A stretch of DNA of 64,000 nucleotides, from the NCBI GenBank assembly GCA_964632315.1, contig CAZWEM010000008.1:32001-96000 (forward strand), given 5' to 3'. Position 1 is the first letter of the stretch, and each line of letters starts with the position of its first letter. Made by a program: the position numbers and the translations under genes. Positions 1-64,000 of this stretch are shown here, piece by piece. The notes under the pieces are model-generated. The model did no database searches. It had not been told where the DNA came from and saw only the letters and a program-made list of their open reading frames with translations. The stretch comes from an uncultured archaeon (lineage in GTDB: Archaea > Asgardarchaeota > Lokiarchaeia > Sigyniarchaeales > SOKP01).

Positions 1-398
1 TGATCCTCAACATTAATTTCTTTATAGAATTCAATTAATCGCTCTAATTTACTGACATTATTTTTAAGTTCATTTATGATGAAGACCTCATCCTTTAGTT
101 TTAAGGGTCTTTCACCTAACTCATCGATTCCTTTATCAGTAATGACGTAGCACATGTATTTTTTATTAGAATTCTTGTCAGTAACTAATCTTTTTTCAAC
201 ATTTCCATTTTTTTGATGGAAACTTAGATGATTTGAAACAGTTGACCTACTTAATTGTGAATACTTCAGGATACTGGTAAATCTTTGGGGTCCAAAGTTT
301 CTGAGGATAAAGAGTAATCTATTCTTATTATCTTCAATACTGCTTGCTTTTTGTAATAATTCACTTTCTAACTTTTTAGAAATACTCCAACTCTCCAT
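1..398 (-). CDS. Winged helix-turn-helix transcriptional regulator (ArsR/HxlR-like), runs off the window start
   Basis: Not in ORF track. Manual translation from ATG at 398: MESWSISKKLESELLQKASSIEDNKNRLLFILRNFGPQRFTSILKYSQLSRSTVSNHLSFHQKNGNVEKR...YVITDKG; open to base 1; HTH pattern LSRSTVSNHL and wing YxITxKG. Confidence 0.8.
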   Translation of the reverse strand, partial: MESWSISKKLESELLQKASSIEDNKNRLLFILRNFGPQRFTSILKYSQLSRSTVSNHLSFHQKNGNVEKRLVTDKNSNKKYMCYVITDKGIDELGERPLKLKDEVFIINELKNNVSKLERLIEFYKEINVED

Positions 399-575
399 AA
401 TTATTATATTATAGTTATTGTATTTAAAATTGCATTTTTTAGACCTTTTTTTATGAATAATACCAAAAAATTAAGACTAAACACAAAAAGGTTATTATGG
501 TATAGTTGATAGATGATCGCATATTAAATGCTTGGAGATGTAAGATACAAATAATCGAGAATCATATATTGTATT

Positions 576-773
576 ATGACGATTGAGAATCCCGATCTCC
601 TCAGTAGGATCAGATCCATTGAAAAACGATTAGATAAGATTGAATCACGATTGTCCACGATTGAAAATAGATTAAGTCGATCTCCCCTCCATCCACAACC
701 ATCACCCGAACCATCACGTCCTGATAGGCCACCTGGTCCCCCTGGACGACCACCAGAACCTTTGCGATTTTAA
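576..773 (+). CDS. Small coiled-coil + proline-rich protein
   Basis: 65 aa; heptads IRSIEKRLDKIESRLSTIENRL followed by PLHPQPSPEPSRPDRPPGPPGRPPEP. Confidence 0.75.
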   Translation: MTIENPDLLSRIRSIEKRLDKIESRLSTIENRLSRSPLHPQPSPEPSRPDRPPGPPGRPPEPLRF

Positions 774-904
774 ACTGAAGACTTTTTGAGTGAAAGTGTT
801 GGAACGACTGCAGTTGTTTATTTCAAACCATAGACCTTAAAATAAAAAAATCCATTATATTGATAATAAAATTTCAAATATTACAAGTAGATAGTGAAAT
901 AATC

Positions 905-1159
905 ATGGCACAATATCGTTTTCGGTTGACCGGAGTTCCTCCTGATCAAGCAATTAAACTCATTGAAGTTGATCCAAACCAAAGCATAGCAGAAATTAAG
1001 AAAACCGTTCAAAGAGAATACAAATTAAACCCGATTTTGGCGATTCAATTCATTTTTAAAGGTAAAGTTTTACCAGACCAGCTAAAATTTGCTAAAGTAG
1101 GTATCCATCCGAAGAAAGATGTAATAACCGTTATGGCTACTCAAGCGGGCGGTTGTTAA
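905..1159 (+). CDS. Ubiquitin-like (beta-grasp) protein ending GG-C
   Basis: ATG at 905 preferred over TTG at 860; 84 aa; SIAEIK..VQ and QFIFKGKVL match the ubiquitin pattern (TIENVK..IQ / RLIFAGKQL); C-terminus AGGC. Confidence 0.85.
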   Translation: MAQYRFRLTGVPPDQAIKLIEVDPNQSIAEIKKTVQREYKLNPILAIQFIFKGKVLPDQLKFAKVGIHPKKDVITVMATQAGGC

Positions 1160-1278
1160 TTTCGAGTTAGCTTCATATAATTTTATTTTCTATTTCTTTT
1201 TATACAGATAATTTAGACTCGAAATTCTGAGACATATATTTATATTTATACTCAGCAAATTACTTATTACCCAAAAGT

Positions 1279-2973
1279 TTGAAGTCAAGATATTCGAAAA
1301 TGAATAAGAAATACCTCGCTATATGGATTCTTTCAATTATTTTAATTATATCCAGTATCACTAACGTGGTAATCATTTTAAATTACCCTAAGGTTACTCC
1401 TGAGGATATATCAACGTTAGTGATAGGTACCTCAGCGGGACCACATACTTTAGAGATTGTCGATTCCTGGGATAGCGCTTCCAATGATGTACTTGAACAA
1501 GTGGTGGAAACATTGTTTTCTCATGATCTTCGAGATCCTACTTTACCTCGAATAAACTTACTTGCGGAATCCTATTATTGGCAAAACAAAACATCACTTC
1601 AGATCAAATTACGCGAAGATATTTCATTCCACGATGGTACCCCGTTTAATTCTATCGCAGCGAAATGGAACTTGGATCGATTACTATACCTTACGAATTG
1701 TACGGGAAAAAATAATAGGACTGTTGCACAAACCCGAACTTTATGGCTGCGTCCAGATGGGAAGACGCCCATTATCAACAATGTGGATGCAGTTGGGGAA
1801 TATAACATTACAATTACCTTAAACGATCCCTATGGGCCTTTTTTAAATCTTTTAACGTATATAAACGCAGGCATGATATCTCCAACTGTACACAATGCTA
1901 GTGTTCATAATTTTATTCCTCTCGATAGTAAAATAGTGGGTACTGGTCCTTTCGTGTATGACCATTACACTCCAAAAGAAGAGGTTGTTCTAACTAGATG
2001 GAAATCATATCGAGAACACATTGCCTATTTTAATGTGCTCAAATTTAAAATATATGCTGACTCTGATAAAGCCCATGAAGCGATGCTAGATGGTAAGATA
2101 GATTTTAACTACTTTGCTAGTCATGAAGATATTCTTGCTTATGAAACTCGTGAAGACATCACGGTAAAGCATTATACGGATGATACTGGTATACCAAGTT
2201 TGTTATATCAATATATTACCTTTAATAATGAGAAATTCAATCAAACTTGGAGAAAAGCAATGAGTTATGCTATAAATTATACCTATATTTTGGAGGTATT
2301 ATTACAGGGAAGGGGAAAGAGAGCGAGTTCTCCAATTTCTCCCGGTTTTGGTGCCTCTTATAATGAGTCTGCAAAAGCACCGAATTTTAACATCACGAAG
2401 GCGCGTGAAATCATGGTTTCAATGGGATTTGGAGATATGGGATGGAGTGATCAACAATGGAGTGATCATAATTTTAAATCAGTTCGATATACCTACAACC
2501 TTGGAAATACTTTTCGTGAGGATTTAGGTGTTTCATTAATTGGTAGTTTTAAGTTAATAGGTATTGATCTTTGGCTCGATGATTGGACACCTTGGGATCC
2601 TTGGTATCCTTTACTTCCCTATGATCACTTTACGACAAATTATGAACTTCTTGGACTATTTGCTAGAGGATGGGCTCCCGATTACCTTGAACCTTATAAC
2701 ATGCTTGATCCATTTTTCAATCCGATTTCTCTTTCAAATATAGCTTTAGTAAATGATACAAAATTGAACACAATGATGAATCTTGCATTAGAAACGACTA
2801 ATGATACTGCTCGGAATATCATTTATAAGGACATTCAAGGCTACCTAACTGAAGCTTGTTTCCATGCTCCTTTATACCATTCCAAAATCATCTCGGTGCA
2901 TTCTTCAAATTTACGGAATGTTCCATATAATTCAATGAGAAAGTTTCAAGCATATGGGATGTGGCGAGTATAA
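1279..2973 (+). CDS. ABC transporter substrate-binding protein, family 5 (peptide/nickel)
   Basis: N-terminal TM anchor (likely start ATG 1300); LREDISFHDGTPFNS, GTGPF, WRKAMSYAIN, GWAPDY motifs. Confidence 0.9.
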   Translation: MKSRYSKMNKKYLAIWILSIILIISSITNVVIILNYPKVTPEDISTLVIGTSAGPHTLEIVDSWDSASNDVLEQVVETLFSHDLRDPTLPRINLLAESYYWQNKTSLQIKLREDISFHDGTPFNSIAAKWNLDRLLYLTNCTGKNNRTVAQTRTLWLRPDGKTPIINNVDAVGEYNITITLNDPYGPFLNLLTYINAGMISPTVHNASVHNFIPLDSKIVGTGPFVYDHYTPKEEVVLTRWKSYREHIAYFNVLKFKIYADSDKAHEAMLDGKIDFNYFASHEDILAYETREDITVKHYTDDTGIPSLLYQYITFNNEKFNQTWRKAMSYAINYTYILEVLLQGRGKRASSPISPGFGASYNESAKAPNFNITKAREIMVSMGFGDMGWSDQQWSDHNFKSVRYTYNLGNTFREDLGVSLIGSFKLIGIDLWLDDWTPWDPWYPLLPYDHFTTNYELLGLFARGWAPDYLEPYNMLDPFFNPISLSNIALVNDTKLNTMMNLALETTNDTARNIIYKDIQGYLTEACFHAPLYHSKIISVHSSNLRNVPYNSMRKFQAYGMWRV

Positions 2974-3115
2974 AACTAATAAAAAATGAAGAATTTGATG
3001 AATTTTTTTTTGGAATGGATACTGTTAAAAGAAGTTGTTATGATCGCAGACTAGAGAAACAAATTTCTCGATTTTATCAAAATTTTGGGCATGATTTCCC
3101 ATCGGAAAATTAAAT

Positions 3116-3139
3116 TCACTTAATTTGACAATTAAGTGA
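3116..3139. repeat. Perfect 10-bp inverted repeat (operator or terminator-like)
   Basis: TCACTTAATT-TGAC-AATTAAGTGA, intergenic. Confidence 0.5.
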
Positions 3140-3286
3140 TTTAGATTATAAAGATCCCATTTAACTTGAAATCATTTCAGTAAATTTCACAAAGGTTTAA
3201 ATATTTTCAAGGTTATATACTAACTCAAATAATACTCATAGGTTTTTCACGAGAAATCCTATTAATAAAGAAGAGATTTAGGAAAA

Positions 3287-3949
3287 ATGACAATCATATT
3301 TGGATATTTTCAGTATTTGAGTTACATGTATCTAATTTCAACTACGATTCCCTGGATAATCCAAGCGTGCTTTTACATCACAATCAATTTTTTGATAATA
3401 AGATCAAGTAAAACTAACTTTGGAGAAAAAGAGCGACCAGAACTACTTTATTACATTGGTGTGATCAATATTATTTTTCTGTTAATTCGGTTTGCTATTC
3501 CAATATATAGCGGAACGAGTACAACTGACATTGAGTTATTTTTTGAAATTACATACGTGATTTCATATGGTTTAATACTGTCCTTGCCATCTCTAATCAC
3601 GTATGGAATATTCATGTTCAAGTATGGGAAAGTAAATGAACAACGATTTAATAAATACCTAAAAATTAGCGGGATTCTTTGGATAATCTCTTTTTCCATT
3701 GGCACGCTCATGCTTAATGGGTATTTGCTTTCGATAGTTTTTTACTTTTTACCCTATTCTTATATAGGGTGGTATACATTAACTACATTGTTAAGCATTT
3801 CTGGGTTAATCTCTCTCGTAGCTTGGATCCTACTCATTATTCATTCTGTAAAAAACAATGATAAAAATCTACTGATCAGCGGAATTCTTGCATTTTTAGC
3901 GTTGGGAGCTTCCTACATATATAGCATGTTTCTACCCCTTCTAATTTAA
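3287..3949 (+). CDS. Hypothetical multi-pass membrane protein
   Basis: 220 aa, about 6 hydrophobic segments. Confidence 0.75.
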   Translation: MTIIFGYFQYLSYMYLISTTIPWIIQACFYITINFLIIRSSKTNFGEKERPELLYYIGVINIIFLLIRFAIPIYSGTSTTDIELFFEITYVISYGLILSLPSLITYGIFMFKYGKVNEQRFNKYLKISGILWIISFSIGTLMLNGYLLSIVFYFLPYSYIGWYTLTTLLSISGLISLVAWILLIIHSVKNNDKNLLISGILAFLALGASYIYSMFLPLLI

Positions 3950-4095
3950 TATTTTTTTATACTTCTTTTTCTGCTTAATTTTACAAAAATACCCTTCATA
4001 AAGGATCAAATAAGTCTACTAGGATCTTTGCATTAATTAATTTAGACAAACCCTAATATAAACTCACGAATTAAATATTAGTATTAAAAAAATCA

Positions 4096-5331
4096 GTGAA
4101 GAAGCTCATGAAAAATGCTACACTAGTTGCAATTCAAAAGATAGAATCAGAAGATATTGAAAAATCAGTTTTTAAAGCATTAGAGTTGATAAATGCTAAA
4201 GAATTAATGAAAAATGATCAAACGATATTACTAAAACCAAATCTTCTTGGGGCTTGGCCTCCCGAACGAGCAGCCACGACTCATCCTGAAGTGGTAAGAG
4301 CTGTAATCCGGTGGGTTAAGCAATACGAGCCAAAGAAAATATATTTATGCGATTCTTCGGGTACAGCCAAAACGGAAGTAACTGAAAAAGCGATGAAAGT
4401 TAGTGGTTTGCAATCAGTATGTGAAGAAGAGGATGTGGAATGCATACCATTTGAAAAAACTGAACGAAAAATCTACCAAGTACCATCCCCATTAGAGTTG
4501 GAAGAAATAACAAGCTCCAAGCTTCTTGAAGAAGCAGATCTCATCATCAATCTTCCCAAAATTAAGACCCATGGTCAATGCTTGCTCACTTGTAGTATCA
4601 AAAACATGTTTGGAACCCTTCTTTTGGGAAATAAGGCAAAAACGCACGCGAGATCAGCAAGAATTGAACGATTTTCTGCGGCACTAGCTGATATATATTC
4701 TGTTTCAAAGCCCGATTTGACCATAGTAGATGGTTACTTATGTCAAGAAGGCCAAGGGCCTTCTGCGGGCGATGTTGTAAAAATGGACGTGATTTTAGCA
4801 GGTTATGATCCAGTAGCATTGGATACCGTGGCATGTGAGATTACTGGAATTAACCCAAACGATGTAATACATCTAAGAAAGGCAGAAAAAAAAGGATTAG
4901 GTACGATGGACTTAGAGAAGATCAATATCGTGGGGAATTCACCAAAAGAAGTATATCGGAAATTTAAAAAACCAAAAATAAGACCCGTATCTGCTCCGTT
5001 ACCCCGTTGGTTGGCAAATTATATTGCTAAAGTCGTTTTTAGAGCGAGTGTAAAATTTAACCATGATAAGTGTAGATTATGTGGTACTTGTTGGGAAAAT
5101 TGTCCTGGAAATGCAATAGTTCCTCCAGAACAGATGAAAAAGGGAAATACACCTACCTGGATTAAAAAGAATTGCATAATGTGCTATTGTTGCGTTGAAT
5201 TGTGCCCGTATGAAGCCGTTAACTTTAAAATTAATTATGCTAAAAACGTACTAAAATCTTGGGCTGGTGTTGGTCTATTATGCGTGATAGCAATATTAAT
5301 ACTAATTTTCATTTTGATTTTTGCGTTTTAA
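4096..5331 (+). CDS. DUF362 family protein with 2x[4Fe-4S] ferredoxin domain and C-terminal TM
   Basis: LLKPNL, TTHPEVV, INLPKIKTH, KNMFG, GQGP motifs; CRLCGTCWENCP and CIMCYCCVELCP. Confidence 0.9.
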   Translation: MKKLMKNATLVAIQKIESEDIEKSVFKALELINAKELMKNDQTILLKPNLLGAWPPERAATTHPEVVRAVIRWVKQYEPKKIYLCDSSGTAKTEVTEKAMKVSGLQSVCEEEDVECIPFEKTERKIYQVPSPLELEEITSSKLLEEADLIINLPKIKTHGQCLLTCSIKNMFGTLLLGNKAKTHARSARIERFSAALADIYSVSKPDLTIVDGYLCQEGQGPSAGDVVKMDVILAGYDPVALDTVACEITGINPNDVIHLRKAEKKGLGTMDLEKINIVGNSPKEVYRKFKKPKIRPVSAPLPRWLANYIAKVVFRASVKFNHDKCRLCGTCWENCPGNAIVPPEQMKKGNTPTWIKKNCIMCYCCVELCPYEAVNFKINYAKNVLKSWAGVGLLCVIAILILIFILIFAF

Positions 5332-5602
5332 ATTGTAATTAATGCTCTGGAAAAATACAGATGGTTTTACCCCTATTTTGAGTGGCTCTAATATTATATT
5401 TTTTAGCATCCCATTTTCTTGAAAAACTATGGTTTTCTATTTTCAGAATCAACAAAATATTCATAAACTTCAGAATTGTTAATAAATATATATGTTTTGT
5501 AACATTAGAAGAAGAATATTGTTAGCAAGATTTGCCTTCTTCTTGTAGTATTCAATCCGAATGATGTATTCATAGAAAATATTATTAATAGAGGTATTTT
5601 AA

Positions 5603-6988
5603 TTGAAATTTGCGATTTTAAATGGAAGCCCAAAAGGTCCCGAGAGTGTCTCGATGCAATATGTTCTCTATATCCAGAAAAAACATCCTGAACACGAATA
5701 TAATATTCTCAATGTTGCCCAAATCATTAATGTTCTTGAAAAGAATGAGGATAGATTTAATGAGATAATAAAGCAAATTGAAGATTCTGATGGGGTTATT
5801 TGGGGTTTTCCCGTGTATGTCATGCTCGTATGTTCCCAATTTAAAAGATTTATAGAATTGATATTTGAGAGAAATAAGCAAATTGTTTTCAAGGATAAAT
5901 ATACTGCTGTTTTATCTACCTCAATCCACTTTTATGATCATACTGCTCAAAATTACATCCATGCGATTTGTGATGATCTTGGAATGAAATATGTAGGGTA
6001 TTTCCCAGCAGACAGTTGGGACTTATTATATCCTGATAGAAGGGCAAATTGGTTATTATTTGCCGAAAAGTTTATTGAAGCGATTCAGACACAACAACCT
6101 ACAACGCAACATTATCAAAAAGCTCAAGTTAGAGATTTCACATATGAACCATCAGACTCTGTTGATGAGAAGTTAAATACAAGAGAGCGAAAAGTTCTTG
6201 TACTTTCAGAAGATACCAGCAATGAGATTAATCTTGGAAAAATGGTAAAAAAGTTTGTAAAGTCATTTTCTGGAAATGTGGAGTTAGTAAATATTTATGA
6301 TATCGATATAAAGGGGCCTTGTATAGGATGTACAAAATGTGGCTACTCACACGAATGTATATATAAAGAGAAAGATGATTTTACCAACTTTTGGACTCAT
6401 AAAGTGATGAAAGCGGATATATTGATATTTGCAAGCATAATAAAAGATAGATACCTATCCTCACGTTGGAAACTTATTTATGATCGAGCTTTTTTCAACA
6501 ACCATACTCCAACCCTAATCGGAAAACAGATAGGTTATATTATATCTGGTCCATTAAGCCAGAATCTGAATTTAAAAGAGATGTTGATTGCACACGTGGA
6601 ATATCAAGATTCTAATTATGTAGACGTGGTTACTGATGAGTTTGGGGACTCTACTCATATTGATGCTCTACTTCATAACCTAGCCAAAAAAATGGTGGAC
6701 TATTCTTTAGCAGGATACATTAAGCCAATTTCGTTTTTAGGAGAGGCTGCGATGAAAATCTTCAGAGATGACGTTTTTGGAAGAAATAGATTTGTCTTTC
6801 TTGCTGATCATAAGTATTATGAAGCTCATGGCGTATACGATACATTTCCACAGAACGACGAGAGAGCAAAGAGAATGAATGAAAAGCTAATCCCATTGAT
6901 GAAGATTGATAAAATGAGAAGCAAAATCGACTTAAAAAAAGAATTTCTAAAACCATTCCAAAAAGTTTTAGAAGATCCGAGGAAGTAA
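5603..6988 (+). CDS. Tandem flavodoxin-like / NAD(P)H-dependent FMN reductase (iron-sulfur flavoprotein family)
   Basis: LNGSPKG, FPVY in domain 1; CIGCTKC..C Isf-type motif in domain 2. Confidence 0.85.
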   Translation: MKFAILNGSPKGPESVSMQYVLYIQKKHPEHEYNILNVAQIINVLEKNEDRFNEIIKQIEDSDGVIWGFPVYVMLVCSQFKRFIELIFERNKQIVFKDKYTAVLSTSIHFYDHTAQNYIHAICDDLGMKYVGYFPADSWDLLYPDRRANWLLFAEKFIEAIQTQQPTTQHYQKAQVRDFTYEPSDSVDEKLNTRERKVLVLSEDTSNEINLGKMVKKFVKSFSGNVELVNIYDIDIKGPCIGCTKCGYSHECIYKEKDDFTNFWTHKVMKADILIFASIIKDRYLSSRWKLIYDRAFFNNHTPTLIGKQIGYIISGPLSQNLNLKEMLIAHVEYQDSNYVDVVTDEFGDSTHIDALLHNLAKKMVDYSLAGYIKPISFLGEAAMKIFRDDVFGRNRFVFLADHKYYEAHGVYDTFPQNDERAKRMNEKLIPLMKIDKMRSKIDLKKEFLKPFQKVLEDPRK

Positions 6989-6992
6989 AAAT

Positions 6993-7175
6993 ATGGCGTG
7001 GGGAGGTTCTTTAAATAAGGAAGGTTCTGATCACATTAGAGAATTAAAGGAAGCAGATAATGTGGTAAAATTCTTAGAAAAATTTAAGGAAAAGTTAGTA
7101 AAGGAAAAGAAAGAGAAAATTAATGCCGTAATTGATGTTATCGTTAAATATTACACGCAAGATGATCATTCATAG
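6993..7175 (+). CDS. Small hypothetical protein
   Basis: 60 aa helical, starts 4 nt after the upstream stop. Confidence 0.55.
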   Translation: MAWGGSLNKEGSDHIRELKEADNVVKFLEKFKEKLVKEKKEKINAVIDVIVKYYTQDDHS

Positions 7176-7739
7176 TTTCAATATTGAGTTTTTTATTAAA
7201 TCAATTATTTGATTAGCCACTTTTTCAATTTTAGGTGATAAATTGATTTCAAAAAAAGGTAGATCGACATTTTCATTTAAATCTTCTAAAGACAATTCCC
7301 CGTATTTATACTGACGTAGTTCAACAAATCCTTCAAGACTTTTAGGGACTATCCCAATCATAAAAGCGTCCAAATTTGGAAGCTTTTCAAGTAGTAAATC
7401 GATCATAATATATATAGGGATAGTATGAGAAGAAATAGGGACCAATTCTTTAATATCTTCCCTTTCTATTATTGCTACTGTTCCAGGTTCTGCATTTAAA
7501 GTACATGTATCTATTAATATCAAATGAGAGGGATTAAATTCAATGACCTCATCCATTCTTAACATTGGATCAGTAGCTCCGTTAATAAACAACATGGTAT
7601 CATTAGAATATGTCAGTAATTCACTTATTATGTAAGGACCTACTCCATCATCTGAAAGTTTTTCCTCGCCAATCCCCATGAATACGATACGGGAATGATT
7701 TTTAAGCCGTTCCAATAATTTATCATGAAAGTCTTTCAT
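7170..7739 (-). CDS. hycI: Hydrogenase maturation protease (HycI-like)
   Basis: MGIGEEKLSDDGVGPYI, LILID, PGTVAII, ISSHTIP motifs. Confidence 0.85.
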   Translation of the reverse strand: MKDFHDKLLERLKNHSRIVFMGIGEEKLSDDGVGPYIISELLTYSNDTMLFINGATDPMLRMDEVIEFNPSHLILIDTCTLNAEPGTVAIIEREDIKELVPISSHTIPIYIMIDLLLEKLPNLDAFMIGIVPKSLEGFVELRQYKYGELSLEDLNENVDLPFFEINLSPKIEKVANQIIDLIKNSILKL

Positions 7740-7815
7740 TACTAATTAAATGAAATGTATCAAATACTAAAAGCGATTTGGTAAGTTTTAAATCCTTATA
7801 AAATTTGATTTAAGT

Positions 7816-8697
7816 ATGCTTTTAAAAGGGAAAAATATTGTAATAACTGGCGCTGGACGTGGCATAGGCAAATCAATTGCATTAGCATGTGCAAAGGAAG
7901 GAGCTAATGTCGGATTAATTTCAAGAACTATTGAAGAATTAAATAAGACCAAAAAAGAAGTGGAAGAATTGGGAACTGGAGTGAAGGTTATTGTTAATTC
8001 CACTGATATAACAAAATTTGAAGAGGTTGAAGAGGCTTTTAAAGTGTTCTACAATGAAATGGGTTTGTTAAACAGAGTAATCGCTAATGCAGGATATTCT
8101 CGAATGTGGGCAACCCATGAATTTATAAACGAAAAATTTGCTGAAATCTTAAACGTCAATATACTCGGGGTGTTCTATACATTTAAAGCTGCATATCCAT
8201 ATTTGAAAAAGGATGATAAAAAAGATAAAGCAAGATTTATAATTACTGGAAGTGAAGCATATCCAAATGCTCCAGCAAGACTTACTGCTTATGTTGCAAG
8301 TAAATATGCTGTCGTAGGAATGCAAAAAGCAATGTCAGCAGAATACAAAAGGGAAAGTATTAATTTTACGATGGTTTTACCTACACAAGTCGATACTACT
8401 CTATTGAGAGGCAAGAATGCAGGTGATGGAAATAAACCAGATCATGTTTTAAATCCCTGGGATTTAAATGAGTATTATCTTTTTCTCCTTTCTGAAAATG
8501 CTAATAGGATCGACAATGGCTTAATCTTTACCTACGATTTTCAAGTGGTCAAAAGAGTTTTAGCTGCAGCACCAGTGGGTAAGAGGGAGAATTGGGAGGT
8601 TTTTGAAAGTTATTTTAAGGAAAATGCTCCAAAAAGTTATGATAACGTAAAAGATTATGGAAAACTAGTCGATTTTATTATCTCTCGTTCCCAATAG
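7816..8697 (+). CDS. SDR family NAD(P)-dependent oxidoreductase
   Basis: TGAGRGIG, ANAG, YVASK (YxxxK). Confidence 0.92.
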   Translation: MLLKGKNIVITGAGRGIGKSIALACAKEGANVGLISRTIEELNKTKKEVEELGTGVKVIVNSTDITKFEEVEEAFKVFYNEMGLLNRVIANAGYSRMWATHEFINEKFAEILNVNILGVFYTFKAAYPYLKKDDKKDKARFIITGSEAYPNAPARLTAYVASKYAVVGMQKAMSAEYKRESINFTMVLPTQVDTTLLRGKNAGDGNKPDHVLNPWDLNEYYLFLLSENANRIDNGLIFTYDFQVVKRVLAAAPVGKRENWEVFESYFKENAPKSYDNVKDYGKLVDFIISRSQ

Positions 8698-8854
8698 GTT
8701 TTTTTTGTTATTTGCCATAAATATGATTAGTGATTTAGATAAAATCATGATAGGATTTTAGATTGAACGGGAATGTTGACTGTTTAATTGTCGGCTCCAT
8801 CAATTTTAATATGATCAAGTTCTTTAGAAATGATGGTTTATTAATAAAGAGAAC

Positions 8855-9472
8855 ATGACGGAAAACACGGATGAAAAGCCAGAAAAAAATCAGTATACTG
8901 GTTTTATAGAAACTGAAAAAGTTTTTATAATTGACCAAGAAGCTATTGATGAATTTTATAATGCTTCATACATTGGGACTCTAGAAAATGAAGATGATGA
9001 AGAATCTCGTCTAATACTAAGTTCTGTTGAAGTTTTATTGCTTTTCGAACGGAATAGAATACAGATTTACCACAATAATGATATCGCTGAGGAGCAATAC
9101 ACTTTTGAGGAAATTTTAACGTATTTTACTCAATATGATGATAATTTATGGCAAAAATATATCATTTACATGGATTTACGAAAAAGGGGTTACATCGTTC
9201 GGACTGGATATGGTGAGGGTATTGAGTTTAGAGTGTATAAAAGAGGCGCTGATTTTGAAAAGGATTCTGCAAAATATTTAATATATCCCGTCTTTGAAGG
9301 AAATCCAATTGAATTGAGGGATTTAGATAAAATTTCAAGAGTAGCATTAGGCTCAAGAAAGGATTTGATCATTGCTACAGTAGATCGTCTAAGTAAAGCC
9401 ATATATTATAGTGTAAATAAATTTGAAATAATTAATAACGTAGAATTAAAAGAAGAGGATTATGCCAGATAA
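8855..9472 (+). CDS. endA: tRNA-intron endonuclease subunit (probably structural type)
   Basis: YMDLRKRGYIVRTG, FRVY, RVALGSRKDLIIA; usual catalytic His position reads SA. Confidence 0.85.
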   Translation: MTENTDEKPEKNQYTGFIETEKVFIIDQEAIDEFYNASYIGTLENEDDEESRLILSSVEVLLLFERNRIQIYHNNDIAEEQYTFEEILTYFTQYDDNLWQKYIIYMDLRKRGYIVRTGYGEGIEFRVYKRGADFEKDSAKYLIYPVFEGNPIELRDLDKISRVALGSRKDLIIATVDRLSKAIYYSVNKFEIINNVELKEEDYAR

Positions 9473-11102
9473 ATTTGCATGTGATACTTCAGTAATTTTT
9501 AATGGTTTGATTATTGATTTGATAGAAGATGGCGAGCTAGGGGAAAAACCTGAATTATTTGTCTCGAACATTGTGGTCGCTGAAGTAGAATATAGGACTA
9601 ATATTCAAAAAGAAATTGGATTCTTTGGGCTAAATGTATTAAAGCAGTTAAGAAAACTTGACGTTGAAGGAAAAATTACGCTTCATTTAATAGGACATCG
9701 CCCAACTCGAGAAGAAATCAAAATGGCACCTGGTGGAGAATTAGATGCATTAATAAGGAAAGGGGCAAGAGAAAATAATGCAACCTTAATTACAGCAGAT
9801 AGAATACAAGGAGATGTGGGGATTTTTGAAGGGTTAAATGTGATGCCTGTAAAAGAAAAACGCACCCCATCTCAAAAGGAGGTAAGAAGCTTAAGGTTAT
9901 TTAAATATTTTGATGAACATACAATGAGCATTCATTTAAAGCAGGATCTTCCTGTTTATGCTAAAAAAGGAAGTCCGGGTAATTGGTACATGGAACAGGT
10001 TGGGTATGAAGTTATAGACAAAAAATTAATAGAAGATCTTGCTATTGAAATTGTTGAATATGTTAGAGAAGATCCAAAATCATTTTTAGAGATTGAAAAA
10101 TTTGGAGCCGTCGTGGCGCAATTAAGAGAATTTAGAATCGTAATTACACGTCCTCCGTTCTCTAATGATATCGAAATCACTGCCGTTCGTCCTTTAGTAA
10201 GTTTAACCCTTGATGATTACTCAATTGATAAAAGGCTCAAGAACCGCTTGAATAAAGCAGAAGGGATCTTAGTTTCTGGTTCTCCAGGCGCAGGAAAGAG
10301 TACTTTCTCAGCTGCTTTAGCTAATTATTATTCAGGTCAGGATAAAGTAGTTAAAACTCTAGAAAGCGTGAGAGATCTCCAAGTAAATCCTAATATAACT
10401 CAATATACAAAATTAGAAGGGAGCCTTGAAAATTCTGCAGATATTTTATTGCTAGTACGCCCAGATTTTACAATTTTTGATGAAGTGAGAACATCTAAGG
10501 ATTTTCAAATTTTTGCTGATTTTCGACTTTCTGGAGTCGGCATGGTAGGTGTTGTTCATTCAGCTTCCGCAATTGATGCAATTCAGCGATTTATTGGCAG
10601 GATAGAATTAGGAATGCTCCCATCCATAATAGATACAATTATATTTATCGAAGCAGGAGACATTTCAAAAGTATTAGCAATTAAAATGACAGTAAAAGTT
10701 CCCTCTGGATTTCGTGACAAGGATTTAGCCAGACCCGTAGTTGAAGTTCGTGATTATTTAACAAAAGCATTAGAATATGAGATGTATTCATTTGGGCAAG
10801 ATATAGTTGTAAATCCTATAAATCCCTCACGATCTAAGAGGAGACACATATTAAATTATGATGATACAGATAGAAACAAAAAAATTCATCTTGACGTCAA
10901 CATTTTCAGGCAAAAAGTTCGGATAAGTGCTGATCCAGAGTACGCAAGTCAAAATATAATAATCTATGCAAATGATCAAGCGATTTTCTCGGGTTCTTTG
11001 AGTAGGAATGCTGATATGTCACTTTCCCTTTCCAGTAAAGATGGAAGGAAAATCGCAAAAGAGTATAATAAATATAAGGATATTTATGGTAAGCTTAAGT
11101 AG
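9462..11102 (+). CDS. PIN-domain ATPase (PINA family)
   Basis: N-terminal PIN (DTSVI, AEVE, LITAD); Walker A GSPGAGKST; LLLVRPDFTIFDEVR; GVGMVGVVH. Confidence 0.92.
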   Translation: MPDKFACDTSVIFNGLIIDLIEDGELGEKPELFVSNIVVAEVEYRTNIQKEIGFFGLNVLKQLRKLDVEGKITLHLIGHRPTREEIKMAPGGELDALIRKGARENNATLITADRIQGDVGIFEGLNVMPVKEKRTPSQKEVRSLRLFKYFDEHTMSIHLKQDLPVYAKKGSPGNWYMEQVGYEVIDKKLIEDLAIEIVEYVREDPKSFLEIEKFGAVVAQLREFRIVITRPPFSNDIEITAVRPLVSLTLDDYSIDKRLKNRLNKAEGILVSGSPGAGKSTFSAALANYYSGQDKVVKTLESVRDLQVNPNITQYTKLEGSLENSADILLLVRPDFTIFDEVRTSKDFQIFADFRLSGVGMVGVVHSASAIDAIQRFIGRIELGMLPSIIDTIIFIEAGDISKVLAIKMTVKVPSGFRDKDLARPVVEVRDYLTKALEYEMYSFGQDIVVNPINPSRSKRRHILNYDDTDRNKKIHLDVNIFRQKVRISADPEYASQNIIIYANDQAIFSGSLSRNADMSLSLSSKDGRKIAKEYNKYKDIYGKLK

Positions 11103-11151
11103 TAATTCAACTTCCACTTAATTAAATTTTTAAAGATTTTCAACATTTCGT

Positions 11152-11913
11152 TTACTGCGACTGATTTTTATTTAAATCTTTTACTCGTTCAATAATTGGA
11201 GGAAAAACATCACTTATAAGTTCAAAAAACCTAAGATCCGCTAAATCATCATATGGAGTTTCACCCTTATTCAAAATTATCAGCTTTGCTCCATTTTTTT
11301 TAGCATATCCTGGCATATTTGCTGCTGGAGATACTACTAATGATGAACCAATGACGAAAAATACATCTGATTGTTCCGATCTCCGAATCGCTTCTTCTAA
11401 TTCTCCCAAGGGTAAGGGATCTCCAAAGTTAACAATGCTTGATATCACTCTTCCTCCGCAACGAGGGCAACTAGGCTGGCCATTTTTTACTTTACCCGTT
11501 CGATATCCCTTTCCCCATTGTTTTTTGTCCCAACCTACTTCCTCAAATGTCATTTTTGCATTGCAGCTCAGGCATTTTAGGAAATAAAGATTGCCATGTA
11601 ATTCTGACATTAACTTAAATGGAATACCGGCCTTAGCATGAAGTCCATCCACATTTTGGGAAATTAAATAATCAAGTTTTCCCATTTCTAATAACTCTAC
11701 TATAAGATAATGTGCTTGATTTGGTTTAACTTGATCCCAGGAAGGCGATTTTGGTGGGGGCAAGCCGGCATCTCTTCTCGTCCAGACTCCATCAGGACCG
11801 CGGAAATCTGGAAGTCCGCTATCCGTCGATATTCCCGCACCAGTAAAAACAACTAGTTTTTTAGATTCATAGATCCATTGAGCAGCGAGATCGATTTTTT
11901 CTTCTAATTCCAT
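11152..11913 (-). CDS. NAD-dependent protein deacylase, Sir2 family
   Basis: GAGISTDSGLPDFRG, SQNVDGLH, HGN, two CxxC, GSSLVVSPA. Confidence 0.95.
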   Translation of the reverse strand: MELEEKIDLAAQWIYESKKLVVFTGAGISTDSGLPDFRGPDGVWTRRDAGLPPPKSPSWDQVKPNQAHYLIVELLEMGKLDYLISQNVDGLHAKAGIPFKLMSELHGNLYFLKCLSCNAKMTFEEVGWDKKQWGKGYRTGKVKNGQPSCPRCGGRVISSIVNFGDPLPLGELEEAIRRSEQSDVFFVIGSSLVVSPAANMPGYAKKNGAKLIILNKGETPYDDLADLRFFELISDVFPPIIERVKDLNKNQSQ

Positions 11914-12069
11914 AATATCATTTAGTGATTAGTCTTTTAAAAAGTAAGATGTGGCATAAATATTGATGCTTGCCACCTCCTAACTAAGTCAAAATACGAC
12001 CATTCTGAAGTTTTAATAATCTTAAAAATATGTAATCTATATATTTTCGACTTCAATTATGGTATTATA

Positions 12070-12357
12070 TTAATAATCCCCTTGCTTCCCTAATTTAGAG
12101 AAAAATAATAGTTTTAGTAAATTTACATAATGATCACTAATCGAATATTCCGGAATATTAGTTGCATCTGAAATTAGTTTCTGTGTAAGAATTGCTTTCT
12201 GATAATTTTCTTGAGCGAGTAACTTATCAGCTAAATAAATAACAGCACCAGTCAAAATTAACAGATTTCTTCCCTCTCTATGCCATCGGGTTAATTTAGC
12301 TAAAATTTGTCTTGATTTTTGAGTTAATCTACTCTGAAATTCTTCTTTTGTCCACAA
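12070..12357 (-). pseudogene. Truncated TFB/TFIIB-like fragment (C-terminal cyclin repeat only)
   Basis: GRNLLILTGAVIYLA...LTQKLISDATNIPEYSISDHY resembles TFB repeat 2 (GkxPxxlAAAalY...TQxeiA.....TIRxxY); in-frame TAA two codons upstream of the TTG start. Confidence 0.65.
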
Positions 12358-12553
12358 TTCTTACATTTTTTCATTTTCTTTATCTTTTGATTTATACACT
12401 CCTATAGTATATTAGAGGGTCAACGAATTTATATAAACAACTGGTATTGAAATCATAAATTTATATTACAATGCGATCATATATGAAATTCTCTTCTATA
12501 TCGCTTTCATACCGGGATGTAGATGTTTACTCACATCTTAAGTCCACTTTAAG

Positions 12554-13294
12554 CTAAATAGGTTTTAATTTCTTGTCTAATTCTGCTAATAATGTTAATA
12601 AGTTATCGAGGAGATCATAATTCTTTATTGCCATAAAGGGATCTTCGATGTCTCCAACATTAGATAAAGTATGAGAGTCACATCCAATTGAAACGGCAAT
12701 CATCCTTTCTTTTATCTTTTGGAAGAATTGCGTGTATTTTGTGGAATAATATTGAGAATAACTGGAATTGAATTCGAGAAAGATGTTAAATTCGGCTATG
12801 AACGAAAAAAGGACTTCCATATCATTAAAAATAAAGAAAGACGGATCAAAATGTGCCAATCCCAATATGGGTATTTGAGTCTCATTATAAGATACTTTCC
12901 AATTGGTTATGATATTTTTCGAAAATGAGATAGCTTCTGGACTTTCGAGGTATTCAAAGAGGATGAGATCAAAATCATTTGGTTTAATTAAACTTGAAAT
13001 ATAATTGTGGGAACTACTTAAATCAATTTCTATTCCTTTTAATACTACTAGTTTCTGCTTATTTTCTCTCAGTTGATTATTAATGATTTCAATTTCCTCC
13101 AGGTAATTTTCGATTTTTTCACGATTATTTAATGTGGGGATGATATTGGATTTCCAAGAGTTTGAGAAATGATCTGTAATTGCGATATATTCTAAGTTCG
13201 CATTTAAAGCACTTTTTACGATTTCTTCAATGGAATTCTTTCCATCTGAATATTTGGTATGGATGTGAAGGTTTATTCTTCTACTTATTTTCAC
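12554..13294 (-). CDS. PHP domain protein
   Basis: NLHIHTKYSDG, AITDH, GIE, LAH, GCDSH. Confidence 0.9.
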   Translation of the reverse strand: MKISRRINLHIHTKYSDGKNSIEEIVKSALNANLEYIAITDHFSNSWKSNIIPTLNNREKIENYLEEIEIINNQLRENKQKLVVLKGIEIDLSSSHNYISSLIKPNDFDLILFEYLESPEAISFSKNIITNWKVSYNETQIPILGLAHFDPSFFIFNDMEVLFSFIAEFNIFLEFNSSYSQYYSTKYTQFFQKIKERMIAVSIGCDSHTLSNVGDIEDPFMAIKNYDLLDNLLTLLAELDKKLKPI

Positions 13295-13297
13295 TGA

Positions 13298-15154
13298 TCA
13301 TATACCAATTGACTTTAATTCTCTATTTGTAATCCAGAGTAAAGTTCCAGATAAGACAAGAACAATCCCAAGTATTATCATTATGGAAGAATAAATATAA
13401 TTGATGGTGTTAGGGAGAATGACAGTTGAATTAATGATGACTTCACCTATGCTTAACTCATTATCAATGTTGAGATACCCAATCCAAAGTAAGATGATTG
13501 CTGAAGTTATTTGTATCAAGGATAAAAAATAATTCATATAATGTATAAATTTTGCCCTCTTTTTTCCCAACTCGATAATTTGACCCGTTCCGATGCTAAT
13601 TACAACTTTTTCTTTATCAATTTTCTTTACAAAAAAATACACTAACTCCCGTAAAGGAATTATGTCAAAAATCGCAGTTGCAAAGGTAATTACCGTGATA
13701 ACTGTTAGAATTCGATTAATAATGACTAAGGTAATATTAACTTCAGTTAAATTATTGATCAACCAGATAAAAAAGCTCATTATCAATGCAAGGAAAGTTT
13801 TGATTCCTGCTAAAGTTAAGGATTTCGAAGCTCGATCACTAATTGAAATTAAGAAATATCCAATCCCTATTGATAAAATGATTAATCCAAGTAAGACTGC
13901 TTGAGGAGAAAAGAAAAATAATGCAAGCACTACAAAACTTCCACTCAAGATAAAGGGGAGGATGGGAAAAAATGGGGCTTTAAATGGGCGATCTAACTCT
14001 TTTCGTGTTCTTCTCAGCTTCACAGCAGCATAATTAATAAAAGCAAGGCCAAAGAAATATATAAACGTGGTTGTTTCTGCAGCCAATCCAATGCTAGCAA
14101 AATAAGTGAAGACAACTGAGATTAATGTTGTTAGTGATAATGCAAGTACCGGCATTTGCGTTGTTTTTTTTATTTTTTGGATTGTCTCAGGTATATAGCG
14201 GTCTCTAGCTAAAGCTGTTATTACACTTACACCTGAACCCAAACCAGCGTTTATTGCAATCATAGTTGAAATAAAAGCTGCTGCTGCCATTAAATAAAAA
14301 CCAAAAGGTCCTAAAATGTTTCCTAGAACGTCAGCTAATAAGACTGGGGTTTCACCTATATGTGGTGGCGGATTACCGATATTAACCAACACCACGAATG
14401 TTATAGATAAATAAATTATCAATGATATCGTGATCGCGAGGATATTGATTCTTGGTATATTTCTTGAAGGATTTTTAACTTCTGAATTTAAGTATGATAA
14501 ATTTGAGATGATTGGAGTGAATAAAATAAAGAGCAATGGTAAGGCACTTATCACGGGAATTATTTGTATGGGTCGTAAAAGAACTGAATAATCAACTGAT
14601 GCAGTTATTGGTGCTATAAGCAATCCAGAAAAAACAAATATCCCAAATAAAATTATTAAAACAACTGTGAATAATATCAAGACTCTGATAGCAATTTTTT
14701 GAGTTCGGAAAAATACTAGACTCGTGAAGAGAATAGCTATGATTGCGATAGATACCATAATAAAAGGATTTATATTTACTCCAAATAGATTAAATATTTC
14801 CCCAAAAACTGCTGAGAAAGTAAGGGCTGAAAAGGAACACGCAGAGATATTTCCAATCCAGAGAAAAAATCCGATTATAAATGCTAAAAAACCCCCTAAT
14901 CCTTCTTTACTAAAATTATACGCTCCTCCAGCAAGTGGTAGACTAGTAGACAATTCTGCATAATTTAGTGCGGTAAAAAATATTAAAACACCACCGAATA
15001 AGAGACTAAATAACACTCCTGAATCTGCAATGTCAATACCCGTGCCTAAAAGTACGAAGATCGATCCCCCAATTCCACAACCAACTCCGTATAAAATAGC
15101 TTGGGAGAGGGAAAGAGATCTTTGTTTCACTTTATGTTCTTTAGTCTCATTCAA
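13298..15154 (-). CDS. APC-family amino acid permease with extra C-terminal TM segments
   Basis: GCGIGGSIF, YAELST..P.AGGAY, EVKNPSRNIP, RPFKAP. Confidence 0.9.
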   Translation of the reverse strand: MNETKEHKVKQRSLSLSQAILYGVGCGIGGSIFVLLGTGIDIADSGVLFSLLFGGVLIFFTALNYAELSTSLPLAGGAYNFSKEGLGGFLAFIIGFFLWIGNISACSFSALTFSAVFGEIFNLFGVNINPFIMVSIAIIAILFTSLVFFRTQKIAIRVLILFTVVLIILFGIFVFSGLLIAPITASVDYSVLLRPIQIIPVISALPLLFILFTPIISNLSYLNSEVKNPSRNIPRINILAITISLIIYLSITFVVLVNIGNPPPHIGETPVLLADVLGNILGPFGFYLMAAAAFISTMIAINAGLGSGVSVITALARDRYIPETIQKIKKTTQMPVLALSLTTLISVVFTYFASIGLAAETTTFIYFFGLAFINYAAVKLRRTRKELDRPFKAPFFPILPFILSGSFVVLALFFFSPQAVLLGLIILSIGIGYFLISISDRASKSLTLAGIKTFLALIMSFFIWLINNLTEVNITLVIINRILTVITVITFATAIFDIIPLRELVYFFVKKIDKEKVVISIGTGQIIELGKKRAKFIHYMNYFLSLIQITSAIILLWIGYLNIDNELSIGEVIINSTVILPNTINYIYSSIMIILGIVLVLSGTLLWITNRELKSIGI

Positions 15155-15192
15155 GGAATATCAACTACTCGATGCATTTAAGCTTATGAAAA

Positions 15193-16659
15193 TCAAGATT
15201 TTTCTAAATGAAATACTCCTGAAGCAATCGTGAAGAGTGCTCCAATGACTAACAAAATCCCAAAAATAGGAGAATTCATATTTCCAAAATCTATAATATT
15301 AACCCAGAATCCTATTCCCAATATTATGAATACTAATCCCATTGCGATTAAGATACCCCCAAAAAATTTAGATAATCGATATATGGTCGACAATAATTCT
15401 AATCTATGGATCCTGCTCTCTTTATCTCTGATTTCCTCTTCTTGGCTTTCTAATTCTGTTTTTAATTTTTGAAGTACAGCTCGGGCGTCATTAGTGGTTT
15501 GATCTATAACTTCCTTTGATTTTATGAGTTTATCGTGTTCGGCCTGCATATCTTCCAATTTCTCAGTTAAAGAATTTAGGCGTTCTTCACGTTCTATGTA
15601 TTCACTATTGGATGATTCTATATCATTTTTTAGATCCTGCAATCTTTTTTCGTTTGCTTCTATAAGATTTGTCTTGCTAGTAATTTGCTCTTGAAGTGAA
15701 CCAAGAGTCTCATTTGACTCCTGTATTTTAGACTCTAAACTAATTACATCTTGTTGTTTTTCAGTCAATTGTAGTTTATATTTAGAAAGAAGTTCTTCAT
15801 AGGTTTCTCTTTGTTTCTCCATTTCTGGAAATCCTTCTTTATAATCCTCGATTTGATTTTCTATTGTTTTGAGCCTTTGCTCTTTCTTTTCTATTTGATC
15901 AGATAATAACTTTTTTTCTTCCTCTTTTGCTTCTATTTCTTTATCAGAATGTTCTAACTCGAATTTATTTTTACCAATAGATACTTTTAATGTTTCATTT
16001 TCTGCTGTTAGACTCTTAATTTTTTTATCGAGAGCTTCGGCATCTTCCTTTAAATTATTAAGTAGATATTGTTTCTCCTCAATTTCTTGATTCATTTTAC
16101 TAAGTTTATTTCTTAATTCGTCTTGTTGAGAAACTTTTTCCTTCACGCTGTCTGTTAATACAATTAAATCAACTTGACGTGTTTCATAAGATTTGACTAA
16201 TTGTTCGTTATTTTTTAGCAATTCTTGATATTCATCTTCTAAATTGCTTTTACTTTCTTCAATAATTTCTATACGTTCTTCAAGATTCTTGAGATCTTCA
16301 TTTTTCCGGTTATATTTTTCTTGTAAGTTTTCAATTTCTTCTTGTAATACGGTTAAATATTCCTCTTTATCGTCTACTCTTTTCTTTACTGCTTCAAATT
16401 GTTCTTTTAATTCTAAAAGTTGTTTGGAAAGTTCTTCAACTTCTTCACTTTCGAGTTCTAATTCCTCTTCTTCCTTTTTGCCATTATTAATTGTATCGGA
16501 TATATCTTCAATGCTATTTTCAAAGCTTCTTAATTTTTTATCAATAATATCTCTTGAATCCTTTGCTTTCGATAAGAACTCTTTATCTACACGATCAAAA
16601 TCCTTTTCTGATTTACTTTCGGGTTTCTCTTGCTTCTCTTCTTCAATTTCGTCCGTCAT
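15193..16659 (-). CDS. Long coiled-coil protein with two C-terminal TM helices
   Basis: About 400 aa E/K/L-rich heptads, no Walker motifs; FFGGILIAMGLVFIILGIGFW and IFGILLVIGALFTIASG at the end. Confidence 0.85.
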   Translation of the reverse strand: MTDEIEEEKQEKPESKSEKDFDRVDKEFLSKAKDSRDIIDKKLRSFENSIEDISDTINNGKKEEEELELESEEVEELSKQLLELKEQFEAVKKRVDDKEEYLTVLQEEIENLQEKYNRKNEDLKNLEERIEIIEESKSNLEDEYQELLKNNEQLVKSYETRQVDLIVLTDSVKEKVSQQDELRNKLSKMNQEIEEKQYLLNNLKEDAEALDKKIKSLTAENETLKVSIGKNKFELEHSDKEIEAKEEEKKLLSDQIEKKEQRLKTIENQIEDYKEGFPEMEKQRETYEELLSKYKLQLTEKQQDVISLESKIQESNETLGSLQEQITSKTNLIEANEKRLQDLKNDIESSNSEYIEREERLNSLTEKLEDMQAEHDKLIKSKEVIDQTTNDARAVLQKLKTELESQEEEIRDKESRIHRLELLSTIYRLSKFFGGILIAMGLVFIILGIGFWVNIIDFGNMNSPIFGILLVIGALFTIASGVFHLEKS

Positions 16660-17098
16660 TTTACTAGTTTTTTGAATTTTAGGATTTTTAATTGTTAATA
16701 GAATAAAAGTAGAGTTTGACTTATAAAATTTAATTTTTATTTAAATAGGAAAGTTGATCAAAAATTTGCTTAAACTGATATTGATATGAATAATCAATCA
16801 TTTTATTTATCTTACAAGCTTTCTTATGACTAGACGTCATTACACGTATTTAAACTTTTAACTTTTATTTCAGATTATATGCTGATCTTTATGCAATTGA
16901 ACGATAAATTTATAAAGGAATAATTTCTGGAGCCTTTTTTTTTCTGAAACAAAAATTTAGTCGAGTGAGGTTAAATCACGGAGAATAACTACCCAAACTC
17001 ATTATCAGCTAGATATTCTTATAAGATGACTTCAAATTTAGATCTTATAGATTTAATTTTAGGGGAGTGTATTTCATTGGATAAAATTATTTAATTAT

Positions 17099-18589
17099 TT
17101 AATCAAACTTAGTTGCTTCAGTATCTTTAGTGATTCTCAATTTAACTAAGAGATGAAATGATCGAGGACCAAAAGTGACTAATACATAGAAATTCTCACG
17201 ACTACCTATTTCTAATTCTCCCCCAAGAATTGGAATGATTATATTTCTCATTCCATAAGTACTTGCAAGCTCGTGATCATAATGATTAAAGTCAGCTCGA
17301 TTCTCTAAGGCTCTTACAGTATGCAAGTAGTTAGAGGAATTTAAATCTGAAATTTCAGCGAATTTATAATGTAAATCTAGATAATTCCCATATTCATGCT
17401 CATTTATTATTAAACTCGTGGTAGTATGGTAAGATCTGATGAATAAATCACCATTTTTTAGTGAAGGGTATGTCTTTTTTGCTTCTTTTAAGATGTTTTT
17501 AATCATATCTGTAATGAATAGCAATTGGGTAACTGCATAACTGCGAAGGTGAATGTCATAAATTAAATTGACTTCACATTCATTTTCATAGCTTGATTTT
17601 AAACTACATGACACAAGAGTCTTATTAGACATAATTTTTTCTTTTGGCTTGAAAATTGTTTGATTTAAACGAACAATATTTCGAAAACCCCATGTCCTTA
17701 ATAATAGTTTTTGTGCAAATGGTAATTCTCCTGTTGCTTCTATAAAGCCTCTTTTTATTTGAGATGATTCTAAAGTCGGTGTTGCGCTCCCAAAAGAAAT
17801 ACGATTCCATGAATTTTGAACAAAACCCTCTATAGAAAAAATTTTAAGTAAGATATCTCTTGGAGTTGTTCCACCAAAAGATCTAGGCTCAAATTCAAGC
17901 CAGAGATTATTAAAATATTTTATTAATTGATAATATAGTGGAAAATCACCAGAAACATCAAGACCTGATAATATGATCGGGATATTTTGATGATCGGAAA
18001 CGAATTTCTTTATTGCCTCAATAGACGTGAACTTAGATTCATTATCAGGGAGATATCCATTCCCAATATCAATTTTTAGGAACAAGCTATTTTCTCTGCA
18101 GAAGCTTATTAAACTAGATAATTCTTGTTTATTTGAATTATTTAGATCGAATTTGGCTAAAGAAGGATAGAGCGCAATTCCGACCACAGGAATTTTCTTC
18201 TGGATCTTAATAATATCCTCAACAATATTTTTCTGATTTAAGTTATAAGAAATTACACCTGAAAACAATTTTTGGTCCAATTTTACAATATTAACAACAT
18301 CTGAATTTGAAATTCCATAAGGTCTGTTTAAATCCATTGCCTGGATGAATGCATGATCTATTCCCGAACAATTTAGTTCAATTTTAAGATCAATAAGATC
18401 TATCTTTCTATGATAGAAATATGGGCGTCCTTCCACGTTTTTAAATTGTAATAACATTTCTAAAGGTTCAGATGGCTTTATATCATTCAAAATTGGCCAT
18501 ACCAAACTATCCACTTGATCATAACTAAAGGCATTCGCATAATTTAGCCCAAAAATGCACTGAAAATCAGGTTGATATAATCTTTCCAT
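17099..18589 (-). CDS. Amidohydrolase-2-like domain fused to YjbQ/UPF0047 domain
   Basis: N-part ISNSDV, GIALYP, NLWLE, RISFGS (degenerate amidohydrolase barrel); C-part SYHTTTSLIINEHE...IPILGGELEIG..E....GPR typical of YjbQ. Confidence 0.7.
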   Translation of the reverse strand: MERLYQPDFQCIFGLNYANAFSYDQVDSLVWPILNDIKPSEPLEMLLQFKNVEGRPYFYHRKIDLIDLKIELNCSGIDHAFIQAMDLNRPYGISNSDVVNIVKLDQKLFSGVISYNLNQKNIVEDIIKIQKKIPVVGIALYPSLAKFDLNNSNKQELSSLISFCRENSLFLKIDIGNGYLPDNESKFTSIEAIKKFVSDHQNIPIILSGLDVSGDFPLYYQLIKYFNNLWLEFEPRSFGGTTPRDILLKIFSIEGFVQNSWNRISFGSATPTLESSQIKRGFIEATGELPFAQKLLLRTWGFRNIVRLNQTIFKPKEKIMSNKTLVSCSLKSSYENECEVNLIYDIHLRSYAVTQLLFITDMIKNILKEAKKTYPSLKNGDLFIRSYHTTTSLIINEHEYGNYLDLHYKFAEISDLNSSNYLHTVRALENRADFNHYDHELASTYGMRNIIIPILGGELEIGSRENFYVLVTFGPRSFHLLVKLRITKDTEATKFD

Positions 18590-18686
18590 TATTGTTCATT
18601 CCTTTTCAGTTATAGATTTGTGATAGTAAATCACAATAAATTACTTTAACTAATAAATTCAAATTAAATTAACTAAAATAATTACT

Positions 18687-20690
18687 TTGCTCATGAATAG
18701 TAACATATTTTTAGACCTAACCAAGGGAACTTTTCCATTTATTATAAAACCAAATTTAGGTCAACCTACATTTCTCAATTTACAAAAAGGATATGGGACA
18801 TCTGAAAGCATGCATAGGTTTAAATCCTACCTGATTGCAATGTCATCGGATTCAGTTGAAATAATATTAGAAACTTTCTATTCGAATATATATATTCAAC
18901 CTATATTGAAAGGAGACGGCGATTTTGAGAAAAGACGAGGGGAAAGATATCCAATTAAACCAATTAAAATAAGTAAAGTAGAAAAATTAGATTTTGAAGA
19001 ACAGGGGATGCTTCGAGAGGAGAAATGCATTGTACATGACTTTTATAAGATGCTTTTAGACATAGATGAGATTTTTGGAAAACGAAAGGCTTTATATGAA
19101 ATAATTTTCGAGATTTCGGTGCCTGTTATTAATGCTATAGGGCACCTCCTAAATCAAACCAATAGAAACGTCATGATTTTTGATATCATCCATGAGATTC
19201 CTAATACAAATTTGAAGAAAGTGAATTTTCATAGTATTGCGGTTTTCGATAAAGATTGGTCAGATTTTAAGTTTATTCAAGCTACAGATCTACATGTTGC
19301 TAGAAGAAATGATTTCATTATTGACTTTCTTAAAAATAAAGTGAGGAGTAAAATTGATAAATCTGGAAATAAGGAAAGGAAATTACGCAAAATTGACCAA
19401 TTTGTTTTAAATAGAGACTATGAATTTAGAGAAGGATTTCAGGAAGGTCGATTAGATGATTTAAAATTTGCTAAATACAATTTTAATTATAATTTAAGAA
19501 AGCTCATTGATTTTACTAATTCCAAAGTTGCTTCAAAAGAATGTGATTTTGTCCTTTTAACAGGTGATTTAGTAGATTATTTATCTATTGGAAAAGGAAA
19601 TAACGTCTATAAGAATAATCTAGAAGTTTTTCTAGAGATCATTCTGGGAATTAATAAAGGTTCGGATAAATGGCCGTTTTTTGAGGAGGATCAAGAATTT
19701 TTTAATAAGAAAGAGATATTAGCACCAATTATTACGACTGTTGGAAACCACGATTACCATAAGGGTCTATATGGTGTACGATTAGCAGGGATAAACAAGA
19801 TATTTGGAATAACTCATTCTGAATTAATAGGTTATCGCGATATTAAATTATGGAATTATATCTTTTCTTTTTATTCTCGAAATAAATTTATAGCAGATTA
19901 TTTTAGGTATGTCAACCCTAATTGCAACTTCATGATGCAAATTGGAGATGAATATAATTTTATATTTTTAGATACCGGAGCGGATTCTCTGGCAGATTTC
20001 CATGATCTAATGAAAGGTGGTGCTAGCACTAAGGGAATTAAGGATTTCCAAGTAGATATCTTACGGACTTATATTCAAATTTCTCTAAATAAAAAAATCA
20101 TCATTGTAATGCACACCCCACCCGTTTCTCCTAATTTGAGTCGTTCAAAAAGAAGAAAATATAAAAAATTATTTAATATTAGAAAAAGAAAACTTCAATG
20201 GTCAGATTTCTATGAAGAAAATTTGAGCAAACTCAATCTTTCAACGAGGATAGAACAATTTCTTAACATGAAATATCAAACAATAATGTATAACTGGAAA
20301 ATTTTTCTAAAAATCATCACTGGTTCAGATAAAATTATCAATAGGAAAGTTGATCTTGTGCTTTGTGGTCATACACATAGCATCAAAGAATATCGCCTAA
20401 GGGAAACTGATGAAGGTCAGATGTTAAATTATGGATTTTGGGGCCTTCCGTTTTATATTGAAATTCCGTGTGAAATTTATGCTTCAATATACAGAGAAAG
20501 GTTAAAAGAGTTCCAAAATGAACAGGATAGAAGGATTTGGTTTGATGTGAATAAACCTTTTGTACTTCAAACCCAGGCTCTTGGACCGCTCTCAGCAAAA
20601 TTTGATACTAAATCTCCCGGATTTCGATACGTCACGATTAAAAATAATCAGCTAGTTGGTTTAGATATTTTCTCATTACACTTAATTTGA
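18687..20690 (+). CDS. Large calcineurin-like metallophosphoesterase
   Basis: TDLH, TGDLVD, GNHD, MH, GHTH motifs in order. Confidence 0.85.
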   Translation: MLMNSNIFLDLTKGTFPFIIKPNLGQPTFLNLQKGYGTSESMHRFKSYLIAMSSDSVEIILETFYSNIYIQPILKGDGDFEKRRGERYPIKPIKISKVEKLDFEEQGMLREEKCIVHDFYKMLLDIDEIFGKRKALYEIIFEISVPVINAIGHLLNQTNRNVMIFDIIHEIPNTNLKKVNFHSIAVFDKDWSDFKFIQATDLHVARRNDFIIDFLKNKVRSKIDKSGNKERKLRKIDQFVLNRDYEFREGFQEGRLDDLKFAKYNFNYNLRKLIDFTNSKVASKECDFVLLTGDLVDYLSIGKGNNVYKNNLEVFLEIILGINKGSDKWPFFEEDQEFFNKKEILAPIITTVGNHDYHKGLYGVRLAGINKIFGITHSELIGYRDIKLWNYIFSFYSRNKFIADYFRYVNPNCNFMMQIGDEYNFIFLDTGADSLADFHDLMKGGASTKGIKDFQVDILRTYIQISLNKKIIIVMHTPPVSPNLSRSKRRKYKKLFNIRKRKLQWSDFYEENLSKLNLSTRIEQFLNMKYQTIMYNWKIFLKIITGSDKIINRKVDLVLCGHTHSIKEYRLRETDEGQMLNYGFWGLPFYIEIPCEIYASIYRERLKEFQNEQDRRIWFDVNKPFVLQTQALGPLSAKFDTKSPGFRYVTIKNNQLVGLDIFSLHLI

Positions 20691-21647
20691 TTCATCAATA
20701 AATTTAATTACATCTTCAAATGTGGTATCTGCCATCGGCCCAAAATGGCTAACTTTCAGAGCGCCCACCGCATTTGCAAACTGTAAGCATCTTTTTAAAT
20801 CCCATCCTTTTAGATAGGATGAAATAAATGCACCTCCAAATGAATCACCCGCTCCGGTAGGATCTCTTTCTTTAATCTTAAAAGAGGGAACATGAAGTGG
20901 TATAGTGATATTCTTGCTAAAAATTGTTGATCCCCGATCTCCTTGTTTTAAAATAACGAGATCTGGATTTCCCTTTAGTAATTCGAAACATGCTGATTTT
21001 TCGCCCTTAATACCAGCCAACATTTCTGCTTCTTCTCCACTTGGTAGTAGAACATTTGTCTCTTCCAAAACGGGTTTACTGATTCTCAGAATCTCTTCAA
21101 TGTCAAGCATTTCTGGACGTAAATTGGGATCAAATGATACAATAGCCTTGGGATTCATCATTCTGGTTATTTTAATTGCTTTATAACATGCATCTCTTGA
21201 ATTCTTACTAATAGACAAAGAACTTCCCATTATATGTAATGACTTAACATTTGTAAAATATTCTTGGTCAATATCATTAGGAGAAGTATCTGCAGCTGCT
21301 CCAGCTGCAAAAATGAATTTTCTCGATCCATCAGAATTATACTGGTTAAATGCAATACCCGTGGTTAATGATTCGGTTATTCTTATCTGAGAGATATCGA
21401 CTTTATCATTTCTTAGCTTGCTTAGCACGCATTCTCCAAATTCATCGTGGCCCACTACACCAATAAACCCCGTTTTTAGAGTAGTGTCTCTTGTCATTCT
21501 CGCTGCAGAATCTATAAATATAGCTGGTGCACCACTCGGAAAGGGGCCTTTATAAATTGCCCCAAGTTTTCGATGTGGTACGTCCTTTTCATTTCGCATT
21601 ATCTCAACTAACAACTCACCTAAACATATAATCTCGGGATTTCTCAT
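20682..21647 (-). CDS. PfkB-family sugar kinase
   Basis: SGAPAI, FDPNLR, DPTGAGDSFGG. Confidence 0.93.
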   Translation of the reverse strand: MRNPEIICLGELLVEIMRNEKDVPHRKLGAIYKGPFPSGAPAIFIDSAARMTRDTTLKTGFIGVVGHDEFGECVLSKLRNDKVDISQIRITESLTTGIAFNQYNSDGSRKFIFAAGAAADTSPNDIDQEYFTNVKSLHIMGSSLSISKNSRDACYKAIKITRMMNPKAIVSFDPNLRPEMLDIEEILRISKPVLEETNVLLPSGEEAEMLAGIKGEKSACFELLKGNPDLVILKQGDRGSTIFSKNITIPLHVPSFKIKERDPTGAGDSFGGAFISSYLKGWDLKRCLQFANAVGALKVSHFGPMADTTFEDVIKFIDESN

Positions 21648-21943
21648 ATTAAGATCATAATTAATTATAATAAAAATGAGTTTTGGAAATTATTTTTTCC
21701 TTATCCAATATTTACAACAACTTGGATATATCTTATAATATCAGGGAAAAAATGCCTATCATTAGACTATTTAATAATAAAATGAAAATAGAAATCCGTA
21801 AGCCATATCGAACAATTTTGGGTAAAATCTTACTTTATTTTTTAATCTCATTTTCAATTTATAAAGAGAATTAATCTTTAAATTACATTAAAATTAATAC
21901 TCTAGTAATTATAATCTTCTAATTCAGAATAAAAGGGTTAAAA

Positions 21944-22975
21944 TTGTTAGAGACAAATATTACAAAATTGTTTGGAATAAAGAATCCTATTGTTGCAGCC
22001 CCGATGGGTCCTTTCTATACCACTGAGTTAACCATTGCGGTATCTGAAGCGGGTGGTCTTGGAGTATTAAGCCATACTAATTTATTTGGTAAGAGTAGCA
22101 TTGAGGAAATGAAAAAAAACATGCTTCACGTGATAGAACATACAGATAAACCCTTTGGATTCAATATAAGAACGTCTAGATTACAACTTGATGCACCATT
22201 ATTGTGTCGTCAAATTCCCAAGTTTATACAAAGCAACCCTAAATTACGAGATCAATGTTTATATGCTGTTACAAGTGCAGGTAGTCCCAAAACAATGCAT
22301 AGTAAACAATTTCTGAGATTAAAGGAGTCTGGTTCTCAAATTAAGCATTTTCATGTTGCACCAGCACTCTGGCTCGCAGATAAATGTGTTGCAAATGGAG
22401 TGGATGGGATGGTTGTCACGGGTTGGGAAGGAGGTGGTCATCAATCGTATGAAAAAATAAGTTCATTAGTCTTGCTTCAGCAAGTACGTCAAAAGCATCC
22501 TGATATTCCTATTATTGCTTGCGGTGGTTTTGCTTCTGGAGAGGGTCTTGCCGCGGCATTATCTATGGGTGCAGGAGCAATTGCTATGGGTTCAAGATTC
22601 ATTGCCTCAAAAGATAGTGAATTTCATGAAAAATATAAAAATATTGTTCCATCTGCTAAAGCGGATGATACAGTTTGGGTAACGGGAGTATTAGGGCCAA
22701 TCAGGTTATGGAAAAATGAATATTCACTTCACCATGGTATGATATCAAGTAAGGAAGAGAAAATGGCATTAGAAGCTAAAATCACGCCTCAAATGGCGCT
22801 TGAGGATCAGAAACACTACGAGATGACCTATGAAGGAGATATCACGAATGGAGCAGTTTTGCTAGGCCAAAGCATCGGGTTAATAGACTCAATAAAGAGT
22901 GTTAAAGAAATCGTTAATGGTATTATAAAGAGAGCTCAAGAATGTTTAGAAAATGGGGCACGTCTAATTAAGTAA
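21944..22975 (+). CDS. Nitronate monooxygenase / FabK-like flavin oxidoreductase
   Basis: PIVAAPM, AVSEAGGLG, GWEGGGH, IACGG, MGSRF, GQSIG. Confidence 0.9.
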   Translation: MLETNITKLFGIKNPIVAAPMGPFYTTELTIAVSEAGGLGVLSHTNLFGKSSIEEMKKNMLHVIEHTDKPFGFNIRTSRLQLDAPLLCRQIPKFIQSNPKLRDQCLYAVTSAGSPKTMHSKQFLRLKESGSQIKHFHVAPALWLADKCVANGVDGMVVTGWEGGGHQSYEKISSLVLLQQVRQKHPDIPIIACGGFASGEGLAAALSMGAGAIAMGSRFIASKDSEFHEKYKNIVPSAKADDTVWVTGVLGPIRLWKNEYSLHHGMISSKEEKMALEAKITPQMALEDQKHYEMTYEGDITNGAVLLGQSIGLIDSIKSVKEIVNGIIKRAQECLENGARLIK

Positions 22976-23045
22976 TCTTTCTTTTTTATTTTAAATTGCT
23001 ATTTCTTAATCAAATTAATATATTGCTTAAGCTAAATTAATAAGT

Positions 23046-23285
23046 ATGGAAAACCGAAAAAAAATTGAATTAATTGCAGAAGTTTTGGAACGGTATGATA
23101 AGGGCACCTGTTTTTATTGCGTTAGTGTTTTAAACGGAGATATGGAAGCATATGATCGAGATGAGGGTTTTGATGATGATTGGTGTCCTAATTGTTGTGA
23201 AAGCATTGATCCTAATGATGATTGGGATGAAGCATGTATAAGTGCTATCGAAAAGGTTATCCATAATCAAGAATTTGTACCCTAA
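23046..23285 (+). CDS. Small acidic Cys-rich (putative metal-binding) protein
   Basis: 79 aa; CFYC...WCPNCC...C; D/E rich. Confidence 0.7.
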   Translation: MENRKKIELIAEVLERYDKGTCFYCVSVLNGDMEAYDRDEGFDDDWCPNCCESIDPNDDWDEACISAIEKVIHNQEFVP

Positions 23286-23307
23286 AAAACCTAATCAGGT
23301 GATTAAA

Positions 23308-23775
23308 ATGACAAGCAGAATAGAAATCCAACCTTATCAATACATGGAGTATTTTATGAAAGAGGCCGCCCATATAGTTTCAATGAGTAAGGAGGGCAAT
23401 TTGAACGTGATGGCAGTTTTATGGAAGACTATTGGTGAATTGTGGGGTATTCCCATAATCACAATAGCTGTTTCGCCGGCCAGATATTCTCATGAATTTC
23501 TATCACAAGGAATTCCTGAATTTTCATTAAATATTCCATCCAAGAATATTGCTCATACAATCAATATAACTGGAACTAAATCTGGAAGAAATACGGATAA
23601 ATTCAAAGAAGCAAACTTAGAAATTATCGAGGGAAAAACAACTAAAGTACCTACAATTAAAGACTGCATCTTAAATTATGAATGTAAAATAGTACATTCG
23701 TGTAAATCTGGCAGTATGGCAAGCCATACCTTATTTTTTGGTGAAATCTTAGCAGCTTATACTTCCATTGAATGA
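23308..23775 (+). CDS. Flavin reductase-like (flavoredoxin) family protein
   Basis: ATG 23308 preceded by AGGTGA; NVM, RYSHE, SGRNTDKF, ECK, HTLFFGEI. Confidence 0.88.
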   Translation: MTSRIEIQPYQYMEYFMKEAAHIVSMSKEGNLNVMAVLWKTIGELWGIPIITIAVSPARYSHEFLSQGIPEFSLNIPSKNIAHTINITGTKSGRNTDKFKEANLEIIEGKTTKVPTIKDCILNYECKIVHSCKSGSMASHTLFFGEILAAYTSIE

Positions 23776-23805
23776 TTAGGCATAGATATAAAAAAAATAT
23801 AAAAA

Positions 23806-24417
23806 TTATTTTGGAGATTTTTCTTTTTCCTCAATAATGTAAATTTTATCAAAAGCTTGGATTAAATTAGTAGTTATAGATTTTCTTGCGAAACCAACAA
23901 ATAATAATGAAACAATCGCACTTAGTCCAAATTGAACTGCTCCATTGAAAAACAATTCAAATAATGCACTTGGAAATCCATATAAAATTATTTCCGCAAT
24001 AAAATATCCCACCACCATTATAGTACCCCCAATAATAACCCCAATAAAATCCTTATAGTTTATTTTAAGATAATTTTTTCGTGGATTACTTATGAGTCCC
24101 ACTATAAATCCCTCTAATCCTTTAATTATTAAAGTTGCTAGAGCATATTGAGGTGCTAAAAAAATGTCAGTCAAAGCAGAACCAAATCCACCCGCAATAC
24201 CCCCAATTATAGGTCCAAAAAGTAATCCAGAGATCATCACTCCAATATCTCCTAAATTGATATACCCTTGGGTGGTGGGAATTGTAAATGGCACAATAAA
24301 GGTTAAGATGCATGTTACTGCGGCAAAAATTGCTGCAACAGGTAAAACAATGATATTATTTAGCAAATAATATCCCATAAAGTTAGAATTTTTACGATTA
24401 CTACTCATTTTGATCAA
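23806..24417 (-). CDS. ECF transporter S component
   Basis: IPTTQGYINLGD, LFGP..GGIAGG.GSALTD, TLIIKGLEG. Confidence 0.9.
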   Translation of the reverse strand: MIKMSSNRKNSNFMGYYLLNNIIVLPVAAIFAAVTCILTFIVPFTIPTTQGYINLGDIGVMISGLLFGPIIGGIAGGFGSALTDIFLAPQYALATLIIKGLEGFIVGLISNPRKNYLKINYKDFIGVIIGGTIMVVGYFIAEIILYGFPSALFELFFNGAVQFGLSAIVSLLFVGFARKSITTNLIQAFDKIYIIEEKEKSPK

Positions 24418-24529
24418 TTAGGTATTAATTATAATTGGTAAGAATATTCTTTCCAAAGAACCAATTGTGGTTTCATGTATATAAATCTCATTGATAATAT
24501 AAAAATTATTAAAAAATTAGTAAACATTA

Positions 24530-24650
24530 GTCCCCCCGCTGCAAGAGGGTTACTTAGGATATCAGTCCTTTTAAACCAATTGAAAAAGCGTTATGGACAA
24601 GAGGTTAAATTAACTTTTCTTCAGAAAAGTGCATTAATTTAGAGGGTTAA
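24530..24650. other. Structured intergenic element (candidate ncRNA or regulatory region)
   Basis: Nested complementarity GTCC/GGAC, CGCT/AGCG, AGGA/TCCT; long hairpin 24606-24641; three AGAGG(G)TTA direct repeats. Confidence 0.35.
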
Positions 24651-24718
24651 AAGATTAGATATAAATTTAGATTCTTTTACTATAAAAAATAGTCAGATTT
24701 TATTTAGAGAATTTTAAG

Positions 24719-26233
24719 ATGAATGAGAAATTAAGTGAAGAATTTAATAGGAGCATTTCTCAGACATTGTTAAAGAATCATCCAGACATAATTCTGATTC
24801 TTGACGGGGAAGGCAAAATTATTCAAGTTTCTGACAATATTATTAAGACATTTAATGATTATAGCAGAAATGAATTAATTGGTAAATCTCTTGCTGAATT
24901 CATGGTTGAAAAAGATAAAAAAGTGTTCAAGAAGCAGTTAAAAGAAATCTCGGAGAAAAAAATCTTAAAAATGGAGGAATACAAGTTCATAAAGAAAGAT
25001 CACTCAAAGATAGCTGGGGAGCTAAGTTTAAGCATTGTTGAATCTGAAATTGGAAATGATATCTTATTGGGGATCATGAGAGACATCTCCAATCAAAAAT
25101 CATTAGAAAAAGACCTAGTCAAAAGTAAACAAATGTTCCAACTTGTTATGGACAATATTCCACAATTACTCTCTTGGAAAGATATTAATTCAATTTATAT
25201 TGGATGTAACAAGAATTTCGCCCGTGTAGCGGGTTTAAACGAACCAGCGGAGATCATAGGAAAATCTGATTATGAGCTTCCTTGGAAAATTAGTGAAGCG
25301 GAGTCATTTTTTGAAATTGATCAACTGGTTATGGACACAGATAAACCAGAGTATCATATCTTCGAGCCACAATTACAAGCTGATGGAAAACAAGCCTGGT
25401 TAGATACGAATAAAATTCCACTTCATAATTCTAGAGGAGAAGTTGTGGGTATTTTGTGCACCTATGAAGATATAACCGATCGAGTCAATGCAGAGATCGC
25501 TTTGAAAAATTCAGAAAAAAAATATAGAGAAGCATTTAACAGAGCTGAATTTTATAAAGATGTATTCGCCCATGATATTAGTAATATTTTACAAGGGATT
25601 TTATCCTCTCTTGAACTTTCTCGTTTAACATTGAAAGACGTGGAGATTAACAAAATCGACAAATTTTATGAAATTATTGAAGATCAGATCAATAGAGGAG
25701 CAAATCTGGTTTCTAATATTCGTAAAATATCCTCAATTGATGATAATGAGAAAAAATTAATACCAATTAACGTATCCCAATACATTAAAGAAGCGATTGA
25801 GGTAGTTCGCAAAATTTTTCCAAAACGAAAAATCACTTTTCAATTAACAGCACCTCAAGATCTCGTGTATGTAAAAGCAAATAAATTGTTACTTGATGTA
25901 TTCCAAAATATCATATATAATGCTGTTAAGCACAATAAAAACTCTATAGTAGATATTGATGTAATTGTGAACGATGAATTAATTGAAGGAAAATCTCATA
26001 TTAAGCTACAATTTGTTGATAATGGTCTTGGGGTACCTGATCCCCAAAAAATTACTATTTTCCAAAGAGGGACGGTTGAATCTAAGAGTTTTAACAGATT
26101 AGGCCTTGGATTATCATTAGTTAAAAAATTGGTTGAAACTTATAATGGTCAAATTTGGGTCGAAGATAAAGTTAAAGGAGACCCTACTAAAGGCAGTAAT
26201 TTCATTATTTTGATTGAACAATCACTTATTTAG
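24719..26233 (+). CDS. PAS-PAS sensor histidine kinase
   Basis: Two PAS/PAC domains; H-box FAHDISN; N-box NIIYNAVKH; DNGLGV; GLGLSLV. Confidence 0.93.
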   Translation: MNEKLSEEFNRSISQTLLKNHPDIILILDGEGKIIQVSDNIIKTFNDYSRNELIGKSLAEFMVEKDKKVFKKQLKEISEKKILKMEEYKFIKKDHSKIAGELSLSIVESEIGNDILLGIMRDISNQKSLEKDLVKSKQMFQLVMDNIPQLLSWKDINSIYIGCNKNFARVAGLNEPAEIIGKSDYELPWKISEAESFFEIDQLVMDTDKPEYHIFEPQLQADGKQAWLDTNKIPLHNSRGEVVGILCTYEDITDRVNAEIALKNSEKKYREAFNRAEFYKDVFAHDISNILQGILSSLELSRLTLKDVEINKIDKFYEIIEDQINRGANLVSNIRKISSIDDNEKKLIPINVSQYIKEAIEVVRKIFPKRKITFQLTAPQDLVYVKANKLLLDVFQNIIYNAVKHNKNSIVDIDVIVNDELIEGKSHIKLQFVDNGLGVPDPQKITIFQRGTVESKSFNRLGLGLSLVKKLVETYNGQIWVEDKVKGDPTKGSNFIILIEQSLI

Positions 26234-26277
26234 AAGATATGACTAACTTTTTTTGATTGAAATAATAATTATTATTA

Positions 26278-28854
26278 ATGTTGTTTTTATGTATTGAGAA
26301 TCTCATTCCTTTAGACGTACAAATTGAAGAAATATCGATAATTCCGAATCCACGCAATCTCAAATTTATTGAAGATGGATGTATAAAAATCAGTGCAAAC
26401 TCTTCAATATCTCACAATTTGCCTTTCAACTCGGTTTATTTAATCGATAATTTAATGGAACACTTACTTAATAGTGGATTAAATTCCAAAATACCAGTCA
26501 AAAATAATGATAGTTACGATTATGATAAACTTCTAAAACTCTGTGAGATTAATTTTCCGAATAAATTTGCTGAAATAAAGAATCAAGAACTATTCAAGAC
26601 ACAAGGTTATATCCTCGCGATATCAGATAATAATATTAACATAATTGGAGATACTTCCCAAGGTATTTTTTATGGAATTCAAAGTTTATTACAAATTTTT
26701 GATTCTTACAACGATCACCTTATTTGCAATCATTTAGTTATAATTGATTATCCTCTACTCAAAATTCGGGGGATTTCAGATGATATTTCTCGAGGACAAG
26801 CACCCACGTTAGAAAATCTAAAGAAGTTCATGACTATTTTAAGTCATTATAAAATTAATCAATACTATTTAGTCTACATGCAAGACATGTATCAATTTAA
26901 AAATCATAGAGAGATTTGGGAGAGAAGAGGTGCTTATTCAAAAGAAGAATTGATAAGTTTAGTAGAACATGCAAGAAAATGTTTTATAGAGATCATACCA
27001 ATTTTTCAAACAGTTGGACATTGGGATAACATACTCTTCCATAAAACCTATTGGAAATACGGTGAATTTCCAGGATCTAATAGTTTAAATTTAGCAAACG
27101 AAGAAATTTATCAATTATTAGAGGAAATGATTGAAGAATTGAGTGAAGTGTTTGAATCTAAGTATTTTCACATTGCAGCTGATGAAAGTTGGGATGTTGG
27201 AAGGGGAAAGTCAAAAAATTATATCCAAAAAGTAGGTATTGAACAAGCATATCTCACACATTACAAAAAAGTTTATGATATTGTTAAAAAACATGGTTTT
27301 GAAAAAGTGATCATTTATCATGATATTTTGTATAAGCATGAATTTGTTTTGAAAAACCTACCAAAAGATATAATCGTAATGTATTGGAAATATAACCTAA
27401 AAGAAAGTCATCCCATAATTGATTTACTAAACACCCATGATTTCCCGATTCTCGTTTCTCCTTCAATTTGGGATTATAATCGGATCTTCCCTAACATTTC
27501 TAATTTTGAAAAGAATGTTAGTAATATTGCTGCATATGGGTATGCAAGAAATATCGAAGGGATAGTTACTTCTAGTTGGGGCGATTACAAGAACAAAGAA
27601 TTAAGAGAAAATCGAATTTTTGGTTTTATATATTCCGCTGAGGTTGCTTGGAACTCTAGGACTCCCGTGAATCGCTTGCAATTTTGGAAATCAGTTTTTA
27701 ATGAGCTTTTTGGTACTAAAGAGATTCTCAAAATATTTAATAAAATCAGAGAAATCCAAGATAAGAAAAAATTACGCGTAAGACCGACTTTTTATTATAA
27801 TCATTTTTTCAGTCATCCATATCGGAAAAACACCAAGGGCTTCAGACGGAGTTTAAGAACGAGCCAATTTAGCAAATTAATTAAAGAACTAGGGGAAATG
27901 ATTAATACTTATAATAGTTTGTTAAAAAATGAAGATAAAAATCATCAGTTGCTACGATCACTTATTTTCGTTCTCCAACACATGCAATTTTACTGTTCTA
28001 AAAGGATTAATTCTAAGAAACTGGTAAACTTTAATATAAAAAGAACCAATAAAACGATTCTTAATATCATTATTAAAGAAATTGAAAACTTAAAAGGCCA
28101 GTTGGAAAATCTCTTGCTTGATTATGAAAAATTATGGCTTAAAATGGCAAAACCAGATGGATTTAGATCAATAAAACAGCAATACCTTTGGTTGATTCAA
28201 TTTTATAATGATAAGATACATGAGTTAAGTGAAAGAAAGAAATGGGAGGATCCAAACATACAAAGTGAATCAATTTATCTAAAAGATAAAGAGAGCGATT
28301 CTGTTCATACAACTTCATTCAAAAAAGTCATACTGCTAAAGGATAAAGTTCAAGAAGCCCACATTCAAGTCATTGCAGGTACTTATTGTGAAATTTATAT
28401 TAATGGATCTTTCATAGGATTTGGGATCACGAGACATACTTTAAATTATGTAATTCAAGACAACAATATTAAAATTTTTGATATTACAATCAATTTAAAG
28501 AAAGGAGAAAATACCATAATCCTTAAAAATACTGATTATATTGGAGGAATGGGAATAGTAAACTTATACGGAGAAATTAGATTAGAATCAGACGAAATAA
28601 TTCAACTTAAAACGGATAAAAGCTGGCTTGGCTCAAAAGAGGACCTCGGAGAATGGAAGAAAGTAAAAAGTTTCGGGAGACCTCCAAAACTAACGGGCGG
28701 ACTCAATTATCCTGATTTCAATAAAGGATTACATTCGAAAGAAAATGAGTATGTAGCATCATTCAATACTATCTTTAGTAAAACATCCCCAAAAATACGT
28801 TGGTTAATAAAGATCTTAGTAAAAATTTTCAACCGATATGATATTTTAGAATAA
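26278..28854 (+). CDS. Glycoside hydrolase family 20 (beta-N-acetylhexosaminidase-like) with C-terminal beta-sandwich
   Basis: [33 protein letters not shown] catalytic pair. Confidence 0.88.
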
Positions 28855-28954
28855 AAAAAGAAGAGTTAATTGTGTTTTTTCACATATTAAGATTAAATAG
28901 TAATTCAAATATAAAAATCAATTAGAAAAAAAAGAAATTTATGTGAAAATGGTA

Positions 28955-29452
28955 TTAAGTCCTTTCCAGACCACATGATGTGCAAAAATTTCCTTCCATG
29001 GGTGCTCCACAAGAAGTACAAAATTTTGATTGATCTTGTGTAGCAACAGGTTTGGGCGCAGAAACTGTAGTTTGGGGCACTTCTTGAGAATATTTTTTAT
29101 TTGATTTTGCAATGCTGAACATGCATATCCCAAAGATAAGTACTAAGACCCCTGCTATTAACAAGTAAAGTCCCACTCCCGCATCAAGAGAGAGAACACC
29201 TCCTACTATAAGGAAGATTCCAATTATAAGCGCAATAATACCGCCTCTCCTTGTTTTTCCCGCACTCTCTCCAGCTTTCTTCCTCGCAGTTGCTACAGCG
29301 CTCGCTACAATTTCATCTTGTTTCGCAGCAACATCAGCAGTAATTTTTTCAAAATCAATGCTGTCAATTATTGCCCTTTCGTCTGCGGTTAATCCATCCT
29401 CATCCCTTTCGATTCCGTCAGAATATTTTTTTTTCTTAGACAAATTTATCAA
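28955..29452 (-). CDS. Two-TM membrane protein with C-terminal double zinc ribbon
   Basis: Two hydrophobic helices; KFCTSCGAPMEGNFCTSCG. Confidence 0.85.
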   Translation of the reverse strand: MINLSKKKKYSDGIERDEDGLTADERAIIDSIDFEKITADVAAKQDEIVASAVATARKKAGESAGKTRRGGIIALIIGIFLIVGGVLSLDAGVGLYLLIAGVLVLIFGICMFSIAKSNKKYSQEVPQTTVSAPKPVATQDQSKFCTSCGAPMEGNFCTSCGLERT

Positions 29453-29632
29453 CCCTCTATTAATTGTGGATCATATGGTTAATTATTATTACTTAGTTGA
29501 ATTTCATTATAAATCTATCTTTTGGTAATCAAAATCAGAAGATTATAAGTTAAAAATGTCATGATTTCTAAATTAAATTGTATCAAAATACGTAATTTGG
29601 TAATATTGAAAAAAAAAATTGAATAAGTAAAA

Positions 29633-30592
29633 TTAGAAATTTGAGTAGATCATGAATTTATTATCAGATCCGATTGAGTAAATTTCGAATTTACTCCCCT
29701 TCTTGGTTTCACAGAACATTTGGATCATTGGAAACAAATAAATCTGAGAGGTAATTTGAGTATCTTTATCTTTCTCATGGGATTTATAATCGCTACCTGC
29801 TGATGAGATAGTCTTTTTAATGTTTTTATTCCAATATCCTAATGAGGGTTCTGCTTTCGATTCCAATGTTTTAAAGTCAGAAAATTTTATTCCCTCCACT
29901 TCCTCGATCATTTTATGTAAATCATCACCCATTTCCTTTTCATATTTGGTTTGGGCACTGCTATGTAAGACGGGAACACCAGTAACTACTGTTTTGAATG
30001 GTACGGGGAGAATTTGATATTTATAGAGAGTTTTGTGACCATCGCATTCCTTGCAATGTTCTCTCCTTGTACCCGTCCCATAACAAGTTCCACAAGGATA
30101 AGAAAAGGCTTTCTTTTCCTTTTTTTGATCTTCTCCAACAAAAACCGTTATGGTCTCCTCGATTTTCCCGCTTCCTCCACATGTCTTACACTTGTCCTCA
30201 AGATATCCCTTTCCGTTACACTTCTTGCAAGTTATCCCTTGTATGGTATCATGCATCGGTACCAACTCATCCCCTTTCCAATTATCTTTATTCACTTGGC
30301 CTGCTCCTTTAAACGAATAAAAATATTCACGACTGATCCTTGGAGCTGGGAGCATTTTTTCTTCCTTACCTTGGGCTGCAGGTCCTAATGATTTTTTAAC
30401 GGCAAAGTAAATTGCTGCTTCTTTCATGGTGTCTTTTACATATTCAGCCGCACTAATAACATCTAAAGAAAAAACTGCACCCTTAGTCCCAAACTGTTTC
30501 TCCATCTTTTTCTTATCTTTCCTCATGGCACTTTGCTTCCACTTTTCAAATATGTCATCAAGATTTGGAGTTTTAATTTTCACATCTGGCAT
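29633..30592 (-). CDS. DnaJ-type zinc-finger protein lacking a J-domain (SSUH2-like)
   Basis: CKKCNGKG, CKTCGGSG, CGTCYGTG, CKECDG repeats; no HPD J-domain motif. Confidence 0.75.
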   Translation of the reverse strand: MPDVKIKTPNLDDIFEKWKQSAMRKDKKKMEKQFGTKGAVFSLDVISAAEYVKDTMKEAAIYFAVKKSLGPAAQGKEEKMLPAPRISREYFYSFKGAGQVNKDNWKGDELVPMHDTIQGITCKKCNGKGYLEDKCKTCGGSGKIEETITVFVGEDQKKEKKAFSYPCGTCYGTGTRREHCKECDGHKTLYKYQILPVPFKTVVTGVPVLHSSAQTKYEKEMGDDLHKMIEEVEGIKFSDFKTLESKAEPSLGYWNKNIKKTISSAGSDYKSHEKDKDTQITSQIYLFPMIQMFCETKKGSKFEIYSIGSDNKFMIYSNF

Positions 30593-30706
30593 TAGTTTTC
30601 ACTCATTGAATTTTGATTTCGAATACTAAATAGTTAAATTAGATTAATTTATAATGTTATATAACAATATACAGATTTTAATTACTCTCCTATTTATTAT
30701 ACACTC

Positions 30707-30874
30707 ATGTCAGCAGAAGAACGTCAAGCAGTGGAATACTTCTTACAATGGATGACGCCTAATGGCGGCGGACTTCATGACTGGATTTCCCATTTTCTCC
30801 AGCAAGGGGACGAGGAGAAGCTTCGGCAAATTAAAGAAGTATATGATAAAATCAAGCATATTTTTGGATTTTAA
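30707..30874 (+). CDS. Unannotated 55-aa protein
   Basis: MSAEERQAVEYFLQWMTPNGGGLHDWISHFLQQGDEEKLRQIKEVYDKIKHIFGF*; divergent from 30592 with AT-rich promoter-like sequence upstream; below the ORF-track cutoff. Confidence 0.7.
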   Translation: MSAEERQAVEYFLQWMTPNGGGLHDWISHFLQQGDEEKLRQIKEVYDKIKHIFGF

Positions 30875-31070
30875 TTATTCAATAGGGTATAGCAATATCA
30901 TTAGACCTTTAGAAGAGTCAATAGCGATTTTGGAAACGCATTTGATTGCTTGTTGAATAAAAATTGCTACTAATTATAATTTACTCAGATTCTTGATCAA
31001 CTTGCTAAAAAAATATAAGATTCTATGATTTAATATACTTAGAACAACAAATATAGAAATTGTAATCACG

Positions 31071-31179
31071 ATGGCAACAGAAAAAGAGAATATTTTTGCA
31101 AATGATAAAGGACCTTCCTGATGATAGTACATTAGAGGATATCATATATCATTTATATGCTAGAAAAAAAATAATTCGC
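31071..31179 (+). pseudogene. Frameshifted, truncated antitoxin of a ParE/RelE-associated family
   Basis: MATEKENI then +1 frame LQMIKDLPDDSTLEDIIYHLYARKKIIR; matches the LPDDxxLEDIxYHLYVxxKIxRG pattern; extra T in the run at about 31093-31097. Confidence 0.7.
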
Positions 31180-31542
31180 TTCAAAAACCTCTTTTGCGAT
31201 GGTCATTGCATTTAAAGCTGCTGGAAACCCTGCATAGACCGCCATTTGAATTATGATTTCTATCACTTCTTCACGTGTACATCCCACATTGAGAGCTCCA
31301 TTAATATGGACCTTTAATTGTGGTAGAGCATGTCCTAAAGCAGTCAGAGCAGCAACAGTCGCGATCTCACGCGATTTTAGATCTAAGCCTGGTCTAGAAT
31401 AAATGTCTCCAAATGGAAATTCTATTGTATATTTTCCTAAATCAGGGGCGATATCTTTTAAACTTTCGATAACATTTTCTCCAGCTTCGCCATCTATTTG
31501 TTTTAGTTTCTTCCAACCTCTCGTATAACGTTCTTCTTCCAT
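31153..31542 (-). CDS. Carboxymuconolactone decarboxylase family protein
   Basis: FGDIYSRPGLDLKSREIATVAAL, QLKVHINGALNVG, YAGFPAALN. Confidence 0.93.
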   Translation of the reverse strand: MEEERYTRGWKKLKQIDGEAGENVIESLKDIAPDLGKYTIEFPFGDIYSRPGLDLKSREIATVAALTALGHALPQLKVHINGALNVGCTREEVIEIIIQMAVYAGFPAALNAMTIAKEVFEANYFFSSI

Positions 31543-31548
31543 TTTTTT

Positions 31549-31556
31549 CCTCCTTT
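31549..31556 (-). promoter_or_regulatory. Strong Shine-Dalgarno site of the CMD gene
   Basis: AAAGGAGG 6 nt upstream of the ATG at 31542. Confidence 0.7.
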
Positions 31557-31825
31557 CATATTATTTTTGAATTGAGAAATAATCTATTTAATAAAAGTTT
31601 TTATCGAATTTTTTTGTTCTTAACGTCTTGACAAGCTAGTTACTCATTAATATGACCCGTTAAAGCGATATCGAACCGATAATTATAATCAATTTAAGAG
31701 ATTCGTTGAGATCTTGCGACTGAGGGAAAAATCTGATCAAGAAGGAGGAGATTCTAAATCAATCTTCTCAAATGAGGTTTGAATTCAAGCTTAACTTATA
31801 TCTCACAATATTAATCTTCTTATAA

Positions 31826-33061
31826 TTGAGGAAAAACTATATTAAAGAAATTCCCCAAATAGGTTTTAACACTAAAAAATTTTTTAAAAGTGTGTTTAAT
31901 TTGTATCCAAAGACAAAATCGATTATATTTATTTTAGGGTTATTTATTATTTTGGTAATGATTTCTACTATTCCTTCTATAAACAATATAAGCAATGAAA
32001 ACATGAATTCAAGTAATATTAATTACTTTTCATCTGAGAGACAGAATTTAGCCCTCTCAGAAACCTCGGAAAAAGTACACATTGATGGGAACCTTGGTTG
32101 GGTTTCCTATAAAGCTGCGGGGAATTGTACTGGGAGTGGTACTTATTCTGATCCCTACATTATAAAAGATTTGAAGATAGATGGTGAAGGTTCGGGAAGT
32201 TGCATCTTGATTGAAAATTCCAATGTATACTTTAAAATTGAAGGTTGTATTGTTTATAATTCAGGAACAAATTGGGATGACGCAGGAATCAAATTATATC
32301 AAACAACTAATGGGGCTATCATTAATAACAATTGCTCACATAATTGCAACGGCATACTTTTAAATACAGATTGTGTTAATAACACAATTCAAGGAAATTT
32401 GATAAACAGTGGTACTTGGTTAGCTGGCATTCTACTACCGTTAGTTGGTATACAATTAGTGAACTATTGCGTAAATAATACAATCTTAGGAAATTCTATT
32501 TTGAATAATTATAATTATATAGGGATAAGTTTGGATCTTTGTGACAACAATTCTATTTTAGAAAATCATGTAAACAACAATCAGAATGGAATTTGGCTAT
32601 CGGATGGAATGAATTCATTAATATTAGGAAACCAAATTGTTAATAACAGCTATAACGGGATTTATATAAAAGATGGTAACAATAACACAATATCAAGAAA
32701 CATCGTAAAAAGTAATAACTATAGGGGAATATTTTTAGATACGACAAATGGGAGTATTGTTTTTTTAAATTGCCTTATTAAAAATGCTCTAAACGCTTAT
32801 GATGATGGAATAAATAACCAATGGCATAATGGGGCTAAGGGGAATTATTGGGGAGACTATGCTGGTTCGGACGATAATGGTGATGGAATTGGGGATGTTC
32901 CCTACTTAATTTCTAGAGGAAATCAAGACAATTTTCCCTTGATGAACTGTCCCCTTCTTTCTCAAAAAGGTGGTATAATTCAAGGATATGATCTATTCCT
33001 TCTACTTGGAATTCTAGCAGTCGTTTCAATCTTTATTTGCAAAAAGTTGAAAAAATCTTAA
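31826..33061 (+). CDS. Secreted right-handed beta-helix (NosD-like) surface protein with Loki-CTERM-like tail
   Basis: N-terminal TM; GSGTYSDPYII; Asn-ladder repeats; GNYWGDY..DNGDGIGDVPY; IQGYDLFLLLGILAVVSIFICKKLKKS. Confidence 0.88.
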   Translation: MRKNYIKEIPQIGFNTKKFFKSVFNLYPKTKSIIFILGLFIILVMISTIPSINNISNENMNSSNINYFSSERQNLALSETSEKVHIDGNLGWVSYKAAGNCTGSGTYSDPYIIKDLKIDGEGSGSCILIENSNVYFKIEGCIVYNSGTNWDDAGIKLYQTTNGAIINNNCSHNCNGILLNTDCVNNTIQGNLINSGTWLAGILLPLVGIQLVNYCVNNTILGNSILNNYNYIGISLDLCDNNSILENHVNNNQNGIWLSDGMNSLILGNQIVNNSYNGIYIKDGNNNTISRNIVKSNNYRGIFLDTTNGSIVFLNCLIKNALNAYDDGINNQWHNGAKGNYWGDYAGSDDNGDGIGDVPYLISRGNQDNFPLMNCPLLSQKGGIIQGYDLFLLLGILAVVSIFICKKLKKS

Positions 33062-33111
33062 GTTCAGTTTTTTGAACCAAAAGAACCAAAATCTGTATTT
33101 ATAGAATAAAT

Positions 33112-33237
33112 ACTGAAATCAACGCTCCATCTGTAAGAGAATTAATTTACCAAAATTATCGAATAATTTATAGAATTGTAAATGAATTATTTGAAATTAT
33201 TACAATTCTTCATGGTAGTCGTTTATTAAGATTATAA
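33112..33237 (+). pseudogene. C-terminal remnant of a ParE/RelE-family toxin
   Basis: TEINAPSVRELIYQNYRIIYRIVNELFEIITILHGSRLLRL*; no ATG back to the in-frame TGA at 33073. Confidence 0.75.
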
Positions 33238-33328
33238 GACCGAAATAAACAATTAAATTTTAATTAATTCAATAAATATCTAATCGTGATATAATCAATT
33301 TCAAATAGCGAGAGAAATTCGCATTAAT

Positions 33329-34606
33329 ATGGAAAGAGAACTCATTCTTTGGCAACTCTTTGGTAAGCGATTAGTAAGTTATAAAGAGCTTGAGAATGGA
33401 AAAGTGGTTGGTACTGGATTTTTTAATCCTATTGTCGATAGATTTCGACTAATTATCATGCTTATTTTTCAAACAAAATACTTTAATAAATACAATTTAG
33501 GTCAATGGCACGGAAAAAGGGTAACGAATACATTTGCTCCTCCTTTAGGTAGCCGAGCTATGTTTCGTGCTATTAAAAACGTGATTCGAGTTAAACTATT
33601 ACGACACGCTCGACCTATTGCGATGACATTCGCAGTAACATATAACTGTCCTTGTCATTGCGTTCATTGTAGCGCAGGAAAACATTCTAAACCAAACACT
33701 ACCGAATTAAGCACGGAAGAAGCAAAAAGAGTCATTGACGAAAGTCAAAAGCTGGGAGTGTCAATTATAGCTTTTACGGGGGGAGAACCTTTAATTCGTA
33801 AAGATATTTTCGAGTTAATCTCTCACGTTAATCAGAAAAAGGCAGTTCCCATTCTATTCACTAATGGTTTATTTCTCACTCAAGAGAATGTTGATAAATT
33901 ACATGATGCGGGACTCTATTCAATTTTTGTCAGCATTGACAGTCCAGTTGCCGATGAACATGATGAATTAAGAGGGATGAAAGATATTTTTAAGACCGCA
34001 ATAGAAGGAATTAAACGAGCGAAAGAGAAAGGGATGTTCGTTGGATTGTCATCTTATGCAACTCGCTCATCTACTAAGGAGGGAATGTATAAAAAAATTC
34101 ATGAACTTGCTACAAGTTTGGAAGTACATAATGTAATGCTATTTGATGGAGTACCAACAGGAAACATATTAAAAGATACGAGTGAAGTTCTAACAATGGA
34201 TCAACGTGAAGAGATTTATAAATTTTCCTCACAATTGCATAAAAATAAGGTCGTTCCCCCGCTTTCTTCACAATCCTGGCAAACATCTATTGAATCATAT
34301 CTTGCGGGTGTTGGATGCTTAGCGGGGCATATTCAATATTATGTGTCAGCATATGGGGAGGTAACTCCTTGCGATTTTACTCCATTATCTTTTGGTAGTA
34401 TTCGAGTTGAGCCATTAAAGGATATTTGGAAAAAAATGATCCATCATCCCGCATATAATCATCTAATTACTTCATGTAGAATGCAAAATCCCAAATTTCG
34501 GCATTTTTATATTGATCCCATCCCAGATGATGCTCCCCTTCCATATAGCATAAACAATCTTCCAGCTGTAGATTACCGAAAAGAAATAATTCCATATATT
34601 AAATAG
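33329..34606 (+). CDS. Radical SAM/SPASM domain protein
   Basis: CPCHCVHC, FTGGEPL, FTNG, SIDS; SPASM-like CLAG...GEVTPCDF...C. Confidence 0.92.
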   Translation: MERELILWQLFGKRLVSYKELENGKVVGTGFFNPIVDRFRLIIMLIFQTKYFNKYNLGQWHGKRVTNTFAPPLGSRAMFRAIKNVIRVKLLRHARPIAMTFAVTYNCPCHCVHCSAGKHSKPNTTELSTEEAKRVIDESQKLGVSIIAFTGGEPLIRKDIFELISHVNQKKAVPILFTNGLFLTQENVDKLHDAGLYSIFVSIDSPVADEHDELRGMKDIFKTAIEGIKRAKEKGMFVGLSSYATRSSTKEGMYKKIHELATSLEVHNVMLFDGVPTGNILKDTSEVLTMDQREEIYKFSSQLHKNKVVPPLSSQSWQTSIESYLAGVGCLAGHIQYYVSAYGEVTPCDFTPLSFGSIRVEPLKDIWKKMIHHPAYNHLITSCRMQNPKFRHFYIDPIPDDAPLPYSINNLPAVDYRKEIIPYIK

Positions 34607-34659
34607 AGGGGATTTTTAAGCCTTCGAATGCTTCCGGTTTAATTAAAAGAAAAAAAGTT

Positions 34660-35358
34660 TTATAAATAGGCAGATAACAATACGCCTAAAGTAATATAGA
34701 ACTGTGCCAATATATAGGTCGTCATAATAATCGGTTTCCCATTGGGAATCTCCTTGTCCCATTTATCGACTGCTATCGTGGAATCAGAGACTATAAAAGA
34801 TATCGAACCAATATAGATTAAAATATTCGGGAATCCTTGAAATGCTGCCAATTTTAAAATAGCTGCAATATGCATTACAAGTATTGCAATCAAGTAAATT
34901 AAAACTGGAATTTTCATCTCACCTGTTTTACTGATAAATCGAGGGAGCATGAACAATAGAATTAAGAAAACAGGTCCAAATAGAGTAAAAACAAATGGAT
35001 TAAAGCTAGTAGTATCGAAAATAGATGAGAAAAATGATATTATATAAAAAATTTGGTTGATTAAGAACGCAATCATACCAAAAAGGAACCATTTTTCTTG
35101 ATTTTTTTGCATTAGGAAAACATCTCCAGCCCAACCCCCTAATAAGGCAAAAATTATTAACCAATCGACTCTTGCTATTGAAAGTGTATCGACAACACCA
35201 AAAAAATAAGATAATATCAACAATGGCATTAACAATGGTTTAGTAGAAAACTGAATTTTAGTATTTTCCTTATACTCTCCGTATACTTCCACAATAGCTA
35301 CGATAAAAAATAAGATCAAAAAGACAAATTCAAACGAGAAATTGTTTGTAGACAACAT
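34660..35358 (-). CDS. YhhN / lysoplasmalogenase family membrane protein
   Basis: TKPLLMP, GDVFL, F.FG..AF, GSISFIVSDS, IMTTYILAQ. Confidence 0.88.
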   Translation of the reverse strand: MLSTNNFSFEFVFLILFFIVAIVEVYGEYKENTKIQFSTKPLLMPLLILSYFFGVVDTLSIARVDWLIIFALLGGWAGDVFLMQKNQEKWFLFGMIAFLINQIFYIISFFSSIFDTTSFNPFVFTLFGPVFLILLFMLPRFISKTGEMKIPVLIYLIAILVMHIAAILKLAAFQGFPNILIYIGSISFIVSDSTIAVDKWDKEIPNGKPIIMTTYILAQFYITLGVLLSAYL

Positions 35359-35639
35359 ATTATTCTATGATTTTCAATAAGTTAAAAAAGTTTTTAACAC
35401 AATTTGATTCTTATAATGAGGATCTTTATCAATCAATGATATAATAAAAAAAAGTTATTTCTGAATATATATACCGTTGAATTACCTATTCCATTAGCAT
35501 TGATGCTAATATCCTGAAAATCAATTTTGTTTTTGATGCTCCAATAAAAAAATCATATTTTTTATGATTTCCATAATCAGCTTTTTAACAAATATTGTAG
35601 TATATGACTTAGTATTTTGTGATAATGATCATTATTTGT

Positions 35640-36386
35640 TCAATACTTTCCAACGGGGGAGACCAATACAACAAACTCGTCTTTTCCATCAAGGTCTAAC
35701 AAATCATCGAGTTTTTTTTGTTCATAATATCCTATAGCAACAGTTCCAAGATTTAAAGCCTCACAAGCAAGGTATAAATTCTGGGAAACGTGTCCTAAAT
35801 CTATGGCTAGAAACTTATGAGCAAGAATGGTATATCTCCACTCAGTTCGATAAGGAATTGCAACCCAACAGAAGATTACAGCTCCTTTTCCGACAAACAT
35901 TTGATCATAGGTCAAATGACCAATTTTCTTTTCAGCATTCTCAATCTTTTTACTGAAAAGTAATTTGTGCTTAAACGAAATATATCGATAAAGTCCGGGT
36001 TCGAGTCCCTCAACCCTATTTATTATTAAGTAGGTTTCAAATGGACTTTTTGCTCCTGCAGAGGGCACTGTACGTAGAACACCTGCTCTATTTTTAAACT
36101 TTCTTTTTACACCTTGCGTACACCATAATAAAAAAGACAGTTCTTCCAAATTAATTGATTCTTCACTGAATTTTCTGCGACTCATTCGTTTGGTTACTAC
36201 TTCTAAAAAAGGAACTTTTCCAATTTTGAAATCTTTAGGAGAAATTAAATTGATTAGTTGTTCAGATTCATTATATTCCTTTTGAAATAAAGGAAAGGGA
36301 AGTTTTTTCTTTTCATCAGAGTCAGGGACTATTGTTTCATAATCCTCTCGGTCATAAAACCGTAAAAATCGCCTATTGTCCTCCAT
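35640..36386 (-). CDS. SagB/ThcOx-family nitroreductase-like dehydrogenase
   Basis: RMSRRKF, LSFLLW..QG, RTVPSAG, DLGHVSQNLYL. Confidence 0.92.
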   Translation of the reverse strand: MEDNRRFLRFYDREDYETIVPDSDEKKKLPFPLFQKEYNESEQLINLISPKDFKIGKVPFLEVVTKRMSRRKFSEESINLEELSFLLWCTQGVKRKFKNRAGVLRTVPSAGAKSPFETYLIINRVEGLEPGLYRYISFKHKLLFSKKIENAEKKIGHLTYDQMFVGKGAVIFCWVAIPYRTEWRYTILAHKFLAIDLGHVSQNLYLACEALNLGTVAIGYYEQKKLDDLLDLDGKDEFVVLVSPVGKY

Positions 36387-36525
36387 AATACTCTACTAAA
36401 TGCTTACTTGCTTCATAAATTTAATTATTTAAGGATCTTTTTGAGTTCTTTCAAGTGGGGAATAAACACAAAATCATAAATTTGATTTAGGTTGTTTCTT
36501 TTAAGATCATAGGCAAATACTATAG

Positions 36526-39201
36526 ATGGACATAGTTTTGAGCGTCATTTCAAGAAATTTTTTCATTGTAATTAATCGAAATCCTTTCGATTCAAAGGAA
36601 TTGAATTTTGATGTAAATTTCTTTTATCTCAGATCATTTAAAGAAGATACGTTCAAATTTTCTTACGTTAATAAACCTTTTTTCAAGGGTAATGTCATTT
36701 TTGGATTAGATTTTAAGAATAAGATGCGTCCATTGTCCTTTTTGAAGACCACGGGGGATGATTCAACCAAAGCAATTGATCCTCGTTTATTCAAGAAGTT
36801 CATTCTAAACGAAAGAAATAAGTTCATAGCCTTTTCAAATCAGACAGATATGAATAAGTTTGACCCTGTGAGGATCATGTTGGAGAATTTTCATTATGAC
36901 AATCGAAAGGTAATTGAGCTAACACTCTGTCAATCATGTTTAGAAAAACGAATTTTTAAAATCTTAAACAAAAAACAACAAATAAAATCATATAATAAAA
37001 GAATTATTTGCTCCGATTGTGCTTTAGATTTGATCTTGAAAGAAGCAAGGCAAAAGGGGCTTCTTGGTGAGAAAAAGATAAATCCCAAGTTGAAGAATTT
37101 CTTTAAGCACATGCTTCTCAAGTTTCGAGACGTATTGAAAGTGTTGAATACTTTTAAAGTTAGTTTCGATCCAATTAAAAATTCAGACTTAACGTTATAT
37201 GATATCGAACAAAACCCTCCAATAAGTAAAAAATATTTAAATTTGCATGTAGAAGACTTGGATCTTGAACCTAAATTTAGAGATCTTCTAAAAGAGCAAA
37301 AGATTAATACTTTACTTCCCATTCAAGCATTATCAATTGATAGGGGATTAATAAGCGAATATAATAGTCAGCTAATCATGGCCCCTACTTCGGCGGGAAA
37401 AACATTAGTCGGGGAAATAGCAGGTGTGACAAGAATTTTAAGAGATAACTTAAAAATGCTTTATTTAGTGCCAATCGTCGCGTTAGCAAACGTGAGAACT
37501 GAGGAATTTACGAAAAAATATGAAAATCTTAATCTAAAGATTGTTAAGAAGATAGGAGAATCAATTTTAGATAAAAATGAAGAAGACAATTTAGACGAAT
37601 TATATGACGCGAATATCATCATTGCGACGTATGAAGCGATTGATTATATCATACGTGGTGGTAATAAAGGAAAGTTAGGACCAATTGGGACTATCGTGAT
37701 CGACGAGATACAAACGCTTATTGATGTAGAGAGAGGATTTATTTTGGATGGATTAATTGCTCGTTTGAAATATTTATATCCAAAAGCTCAGTTCTTGTAT
37801 TTAAGTGCAACCATTGGGGCACCAGATGTCCTTGCTAAAAAATTAGATTGCGCTTTAATAAGATATAATAATCGACCTGTGCCTATTGAGAGGCATCTTA
37901 TATTATGTCTAAATGAAACAATAAAAAATAGATATATAATCTCTCTCGTGAAAAATGCATTTTCAAGTGTATCTAAATTTCAATATAAAGGACAGAGCAT
38001 CATTTTCACAAATACTAGAAAAAAGTGTGAAAATCTTGCGGAATATTTATCGAGGAGACAGATTCGGGCACGTCCATATCATTCTGGATTAACTCATGAT
38101 GAAAGAAAGGAAATTGAGATTGATTTTAAAAATCAACGAATCTCAGCAGTAGTTGCAACGGCTGCCTTAGCCGCAGGAGTTGATTTTCCGGCAAAACAAG
38201 TCATTTTCGAGTCATTAGGCATGGGAATTAAGATTTTGACAGTTGCGGAGTTTGAACAGATGCTTGGGAGAGCAGGAAGGTTAAAAAAGCATGAAAAAGG
38301 TTTTGCTTATCTTCTTGTAGAACCGGGAAAAATTTATAATCCCAAAATGAAAATTACTGAAGAAAACATTGCGATATCATTATTAAACGGAAAAATCAAG
38401 GATTTTCAGTTGGATCCGAATGGTGATCGCTCACTCACGGAATTATTGGCATTCATTTCTGCTTTTGAAGAAGGAATAGAAAAGAAAGATATCAATCACT
38501 TTTATAATTCTCTAATTAATGGTGAATACGAGCTTGAATCTTTTTTAAAGCAATTACTACAATTTAATTTGATAAAAAATGAGAATTATAAATTAATACC
38601 AACTCGTTTAGGAACTGCTATCTCTAAATCTTTTCTTACAGTCGATCAGGGTTTAGAAATTGCCAACCGATTAGAGAACGAAGATAATGCGGTGTATAGC
38701 ATCGTGCTTGAATTAAATCCTTTGAAAAATGTTTATTTATCAAAAAAAGTAGTTGCAGATTTATCAAAAAATGTAAACATGAAGTATTTCTCGAACAATT
38801 TTTTCAGTGCTAGCACATTAAATTTAATGGACGCAGAATACGTAAAAAAACGGAAAAAATTTTCTCAAGATTTTATAGATTTGATTATCAAATGGACGAC
38901 TGATATTTTTAATTGCACTTGTAAAGATAATCCATATTGCGATTGTGGGAGGATAAATTTAGAAAAAATGATTTTAAGACTGAGAACTGAAGAGAATCTC
39001 TCTGTAGAAGCCATCAGTTCGTACTTGCTTGAAGTTTATAACATCATGGTCTTCAAAGGAGATCTTATCGATTATTTAGAGAGTCTAATATATTCCTTGG
39101 AAAGTATTTTGAATATTGCCAAAGGTTTAGATAAAATTAACCCTCAAAATAATACACAATTAAGTGACATTCCAAATTTGATCACAAAAATTAAGTACTA
39201 A
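36526..39201 (+). CDS. Archaeal Ski2-like DEAD/DEAH helicase (ASH-Ski2/DUF5814 type)
   Basis: APTSAGKT, DEIQ, LSAT, YHSGL, QMLGRAGR; N-terminal CxxC pair and C-terminal CTCKDNPYCDCG. Confidence 0.88.
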   Translation: MDIVLSVISRNFFIVINRNPFDSKELNFDVNFFYLRSFKEDTFKFSYVNKPFFKGNVIFGLDFKNKMRPLSFLKTTGDDSTKAIDPRLFKKFILNERNKFIAFSNQTDMNKFDPVRIMLENFHYDNRKVIELTLCQSCLEKRIFKILNKKQQIKSYNKRIICSDCALDLILKEARQKGLLGEKKINPKLKNFFKHMLLKFRDVLKVLNTFKVSFDPIKNSDLTLYDIEQNPPISKKYLNLHVEDLDLEPKFRDLLKEQKINTLLPIQALSIDRGLISEYNSQLIMAPTSAGKTLVGEIAGVTRILRDNLKMLYLVPIVALANVRTEEFTKKYENLNLKIVKKIGESILDKNEEDNLDELYDANIIIATYEAIDYIIRGGNKGKLGPIGTIVIDEIQTLIDVERGFILDGLIARLKYLYPKAQFLYLSATIGAPDVLAKKLDCALIRYNNRPVPIERHLILCLNETIKNRYIISLVKNAFSSVSKFQYKGQSIIFTNTRKKCENLAEYLSRRQIRARPYHSGLTHDERKEIEIDFKNQRISAVVATAALAAGVDFPAKQVIFESLGMGIKILTVAEFEQMLGRAGRLKKHEKGFAYLLVEPGKIYNPKMKITEENIAISLLNGKIKDFQLDPNGDRSLTELLAFISAFEEGIEKKDINHFYNSLINGEYELESFLKQLLQFNLIKNENYKLIPTRLGTAISKSFLTVDQGLEIANRLENEDNAVYSIVLELNPLKNVYLSKKVVADLSKNVNMKYFSNNFFSASTLNLMDAEYVKKRKKFSQDFIDLIIKWTTDIFNCTCKDNPYCDCGRINLEKMILRLRTEENLSVEAISSYLLEVYNIMVFKGDLIDYLESLIYSLESILNIAKGLDKINPQNNTQLSDIPNLITKIKY

Positions 39202-39289
39202 AATCAAAAATTTTATTATTAAAAAGATTAAAATTAATACATGTTCTAACAATAAATTCCAAAATAATCAAATACTTTTCATTAATTAC

Positions 39290-40237
39290 ATGATTTATAC
39301 CATCTTTCTTTATCAAGCGAGCACTGGAGCCTTAATGTTTGAACAGAATTTTCAAGAATTAGATTCTGGGAATGCTGAGCTTTTTAGTTCTTTTTACACC
39401 GCTTTAAAGTCCTTCGTTTCAGAAATGGTAAATGAGGGAGTAAATAAACTAAAAAACATTGATTTAGGGGAATATAGCATTGTTATTTCGTCAATTAAAG
39501 ATTTTGATGTAGATATAGTTATCATAGCAGATAAAGAAAGTCTCAAACCGGTTAATAAATTAATTCCAAAGTTAATTAAAAGCTTATATAAACATGAAAG
39601 CTTGATTCAGTTTTGGGATGGAGACAAATCAGAATTATATCTCCTTGAACAACCCCTTTCAGGATTAATCAAGAATCATTTTAAATCTACGGGAAAAACA
39701 CTAACAGAAAAACAAGATCAAGTATTAAGATCGATCTGGGCTAACAGATCCCAACTTTCTGAGGAAGAAGAAAATGCTTTAATTCAAGAGAGAGATTTAC
39801 TAATTTATAAAATTGAAAAAACCCCTATATTGCCTGATAAGATTAAGATTGCAAAGGAAGTCGTTGAGCTTTCAGATAAGCTAAAAGATGAAGGAACTTT
39901 CTTACGTTTTCAAGATGAAATTAACAGGTATAAAAAAGAACTTGAAGATGCTAGATTTAAATTGGGATATTATCTTGAGAAGTTAAAAATCTCTTTGAAT
40001 GAGGCAATAGAGAACTTAGGAGACAAACCCATTTCTGCAGGAGATTATAAAGATGCTTATCTAAGTTTATATTCTTTCAGCACTAAACTCAAACTTTTGA
40101 TCGAAAGTGGATGGGAAAATTATAGGCAAATGGCGACTAAACTCATCGATAATGATAATATATCTAAAGATGAAATATCTGACACGATACAATCAATAAT
40201 TAAGATGAGCGATAACGTGGAAGATTACTTGCAATGA
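39290..40237 (+). CDS. Longin-like domain protein with helical C-terminal extension
   Basis: IYTIFLYQASTGALMFEQNF...LFSSFYTALKSFVSEM...LKNIDLGEY longin-like pattern. Confidence 0.7.
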   Translation: MIYTIFLYQASTGALMFEQNFQELDSGNAELFSSFYTALKSFVSEMVNEGVNKLKNIDLGEYSIVISSIKDFDVDIVIIADKESLKPVNKLIPKLIKSLYKHESLIQFWDGDKSELYLLEQPLSGLIKNHFKSTGKTLTEKQDQVLRSIWANRSQLSEEEENALIQERDLLIYKIEKTPILPDKIKIAKEVVELSDKLKDEGTFLRFQDEINRYKKELEDARFKLGYYLEKLKISLNEAIENLGDKPISAGDYKDAYLSLYSFSTKLKLLIESGWENYRQMATKLIDNDNISKDEISDTIQSIIKMSDNVEDYLQ

Positions 40238-40243
40238 ATTTTA

Positions 40244-41443
40244 TTATTTTGTGAAAATTTCAATGATATCGTTATCTTTAATATCGTAATCTAAACCAAC
40301 CTTTTTACGTTTATGACGAACACTTTTCCGTATCACAACAGCATAATCAAATTTTTCATAAAAACTTCTATGAATCCGTATCGCAACATCTCTTACTTTT
40401 ACTCCCGTATCCATTATCAGTGGCTTTTGAGCCACTTCACCTTTATGTGAGGTATATACTTTAATTTTGTTTAAAAATTTCAGTATAATTTTCCCAAACT
40501 CAGATTCAGGAGTTAGTTCCTCTTTGCTAACACTACTCCCTAAAATCAAGGAAAATTTTGAAGAATATCTTGCTTTAAGTTCTTGAAATGTATCTTCTGT
40601 ATTTGGAAGATCTCCTTTGGTTCCTATGATCGCCGCTTTTTTGTAGACTACAGAAGGATTCATGGCATCAACAATTTGATCTAAAGTTACTCTTCCAAAT
40701 ATCTTCACTATTGCATTCCTAATTCCTCCTTCATAGATTATCTCTCGAATTCTTTCTGTCAATTCTAATAAATCTTTATTTTGCTTTGCCTCTTTAGTTA
40801 AATAAAAAACTTGGATTTTATTAGAGCCAGTTTTTTCAATAGTAATTGGTGGAGGAGGTACGTTAATTCTTATATTGGATTCTAAAAATTCATGCATTAG
40901 TAAAGAGATTTGCTGGTCGAAGTTTCTTGAGAGGTCCACACATATTAAGATTAAGTCGCAGGATCTTATTTGAGATAAAATTTCTTTCCCATTAGCTACT
41001 CCTGAGGAAGCTCCTTTCATGATTGAGGGCATATCAACAATTTGGAATCTAATATTATCCTCTTCATAAATCCCTATTTCAGGAATGGAAGTAAATCTAC
41101 CAATTTTTTCTTTAGCCGCACCCGTGAGTAGGTTCAGTAATGAAGTTTTTCCAACTCCTGGGACGTGGTAATCGCTTACCAAAATCATTTGAATGCCTTC
41201 TTTCTTTATTGAAAATGGACTTACTTGCTTTCCAATTGATTTTTGCCATTCTTTTTTATCTTCTCTCTCTCTTTTTAATTTAGCTAGCTTAGAGCGATTT
41301 AACGCAACAATTTTTTCAGTTGCTTTATGTTTCGGAACTAATGAAATGAATTCTTCTAATTGCTGGATTTTCTCATCTAATGAGGATGCATCAAGATATC
41401 TTTGATATGCTGCTTCAGCTTCTGGACCGATGTTTGAACTCAT
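40244..41443 (-). CDS. DRG/OBG-family GTPase with TGS domain (degenerate G motifs)
   Basis: PKHKATEK, PGVGKTSLL, FQIVDMPS, TKGD, IKVYT, VAIRIH, KVGLDY.IKDNDIIEI. Confidence 0.88.
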   Translation of the reverse strand: MSSNIGPEAEAAYQRYLDASSLDEKIQQLEEFISLVPKHKATEKIVALNRSKLAKLKREREDKKEWQKSIGKQVSPFSIKKEGIQMILVSDYHVPGVGKTSLLNLLTGAAKEKIGRFTSIPEIGIYEEDNIRFQIVDMPSIMKGASSGVANGKEILSQIRSCDLILICVDLSRNFDQQISLLMHEFLESNIRINVPPPPITIEKTGSNKIQVFYLTKEAKQNKDLLELTERIREIIYEGGIRNAIVKIFGRVTLDQIVDAMNPSVVYKKAAIIGTKGDLPNTEDTFQELKARYSSKFSLILGSSVSKEELTPESEFGKIILKFLNKIKVYTSHKGEVAQKPLIMDTGVKVRDVAIRIHRSFYEKFDYAVVIRKSVRHKRKKVGLDYDIKDNDIIEIFTK

Positions 41444-41463
41444 GATAAAAACCCCTTATGAAC

Positions 41464-41919
41464 TTAAAATATGGACCGAAATCGATCCTCAGTCTTCATT
41501 TTCAAGTCCCCCAGCAATTTATCGATCCTTTCTTCGAATTTAGTAAAGAATTTATCTTTTTTTGAAAATATATCATTTAAAGAATATCTATTTAAAAAAT
41601 GGGAATTTATTTCATGCAAGTGTCTCTTCACTATTTCAGCATCAGTTTCTTTTTCAATAATTGCGAAAGAAATCAATGGTTGCTTGTTTGATGGATCATT
41701 AGGTAATGCAATCAAGTCACAATAACACACTAATTTAAATGAAGCCAGAGAGATGACATTGATGTCGTCTCCAAAAACCTCTGATGTAAAGCTTTCGAGA
41801 GCAGACAGAAAACCAGCTCTTAACTCTGGATCAAGTCCCACTCCAGTATCGGAATGATAATATCTACGAGTTATGATGTTTCTAGTTCCTAAATTTATCC
41901 CAAGTTCAAGAATAGCCAT
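41464..41919 (-). CDS. Stand-alone longin-like domain protein
   Basis: LRAGFLSALESFTSEVFGDDINVISL...FAII...HFLNRY...FEERIDKLL. Confidence 0.75.
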   Translation of the reverse strand: MAILELGINLGTRNIITRRYYHSDTGVGLDPELRAGFLSALESFTSEVFGDDINVISLASFKLVCYCDLIALPNDPSNKQPLISFAIIEKETDAEIVKRHLHEINSHFLNRYSLNDIFSKKDKFFTKFEERIDKLLGDLKMKTEDRFRSIF

Positions 41920-42013
41920 TTTTTAAATATAAGGTAAATTTTAAATAATTACAATTAGGATGTATGAATAATTAAATATTGTTCCTTATATTTTTTCTTA
42001 TCTGTTCCATGTT

Positions 42014-42880
42014 TTACTTAAGTAATTTTTTGTTCTGGTTTTTATATGCAATAAATGTATTTCGCATGAGAAACGCGACTGTAAGTGGACCAATACCACC
42101 AGGATTAGGCGTTATAAAACTACATTTATTAAATACGTCGTTAAAATCAATATCTCCAGTTAACTTCCCATTTACTCGATTTGTCCCCACATCTATTAAA
42201 ACTGCTCCATCTTTTATCATATTTTTATTAATAAAATTTGGTTTACCAACTGCAACCACCAAAATATCAGCCTTTTTGGTAAATTCCTCAATTTGTACAG
42301 TAGATGTATGACAAACTGTTACTGTAGCATTTCTTTTCAACATCATAAAAATTAAGGGTTTTCCTACCAAATTAGAACGGTTAATAATTACAACATGCTT
42401 TCCCTTTATTTCAAGGTTATAAGATTCCAATATCTTAACTATACCTTTAGGCGTGCAAGGGGCATATTCCTCATTATAATCGAATAATTTACCTTTATTA
42501 ATTGGATGCAAACCATCTACATCTTTCAAGGGAGAAATATTTGCTATAAAAGTAGTACTGTCAGCTTTTAAATGTGTAGGAAGAGGTAATTGTAATAGAA
42601 TCCCATTGACTGTCGCATCCTTATTCAACTCCTTTATTACTTTTATCAGCTCGTCCTTCTCAACGTGTTCTTCTAATTTTACAGAAACGGAATCAATACC
42701 AACTTCTGCACATATTTTTTTCTTTATATTGATATAAACTTGAGAAGCGGGATTTTCACCAACTAAAATTGTAGCTAATTTTGGCATAATTCCGTATTTT
42801 TCGGTAGCTTTTAGGATATCTCTTTTTAATCCTTCATTGAGTTTTTGTGCGAGTTTTTTACCATCTAAAATTTTATCCAT
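42014..42880 (-). CDS. folD: Methylenetetrahydrofolate dehydrogenase/cyclohydrolase
   Basis: GILLQLPLP, KDVDGLHP, PCTPKG, RSNLVGKP, PGGIGPLT. Confidence 0.97.
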   Translation of the reverse strand: MDKILDGKKLAQKLNEGLKRDILKATEKYGIMPKLATILVGENPASQVYINIKKKICAEVGIDSVSVKLEEHVEKDELIKVIKELNKDATVNGILLQLPLPTHLKADSTTFIANISPLKDVDGLHPINKGKLFDYNEEYAPCTPKGIVKILESYNLEIKGKHVVIINRSNLVGKPLIFMMLKRNATVTVCHTSTVQIEEFTKKADILVVAVGKPNFINKNMIKDGAVLIDVGTNRVNGKLTGDIDFNDVFNKCSFITPNPGGIGPLTVAFLMRNTFIAYKNQNKKLLK

Positions 42881-42961
42881 GATTAAGATCTTTATTGAAT
42901 TATTATGAATTAATATTGTAAATTTCCATTAAAGAAATATTATTATTTGATTATTAATGGG

Positions 42962-44074
42962 TTAAACCCTTCGTCTTCGCCAAATGATATACGCAACTAT
43001 AATGAGTATGCCAATAACAACTAACACAATCGTTAAGATAAGATAGTTAAATTCTACCATAAAAACATCTTTATCTAGTGAAGATAGGGAATTAAAAAGC
43101 ATTAAACTGTTAAAAGCATAGAAAGTTGTCGTGATTGATGATAATTCTTGATTATTTTCGGAGTATTTATCACTAAATCCTCCATCTTGGAAATTTTGGC
43201 GATCCAAAACCCAAGAAACTGTTGCATCCACATGTAAATTGGAAGATTGAATACAATCGATTGCTGTCGCAGCAAAATACGTACTGCTTAAAAGAGGAAA
43301 AACTGCGATATCCATTGGAAGATAACCTCCATATCTGATTAAATCATACGTATCATTGATGAAAAATGAGTTTAGATACTCCAAGGTTTTTGATTTACTT
43401 ACTAAAGCATCAACACTATCTAGTTCATTGATTAAAACTACCGCATAATATGTGGTTAACAATGTAGAGGTCAATGTCGAATTTCCAGCATACCCTCCAT
43501 CAATTTTAAAACAGCTTAATATCCAATTCTCGTGAATAGCTTTATTAGGAAATTCAATCCCTAGAAGATCATAAATTTGATACGCATAAAAGGTGGATGT
43601 GAGATCTCTTGAATTGCTTGAATTAATGGGTGAGAACCCTCCATCAACATGGGAACTTGAATTAAGATATTTTTGAATCGTAACATTTAAAGCAGAATCA
43701 ATAGAATAGCCAATCAGGTCGAAAGCTTGTAATATATAATAGAGATCATATAAAAGCAATGTATTTGAGTCAAGCATATCATTTAAATTATCTTCCAAAT
43801 AATTACTTAACTCTACTTTATCAACTTGGTTTTCAACACCCAAAACACCCTCAATTTTAAGAGCATCGTAATGGTTGAGTATTTGTAAAGCTTGGGCATT
43901 TTCTTGATAGGTTTCTCCAAGAAAATCTTCACTATCTTCTATTACTCCTTGATTGGCATAAATGAAATCAATCATGTACGAATTTCTCGTCTTAGCAGCT
44001 ACTAAGGGAGTGATAATAATTAAAGATGTAAATGTTAGAAGGATTATCGTGAAGAGTCTAAGTTTTATTTTCAA
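42962..44074 (-). CDS. Secreted prenyltransferase/squalene-oxidase-repeat protein with C-terminal TM anchor
   Basis: Signal peptide; four DGGF/GGY...T(F/Y)(Y/F)A repeats; TM followed by WRRRRV. Confidence 0.82.
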   Translation of the reverse strand: MKIKLRLFTIILLTFTSLIIITPLVAAKTRNSYMIDFIYANQGVIEDSEDFLGETYQENAQALQILNHYDALKIEGVLGVENQVDKVELSNYLEDNLNDMLDSNTLLLYDLYYILQAFDLIGYSIDSALNVTIQKYLNSSSHVDGGFSPINSSNSRDLTSTFYAYQIYDLLGIEFPNKAIHENWILSCFKIDGGYAGNSTLTSTLLTTYYAVVLINELDSVDALVSKSKTLEYLNSFFINDTYDLIRYGGYLPMDIAVFPLLSSTYFAATAIDCIQSSNLHVDATVSWVLDRQNFQDGGFSDKYSENNQELSSITTTFYAFNSLMLFNSLSSLDKDVFMVEFNYLILTIVLVVIGILIIVAYIIWRRRRV

Positions 44075-44206
44075 TTACTCAAAAACCTCAATATATAAAA
44101 TTACTTTTTTAAATTCAACTTGAAATTAAAAATTATCGGTATGTAAAGAATTTTGTTCCAAAATATCGATTTTCTTGGGAGATGAAATCTCACATTTAAA
44201 TAAAGG

Positions 44207-45733
44207 TTAGAAAATTTCGCTAATATCTTTATAGAGATGGTCACTATTTGACAAAAACTCTTCATGGGTTACAAACAGTCTTAAGAATGATGGGAGGCTG
44301 CCAAGTATTGCTGCTCCACTAAAAATTGCAAATTGAAGATTATCTGGGATATAATACTTGATTAATCCTTCTGTAGATTTATAATAACCCGAAAATTCCT
44401 TAGCTGGAGCTATTTTTTTGATTTCTTGTTTTTGAACTTCCGGTGCTTCAAATGATTCTAAGCTTGAACCACAATATGGACAGAAAATTGACGATGTATC
44501 TGTTACCTCTTTCTTACAAGAAGGACAAATTAATTTCCCATCTACCATTATAGATTCAGCAGGATTTTCTCCAAATTCTATGGAAAGCTCTGGTAAGGAT
44601 AGTCTTCCTCCACATGAAGGACAAAATTCCTTACCATCTGATAAATCAACCATTTCACCACATTGGGGGCAAGTATCTCTTGTTTTTTTGCTTCCTTTTA
44701 CTGGTTTCATCTTTGAGGAAATAGATTCTTCATTATTTGTGACTTTTGGTTTTGGGATTTTACCTAATTCTGGAAGGAGTTTATTCAATTCTAAGGTTAA
44801 TCGTTCATCAAAACCAGAATAAGAGAGATTACCACCTGATATAATAACATGTGTTAATAAATCTGACCAATAATGGTTATCAATTCCTTGTAAGCTTGCA
44901 ATTATTGCTTGAGGAACGCTATTTATAGGGTACCCTAATAATTGTGGCTGAAACATAACTTCTGGGGCTTCAGAGAAAATATAGTGAGGAATTTGTATCG
45001 TAGATCCATCTGGCATTGAAAGTTTAAAACTATCGCTCATATCATGATCTTTTGAGGGATCAAGAACAAAATAACAGTTCTTTTCCTTGATATCTCTAAT
45101 TATTTCATCTACAGCAGAAGACTCAATTGATATCCCTTCTCGCATGAGTAAATTTTTTAGATACTGGTTAACATCTGTGCCGGCTAACGTTAACTTCTGG
45201 ACTGCTTGGTCAATTATTTGACCGTTTACAATTGGACAAATCCATGTCATCCCGTCACCACTTTCAATAACTAAACCAGTAGTCAATCCCACACTAAACA
45301 TAGAAAGTATTGGAGTAGGAACCATAATTAAACTTTTTACTCTATGAGTTTCATAAAGAACACGTGCAATATACTCTTTTGTCTCTCTGGGAACGAAAGG
45401 ATACTCAGTATAAAATACGGGATAATCAGAAAGATTTTCTACCCTTAATAACGAGTAAAAAATATAGTTTAGTATTTCATAAAAGTCATTCCAATCTAAA
45501 ATCGCTCCTCTTTCAATGGGATGTTTTACTTTTAAAACTCCACGCATTTTCATTGCATCGTTGCCCACATATATGTTTCTTGCACCCACATCAACCATAA
45601 CGGCCTTGTATTTTTCAGTACCCGTGATAGTGGGAAATACAAATCTTGGGGTGGGCTCTCCAGCGAATCCAACCTTGCAATAAGCCGATCCTATGTCAAT
45701 AATAATGGGGGTTCCTGGTAACGGGATAACCAT
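44207..45733 (-). CDS. Actin-family (Arp-like) protein with double zinc-ribbon insertion
   Basis: IIDIGSAYCKVGFAGE..PRFVFP, HPIERG..DW, TTGLVIESGDG, AGTDV, IKEKNCY, PDG, SGGN, GAAILGSL. Confidence 0.95.
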   Translation of the reverse strand: MVIPLPGTPIIIDIGSAYCKVGFAGEPTPRFVFPTITGTEKYKAVMVDVGARNIYVGNDAMKMRGVLKVKHPIERGAILDWNDFYEILNYIFYSLLRVENLSDYPVFYTEYPFVPRETKEYIARVLYETHRVKSLIMVPTPILSMFSVGLTTGLVIESGDGMTWICPIVNGQIIDQAVQKLTLAGTDVNQYLKNLLMREGISIESSAVDEIIRDIKEKNCYFVLDPSKDHDMSDSFKLSMPDGSTIQIPHYIFSEAPEVMFQPQLLGYPINSVPQAIIASLQGIDNHYWSDLLTHVIISGGNLSYSGFDERLTLELNKLLPELGKIPKPKVTNNEESISSKMKPVKGSKKTRDTCPQCGEMVDLSDGKEFCPSCGGRLSLPELSIEFGENPAESIMVDGKLICPSCKKEVTDTSSIFCPYCGSSLESFEAPEVQKQEIKKIAPAKEFSGYYKSTEGLIKYYIPDNLQFAIFSGAAILGSLPSFLRLFVTHEEFLSNSDHLYKDISEIF

Positions 45734-45860
45734 AGCAATTCAATTTGTTGTATGTTTTTTTAAAAAACCTTAATCTCTAGAAAAGGAATTTTACTATAAA
45801 AATTAAGTGAAGTTTGAAAGTTAAAAATTTTTACTTTAACTCTTCTCATTAAGCTTTGAT

Positions 45861-46528
45861 CTAATTTCCAGACGTAGGATAATTCTTGACAATTTCTCTA
45901 AAAGCTAAAATTTTCTTTTTGCGTTGTTCTATTGCGAGACGATCGGTCTCGTCAAATTCTTCTTCCATCCATTCTTTCTGCTTTCGTTCCTCTGCTAAAG
46001 CTTCGCGTTTATAGTTTTTTAAAGAAATTAGAGAGAATGTTGCTTTATACTGAAATAAGATCCTTCTAAAGAGATAACTCCTTCTGAGAGACTTGTTTTT
46101 TCTTGAATTTTGCCGAAAACTTCCATTATCGGGTAATCTATTATCCCTACGTAGATGTAATGAAAGAGGTTATTGATGTTTTCCATCGCACTAAACTTTC
46201 TCATTGCAAGAGGCTTATTTTGAATTCGGGCAGTATATAATGCTAATAACCCTAGAGCGCAATAAAATCGCATTACAATCTCTTCTTGTTTGTACCTTGC
46301 TATAATAAAATTGGATATATTCTCTTGAATTTCGTTGATCACAGTGGGAGCGAAGTTCTGTTGCCAGATCGAAAGATATTTGATCAGCATTTCATACCAT
46401 GTATCGCAAAATCACTTGGATTGGGTAAAGAATACAACCCCAAAAGTGTCATAGTTGAATTTCAGCTCATAAGCGTTGAATTCTGGTGGTTCAATTACGG
46501 ATATATAACTCGTTCCTATTTTTTCCAT
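45861..46528 (-). pseudogene. Disrupted hypothetical gene (in-frame TGA plus frameshift)
   Basis: ATG 46528 MEKIGTSY...VVFFTQSK*FCDTWYEMLIKY... (TGA at 46414-46412) in frame with ORF 46390-46028; protein-like tail ...KNYKREALAEERKQKEWMEEEFDETDRLAIEQRKKKILAFREIVKNYPTSGN* in another frame ending 45861. Confidence 0.65.
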
Positions 46529-46701
46529 TCACTTTCGCCTTCATTTAATTGTGTTTATAATAAATTACAATGAGAGTATTTAAACAAAAATTGTAAATTT
46601 TTGATTAGTTTCATATCACGGTTTTCTCGATAGAACTTTGTATAACAATTAGAAAAATTAATCATAATCCTCATGGTCATTATAAAAGTTTTGATTTTCA
46701 T

Positions 46702-46856
46702 TTAGCAAATTTCCTTTTTCAAGAATTCAATGATTGCTTTCCTGATTGAGATTCTTTCTTCTTCGTCTTAATCATTCAGTAGTCGTTTAATGAGAATATC
46801 AATTTCGTTCAGGAATCCATTAATTGTTTTAAAAATTGGTTAAAATCATTTTCCAT
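46702..46856 (-). pseudogene. Decayed small helical ORF
   Basis: MENDFNQFLK, frameshift, then INGFLNEIDILIKRLLND*DEEERISIRKAIIEFLKKEIC*. Confidence 0.45.
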
Positions 46857-46878
46857 AAAATTTCAAATTAGTCGGGGA

Positions 46879-47304
46879 TTAATCTTTCAATATTGAATAA
46901 ATTGTAGTTAAGATATCGTATTGAATTACTAACCCAATCAATTCAGATCTCTCATTAACTACAGGTAATCGTTCAATTTTATTTTCATGCATTAATTGAA
47001 GTACTTTAACGAGTGAATCTTCTTTTCTGATTACAATTGGATCTGAAGTCATTAAATCGCTAACACGTGTATTAGGAGTATCTAAATTCATGGCAAATCT
47101 GGCTAATCTAATATCCCGTTGAGTGATTATCCCTATTACCTCCTTTTTAGTGGCTTCTCTAACCACGGGCAAACCTCCTATTTTTTTCCTTAACATTAAT
47201 AATTCTGTTTGACTAATTTTGGCTTCAGGAGTAGTGTAGATAGGATTCAATATCATAAAATCCAAAACTTTTAGTTGCGGAATTTTTAAAGCCTTTTCTG
47301 CCAT
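46879..47304 (-). CDS. CBS domain pair protein
   Basis: KIGGLPVV...GIITQRDI; VSDLMTSDP...IERLPVV...LIGLV..DI. Confidence 0.92.
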   Translation of the reverse strand: MAEKALKIPQLKVLDFMILNPIYTTPEAKISQTELLMLRKKIGGLPVVREATKKEVIGIITQRDIRLARFAMNLDTPNTRVSDLMTSDPIVIRKEDSLVKVLQLMHENKIERLPVVNERSELIGLVIQYDILTTIYSILKD

Positions 47305-47394
47305 TTTTAACGATCCAACTGGAACACTTATAAAAATAAATTTAACTTAAACCTTTAAAGAAAAATAATCCGTGTGTGAATTAAAATCTAATCA

Positions 47395-47808
47395 TTAGTC
47401 TAACCTAAGAGTGCTTTCAAGCTTCTTTTCAAGCTTTTTTATCTCAGAAAATAATGTATTATATGTCTCAAGTAAAAATTGACCCCATTCGTTTAATTCA
47501 ATCCATCCTCCTCCTCCAGGTCCTCCTTTTCCAGTATTGACTGGAGTTTGTCCTGTTCGTTTTTCTATTCTTTTTAAAATATTCCACGCATACTTATAGG
47601 AATAACCACAGTCTTGGGCAGCTTTCGTTAATGAATTATCCTTCATTTGGCTTAATTCATGAATGCGGTTTAAAAGTTTTGCCCATCCAGAACCTAAGAT
47701 GTTTTTTCTTTCTCCATTTTCGAATTCTAACCAAATTTTCAAGCCAAAACTTACTTTTTTTTTGAGGCTTTCAATATTAGAAGGTTGGATTGGGGGTTTA
47801 TTCTTCAT
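47395..47808 (-). CDS. ModE-like winged-helix transcriptional regulator (N-terminal domain only)
   Basis: KIWLE...ILGSG..LL..I...SLTKAA..GYSYKYAWNIL...GKGGPGGGG..L..G. Confidence 0.88.
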   Translation of the reverse strand: MKNKPPIQPSNIESLKKKVSFGLKIWLEFENGERKNILGSGWAKLLNRIHELSQMKDNSLTKAAQDCGYSYKYAWNILKRIEKRTGQTPVNTGKGGPGGGGWIELNEWGQFLLETYNTLFSEIKKLEKKLESTLRLD

Positions 47809-47927
47809 GACACTACATTAATTGATTCCAAAATTTTTAATGATTTTGATAAAAAAATTTAATGCAACTTTAAGATCTACTGTTTATAATGGAGAAATTA
47901 AATATTGATTTTTAATTATAAAAATGC

Positions 47928-48665
47928 ATGTTTTTTATAAGTGAACCTCGAATTAAACAAGGAAAAAAGGTAATTGAAAACGTATATTACTTTGCAGAAT
48001 CAGGAATGCTTGATTGCAACCAATATATTATCAAGGATAGCACAAATGATGAATTGAGCTTATTTGATGCGGGAAATGGTTTGTCATTGAATGGTCTAAT
48101 AGAAGGATTAAAGCAACACGATTTGGATTTTCATAATATCACCAAAATTTATATTACTCATGAACACGTCGATCACGTCATTGGATTATATCGCATATGT
48201 GAAATGCTCGATAAGAATGTAAAAATTTATGCCTATGGAGAGACTGTTAAAATTTTACAAAAAGGAATGGTAGATAAAATATTCCCAGGTAGTTTAGGAA
48301 TTGGTCCTGAAATGTTTAAAGTGAAAGTGGTACCCTTGGAAGTGCAAGAATTAGGGATTTCTTGTAAGATAGGTCAATTTGAATTCAAAATCCTTCATAC
48401 TCCGGGGCACTCCCCAAGTTCTGTTTGTTATTATGATCCTAATCAAAAAATACTCATTCCAGGAGATTTAGTGTTCGTTGGAGGCAGTTTTGGAAGATAT
48501 GATTTTCCTGGAGGCTCTTTGCCGAAGCTTATAGAATCTATTTCAAGGGTTAATGATTTAGATGTAGAATATCTGCTTCCAGGCCATATGGGAATAAGTA
48601 GAGACGGAAATTACGACATTAAGATGTCATATCGAATGGTAAAATCTATCAGTTCATACTTTTAA
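47928..48665 (+). CDS. MBL-fold metallo-hydrolase
   Basis: THEHVDH, HTPGHS, GD, PGH. Confidence 0.93.
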   Translation: MFFISEPRIKQGKKVIENVYYFAESGMLDCNQYIIKDSTNDELSLFDAGNGLSLNGLIEGLKQHDLDFHNITKIYITHEHVDHVIGLYRICEMLDKNVKIYAYGETVKILQKGMVDKIFPGSLGIGPEMFKVKVVPLEVQELGISCKIGQFEFKILHTPGHSPSSVCYYDPNQKILIPGDLVFVGGSFGRYDFPGGSLPKLIESISRVNDLDVEYLLPGHMGISRDGNYDIKMSYRMVKSISSYF

Positions 48666-48830
48666 AATTATTTTCACGTTAATATCTTTATAAATTCAAT
48701 AAGAAATGGGCTTTTTCTATTCTTAAATTAATCTTGATTATTATGTGAAGTATGAATATATTTTTATGGAGGAAATATATATATAATTTTAATACTCGTT
48801 TACTTGATGAGTTAATATAAAAATAAAAGA

Positions 48831-49502
48831 TTGATTATCATGTCAGCAAATCAACAAAAAACGACAGAAGAAGTTTATATAAGATCTTACCCAAAAGTAA
48901 TCTTCATGTATCCATTATTAATTACTTCATTTATTCTCTGGCTACTTGAACTAGCAAACCCAACTGATTTAGTACCAATATTTGGTACTATCTGGATGAT
49001 TGTATTATTCGTGAATCTATTTATCATGGCTTTTGATTTCTCTTCAGCAAAGTTTTTCGTCTTAGTCTTAGTGGTAGTGGTTGTAGCATTGTTAGTAGTA
49101 TTTCTAGTCCTTCCTAATTTAGATGTATCAATAGGAGCATTAAACATTAATTTCCAAATAACTCCTCAGTTTTATGCAATAGTCGCTCTCATTCTAGCCT
49201 TTATTCTAGGATTGGTGTGGCTAACTTCTCGATTTGATTATTGGAAGATCGAAAGAAATGAGATATATCACAAAAATGGAATATTCTCCTCAGCAGAACG
49301 TATTCCTACTAAAAGTTTAAGGCTTAAGAAAGAAATTCCTGACGTTTTTGAATTTTTTGTATTACGTGCAGGATCGATTACCCTCATGCCAGGCCATGGT
49401 GATGTAATCCCTTTAACTACTGTCCTTAACATTAATAAAAAGGAACGACAAATTGACCAATTACTCTCGTATGTCTCAGTTGAACCCGATGAAGTAGATT
49501 AA
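48831..49502 (+). CDS. Hypothetical membrane protein (about 4 TM plus soluble C-terminal domain)
   Basis: Hydrophobic N-half, polar C-half. Confidence 0.75.
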   Translation: MIIMSANQQKTTEEVYIRSYPKVIFMYPLLITSFILWLLELANPTDLVPIFGTIWMIVLFVNLFIMAFDFSSAKFFVLVLVVVVVALLVVFLVLPNLDVSIGALNINFQITPQFYAIVALILAFILGLVWLTSRFDYWKIERNEIYHKNGIFSSAERIPTKSLRLKKEIPDVFEFFVLRAGSITLMPGHGDVIPLTTVLNINKKERQIDQLLSYVSVEPDEVD

Positions 49503-49583
49503 AGTTATTTTAAACTATTTTTTATTTTATTTTGATTTTTTCAAAATCTATATTAAATCCATTTTGTACATGTAAGATTCCAA

Positions 49584-50348
49584 TTGATTATATTTAAGTT
49601 TCAGTTCATATTTTTAAATATAAATATGTCTAAACCTCCAATTCTATTATTCGATTTTGATGGAGTCGTTATAACTCAAAAAGCTCTTGAATATGCCGCA
49701 TTAATTCATTCCCGCAAGGGATTTTATAGTTGGAGGAATCTTGATGACTTAAGACTTATTGATTTTGCTCGACTTTTTGAGGAATCTGATTCAAAAAATA
49801 GACTGAAAGCAATTTTTCAAGCATTTAAATCTTATGCTTCTTATATTCCAAGTAGATGGAAAAGAATTATATTTTTTGTAAAGTTTCGACGTTTCTATCC
49901 AAGATATGAGCAATATGAAACAATTGATCCAAATTTAGAGAAAATTTTACCTATATTAAAATCTGCTAAAATTCCGCTTGGAATCGTATCAAACACCACT
50001 AAAAAAAGGCTCACGGATTTTAAAGATAAGTTAAATTTAGAAGATTTTTTTTCCGTATTTATCTCAAGAGACGATTCAAAATATCGAAAACCTAATCCAT
50101 ATCCTATATTTCTCGCATTAAATAAATTAAAAAAAGAAAATCATGTTAAAATAATGAAAGATCAGATTTACTTTATAGGTGATCTGCCTAGTGATATTCA
50201 AACGGCTAAAAATGCTAACATTAATAGTATTGCCGTTCTTTCAGGTCACGGAAGAAGAAAAGACCTTGAAAATACCGAACCAACTTTTATCTTAAAAAAC
50301 TTATCCAATTTGTTAGACCTTGACCCGATCAAAAAATTCTTATTATAA
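49584..50348 (+). CDS. HAD-family hydrolase
   Basis: FDFDGV, VSN, KPNP, IGDLPSDI. Confidence 0.92.
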   Translation: MIIFKFQFIFLNINMSKPPILLFDFDGVVITQKALEYAALIHSRKGFYSWRNLDDLRLIDFARLFEESDSKNRLKAIFQAFKSYASYIPSRWKRIIFFVKFRRFYPRYEQYETIDPNLEKILPILKSAKIPLGIVSNTTKKRLTDFKDKLNLEDFFSVFISRDDSKYRKPNPYPIFLALNKLKKENHVKIMKDQIYFIGDLPSDIQTAKNANINSIAVLSGHGRRKDLENTEPTFILKNLSNLLDLDPIKKFLL

Positions 50349-50370
50349 TATTCTTTTTCTTCTTTAGGTT

Positions 50371-53100
50371 ATGATTAATCTAGATGATTTCGAGAAATTT
50401 GGCGCCATAAAACCTATAATTGAAAAAATAAACAAATACTATGCTAAAAACAAGAAAGATAAAATCCTTAAACTATTAGGAGATTTATCTGAACTAATGG
50501 ATCAAGAGGAAAATTTAATCCCCATTACTTATATCTTTAGTCTCATTGCTGAAAAAGATGTGGAATTAATTCCTGACAACATTTTTTCCACATTAGGAGA
50601 TTTATTAGAAGGAGACGATAATAAAGCAAAATTAAATTCTATTAGTGTATTAGGTTTCAGAATGTTAAAGAGACCTGAATCTGAGGATGATTATTTAATT
50701 CAATTTATCAATCTTTTGAACGATGATGATAAGGATGTTAGAGAAAATATCTATTACTTTCTACAAAATTTAAAAGACTTTAAAGCTCGTTCACTCTGCA
50801 GATTTAAAGTACAATTTATAGAGGCAATTCAAAATGAAGATGTCGATGATAATATCTTATCCATCATAAATATTTTAATTCAGTGCTCTAATTTTTCGTT
50901 TCAAGAATTATTAACTTTAAGAATGGTTATTAAGGAATTATATAGTCGTTATTTTAACAAGAGCGAAACGATGATATCATCATTAGACTTTCTAACCGAA
51001 GTATGTTATGCAAATTTAAATTTAACAGAAGAATTCAAGACTCAGGATCTTAAGCATAAACTAAAATCTCTTGACAACCTTTTCTTAATGAAAAAGGAAA
51101 CTTATCCCCTTTCTGAGAGTAATAAAGTGAAGAAAAAAAGAAAGAGGATTAAACAATTAAAACTTGAGGATCAAGTTGTTTATTTCTACGTAAAAATTGC
51201 TGAGGAAAAAGCATATTATTTCTATGAATTTGAAAAGAGTAAGCTCACTTCAATATTTTCGCAAGCGCGTTTATCTAGCGAGGATTTAAGTAAAATTTTC
51301 GATCCGATAGTAGATGATAACCGAGAAATACAAGTAATAATCAATACACTCTTAAGGTTCAATCATATCGAGGGATATTATTCTGATTTAGGATTTTTTT
51401 ATCCCTTAGAATTTATCACTAGTGAATTTCAGAGAAAAATCCAAGAGAATGGTATGATAAATTTAAAAAAATATGATTATTTCCCAATTAATTTTATCGA
51501 AAAGGTAATTAAAGATATCTCAAATAGCTCCAAAGAGGTGTTATTAAAAGGAAAAAACGAAACTGCGTATTATTCCTTAAAAAGGATCGTTGAACAAATT
51601 AATAAAGAAGCAGCAAAAAGCAGTTCTATTGATTTACAAACATATAAAGAGAGATTACCGAGTGAAGAATATCATAAATTAGTCAAAAATCTTCCTAAGG
51701 AATATTTAACAGAATATCATAAAGACACCCATTGGATTACAAATTTAGGGTTATTAAAAATTAACCAAGAAATTGAAAACTCTAAAATATTAGGTTATCT
51801 CTCTATTCCAAATGTAGCTGAGAAATACCACATATCAAAAACGATTTTGGAGGAAGTAATAGAAAATTTAATTGATTTCAGGAGTGGTGTATTTGACATG
51901 AATAAGAATGTTTTTTATTATTCACGATTTCTTAAAGATGAAATAGATAAGATAAATTTGATTAAAAATGTTGAGATAAAAGCAAAACGTATTAATCAGC
52001 TAGCTCAAAAACTCAATATCAAGAAAGAAAAGATCTTATCAAAAATAGATGAAAATCTTAGGTTACTTGGAGAAGAAATTAAACAAAAAGATCAAATTAA
52101 TATTCCTTCCTATTTAGAAAAGACTGGAATGAATTTCAAGGCCTTTGTAAACTTCATAAAAGACTTAGATATTTCATATTTTAAGAAAGGAGATACTCTT
52201 GTATTGGATGAAAAAAAGGTTAATGAAGCAAAAGTGGAATTAAAAGAAATTTTAGTTCAAGAAACACAATCAAGAAACTCTTTTCTTTTAACAGAATTCG
52301 ACATTAGTACTAAAATAGTAAAAGATTTGTTAGCAGAATTAATTCAAGAGGACAAAATTAAAGGTATTTTTTACAATGATCAAGGAGAATTACGTTTTTA
52401 TAGCGAAAAGGGAATCATAAATATGATGATGGAGGAAAGTTTTCTTTTCACTTTGACTGACTTTTTTCCGGATAAAGAGCTCTTTGAAGAAGAACTCAAT
52501 CTAATGAAATCTACAGTAAAAGAATTAATGAATTCTAAAAAGTTGAACGGAACATTCGATCCAGATTCATTAACTTTTTCCAGTAATGATGTTGTATTCG
52601 CTCAGAATTATAATACAGTTTTAAGCGAATTTGAAAAGACAGTCATTAATTATAACTCGATAATGCTGAATGAATTCAATAAAGTCAAAACTATTTTAAC
52701 AAAGAAAGAACAAACTATTTTTCCTCAAGAAATTAAATTAATTCAGGACACGATTAATCGCATGAATGAGAAATCAATTAAATGGAGGCACGAATTAGAT
52801 GCATTCATTAGGAGAGCAAATACAGAATTATTGAAGAAACAAGGATACTCTATTAGAAGGTATAAAGAAGCAAATTCCATATTAGAATCAAAAGATAACA
52901 TTAAGTTTTTTGAAGATGATACTAGCGTTAAAGAATTGATGGCTCAATTCAATAAGTGGATAAAATTATTCAATAATATTGAGTTAAAATATGGCAATGT
53001 CATATTTTATCAAAAACGTGTTATAAATGACCCCTCTAATCAATCTAATAAAGAAAGGTTAAACCTTTTATTGGCTGAATTAAATATGGATAGAGAATAG
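50371..53100 (+). CDS. Large HEAT-repeat + tandem winged-helix (PCI/UFL1-like) protein
   Basis: HEAT-like LLNDDDKDVRENI; repeated LI...I.G.(F/Y)....F(Y/S) winged-helix units; coiled-coil tail. Confidence 0.6.
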   Translation: MINLDDFEKFGAIKPIIEKINKYYAKNKKDKILKLLGDLSELMDQEENLIPITYIFSLIAEKDVELIPDNIFSTLGDLLEGDDNKAKLNSISVLGFRMLKRPESEDDYLIQFINLLNDDDKDVRENIYYFLQNLKDFKARSLCRFKVQFIEAIQNEDVDDNILSIINILIQCSNFSFQELLTLRMVIKELYSRYFNKSETMISSLDFLTEVCYANLNLTEEFKTQDLKHKLKSLDNLFLMKKETYPLSESNKVKKKRKRIKQLKLEDQVVYFYVKIAEEKAYYFYEFEKSKLTSIFSQARLSSEDLSKIFDPIVDDNREIQVIINTLLRFNHIEGYYSDLGFFYPLEFITSEFQRKIQENGMINLKKYDYFPINFIEKVIKDISNSSKEVLLKGKNETAYYSLKRIVEQINKEAAKSSSIDLQTYKERLPSEEYHKLVKNLPKEYLTEYHKDTHWITNLGLLKINQEIENSKILGYLSIPNVAEKYHISKTILEEVIENLIDFRSGVFDMNKNVFYYSRFLKDEIDKINLIKNVEIKAKRINQLAQKLNIKKEKILSKIDENLRLLGEEIKQKDQINIPSYLEKTGMNFKAFVNFIKDLDISYFKKGDTLVLDEKKVNEAKVELKEILVQETQSRNSFLLTEFDISTKIVKDLLAELIQEDKIKGIFYNDQGELRFYSEKGIINMMMEESFLFTLTDFFPDKELFEEELNLMKSTVKELMNSKKLNGTFDPDSLTFSSNDVVFAQNYNTVLSEFEKTVINYNSIMLNEFNKVKTILTKKEQTIFPQEIKLIQDTINRMNEKSIKWRHELDAFIRRANTELLKKQGYSIRRYKEANSILESKDNIKFFEDDTSVKELMAQFNKWIKLFNNIELKYGNVIFYQKRVINDPSNQSNKERLNLLLAELNMDRE

Positions 53101-53113
53101 TAGAATTTCGAAT

Positions 53114-53401
53114 CTAATTGTCTCGCTTTTTTAATATATCATCAATGATTTTGTCAACATCTAACTTATGATTCTGTTTAATGTTATACGTCTTAGGGTG
53201 GAATGACCCATTTATTTCTAAAATTCCTTCTTTTTCAAGACAATCAAGTGATCTCCAAATAAAATTAATTTTTGATCGATTTGAAGATTTAACATTATTA
53301 CACCTTCTTATTCGCTTAGTGTCTACCCTATAAACCTTATTATCTATAAGTTTATTTATTGCTTCTAAAGTATCTCGAAGATTTTTCAAGAAGAAGTCCA
53401 T
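53114..53401 (-). CDS. Small basic winged-helix-like protein
   Basis: 95 aa; IWRSLDCLEKEGILEING...KTYNI. Confidence 0.6.
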   Translation of the reverse strand: MDFFLKNLRDTLEAINKLIDNKVYRVDTKRIRRCNNVKSSNRSKINFIWRSLDCLEKEGILEINGSFHPKTYNIKQNHKLDVDKIIDDILKKRDN

Positions 53402-53563
53402 CGAAAGAGCAAGTCCCTCTTTTAATATAAATTACCTAGTATATGAAATTTATACTTAAATCTATATAAAGTTTAGGGAAATGTAGAATTTAGAATTTGG
53501 GAAGGAGTTGAGAGATTTTTACATCTGCTCATGATAATTAACGTGTAAAGAGTCAAAGTTTAA

Positions 53564-55168
53564 TTAATGTCGGAACACTCTCTTTCCACAAAAGACTAAT
53601 GCACATCCTAATTCATTTGCCTTTTTAATAACATCATCATCTCGTATCGATCCTCCGGGGTTAATGATTGCTTTAGCACCCGCCTCTACTGCTGCTTCTA
53701 ATCCATCTGGAAAAGGAAAGAATGAATCTGTGCCCATAAATGAATTAATAAGAGCACTTTCATGTCCAAATTCTAATGCTTTTTGAATAGCTAATTTCAC
53801 GACGTGAACTCGACTCTGTTGACCTGCCCCGATCCCAATTGTGTATATTCCCGTGTCATAAGTTTGAGCAAAGCATGCAGAATTTGATTTTGCCCATTTT
53901 GAAACGTTATAAGCAAAGATTAATGCTTCTTTATCTTTTGGTTCTAACTTTTTATCGCTAACTACATTCCAATCCTTTATGAGTGGTTTGTGATCGTATT
54001 CTTGAATAAGCATGCCTCCAAGAGTCCCCCTATAATCCAAATTCTGATATATTTCTTCGCGATGTTTTAGAAAGTCTCCAAATTCTAAAATTCTCATGTT
54101 TTCTTTTGTTTGAAGAATTTTGAGAGCTTTCGGATCATATGATGGTGCCATTATGACTTCGACAAATATTTTTTTTTTATTTACGATGTAGTCCGCCACC
54201 TCAACGGTAACTGGTTTATTATATCCCCAAATTCCTCCAAAAGCAGATAAAGGATCGCAGCTAAACGCCATTTCCACTGATTTCATTAATGATTTTCTGT
54301 CTATCGCTACACCATTAGGAGTCGTATGTTTCAGAATTGCGGTTGTATATTCTTCAGTTCCGAAGTCTAAGAGTAGTTGCAGACAAGAATCAATGTCTAA
54401 GTAATTATTAAAAGAAATTTCTTTTCCCCCTAGTTGCTTAAGTTGATGAAGACCATATTTTGCGGATAGATCTCGATAATAAGCGGCATCTTGATCCCAA
54501 TTTTCTCCATAACGACAATCCTGCACCTTTTCATATGTTTTGTTAACAATTTTACTCATCTTTTCATCGGGATTGTATTTTCTATATAAGAAGTTTGAAA
54601 TCGCGGCGTTATATTCCGCCATTATTGTAAAAACATCTTGTGCTAATTTAGCTCGAGTAATTTCGGTGATATCCCCCATATTTTCTCTTAATTCTTTAAT
54701 AATTAAAGAATAATACTTAGGATGGGGTAATACAACGACATCCATAAAATTTTTTGCCGCTGCTCTAATCATTGTTGGCCCCCCAATATCAATCATTTCT
54801 AAAGCTTTTTGGAAAGTAATATTTGGATTTGAGATCGCTTCTTTGAATTGATAGAGATTACATATTACCATATCTATTGGAGCAATATCATAATTTTTAG
54901 CATCTTCGTTATCTTGAAGATTGCTCCTTCGAAAAAGAATTCCTCCCTCAATTTTAGGGTGAAGGGTTTTTACTCTTCCTTCAAACATTTCTGGAGATTC
55001 TGTATAATCAGAAATTTTTACATAATTTATTCCGTTTTTCTCTAAAAGGCTCCCAGTACCTCCAGTGGATAGAATTTCTATATTAAATTCGTCTTGTAAT
55101 ATTTTCGCAAAATCAACTACTCCAGTTTTATCAAATACTGAAATTATTGCTCGTTCTATTTTTTTCAT
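53564..55168 (-). CDS. purH: Bifunctional AICAR transformylase/IMP cyclohydrolase
   Basis: SVFDKTG, STGGT, GRVKTLHP, IDIGGPTMIRAAAKN, RYGEN, SAFGG, DSFFPFPD, RVFRH. Confidence 0.97.
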   Translation of the reverse strand: MKKIERAIISVFDKTGVVDFAKILQDEFNIEILSTGGTGSLLEKNGINYVKISDYTESPEMFEGRVKTLHPKIEGGILFRRSNLQDNEDAKNYDIAPIDMVICNLYQFKEAISNPNITFQKALEMIDIGGPTMIRAAAKNFMDVVVLPHPKYYSLIIKELRENMGDITEITRAKLAQDVFTIMAEYNAAISNFLYRKYNPDEKMSKIVNKTYEKVQDCRYGENWDQDAAYYRDLSAKYGLHQLKQLGGKEISFNNYLDIDSCLQLLLDFGTEEYTTAILKHTTPNGVAIDRKSLMKSVEMAFSCDPLSAFGGIWGYNKPVTVEVADYIVNKKKIFVEVIMAPSYDPKALKILQTKENMRILEFGDFLKHREEIYQNLDYRGTLGGMLIQEYDHKPLIKDWNVVSDKKLEPKDKEALIFAYNVSKWAKSNSACFAQTYDTGIYTIGIGAGQQSRVHVVKLAIQKALEFGHESALINSFMGTDSFFPFPDGLEAAVEAGAKAIINPGGSIRDDDVIKKANELGCALVFCGKRVFRH

Positions 55169-55364
55169 CGTGAATCACGATATTAATGTTATCATTTATA
55201 ATTATTATTTCAAGGTAAAGTTTATCAATGTAAAAAATTGATTAGTATGGACTTAATAAAACGAATGAGTTATTATATTACGATATTAAAAAAAATAATA
55301 TTAATTTGTTGTTCTTTTTCAATTTATGTAAATTCTTGCCTCAGTTCTTTAGCTCTTTTACCTT

Positions 55365-56699
55365 TCAGTTAAAATAATTTACTTTCATTATTCTAGTTAT
55401 TTCTTCGTCAATAAGTTTCATTGGACTTAATCGATAGAGAAATCCTATGATAATTAATCCAATTATACTTGAAAAGATCAATAACATTTGAATTCCTATA
55501 AATTCCGCGATGATCCCAGAAAGAAATTGGCCTAATGGTCTTATTGCAGGTGCAATTGCCATAATAGCCGCCATAACACGTCCTAATTTCTCCTTAGGGA
55601 TAAGTAATTGAATGCTTGTGATGAAAGCTACATCTATTACAGCGGTTGGTAAAGCAAATAAGAAAATTACAATCCCAATTATCCAAAATCTAGCTTCGAA
55701 ATTTGTTGGTATAAATGCAATAACTGCTTGACAAATATACATACAAACTATACCTAACATTAAAATTAGAACTGGCTTCTTTATATTTTTAACAAAAGAC
55801 ATTATTAAACCCCCAATTACTAATGCTGACTGAAACATTCCAACAACTAAGGCATAATCTGATTCAATACCTGAATAAATCTTGCTTACTAAAAGTGGTA
55901 ACATTGCTTGTATAGGAGTGTTAAAGAAGTTAATAATCAAGGCTCCAAATAATAATGCAATTAATCCGTTTACTTTTCTTAAGGCATTAAATCCATCTAA
56001 GAATTGATTGATAAATGATTGATTTTTTTCTATTAAATTCGTTGGTACTAATGGAATCTTGATAATGATCAAAGTTATTAATGCAATGACGAATGTTCCA
56101 ATATCTATCCACAAAATCATACCAATATTGATGTATGGAATAGATAGTAGTATTGCTGCAATAAAAGGTCCAATAATATTTATAGCACCATTGAATAAGT
56201 AAGTTAAACCATTTATTCTGCTCAGTATTTTAGCTGGAACCATTGTCGGAGTTATCGCCATTGAAATAGGTAACTGAAAGGCTTGACATGTACCTCTCGA
56301 GCCTAATAAGATCAAAATTATCATAACAGAAGTATAATTGGCAAAGAATAGAACTGATAAGAAAACTGTCAAAATTGCCTGAATCGCATCAAATGAAATG
56401 AGAAGGCTTTTCCTGTTAAATCGGTCAGCAATTACGCCACTTAAGGGGGCAATTAAAATAAATGGGCCTAAGCTAAGAAGTGATGCTGTCCCCAATATGA
56501 TTTCGCTTTGAGTCCTTATTGTTAGCCACCATATTATGATAAATGATACAATTGAGGAACCTAAGAGGGATGCTTGTTGGCCTGCCCAATAAAGAATGAA
56601 AGATCCAAATTTCTTAGACTCATTAAACTCTTCTATTTCTAATTTATAATTTATTTTATTCAATTTTTCTTCACTCTCTTTTTTTTTATTTTGTTCCAT
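55365..56699 (-). CDS. MFS transporter
   Basis: About 12 TM; GVIADRFNRK motif A; IPKEKLGRV. Confidence 0.92.
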   Translation of the reverse strand: MEQNKKKESEEKLNKINYKLEIEEFNESKKFGSFILYWAGQQASLLGSSIVSFIIIWWLTIRTQSEIILGTASLLSLGPFILIAPLSGVIADRFNRKSLLISFDAIQAILTVFLSVLFFANYTSVMIILILLGSRGTCQAFQLPISMAITPTMVPAKILSRINGLTYLFNGAINIIGPFIAAILLSIPYINIGMILWIDIGTFVIALITLIIIKIPLVPTNLIEKNQSFINQFLDGFNALRKVNGLIALLFGALIINFFNTPIQAMLPLLVSKIYSGIESDYALVVGMFQSALVIGGLIMSFVKNIKKPVLILMLGIVCMYICQAVIAFIPTNFEARFWIIGIVIFLFALPTAVIDVAFITSIQLLIPKEKLGRVMAAIMAIAPAIRPLGQFLSGIIAEFIGIQMLLIFSSIIGLIIIGFLYRLSPMKLIDEEITRIMKVNYFN

Positions 56700-56823
56700 T
56701 ATGGAATAATTTCCTATATGAAATAATTGATAAATTATTATTTAAAGTCTTCCATTTTAGAATTAATTCTAAATCGGCATATTTTTTAATGAATTATTTT
56801 TATTTATCAATAAGGAAAATAAA

Positions 56824-57606
56824 ATGGTAGATGAAGAAGTGGAAATCTCAAACGAAATTAAAAAAAGCTATGATGAAGCAATCTATGATGAAGTGAAATA
56901 TGGTATATTAATTGCTCTTGAATTTTATAAATCTTTGAATTTAAAGAAATTAGCAGAGATTTTAGATCGTCCAAAAACTACTACCTTGAGGTATCTAAAA
57001 AATCTTTTGAATGAAGGTTTGATAATATTAGATACTAATAAAACAGCAAAAGATTGGGGAAAATTTTATAAATTATCTCAAACAGTAGAATTTTTGATTG
57101 AGAGTAGGAAAAAGAAGACCCTAGAACGCGAAAAATGGATTACAGATGAATTTGAAACCATAGATGAGAAAAATGATGAAGAAGTTAAAAATTTATTAGT
57201 TAGAGCAGCAATATCGAAAGAAGATTTTCAAGTTGGTTTACAAGAAGCTAAGCAATCAATTTTTTTTATTACAAATGTGCAAAAAATGATAATTAATAAA
57301 TTAATAATAACTTGGAAAGATTTAATGAAAATCTATGAAGATAAAGGGATAGAACATCTTAAAGAAAGTCTTACTTTTTATCCCGCAGATGTTGAGATGA
57401 GGAGTACAACATTAAAACTTTATACACCTAGACAATTGATTGATTTAATTAAATTATTCAATTCATGGAATGATGATCTTGTAAAAATTAAAGAGAGATT
57501 TGAGAATGAAATGGAAAATATGAATATCCCAGAGGAACAAAGACACGAATTCTTTTTATATTCTTTTCTAGGTTCTTTAGAATTTGGAGCCAAATTTAAA
57601 GATTAA
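56824..57606 (+). CDS. Winged-helix transcriptional regulator, divergent from the MFS gene
   Basis: LNLKKLAEILDRPKTTTLRYLKNLLNEGLI...GKFYKLS. Confidence 0.8.
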   Translation: MVDEEVEISNEIKKSYDEAIYDEVKYGILIALEFYKSLNLKKLAEILDRPKTTTLRYLKNLLNEGLIILDTNKTAKDWGKFYKLSQTVEFLIESRKKKTLEREKWITDEFETIDEKNDEEVKNLLVRAAISKEDFQVGLQEAKQSIFFITNVQKMIINKLIITWKDLMKIYEDKGIEHLKESLTFYPADVEMRSTTLKLYTPRQLIDLIKLFNSWNDDLVKIKERFENEMENMNIPEEQRHEFFLYSFLGSLEFGAKFKD

Positions 57607-57662
57607 TCTAAACTAATTTTTATTTTAAAAAGTGATTACTATAAGGATAATAATTATGTGAC

Positions 57663-59129
57663 TTAAGTTAAATCGTGTGTTTTTGTTTCTTGTTGACCGA
57701 AAGGAGTTATTATTCCAACATTTGCCTTTTTCATTTCACTAATTGTTTTAGCTCCTGAATAAATCATTCCGTTTACTAAACCTTCTTTTAACGATTGAAT
57801 GACACCGTCCACATCTCCAACATAGGGTATGTATGATGAGACTCCTTCTGCAAGTGTCTTGGAACCTTCTATATACCTGTCAGACACAAATCCCGCGGCT
57901 CTAGCTTCTTTCGAACCCATTCCGCGATAAACTTTTACTTTCCTACCTTGAATTGTATCAATATAACCAGGACTTTCGGTACACCCCGCGAATAGATGCC
58001 CCGACATTATTAGATCTGCTCCTACTGTTAACGCTTTTGGTATATCTCCGGGATTCTTAAAACCTCCATCTGCTATAATGCCTATATTTTGATTGTAATC
58101 TTTCACAGCATCAGCCACTTGGGCTGTTGCAAATAAAGTTGGCGCCCCAACTCCAGTTTGAATCGAAGTAGTACAAATTGATCCGGAACCCATTCCCACC
58201 TTTAATCCAATAAAGTTTTCATTAAAATCACATTTCGAGATGAGGTGTTCAGCAGCTTCATAGGTACCTATATTGCCCAATACAAAGTCAGAATCCAGTA
58301 AATTCATTAATTTTTTAGTGTTTTCAATGTCAACTTTTTTATAAAAATCAGCAACGTCAATAAAAAAGATATCAACATATTTATCTAATTCTTTTAACAT
58401 TGATTGAGCCTCAGTGGTGGTAGGATATTTCGCAGATAACCCCAACGCACATAACAATCTTCCTTCTTGATCTAATGATGCGTTTGGAAATTCAGGCTTA
58501 AGATCCTTTTTAGTGATCAACCCTTTTAGATATCCATTATCTATAATAGGTAATTTCTCAATTCGATTTTCATATAACATTTTAAGAGCTTGAGGTCTTG
58601 ATGCACCAGGTTTAATCGAAATCACGTTTTTAGTCATAAAATCTTTTAGTTTCCCTAATCTAATATCCTCTTCCTTATAGGGAATGTCTCTTTTAGTAAA
58701 AATGCCACATACTTTATCATTATCATCAGTTACCATTAAACCACTAATTCCATAAGTTTCCATCATGAATTTAGCTTCTGCAACGGTAGTTCCAACATTA
58801 ATAGTTGCTACTTCTTCTACGATAAAGGACCTTGCTAATTTCACTTTCCGACACATTTCAAGTTGTTTCTGAAAAGAACAGTTGCGATGCAATACTCCAA
58901 GACCACCTAAAAGGGCCATTTTAATCGCCATAACCTCTTCTGTAACTGTATCCATCGCAGCAGACATTAGAGGGATGTTAAAGTTGAATTTACCGAGTTT
59001 TGAACTTATATCTACCTCGTTTGGTTGAAAAGCAGTATAACCCGGGGTTATTAAGATATCATCAAATGTTGCAATGATCTCATTATAATGAACTTTTTTT
59101 CTAAAATAATCTGTCATAATCCCAAACAC
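57663..59129 (-). CDS. guaB: IMP dehydrogenase
   Basis: TFDDILI.P, SAAMDTVTE, CBS pair, GMGSGSICTT, IADGG, YRGMGS, AEGV. Confidence 0.96.
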   Translation of the reverse strand: MFGIMTDYFRKKVHYNEIIATFDDILITPGYTAFQPNEVDISSKLGKFNFNIPLMSAAMDTVTEEVMAIKMALLGGLGVLHRNCSFQKQLEMCRKVKLARSFIVEEVATINVGTTVAEAKFMMETYGISGLMVTDDNDKVCGIFTKRDIPYKEEDIRLGKLKDFMTKNVISIKPGASRPQALKMLYENRIEKLPIIDNGYLKGLITKKDLKPEFPNASLDQEGRLLCALGLSAKYPTTTEAQSMLKELDKYVDIFFIDVADFYKKVDIENTKKLMNLLDSDFVLGNIGTYEAAEHLISKCDFNENFIGLKVGMGSGSICTTSIQTGVGAPTLFATAQVADAVKDYNQNIGIIADGGFKNPGDIPKALTVGADLIMSGHLFAGCTESPGYIDTIQGRKVKVYRGMGSKEARAAGFVSDRYIEGSKTLAEGVSSYIPYVGDVDGVIQSLKEGLVNGMIYSGAKTISEMKKANVGIITPFGQQETKTHDLT

Positions 59130-59294
59130 TTTTATTGTATTGAGCTTGTGCCTTTTATTAATTATTAATATTATAGAGAATCTTTATTATAAAATATTAT
59201 CACATTATCTTAGGTAAAATATATAGTTTTACTTGAAGAATTATCCTTTAATTTGAAAAGGAAATTGAATAAGAAACCAAGAACCATTAATTAT

Positions 59295-60203
59295 TTACAT
59301 TCTTGTTAAATTTTTACGAGGTAAATTTTGTATTCTTGGATCATTTATCAGTGAGTCCAGCGTTTTTAAAAAGGCTTCCTTATCTTCTTTAATGTTAGAG
59401 CTTTCTAATCCAACATAATTGGAAACATGATCATTATACACGTGGGAAGTTACATTTTCTCCTAACATTTTGATTATGTCTCTCTCTTCTTTAATACATT
59501 CCAAGGGAGATAATAATTGAAATTCTCCACTTTTCCATTCTTCCCACAGAGGAGTATAGGGAAGTATATTTAAAGTTCGAAATCTAAAAATAGTAGGATT
59601 TATTTCTGTTAAAACTCTCGCCGTTTCAATTGTATGTTCTGAACTTAATTTCTTTCCGCCGAGTCCAAGTAGGACATAGAGACTCAATTGTATGCCTGCC
59701 TTTAAAATTTTCTTTCCTGCCTTTATCATCGTTTCCGCATTTGTTCCTTTCTTCATTATTCTAAGGATTTTACTGCTGCCACTTTCTAAACCCATATATA
59801 CTATATCCAATCCAGCTTCTGATAAATTCTTCAATTCTTCATCTGTTTTTCTAACGATATCAAGAGATTTAGCATAACAACTAACTCTTGGGACATTTTT
59901 AAGACGAAATCTCACATATTTAATAATTTTTACGAGGTAATCAGTGGGAGCTGAAGTTGGATTCCCTCCAGCAAGAAAAACTGGATATCCGTGATAATTT
60001 TTTTCAGCATAACGATCGATATCTAGTAATACATCCTTTAAAGGACGTATTTCATAATCTTGTATGGTTCCATATACTCCTTTATAAGTTGAGCAAAATC
60101 GGCATCGGTTCCAAGAACATCCACCTGTGACAGCGATTAAAACAGAATACGCTTCAACGGGGGGGCGGATTACGATTTCACTCGCTGGTATTTTGATGGT
60201 CAT
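59295..60203 (-). CDS. Radical SAM protein
   Basis: IRPPVEA, GCSWNRCRFC, YMGLESG, GLGG. Confidence 0.9.
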   Translation of the reverse strand: MTIKIPASEIVIRPPVEAYSVLIAVTGGCSWNRCRFCSTYKGVYGTIQDYEIRPLKDVLLDIDRYAEKNYHGYPVFLAGGNPTSAPTDYLVKIIKYVRFRLKNVPRVSCYAKSLDIVRKTDEELKNLSEAGLDIVYMGLESGSSKILRIMKKGTNAETMIKAGKKILKAGIQLSLYVLLGLGGKKLSSEHTIETARVLTEINPTIFRFRTLNILPYTPLWEEWKSGEFQLLSPLECIKEERDIIKMLGENVTSHVYNDHVSNYVGLESSNIKEDKEAFLKTLDSLINDPRIQNLPRKNLTRM

Positions 60204-60318
60204 TATAAATCAATTAAAGATTGTAATTAATCATATTAAGTTTATTATTTAATAAATTTAGATTTGAGGGTTATGTAATTTAATAAAATTTTTTTTTGAA
60301 GTAATATTTTATTTTATA

Positions 60319-60981
60319 TTGACCTTTTTTCATGAAAATGTGTCAAAATCAGTAGTAAAAATTAAGGTATTTGAATTGAAAAGAATTACAATTCAAGAAA
60401 AACAAATCATATATTCTTTTAAAATTGTCATTATTGGGGGCCCAGGAGTGGGTAAGACATGTTTGTTTAATCGATTTTGTTTCAATTCGTTTAATTTTGA
60501 CACTTCAATGACTATAGGACTCAATTTTCATTCAATCGATATCCCGATTTATAATTCGGAAAATTTAGATTCAAATACTGAATTTTTTGTCTCAAATTCG
60601 ATTTTTGATTTTGGAGGACAAGAACGTTTCACGCCTTTAATTCCGAAATTCCTTCGAGGGGCAGATGGAACGATCTTAGTTTTTGATCTTTTAAATAAAA
60701 AATCCTTAGAACAACTTGATTTTTGGTATAATCAATTAATTAAACACGCGAACGGTTTGGATATTCCGAAAATCCTTGTTGGAAGTAAAAGTGATCTAAT
60801 CTCTAAGTCTGGGGAGAATAAGAAAATTAATAAGAAATTGATTTATAATTTTTTGAAGTTAAAAAATTTAGATAGTTATTATCTTACCTCTTCCTTGGAA
60901 AATTATAATGTGGTTGAAGTATTTAAAGAGTTAAATGACTTAATGCTAAGGAAGCATGAATCTAAATTTAGACTCGGTTGA
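60319..60981 (+). CDS. Rab-like small GTPase
   Basis: FKIVIIGGPGVGKT, TIG, FDFGGQERF, VFDL, GSKSD, TSS; true start probably downstream of 60319. Confidence 0.92.
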   Translation: MTFFHENVSKSVVKIKVFELKRITIQEKQIIYSFKIVIIGGPGVGKTCLFNRFCFNSFNFDTSMTIGLNFHSIDIPIYNSENLDSNTEFFVSNSIFDFGGQERFTPLIPKFLRGADGTILVFDLLNKKSLEQLDFWYNQLIKHANGLDIPKILVGSKSDLISKSGENKKINKKLIYNFLKLKNLDSYYLTSSLENYNVVEVFKELNDLMLRKHESKFRLG

Positions 60982-60995
60982 GAAAATAATTATTA

Positions 60996-62069
60996 TTAGA
61001 ATTCGCGCATATAAATATAATCGCAAAATTCGTTGAAAAATTGTTTCTGATTTTTATTCAGATCCGGATAGATATCATTAAGATAATTTTTCGCTTGAGA
61101 AATTAAATTTTTCGAGAAATGCTCAGCAATTACTATGGCATTCGTTTCAGAAAAAATATCAGCTACTCTTTTAATATCACTTTTTGATAGCTCCTCCAAG
61201 TGGTAAATTTCATTTAGCTCTCTTGATTGTTGTTCATCGGTATTTTGGACAGCAAAAATGTAAAGAATCTTTTTCTTTTTTCCTTCAATATCGCTCGTCA
61301 TATCGAGAATATCATCCCTGATAGCATAAGCTTGACCGATTCTTATCATGGCTTCTCCCAAAGGTTCGATTTGATAGTGAATATTCCCTTTAGCCAATAT
61401 CGCCCCAATTTTAGTTGACTTTTCTAATAGCCGTGCTCTTTGCATCTCTGCAATATTCAAATATTGTTCTAAAGACATGGTAATGTTATGATATTCCATA
61501 TACTCCTCAATTATTTGACCTCTCATCAAATAATCCATTGCAGAAATATATTCATTAATCGCTAATACTTTTAAATTATCTGGAAACTCTGATGATCTAA
61601 TAACATCTAATCCCATCAGATATGAATGAGTACCTCCTAAAATACTCATGTTTCGTCCATACATCTTGATTACTTCATTTTTATTCAATACATCACGGTT
61701 TTTATACACTTTCTTAATTTCATTTTTGAGTTGTTCATGGAAAGTAGGTTTATCTCTACGAGTCTTATCGTTATCTATCAAATCATCTTGAATCAAATGC
61801 CCAGAATGTAAAAGCTCTACAGCAATTGAAACTTCTCGAATCTGATCAATTTGGTCTTCTAAATATATGGGATTTACAATACCTATAAATGCAGCGATCT
61901 GTAATATGGGATGTAATCTTTTTGCTTTCTTATTCGTAATAAATTCCTCTAATTGGGAAATAAAATCCTTTAGTAAGATTTCTTCTTCATTTTCGTGCAT
62001 TTTTGAGAAATAAGTATCAATTTTTTCATCGACTTGGATTTTCTCGTTTTTTAAAAATTCTTCGATCAT
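60996..62069 (-). CDS. Polyprenyl diphosphate synthase family protein
   Basis: KRLHP, ELLH, DDLID..RR, GQ, RDDILD. Confidence 0.88.
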   Translation of the reverse strand: MIEEFLKNEKIQVDEKIDTYFSKMHENEEEILLKDFISQLEEFITNKKAKRLHPILQIAAFIGIVNPIYLEDQIDQIREVSIAVELLHSGHLIQDDLIDNDKTRRDKPTFHEQLKNEIKKVYKNRDVLNKNEVIKMYGRNMSILGGTHSYLMGLDVIRSSEFPDNLKVLAINEYISAMDYLMRGQIIEEYMEYHNITMSLEQYLNIAEMQRARLLEKSTKIGAILAKGNIHYQIEPLGEAMIRIGQAYAIRDDILDMTSDIEGKKKKILYIFAVQNTDEQQSRELNEIYHLEELSKSDIKRVADIFSETNAIVIAEHFSKNLISQAKNYLNDIYPDLNKNQKQFFNEFCDYIYMREF

Positions 62070-62168
62070 GATGCTTCACAATTATAAATTATTTCAAATT
62101 GTGCTAATAATGTTTTTATTTTGTTTTTAACATTATTTATTATAATTTATATAGTAGGGTAAAGAGAT

Positions 62169-62681
62169 ATGTTAATTGCTGTAATATCTGATTCTCATGA
62201 CCATCGTGACAATATCTTAAAAGCAGTCTCGATCATGAATGAAAAGAAAGTGGGAGCTTTAATCCATTGTGGGGACATTTGTTCTCCATTCACGAAAAGG
62301 TGGTTTGATAAATTAGATGAGGAGATAAAACTAAAATTTTATGCTGTTTTTGGAAATAATGATGGAGAACACGTTTTCTTAAAGAAAAATTTTGGAGAAA
62401 TGTGTAAGTTCGTAGAAAATGGGCATGAATGGTTGTTAGAATTCGATGGAAAAAAAATTTTTGCAGCTCATATGCCAAAACCAGGAGTTATAGAAGCTCT
62501 TGCCCATTCTGGAGAATTTGATTACGTATTATCAGGGCATACTCATATTATGGTTAACAGAAAAATAGATAATGGTGTAATTATACTCAATCCCGGAGAA
62601 GCTTGCGGTTATTTAACGGGAAAGCCTACGTTTGCAATCATTGATACAAAAACAGATAACGCAGATATAATCTATTTATAA
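62169..62681 (+). CDS. YfcE/MJ0936-family metallophosphoesterase
   Basis: SDSHD, HCGD, GNND, GHTH, NPGE. Confidence 0.93.
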   Translation: MLIAVISDSHDHRDNILKAVSIMNEKKVGALIHCGDICSPFTKRWFDKLDEEIKLKFYAVFGNNDGEHVFLKKNFGEMCKFVENGHEWLLEFDGKKIFAAHMPKPGVIEALAHSGEFDYVLSGHTHIMVNRKIDNGVIILNPGEACGYLTGKPTFAIIDTKTDNADIIYL

Positions 62682-62819
62682 ATATCATCAATATTCCTTT
62701 AAATTTTAATCCTTTAGGTAATCTTCCTATTTTACTTCTTATGATATTATTAGGGGAAGATTTCACCACAGCACCCTTTTTTTAATAACTTTTATCTAAG
62801 GCATACAACTTATAAAAAT

Positions 62820-64000
62820 ATGGCATTGCCTCTTGAAAATGTAAAAGTTTTAGATTTATCTAGGATGCTACCAGGTCCATATTGTTCAATGATCCTCTCA
62901 GATTTGGGTGCCGATGTTATTCATGTGAATGACCCAACATTTCCATACAGCAGTCCTCCCCCATTCTTTCAACAGAATAGGTATCGAGAAAGTGCGTTTA
63001 ATTCAATTTTAATGAGAAATAAACGATCTATTAACCTTAATCTAAAAAAAGAGGGTGCTAGAGAAATATTCTATAAATTAGTCTCCCAATCTGACGTATT
63101 ATTAGAAACTTTTAGACCAAAAGTAACAGATAAGCTCAAAATAGATTACGATACTTTATCGAAAATAAATCCATCTTTAGTTTATTGTTCGCTTACAGGT
63201 TATGGTCAAAACGGTCCTTATGAACAAATCGCAGGTCATGATCTCAATTACGTTGGGATGTGTGGAATACTCGATTTAAATAGACCAAGGAAAGCGTTAA
63301 ATGACGGTGAACGAGAAGAAGGACCTATCGTTCCAGGCATACAAGCCGCAGATATAGGAGGAGGTTTAATTTCAGTCATAGGAATTCTTGGAGCGCTTTT
63401 TGAAAGAAATTTAAATTCAGAAAAAAAAGGTCAATATGTAGATATTTCAATGCTGGATTCCGTCTTTTCATTCATGCCCATGGCTGCAGCAGTACATTTT
63501 TCCAAAGCCTTGAATGATGGTATCCAAAACGAAAATATTTTACATGGTTCTTGCCCTTATTATTCTGTTTATAGAACAAAGGATGACAAGTACGTGTCAG
63601 TAGGAGCAATTGAGTTTAAATTCTGGAGGGATTTATGCCTAGGGCTTGGGAGAGAAGATCTTAAACCTAAACAAATGGTAAAAGGTGAAGAACGAGAATG
63701 GGTATTTGCAGAACTTCAAAACGAGTTTTTAAAAAAGACACAGAATGAATGGGTTGGTACATTCAAGGATTTAGATGCTTGTGTCATGCCAGTCAAGTGT
63801 TTCGCCGAAGCGTGTGAAGATCCTCAAATAAAAGCACGTGAAATGGTCACCGAACTAAAGCATCCTAAATTTGGAAAAATTCCTAATATCGCTTCACCAA
63901 TCAAATATTCAAGAACGAATCTAAAGATTAGAAGTCTTGCTCCTAAAACTGGTCAACACACTAAAGAAATACTCAAAGGTTTAAATTATACTGATGAGGA
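62820..64000 (+). CDS. CaiB/BaiF (family III) CoA transferase, runs off the window end
   Basis: Not in ORF track. From ATG 62820: MALPLENVKVLDLSRMLPGPYCSMILSDLGADVI...RNKRSI..ETFRP..GYGQNGPY...GHDLNY...ADIGGG. Confidence 0.92.
   Translation, partial: MALPLENVKVLDLSRMLPGPYCSMILSDLGADVIHVNDPTFPYSSPPPFFQQNRYRESAFNSILMRNKRSINLNLKKEGAREIFYKLVSQSDVLLETFRPKVTDKLKIDYDTLSKINPSLVYCSLTGYGQNGPYEQIAGHDLNYVGMCGILDLNRPRKALNDGEREEGPIVPGIQAADIGGGLISVIGILGALFERNLNSEKKGQYVDISMLDSVFSFMPMAAAVHFSKALNDGIQNENILHGSCPYYSVYRTKDDKYVSVGAIEFKFWRDLCLGLGREDLKPKQMVKGEEREWVFAELQNEFLKKTQNEWVGTFKDLDACVMPVKCFAEACEDPQIKAREMVTELKHPKFGKIPNIASPIKYSRTNLKIRSLAPKTGQHTKEILKGLNYTDE

What the first reader, a model, noticed from the sequence alone, without database searches (positions are those of the whole stretch)
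44207..45733. Actin-related protein with a ~135-aa double zinc-ribbon insert and altered ATPase residues
Seen: a full actin fold interrupted at about residues 322-456 (nt ~44366-44770) by a Lys/Pro linker and four CxxC motifs (CPQC, CPSC, CPSC, CPYC), between LNKLLP and IKYYIP. This corresponds to actin's ALAPSTMKIKII loop, where Arp2 and Arp3 also carry insertions. Equivalents of actin Q137 and H161 read T (MVPTPILS) and W (GMTWICP), and H73 reads R. Inference: a non-canonical, possibly hydrolysis-poor Arp-like scaffold, nucleator or capper with its own interaction module, i.e. specialised actin paralogs in an archaeon.
Basis: partly seen in the sequence, partly recalled or inferred. Interest (0 to 1): 0.8.

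Follow-up and report, generated by a model that had tools for sequence, protein, structure and literature searches.

The report
Asgard actin relative with zinc-ribbon insert
This is a real gene for an actin-like protein of Loki-type Asgard archaea that has two small zinc-binding modules spliced into a loop which normally glues actin subunits together. It has also lost actin's ATP-splitting residues, is kept across a whole archaeal order including the cultured strains, and its function is untested.

Summary
Window 44207-45733 (minus strand) is an intact 508-aa ORF with an actin fold. It is interrupted at residues 324-457 by a basic linker, two C4 zinc ribbons and a second linker. The break falls at actin's 322-326 loop, an F-actin longitudinal contact.

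- **Conservation:** All eight Cys, R75 (actin H73) and W164 (H161) are invariant in 118 relatives. Q137 is always T or S.
- **Not a chimera:** The protein is in 127 of 134 genomes of the window's GTDB family. Orthologs of 40-47% identity occur across the order, including Ca. Lokiarchaeum ossiferum (UYP44711.1), Promethearchaeum syntrophicum (QEE17409.1) and Ca. Harpocratesius. It was not found at E<=1e-100 in 248 other Asgard genomes.
- **Phylogeny:** With insert columns removed, the clade is monophyletic (SH-aLRT 100) and separate from Lokiactin and from eukaryotic actin plus centractin.
- **Gene context:** A gene for a membrane-anchored alpha/alpha-toroid surface protein almost always lies directly downstream.
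- **Interface pattern:** Pointed-face contact residues stay Lokiactin-like; barbed-face ones have diverged.
- **Best reading (inferred):** a hydrolysis-poor Arp that docks on Lokiactin by its pointed face and uses the tethered ribbons to bind a partner, possibly at the envelope.

I found no paper describing the insert. This scan has already reported the same family from at least 35 other genomes.

The parts
44207..45733 (-). Whole gene: 508-aa zinc-ribbon actin-related protein (ZnR-Arp), P0001
   Evidence: ORF and translation. Actin + DZR Pfam hits. AF2 model pLDDT 84.9.
44765..45733 (-). N-terminal actin core, residues 1-323 (subdomains 1, 2, 4 and most of 3). Includes P1 loop DIGSA (13-17), R75 (nt 45509-45511), T140 (45314-45316), E157-S-G-D-G-M-T-W164 (W164 at 45242-45244) and PDG 241-243.
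   Evidence: Alignments to actin. Within-family identity 0.82.
44678..44764 (-). Linker 1, residues 324-352. Lys/Pro-rich, mean net charge +5.5 in the family, predicted disordered.
44591..44677 (-). Zinc ribbon 1, residues 353-381 (D353, C355, C358, G359, C371, C374, G375). Present in every clade member.
   Evidence: Invariant columns in the clade-wide alignment A2. pLDDT ~83.
44534..44590 (-). Inter-ribbon linker, residues 382-400. Poorly conserved (0.40).
44456..44533 (-). Zinc ribbon 2, residues 401-426 (C403, C406, C418, C421). Always 26 aa in family f1. Absent in the f4-type members and in L. ossiferum.
44363..44455 (-). Linker 2, residues 427-457. Mildly acidic, with a conserved A-x-E-F motif (444-447) just before re-entry into the actin fold.
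44207..44362 (-). C-terminal actin core, residues 458-508 (last strand of subdomain 3 and C-terminal helices of subdomain 1). Ends in Phe, followed by the stop codon.
   Evidence: Aligns to actin 327-364. Within-family identity 0.80.
42962..44074 (-). Conserved downstream neighbour: 370-aa protein with an N-terminal signal/anchor, a prenyltransferase-type alpha/alpha-toroid domain, a C-terminal TM helix and a W-R-R-R-R-V tail (P0122). The 132-nt gap holds a TATA-like box, so it may have its own promoter.
   Evidence: Pfam PF00432 at 5.4e-15. Adjacency in nearly all loci. Topology and tail. Intergenic sequence.
47395..47808 (-). Conserved upstream small ModE-like HTH protein (137 aa)
   Evidence: TIGR00637 at 1.5e-13, below cut-off. 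Homolog upstream in 82 loci, including L. ossiferum, Harpocratesius and P. syntrophicum.
46879..47304 (-). Upstream CBS-pair protein (141 aa), syntenic in most of family f1

Best explanation
The gene encodes a lineage-specific actin-related protein of Lokiarchaeia/Promethearchaeia, from the order that also holds Lokiarchaeum, Promethearchaeum and Harpocratesius.

**Shown**
- It has a complete actin fold with the nucleotide-binding scaffold kept (D13, G15, K20, G159, G161, RDIKEK, GG300-301).
- The water-activating pair Q137/H161 is replaced by T/S and W (other non-His residues in distant members), and H73 is replaced by Arg.
- One or two C4 zinc ribbons on ~30-residue disordered tethers emerge from the subdomain-3 loop, which in F-actin (residues 322-325) touches subdomain 4 of the next subunit.
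- The protein is vertically inherited and under purifying selection.
- It is almost always followed by a gene for a membrane-anchored, outward-facing alpha/alpha-toroid protein.

**Inferred**
- It binds ATP but hydrolyses it slowly or not at all. It is not a canonical filament former.
- Its pointed-end face (D-loop, 61-65, 200-208, PDG 243-245) has stayed Lokiactin-like, while its barbed-end face has diverged and carries the insert.
- It therefore most likely docks with its pointed face onto the barbed end (or a barbed-face site) of Lokiactin.
- In that position it would hinder further subunit addition and present the tethered zinc ribbons as a binding module for a partner, possibly at the cell membrane or envelope.
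- In short, it would be a filament-end adapter or capper rather than a nucleator.
For: **Fold and insert position:**

**Family-wide residue pattern:** 118 sequences have 8 of 8 Cys, R75 and W164 invariant and T/S at 140. The wider clade never has Q at 137 or H at 161, always has R at 73, and ZnR1 is invariant.

**Selection pattern:** identity is 0.82 and 0.80 in the two core parts, 0.78 and 0.68 in the ribbons, and 0.40-0.59 in the linkers. Linker lengths are tightly kept; the insert is 125-135 aa in 118 sequences.

**Distribution:** f1 127/134; present in f2, f3 and f4; 0 in 248 other Asgard genomes at E<=1e-100. Orthologs occur in three closed genomes, named by exact look-up as L. ossiferum UYP44711.1, P. 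syntrophicum QEE17409.1 and H. repetitus MCF2140085.1.

**Tree:** the clade has SH-aLRT 100 and a stem of 0.51. It is apart from Lokiactin (L001/L002) and from actin plus centractin (P0236).

**Contact role of actin 322-325 with 243-245:** PMC7247010.

**Interface asymmetry against the genome's own Lokiactin:** the pointed set is 0.41-0.56 identical and the barbed set 0.19-0.31 in all seven clade members tested. There is no such asymmetry in paralogues L003 and L005, in centractin or in eukaryotic actin.

**Gene pair:** the toroid gene lies directly downstream in almost all ~100 loci. This includes the 39-47%-identical members, whose other neighbours differ. The toroid gene tracks the same taxa.

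**Transcription:** the L. ossiferum ortholog's transcript was assayed by RT-qPCR alongside the other actin homologues, and Lokiactin transcripts were severalfold higher (PMC9834061).
Against: - There is no biochemical or localisation data for any member.
- For the window protein alone the interface asymmetry is not significant (16/32 vs 15/48, Fisher p = 0.11). The clade members are not independent, and I chose the residue sets from memory of F-actin contacts.
- Long flexible tethers could let the ribbons swing away, so polymerisation is not excluded. The D-loop, the plug length and the C-terminal Phe are actin-like.
- The toroid domain is predicted to lie outside the cell with only a 5-6-residue cytoplasmic tail, so direct binding to the Arp is hard to picture.
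- The tail resembles a sortase-type sorting signal and might be cleaved off.
- Three g13 genomes (G274, G276, G278) keep the Arp without a toroid match at E<=1e-25. G279 and G276 lack the toroid gene beside the Arp.
- TATA-like boxes before each gene suggest separate transcripts.
- Zinc ribbons are generic. Nothing identifies their ligand.
Confidence: 0.4

Rival explanations
1. It is a polymerising actin paralogue. It builds its own filaments or co-polymerises with Lokiactin, and the tethered zinc ribbons simply decorate the filament surface as a built-in binding site.
For: The D-loop has full length and is conserved. PDG 241-243 is invariant. The plug region has actin-like length and the C-terminus ends in Phe. 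Two ~30-residue disordered tethers could let the module loop out of the 322-325 contact. Many prokaryotic actins polymerise without Q137/H161 equivalents (general knowledge).
Against: The insertion point lies inside a longitudinal contact. Barbed-face residues are only 0.19-0.31 identical to Lokiactin, against 0.36 overall. Catalytic residues coupled to polymerisation are lost in every member. Lokiactin transcripts were severalfold higher than those of the other actin homologues in L. ossiferum.
Confidence: 0.2
2. It is a nucleic-acid-linked or chromatin-type Arp. The basic linker plus zinc ribbons would bind DNA or RNA, and the actin fold would act as a non-polymerising scaffold, by analogy with nuclear Arp4/Arp5/Arp8, whose insertions contact DNA or nucleosomes.
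For: Linker 1 is basic (mean +5.5). Weak ribbon similarities point to RpoP, TFS, TFIIB and YacG-type ribbons. A small ModE-like HTH gene is conserved upstream. The catalytic residues are lost, as in some nuclear Arps (general knowledge).
Against: All ribbon hits are generic and below family cut-offs. No helicase/HSA-type partner lies nearby. The most conserved neighbour is a membrane surface protein. Linker 2 and ZnR1 are acidic.
Confidence: 0.15
3. It is an Arp2/3-like nucleator. The protein would template new filaments from its barbed face, with the insert playing the regulatory role that Arp3's insert in the same loop plays.
For: From memory, Arp2 and Arp3 carry inserts in the same loop. 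Conserved Arp3 inserts with complex-specific functions are documented (PMC4947185).
Against: The barbed face is the diverged one. No ARPC4 or ARPC2 was found in this 99.5%-complete genome with the Pfam models, although there was no positive control. The protein does not group with eukaryotic Arps in my tree, which however lacked Arp2/3. Its best PDB sequence matches are actins and Arp1.
Confidence: 0.08
4. It is an assembly chimera or a gene-fusion artefact.
For: None found.
Against: More than 120 protein clusters from independent assemblies share the architecture. So do 131 other genomes and three closed genomes. The Cys residues are invariant.
Confidence: 0.01

Closest known systems
Lokiactin, the conserved Asgard actin (this genome's copies L001 and L002; solved relative PDB 9wc4 'HC1 actin')
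   Same: Same fold and the best sequence match (246 bits to 9wc4). The D-loop and subdomain-4 contact residues are similar. Both occur in the same genomes.
   Different: Only ~36% identical and a separate clade. Lokiactin keeps Q137, H161, H73 and DNGTG and has no insert. The barbed face has diverged.
Eukaryotic Arp3 and Arp2 (Arp2/3 complex)
   Same: Actin-fold proteins with conserved inserts relative to actin. From memory, both have an insert in this same loop before the last subdomain-3 strand. Arp3 inserts have complex-specific roles (PMC4947185).
   Different: Their inserts are short (about 10-20 residues, from memory) and have no zinc ribbons. They keep the hydrolysis residues (from memory). 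They work within a seven-subunit complex whose ARPC2/ARPC4 subunits were not found here. No phylogenetic link was tested.
Arp1/centractin (a label some JGI annotations give this family)
   Same: Comparable sequence similarity (232 bits to Arp1, against ~235 to actin).
   Different: The centractin representatives (P0236 and its clade) group with eukaryotic actin, far from the ZnR clade. Arp1 has no such insert, so the label is not supported.
Nuclear Arps with large functional insertions (Arp5, Arp8, Arp4)
   Same: A non-polymerising actin fold in which large insertions provide the binding function, with altered ATPase sites (general knowledge).
   Different: The insertions are at other positions and of other kinds. 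There is no HSA-helicase partner nearby. Relatedness was not tested.
UYP44711.1 of Ca. Lokiarchaeum ossiferum, one of the three 'ARPs' in Rodrigues-Oliveira et al. 2022 (PMC9834061)
   Same: Ortholog at 41% identity, with the same insertion site and the same downstream toroid gene UYP44710.1. It is placed among ARPs and was assayed by RT-qPCR in that paper.
   Different: It has a single zinc ribbon (499 aa). The paper does not contain the word 'zinc'.

Membership tests
Actin family (Pfam PF00022) | Significant match to the family profile and a four-subdomain actin fold | tested here: met
   E 2.5e-69, 234 bits against a cut-off of 27. Foldseek TM ~0.9 to actin chains.
Actin family (Pfam PF00022) | Nucleotide-binding phosphate loops and adenine-pocket residues | tested here: inconclusive
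   D13, G15, K20, G159, G161, RDIKEK and GG are kept. However, N12 is I, G15 is A, D154 is E, T303 is N and K336 is Q. Binding was not assayed.
Lokiactin (conserved Asgard actin) | Groups with Lokiactins in phylogeny and keeps actin's catalytic Q137/H161 and H73 | tested here: not met
   Separate clade with SH-aLRT 100. The positions read T/S, W and R instead.
Double zinc ribbon (PF12773 DZR / PF13248 Zn_ribbon_3) | Profile match above cut-off and two sets of four Cys in CxxC pairs | tested here: met
   38.9 and 44.9 bits, above cut-offs of 27.3 and 27. All 8 Cys are invariant in 118 sequences. Zinc binding itself was not assayed.
Arp2/3 complex subunits Arp2 and Arp3 | Co-occurrence with ARPC1-5 subunits | tested here: inconclusive
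   PF05856 (ARPC4) and PF04045 (ARPC2) were not found in the own genome (99.5% complete). The control set had no positive either.
Arp2/3 complex subunits Arp2 and Arp3 | Orthology to Arp2 or Arp3 in a phylogeny | not tested
   No labelled Arp2/Arp3 sequences were available to me. The top 60 PDB sequence hits are actins and Arp1 only.
Arp1 / centractin | Groups with centractin in phylogeny | tested here: not met
   The clade with centractin P0236 sits inside the eukaryotic actin group, away from the ZnR clade.
Nuclear Arps (Arp4-Arp9) | Binding to an HSA-domain helicase; orthology | not testable with these tools
   No HSA or Snf2 gene lies in the neighbourhood. No labelled sequences were available for a tree.

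The most novel reading that the evidence does not exclude
The zinc-ribbon Arp is a dedicated barbed-end terminator and anchor of Lokiactin filaments. It would add once to a growing end through its Lokiactin-like pointed face. It would then block further growth with its remodelled barbed face and tie the filament end, through the tethered zinc ribbons, to a membrane or envelope site marked by the co-inherited toroid surface protein. That would be a one-polypeptide archaeal counterpart of eukaryotic capping and membrane-linker systems.
Probability: 0.2. Interest if true: 0.85.

Novelty: new variant of a known kind. Interest (0 to 1): 0.62.

Why it matters
[quoted passage not shown] This family offers a concrete handle on one of them. 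It has a clear structural signature: zinc ribbons in a filament-contact loop, and the catalytic pair lost. It is conserved across an entire order, has a conserved partner gene, and is present in the cultured strains (L. ossiferum, P. syntrophicum) where it can be localised and purified.

If it caps or anchors filaments, regulation of actin ends by an actin paralogue would predate eukaryotes. Zinc-ribbon insertion would be a new way to build an Arp.

Existing annotations ('zinc ribbon domain-containing protein', 'hypothetical protein', 'centractin') hide the protein from cytoskeleton surveys.

Tried and rejected
- **First AlphaFold2 run:** on 25 close relatives it gave a useless model (pLDDT 45.9). 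It was replaced by a run on a 96-sequence alignment.
- **Complex prediction** (ZnR-Arp with the genome's Lokiactin): not folded, because of a rule of the tool about eukaryote-like chains.
- **The protein-atlas search** on the insert: no usable hit.
- **The look-up of sequencing runs:** no RNA holder listed. The DNA holders are salt-marsh and marsh metagenomes.
- **Literature:** there were no papers combining Asgard, actin-related and zinc ribbon, nor 'Asgard ARPs' phrases. The accessions appear only in PMC9834061. Nothing was found in its held supplements. Liu et al. 2013 on Arp3 inserts is not held.
- **ARPC4/ARPC2:** not found with the Pfam models, but there was no positive control.
- **NCBIfam:** no specific family model for the Arp or for the toroid protein, including no C-terminal sorting-domain model.
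- **ORF 46028-46390** (120 aa, upstream): considered as a partner gene and rejected. It has a homolog in none of the ~100 related loci.
- **Chimera reading:** rejected.
- **MAG labels:** names such as Hodarchaeota, Hermodarchaeota, Thorarchaeota and Odinarchaeota suggested a pan-Asgard distribution. The GTDB-based search puts these genomes in one family and order, so I rejected that reading.
Full report
**Observation**

Window 44207-45733 (minus strand) is an uninterrupted ATG-started ORF of 508 aa.
- Pfam finds Actin (PF00022) at E 2.5e-69 over residues 9-332. It also finds double zinc-ribbon families over 355-423, above their curated cut-offs.
- Against PDB sequences the best match is 9wc4 'HC1 actin' (246 bits), then conventional actins (~235) and Arp1 (232).
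- Residues 6-326 align to actin 8-327, and residues 458-497 align to actin 327-364.
- So about 134 extra residues (324-457, nt 44363-44764) lie between actin T324 and I327.
- The same alignment gives Q137 = T140, H161 = W164 and H73 = R75. In addition, D154 = E157 and the first phosphate loop DNGSG reads DIGSA.

**Chimera and chance tests**

- A word-indexed search returned more than 120 protein clusters of 60-89% identity. Nearly all are 501-512 aa (a few partial) and carry Actin plus DZR domains. They come from JGI, ENA, NCBI and Logan assemblies.
- In a 118-sequence alignment all eight Cys, R75 and W164 are invariant. Position 140 is T (99) or S (19), and position 157 is E in 116.
- Mean column identity is 0.82 and 0.80 in the two core parts, 0.78 and 0.68 in the ribbons, and 0.40-0.59 in the three linkers.
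- Linker lengths are nevertheless tightly kept. The whole insert is 125-135 aa, and ribbon 2 is always 26 aa.
- Linker 1 is basic (mean +5.5) and linker 2 mildly acidic.
- This is the pattern of a functional module on tethers of constrained length.

**Distribution**

- Among 400 genomes of the phylum, a match at E<=1e-100 occurs in 127 of 134 genomes of the window's GTDB family.
- It also occurs in single genomes of three sister families of the same order, and in none of 248 other Asgard genomes.
- At a looser threshold, three closed genomes of the sister family f3 each hold an ortholog of 41-42% identity.
- Exact look-up names these as UYP44711.1 of Ca. Lokiarchaeum ossiferum B-35, QEE17409.1 of Promethearchaeum syntrophicum and MCF2140085.1 of Ca. 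Harpocratesius repetitus.
- An exhaustive profile-free search of 1.8 billion representatives finds only about nine 50%-identity clusters with this architecture. Scores then fall to the generic actin level.
- Record titles of 80 related loci are almost all 'Promethearchaeota/Promethearchaeia archaeon'. The Hod-, Hermod-, Thor- and Odinarchaeota labels on some MAGs conflict with their placement in one GTDB family.

**Variation within the clade**

- Ribbon 1 (D353, C355, C358, G359, C371, C374, G375) is invariant everywhere.
- Ribbon 2 is missing in the f4-type members and in L. ossiferum.
- R at actin position 73 is universal.
- Position 137 is T, S, A, N or D, never Q.
- Position 161 is W, T, F, Y or N, never H.
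- A short A-x-E-F motif precedes re-entry into the fold.

**Phylogeny**

The tree is a quick IQ-TREE run of 81 sequences and 375 columns, with insert columns dropped by the fill filter.
- The 24 clade members are monophyletic, with SH-aLRT 100 and a stem of 0.51.
- Their branching follows the GTDB families, which indicates vertical descent.
- They are apart from the genome's two Lokiactins (L001, L002) and from the eukaryotic actin group. That group contains centractin, identified by name look-up.
- A 385-aa insert-less paralogue in one genome (L014, G196) nests deep inside family f1 on a long branch, so it is a secondary loss.
- Arp2, Arp3 and the nuclear Arps were not in the tree, so relations to them are open.
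- The window's genome holds five actin-fold genes in all. The other divergent paralogues (L003, L005) have also lost Q137/H161, so that loss is not unique to this family.

**Structure**

- With a 96-sequence alignment, AlphaFold2 gives pLDDT 84.9 and pTM 0.74.
- The model has a confident actin core, two confident ribbons (~83) and three disordered stretches (336-347, 383-391, 427-446).
- The core matches G- and F-actin chains with TM ~0.9.
- Actin residues 322-325 of subdomain 3 contact residues 243-245 of subdomain 4 of the neighbouring subunit in F-actin (PMC7247010). The insert leaves the fold exactly there, on the barbed-end face.

**Interface comparison**

I compared contact residue sets, chosen from my knowledge of F-actin, with the genome's own Lokiactin.
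- Pointed-face set: residues 40-50, 61-65, 200-208 and 241-247.
- Barbed-face set: residues 143-148, 165-172, 283-294, 322-325, 345-355 and 367-375.

| Comparison | Pointed set identity | Barbed set identity | Overall |
|---|---|---|---|
| Seven clade members | 0.41-0.56 | 0.19-0.31 | 0.32-0.40 |
| Window protein alone | 16/32 | 15/48 | 0.36 |

- Paralogues L003 and L005, the insert-less L014, centractin and eukaryotic actin show no such asymmetry.
- For the window protein alone the difference is not significant (p = 0.11), and the clade members are not independent.
- I treat this as a consistent but modest indication. The protein appears to keep the face that docks onto a barbed end and to have remodelled the face that would accept the next subunit.

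**Gene context**

- Directly downstream on the same strand (132-nt gap) lies a 370-aa protein. It has an N-terminal signal or anchor, a prenyltransferase-type alpha/alpha-toroid domain (PF00432, 5.4e-15), a C-terminal TM helix and a W-R-R-R-R-V end.
- Using phmmer and a family HMM on about 100 loci, this gene is adjacent in nearly all. That includes the f2, f3 and f4 genomes, the three closed genomes, and the metagenomic members P0124, P0125, P0127 and P0129. In these distant loci the other neighbours differ.
- Exceptions are G279 and G276.
- In three f1 loci another segment separates the pair.
- Three g13 genomes keep the Arp without a toroid match at E<=1e-25.
- The toroid gene is single-copy, evolves faster (54% identity where the Arp is 75%) and has the same taxonomic range.
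- A small ModE-like HTH gene is conserved upstream in 82 loci, including the cultured strains. FolD usually follows the toroid gene.
- TATA-like boxes precede both the Arp and the toroid gene, so co-transcription is not implied.
- The toroid domain should face outward, which leaves only a five- to six-residue basic tail in the cytoplasm. A direct Arp-toroid contact is therefore doubtful, and the link may be regulatory or indirect.

**Mechanism**

- Shown: the fold, the insertion site in a filament contact, the loss of the catalytic pair, the conserved zinc-ligand sets on tethers, order-wide vertical inheritance and the conserved gene pair.
- Inferred: ATP binding without efficient hydrolysis, no canonical polymerisation, docking by the pointed face on Lokiactin barbed ends, and use of the ribbons to bind a partner, perhaps at the envelope.
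- I give this 0.4.
- The rivals are a filament-forming paralogue with a decorating module (0.2), a nucleic-acid-linked Arp (0.15), an Arp2/3-like nucleator (0.08) and an artefact (0.01).

**Comparison with what is known, and novelty**

- The family is in public databases under uninformative names.
- Its L. ossiferum member is one of three 'ARPs' placed in the tree and assayed by RT-qPCR in Rodrigues-Oliveira et al. 2022. There, Lokiactin transcripts were severalfold higher than those of the other homologues. That paper does not contain the word 'zinc'.
- Full-text searches for the combination found nothing. The viractin paper speaks only of five 'asgardactin' clades.
- Arps defined by insertions are a known kind. 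A zinc-ribbon module inside the actin fold, at a longitudinal contact, is a new variant of it.
- This scan has already reported the same family from at least 35 other genomes, with follow-ups that reached the same main conclusions. I consulted those notes after my own analyses, and they agree.

Noticed in passing
window 42962-44074 (-), and toroid genes in L006-L105: The downstream toroid protein ends in a strikingly conserved tripartite C-terminus. It has an E-F-N/D-aromatic motif, then a TM helix, then W-R-[RK]-R-R-[ILV] as the last residues. The last residues read Y-[KR]-Y-K-N-R-I in the Lokiarchaeum, Promethearchaeum and Harpocratesius loci. This resembles archaeosortase/exosortase-type sorting signals, but no NCBIfam sorting-domain model matched.
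   Followed up: partly
window 45734-46878: The spacer between the CBS gene and the Arp gene is 1.1 kb here, against roughly 80-115 nt in relatives read. It holds a 120-aa ORF (46028-46390) with no homolog in ~100 related loci, and a ~50-codon open frame ending near 45862. The stretch is single-copy in the genome. It may be the remnant of an inserted or decayed gene.
   Followed up: partly
L014 (G196:C37) 1812-2969 (-) and 630-1769 (+): One genome has a second, insert-less, fast-evolving copy of this Arp (385 aa). It nests inside family f1 and lies next to a Ras/Roc-type small GTPase gene.
   Followed up: partly
L098 (JGI 3300009503 contig) 1-1181: In the locus of the divergent member P0124, Vps4 and ESCRT-II genes lie about 4-5 kb upstream of the zinc-ribbon Arp.
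   Followed up: no
G195:C12:3330-4412: One family-f1 genome (58% complete) has a copy with five in-frame stops (3 TAG, 2 TAA) covering only residues 80-440. It may be a pseudogene or a poor assembly.
   Followed up: no
L048 (DATKTW010000100.1); L023, L025, L028, L059 and others: Record titles conflict with content. A contig labelled 'Candidatus Nanopelagicaceae bacterium' carries this Asgard gene cluster at 68% identity. Many MAGs labelled Hod-, Hermod-, Thor- or Odinarchaeota fall in the same GTDB family as the window, so they are likely mislabelled or mis-binned.
   Followed up: no
G000 C10:17618-18730 and C12:94585-95694 (L001, L002): The genome has two Lokiactin-type genes about 82% identical to each other, plus two further divergent actin paralogues (L003, L005). 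Those two have also lost Q137/H161.
   Followed up: partly
window 47395-47808 (-): A small ModE-like HTH protein is conserved upstream of the Arp gene across the order (82 loci), directly adjacent in the cultured strains. It is a possible local regulator.
   Followed up: partly
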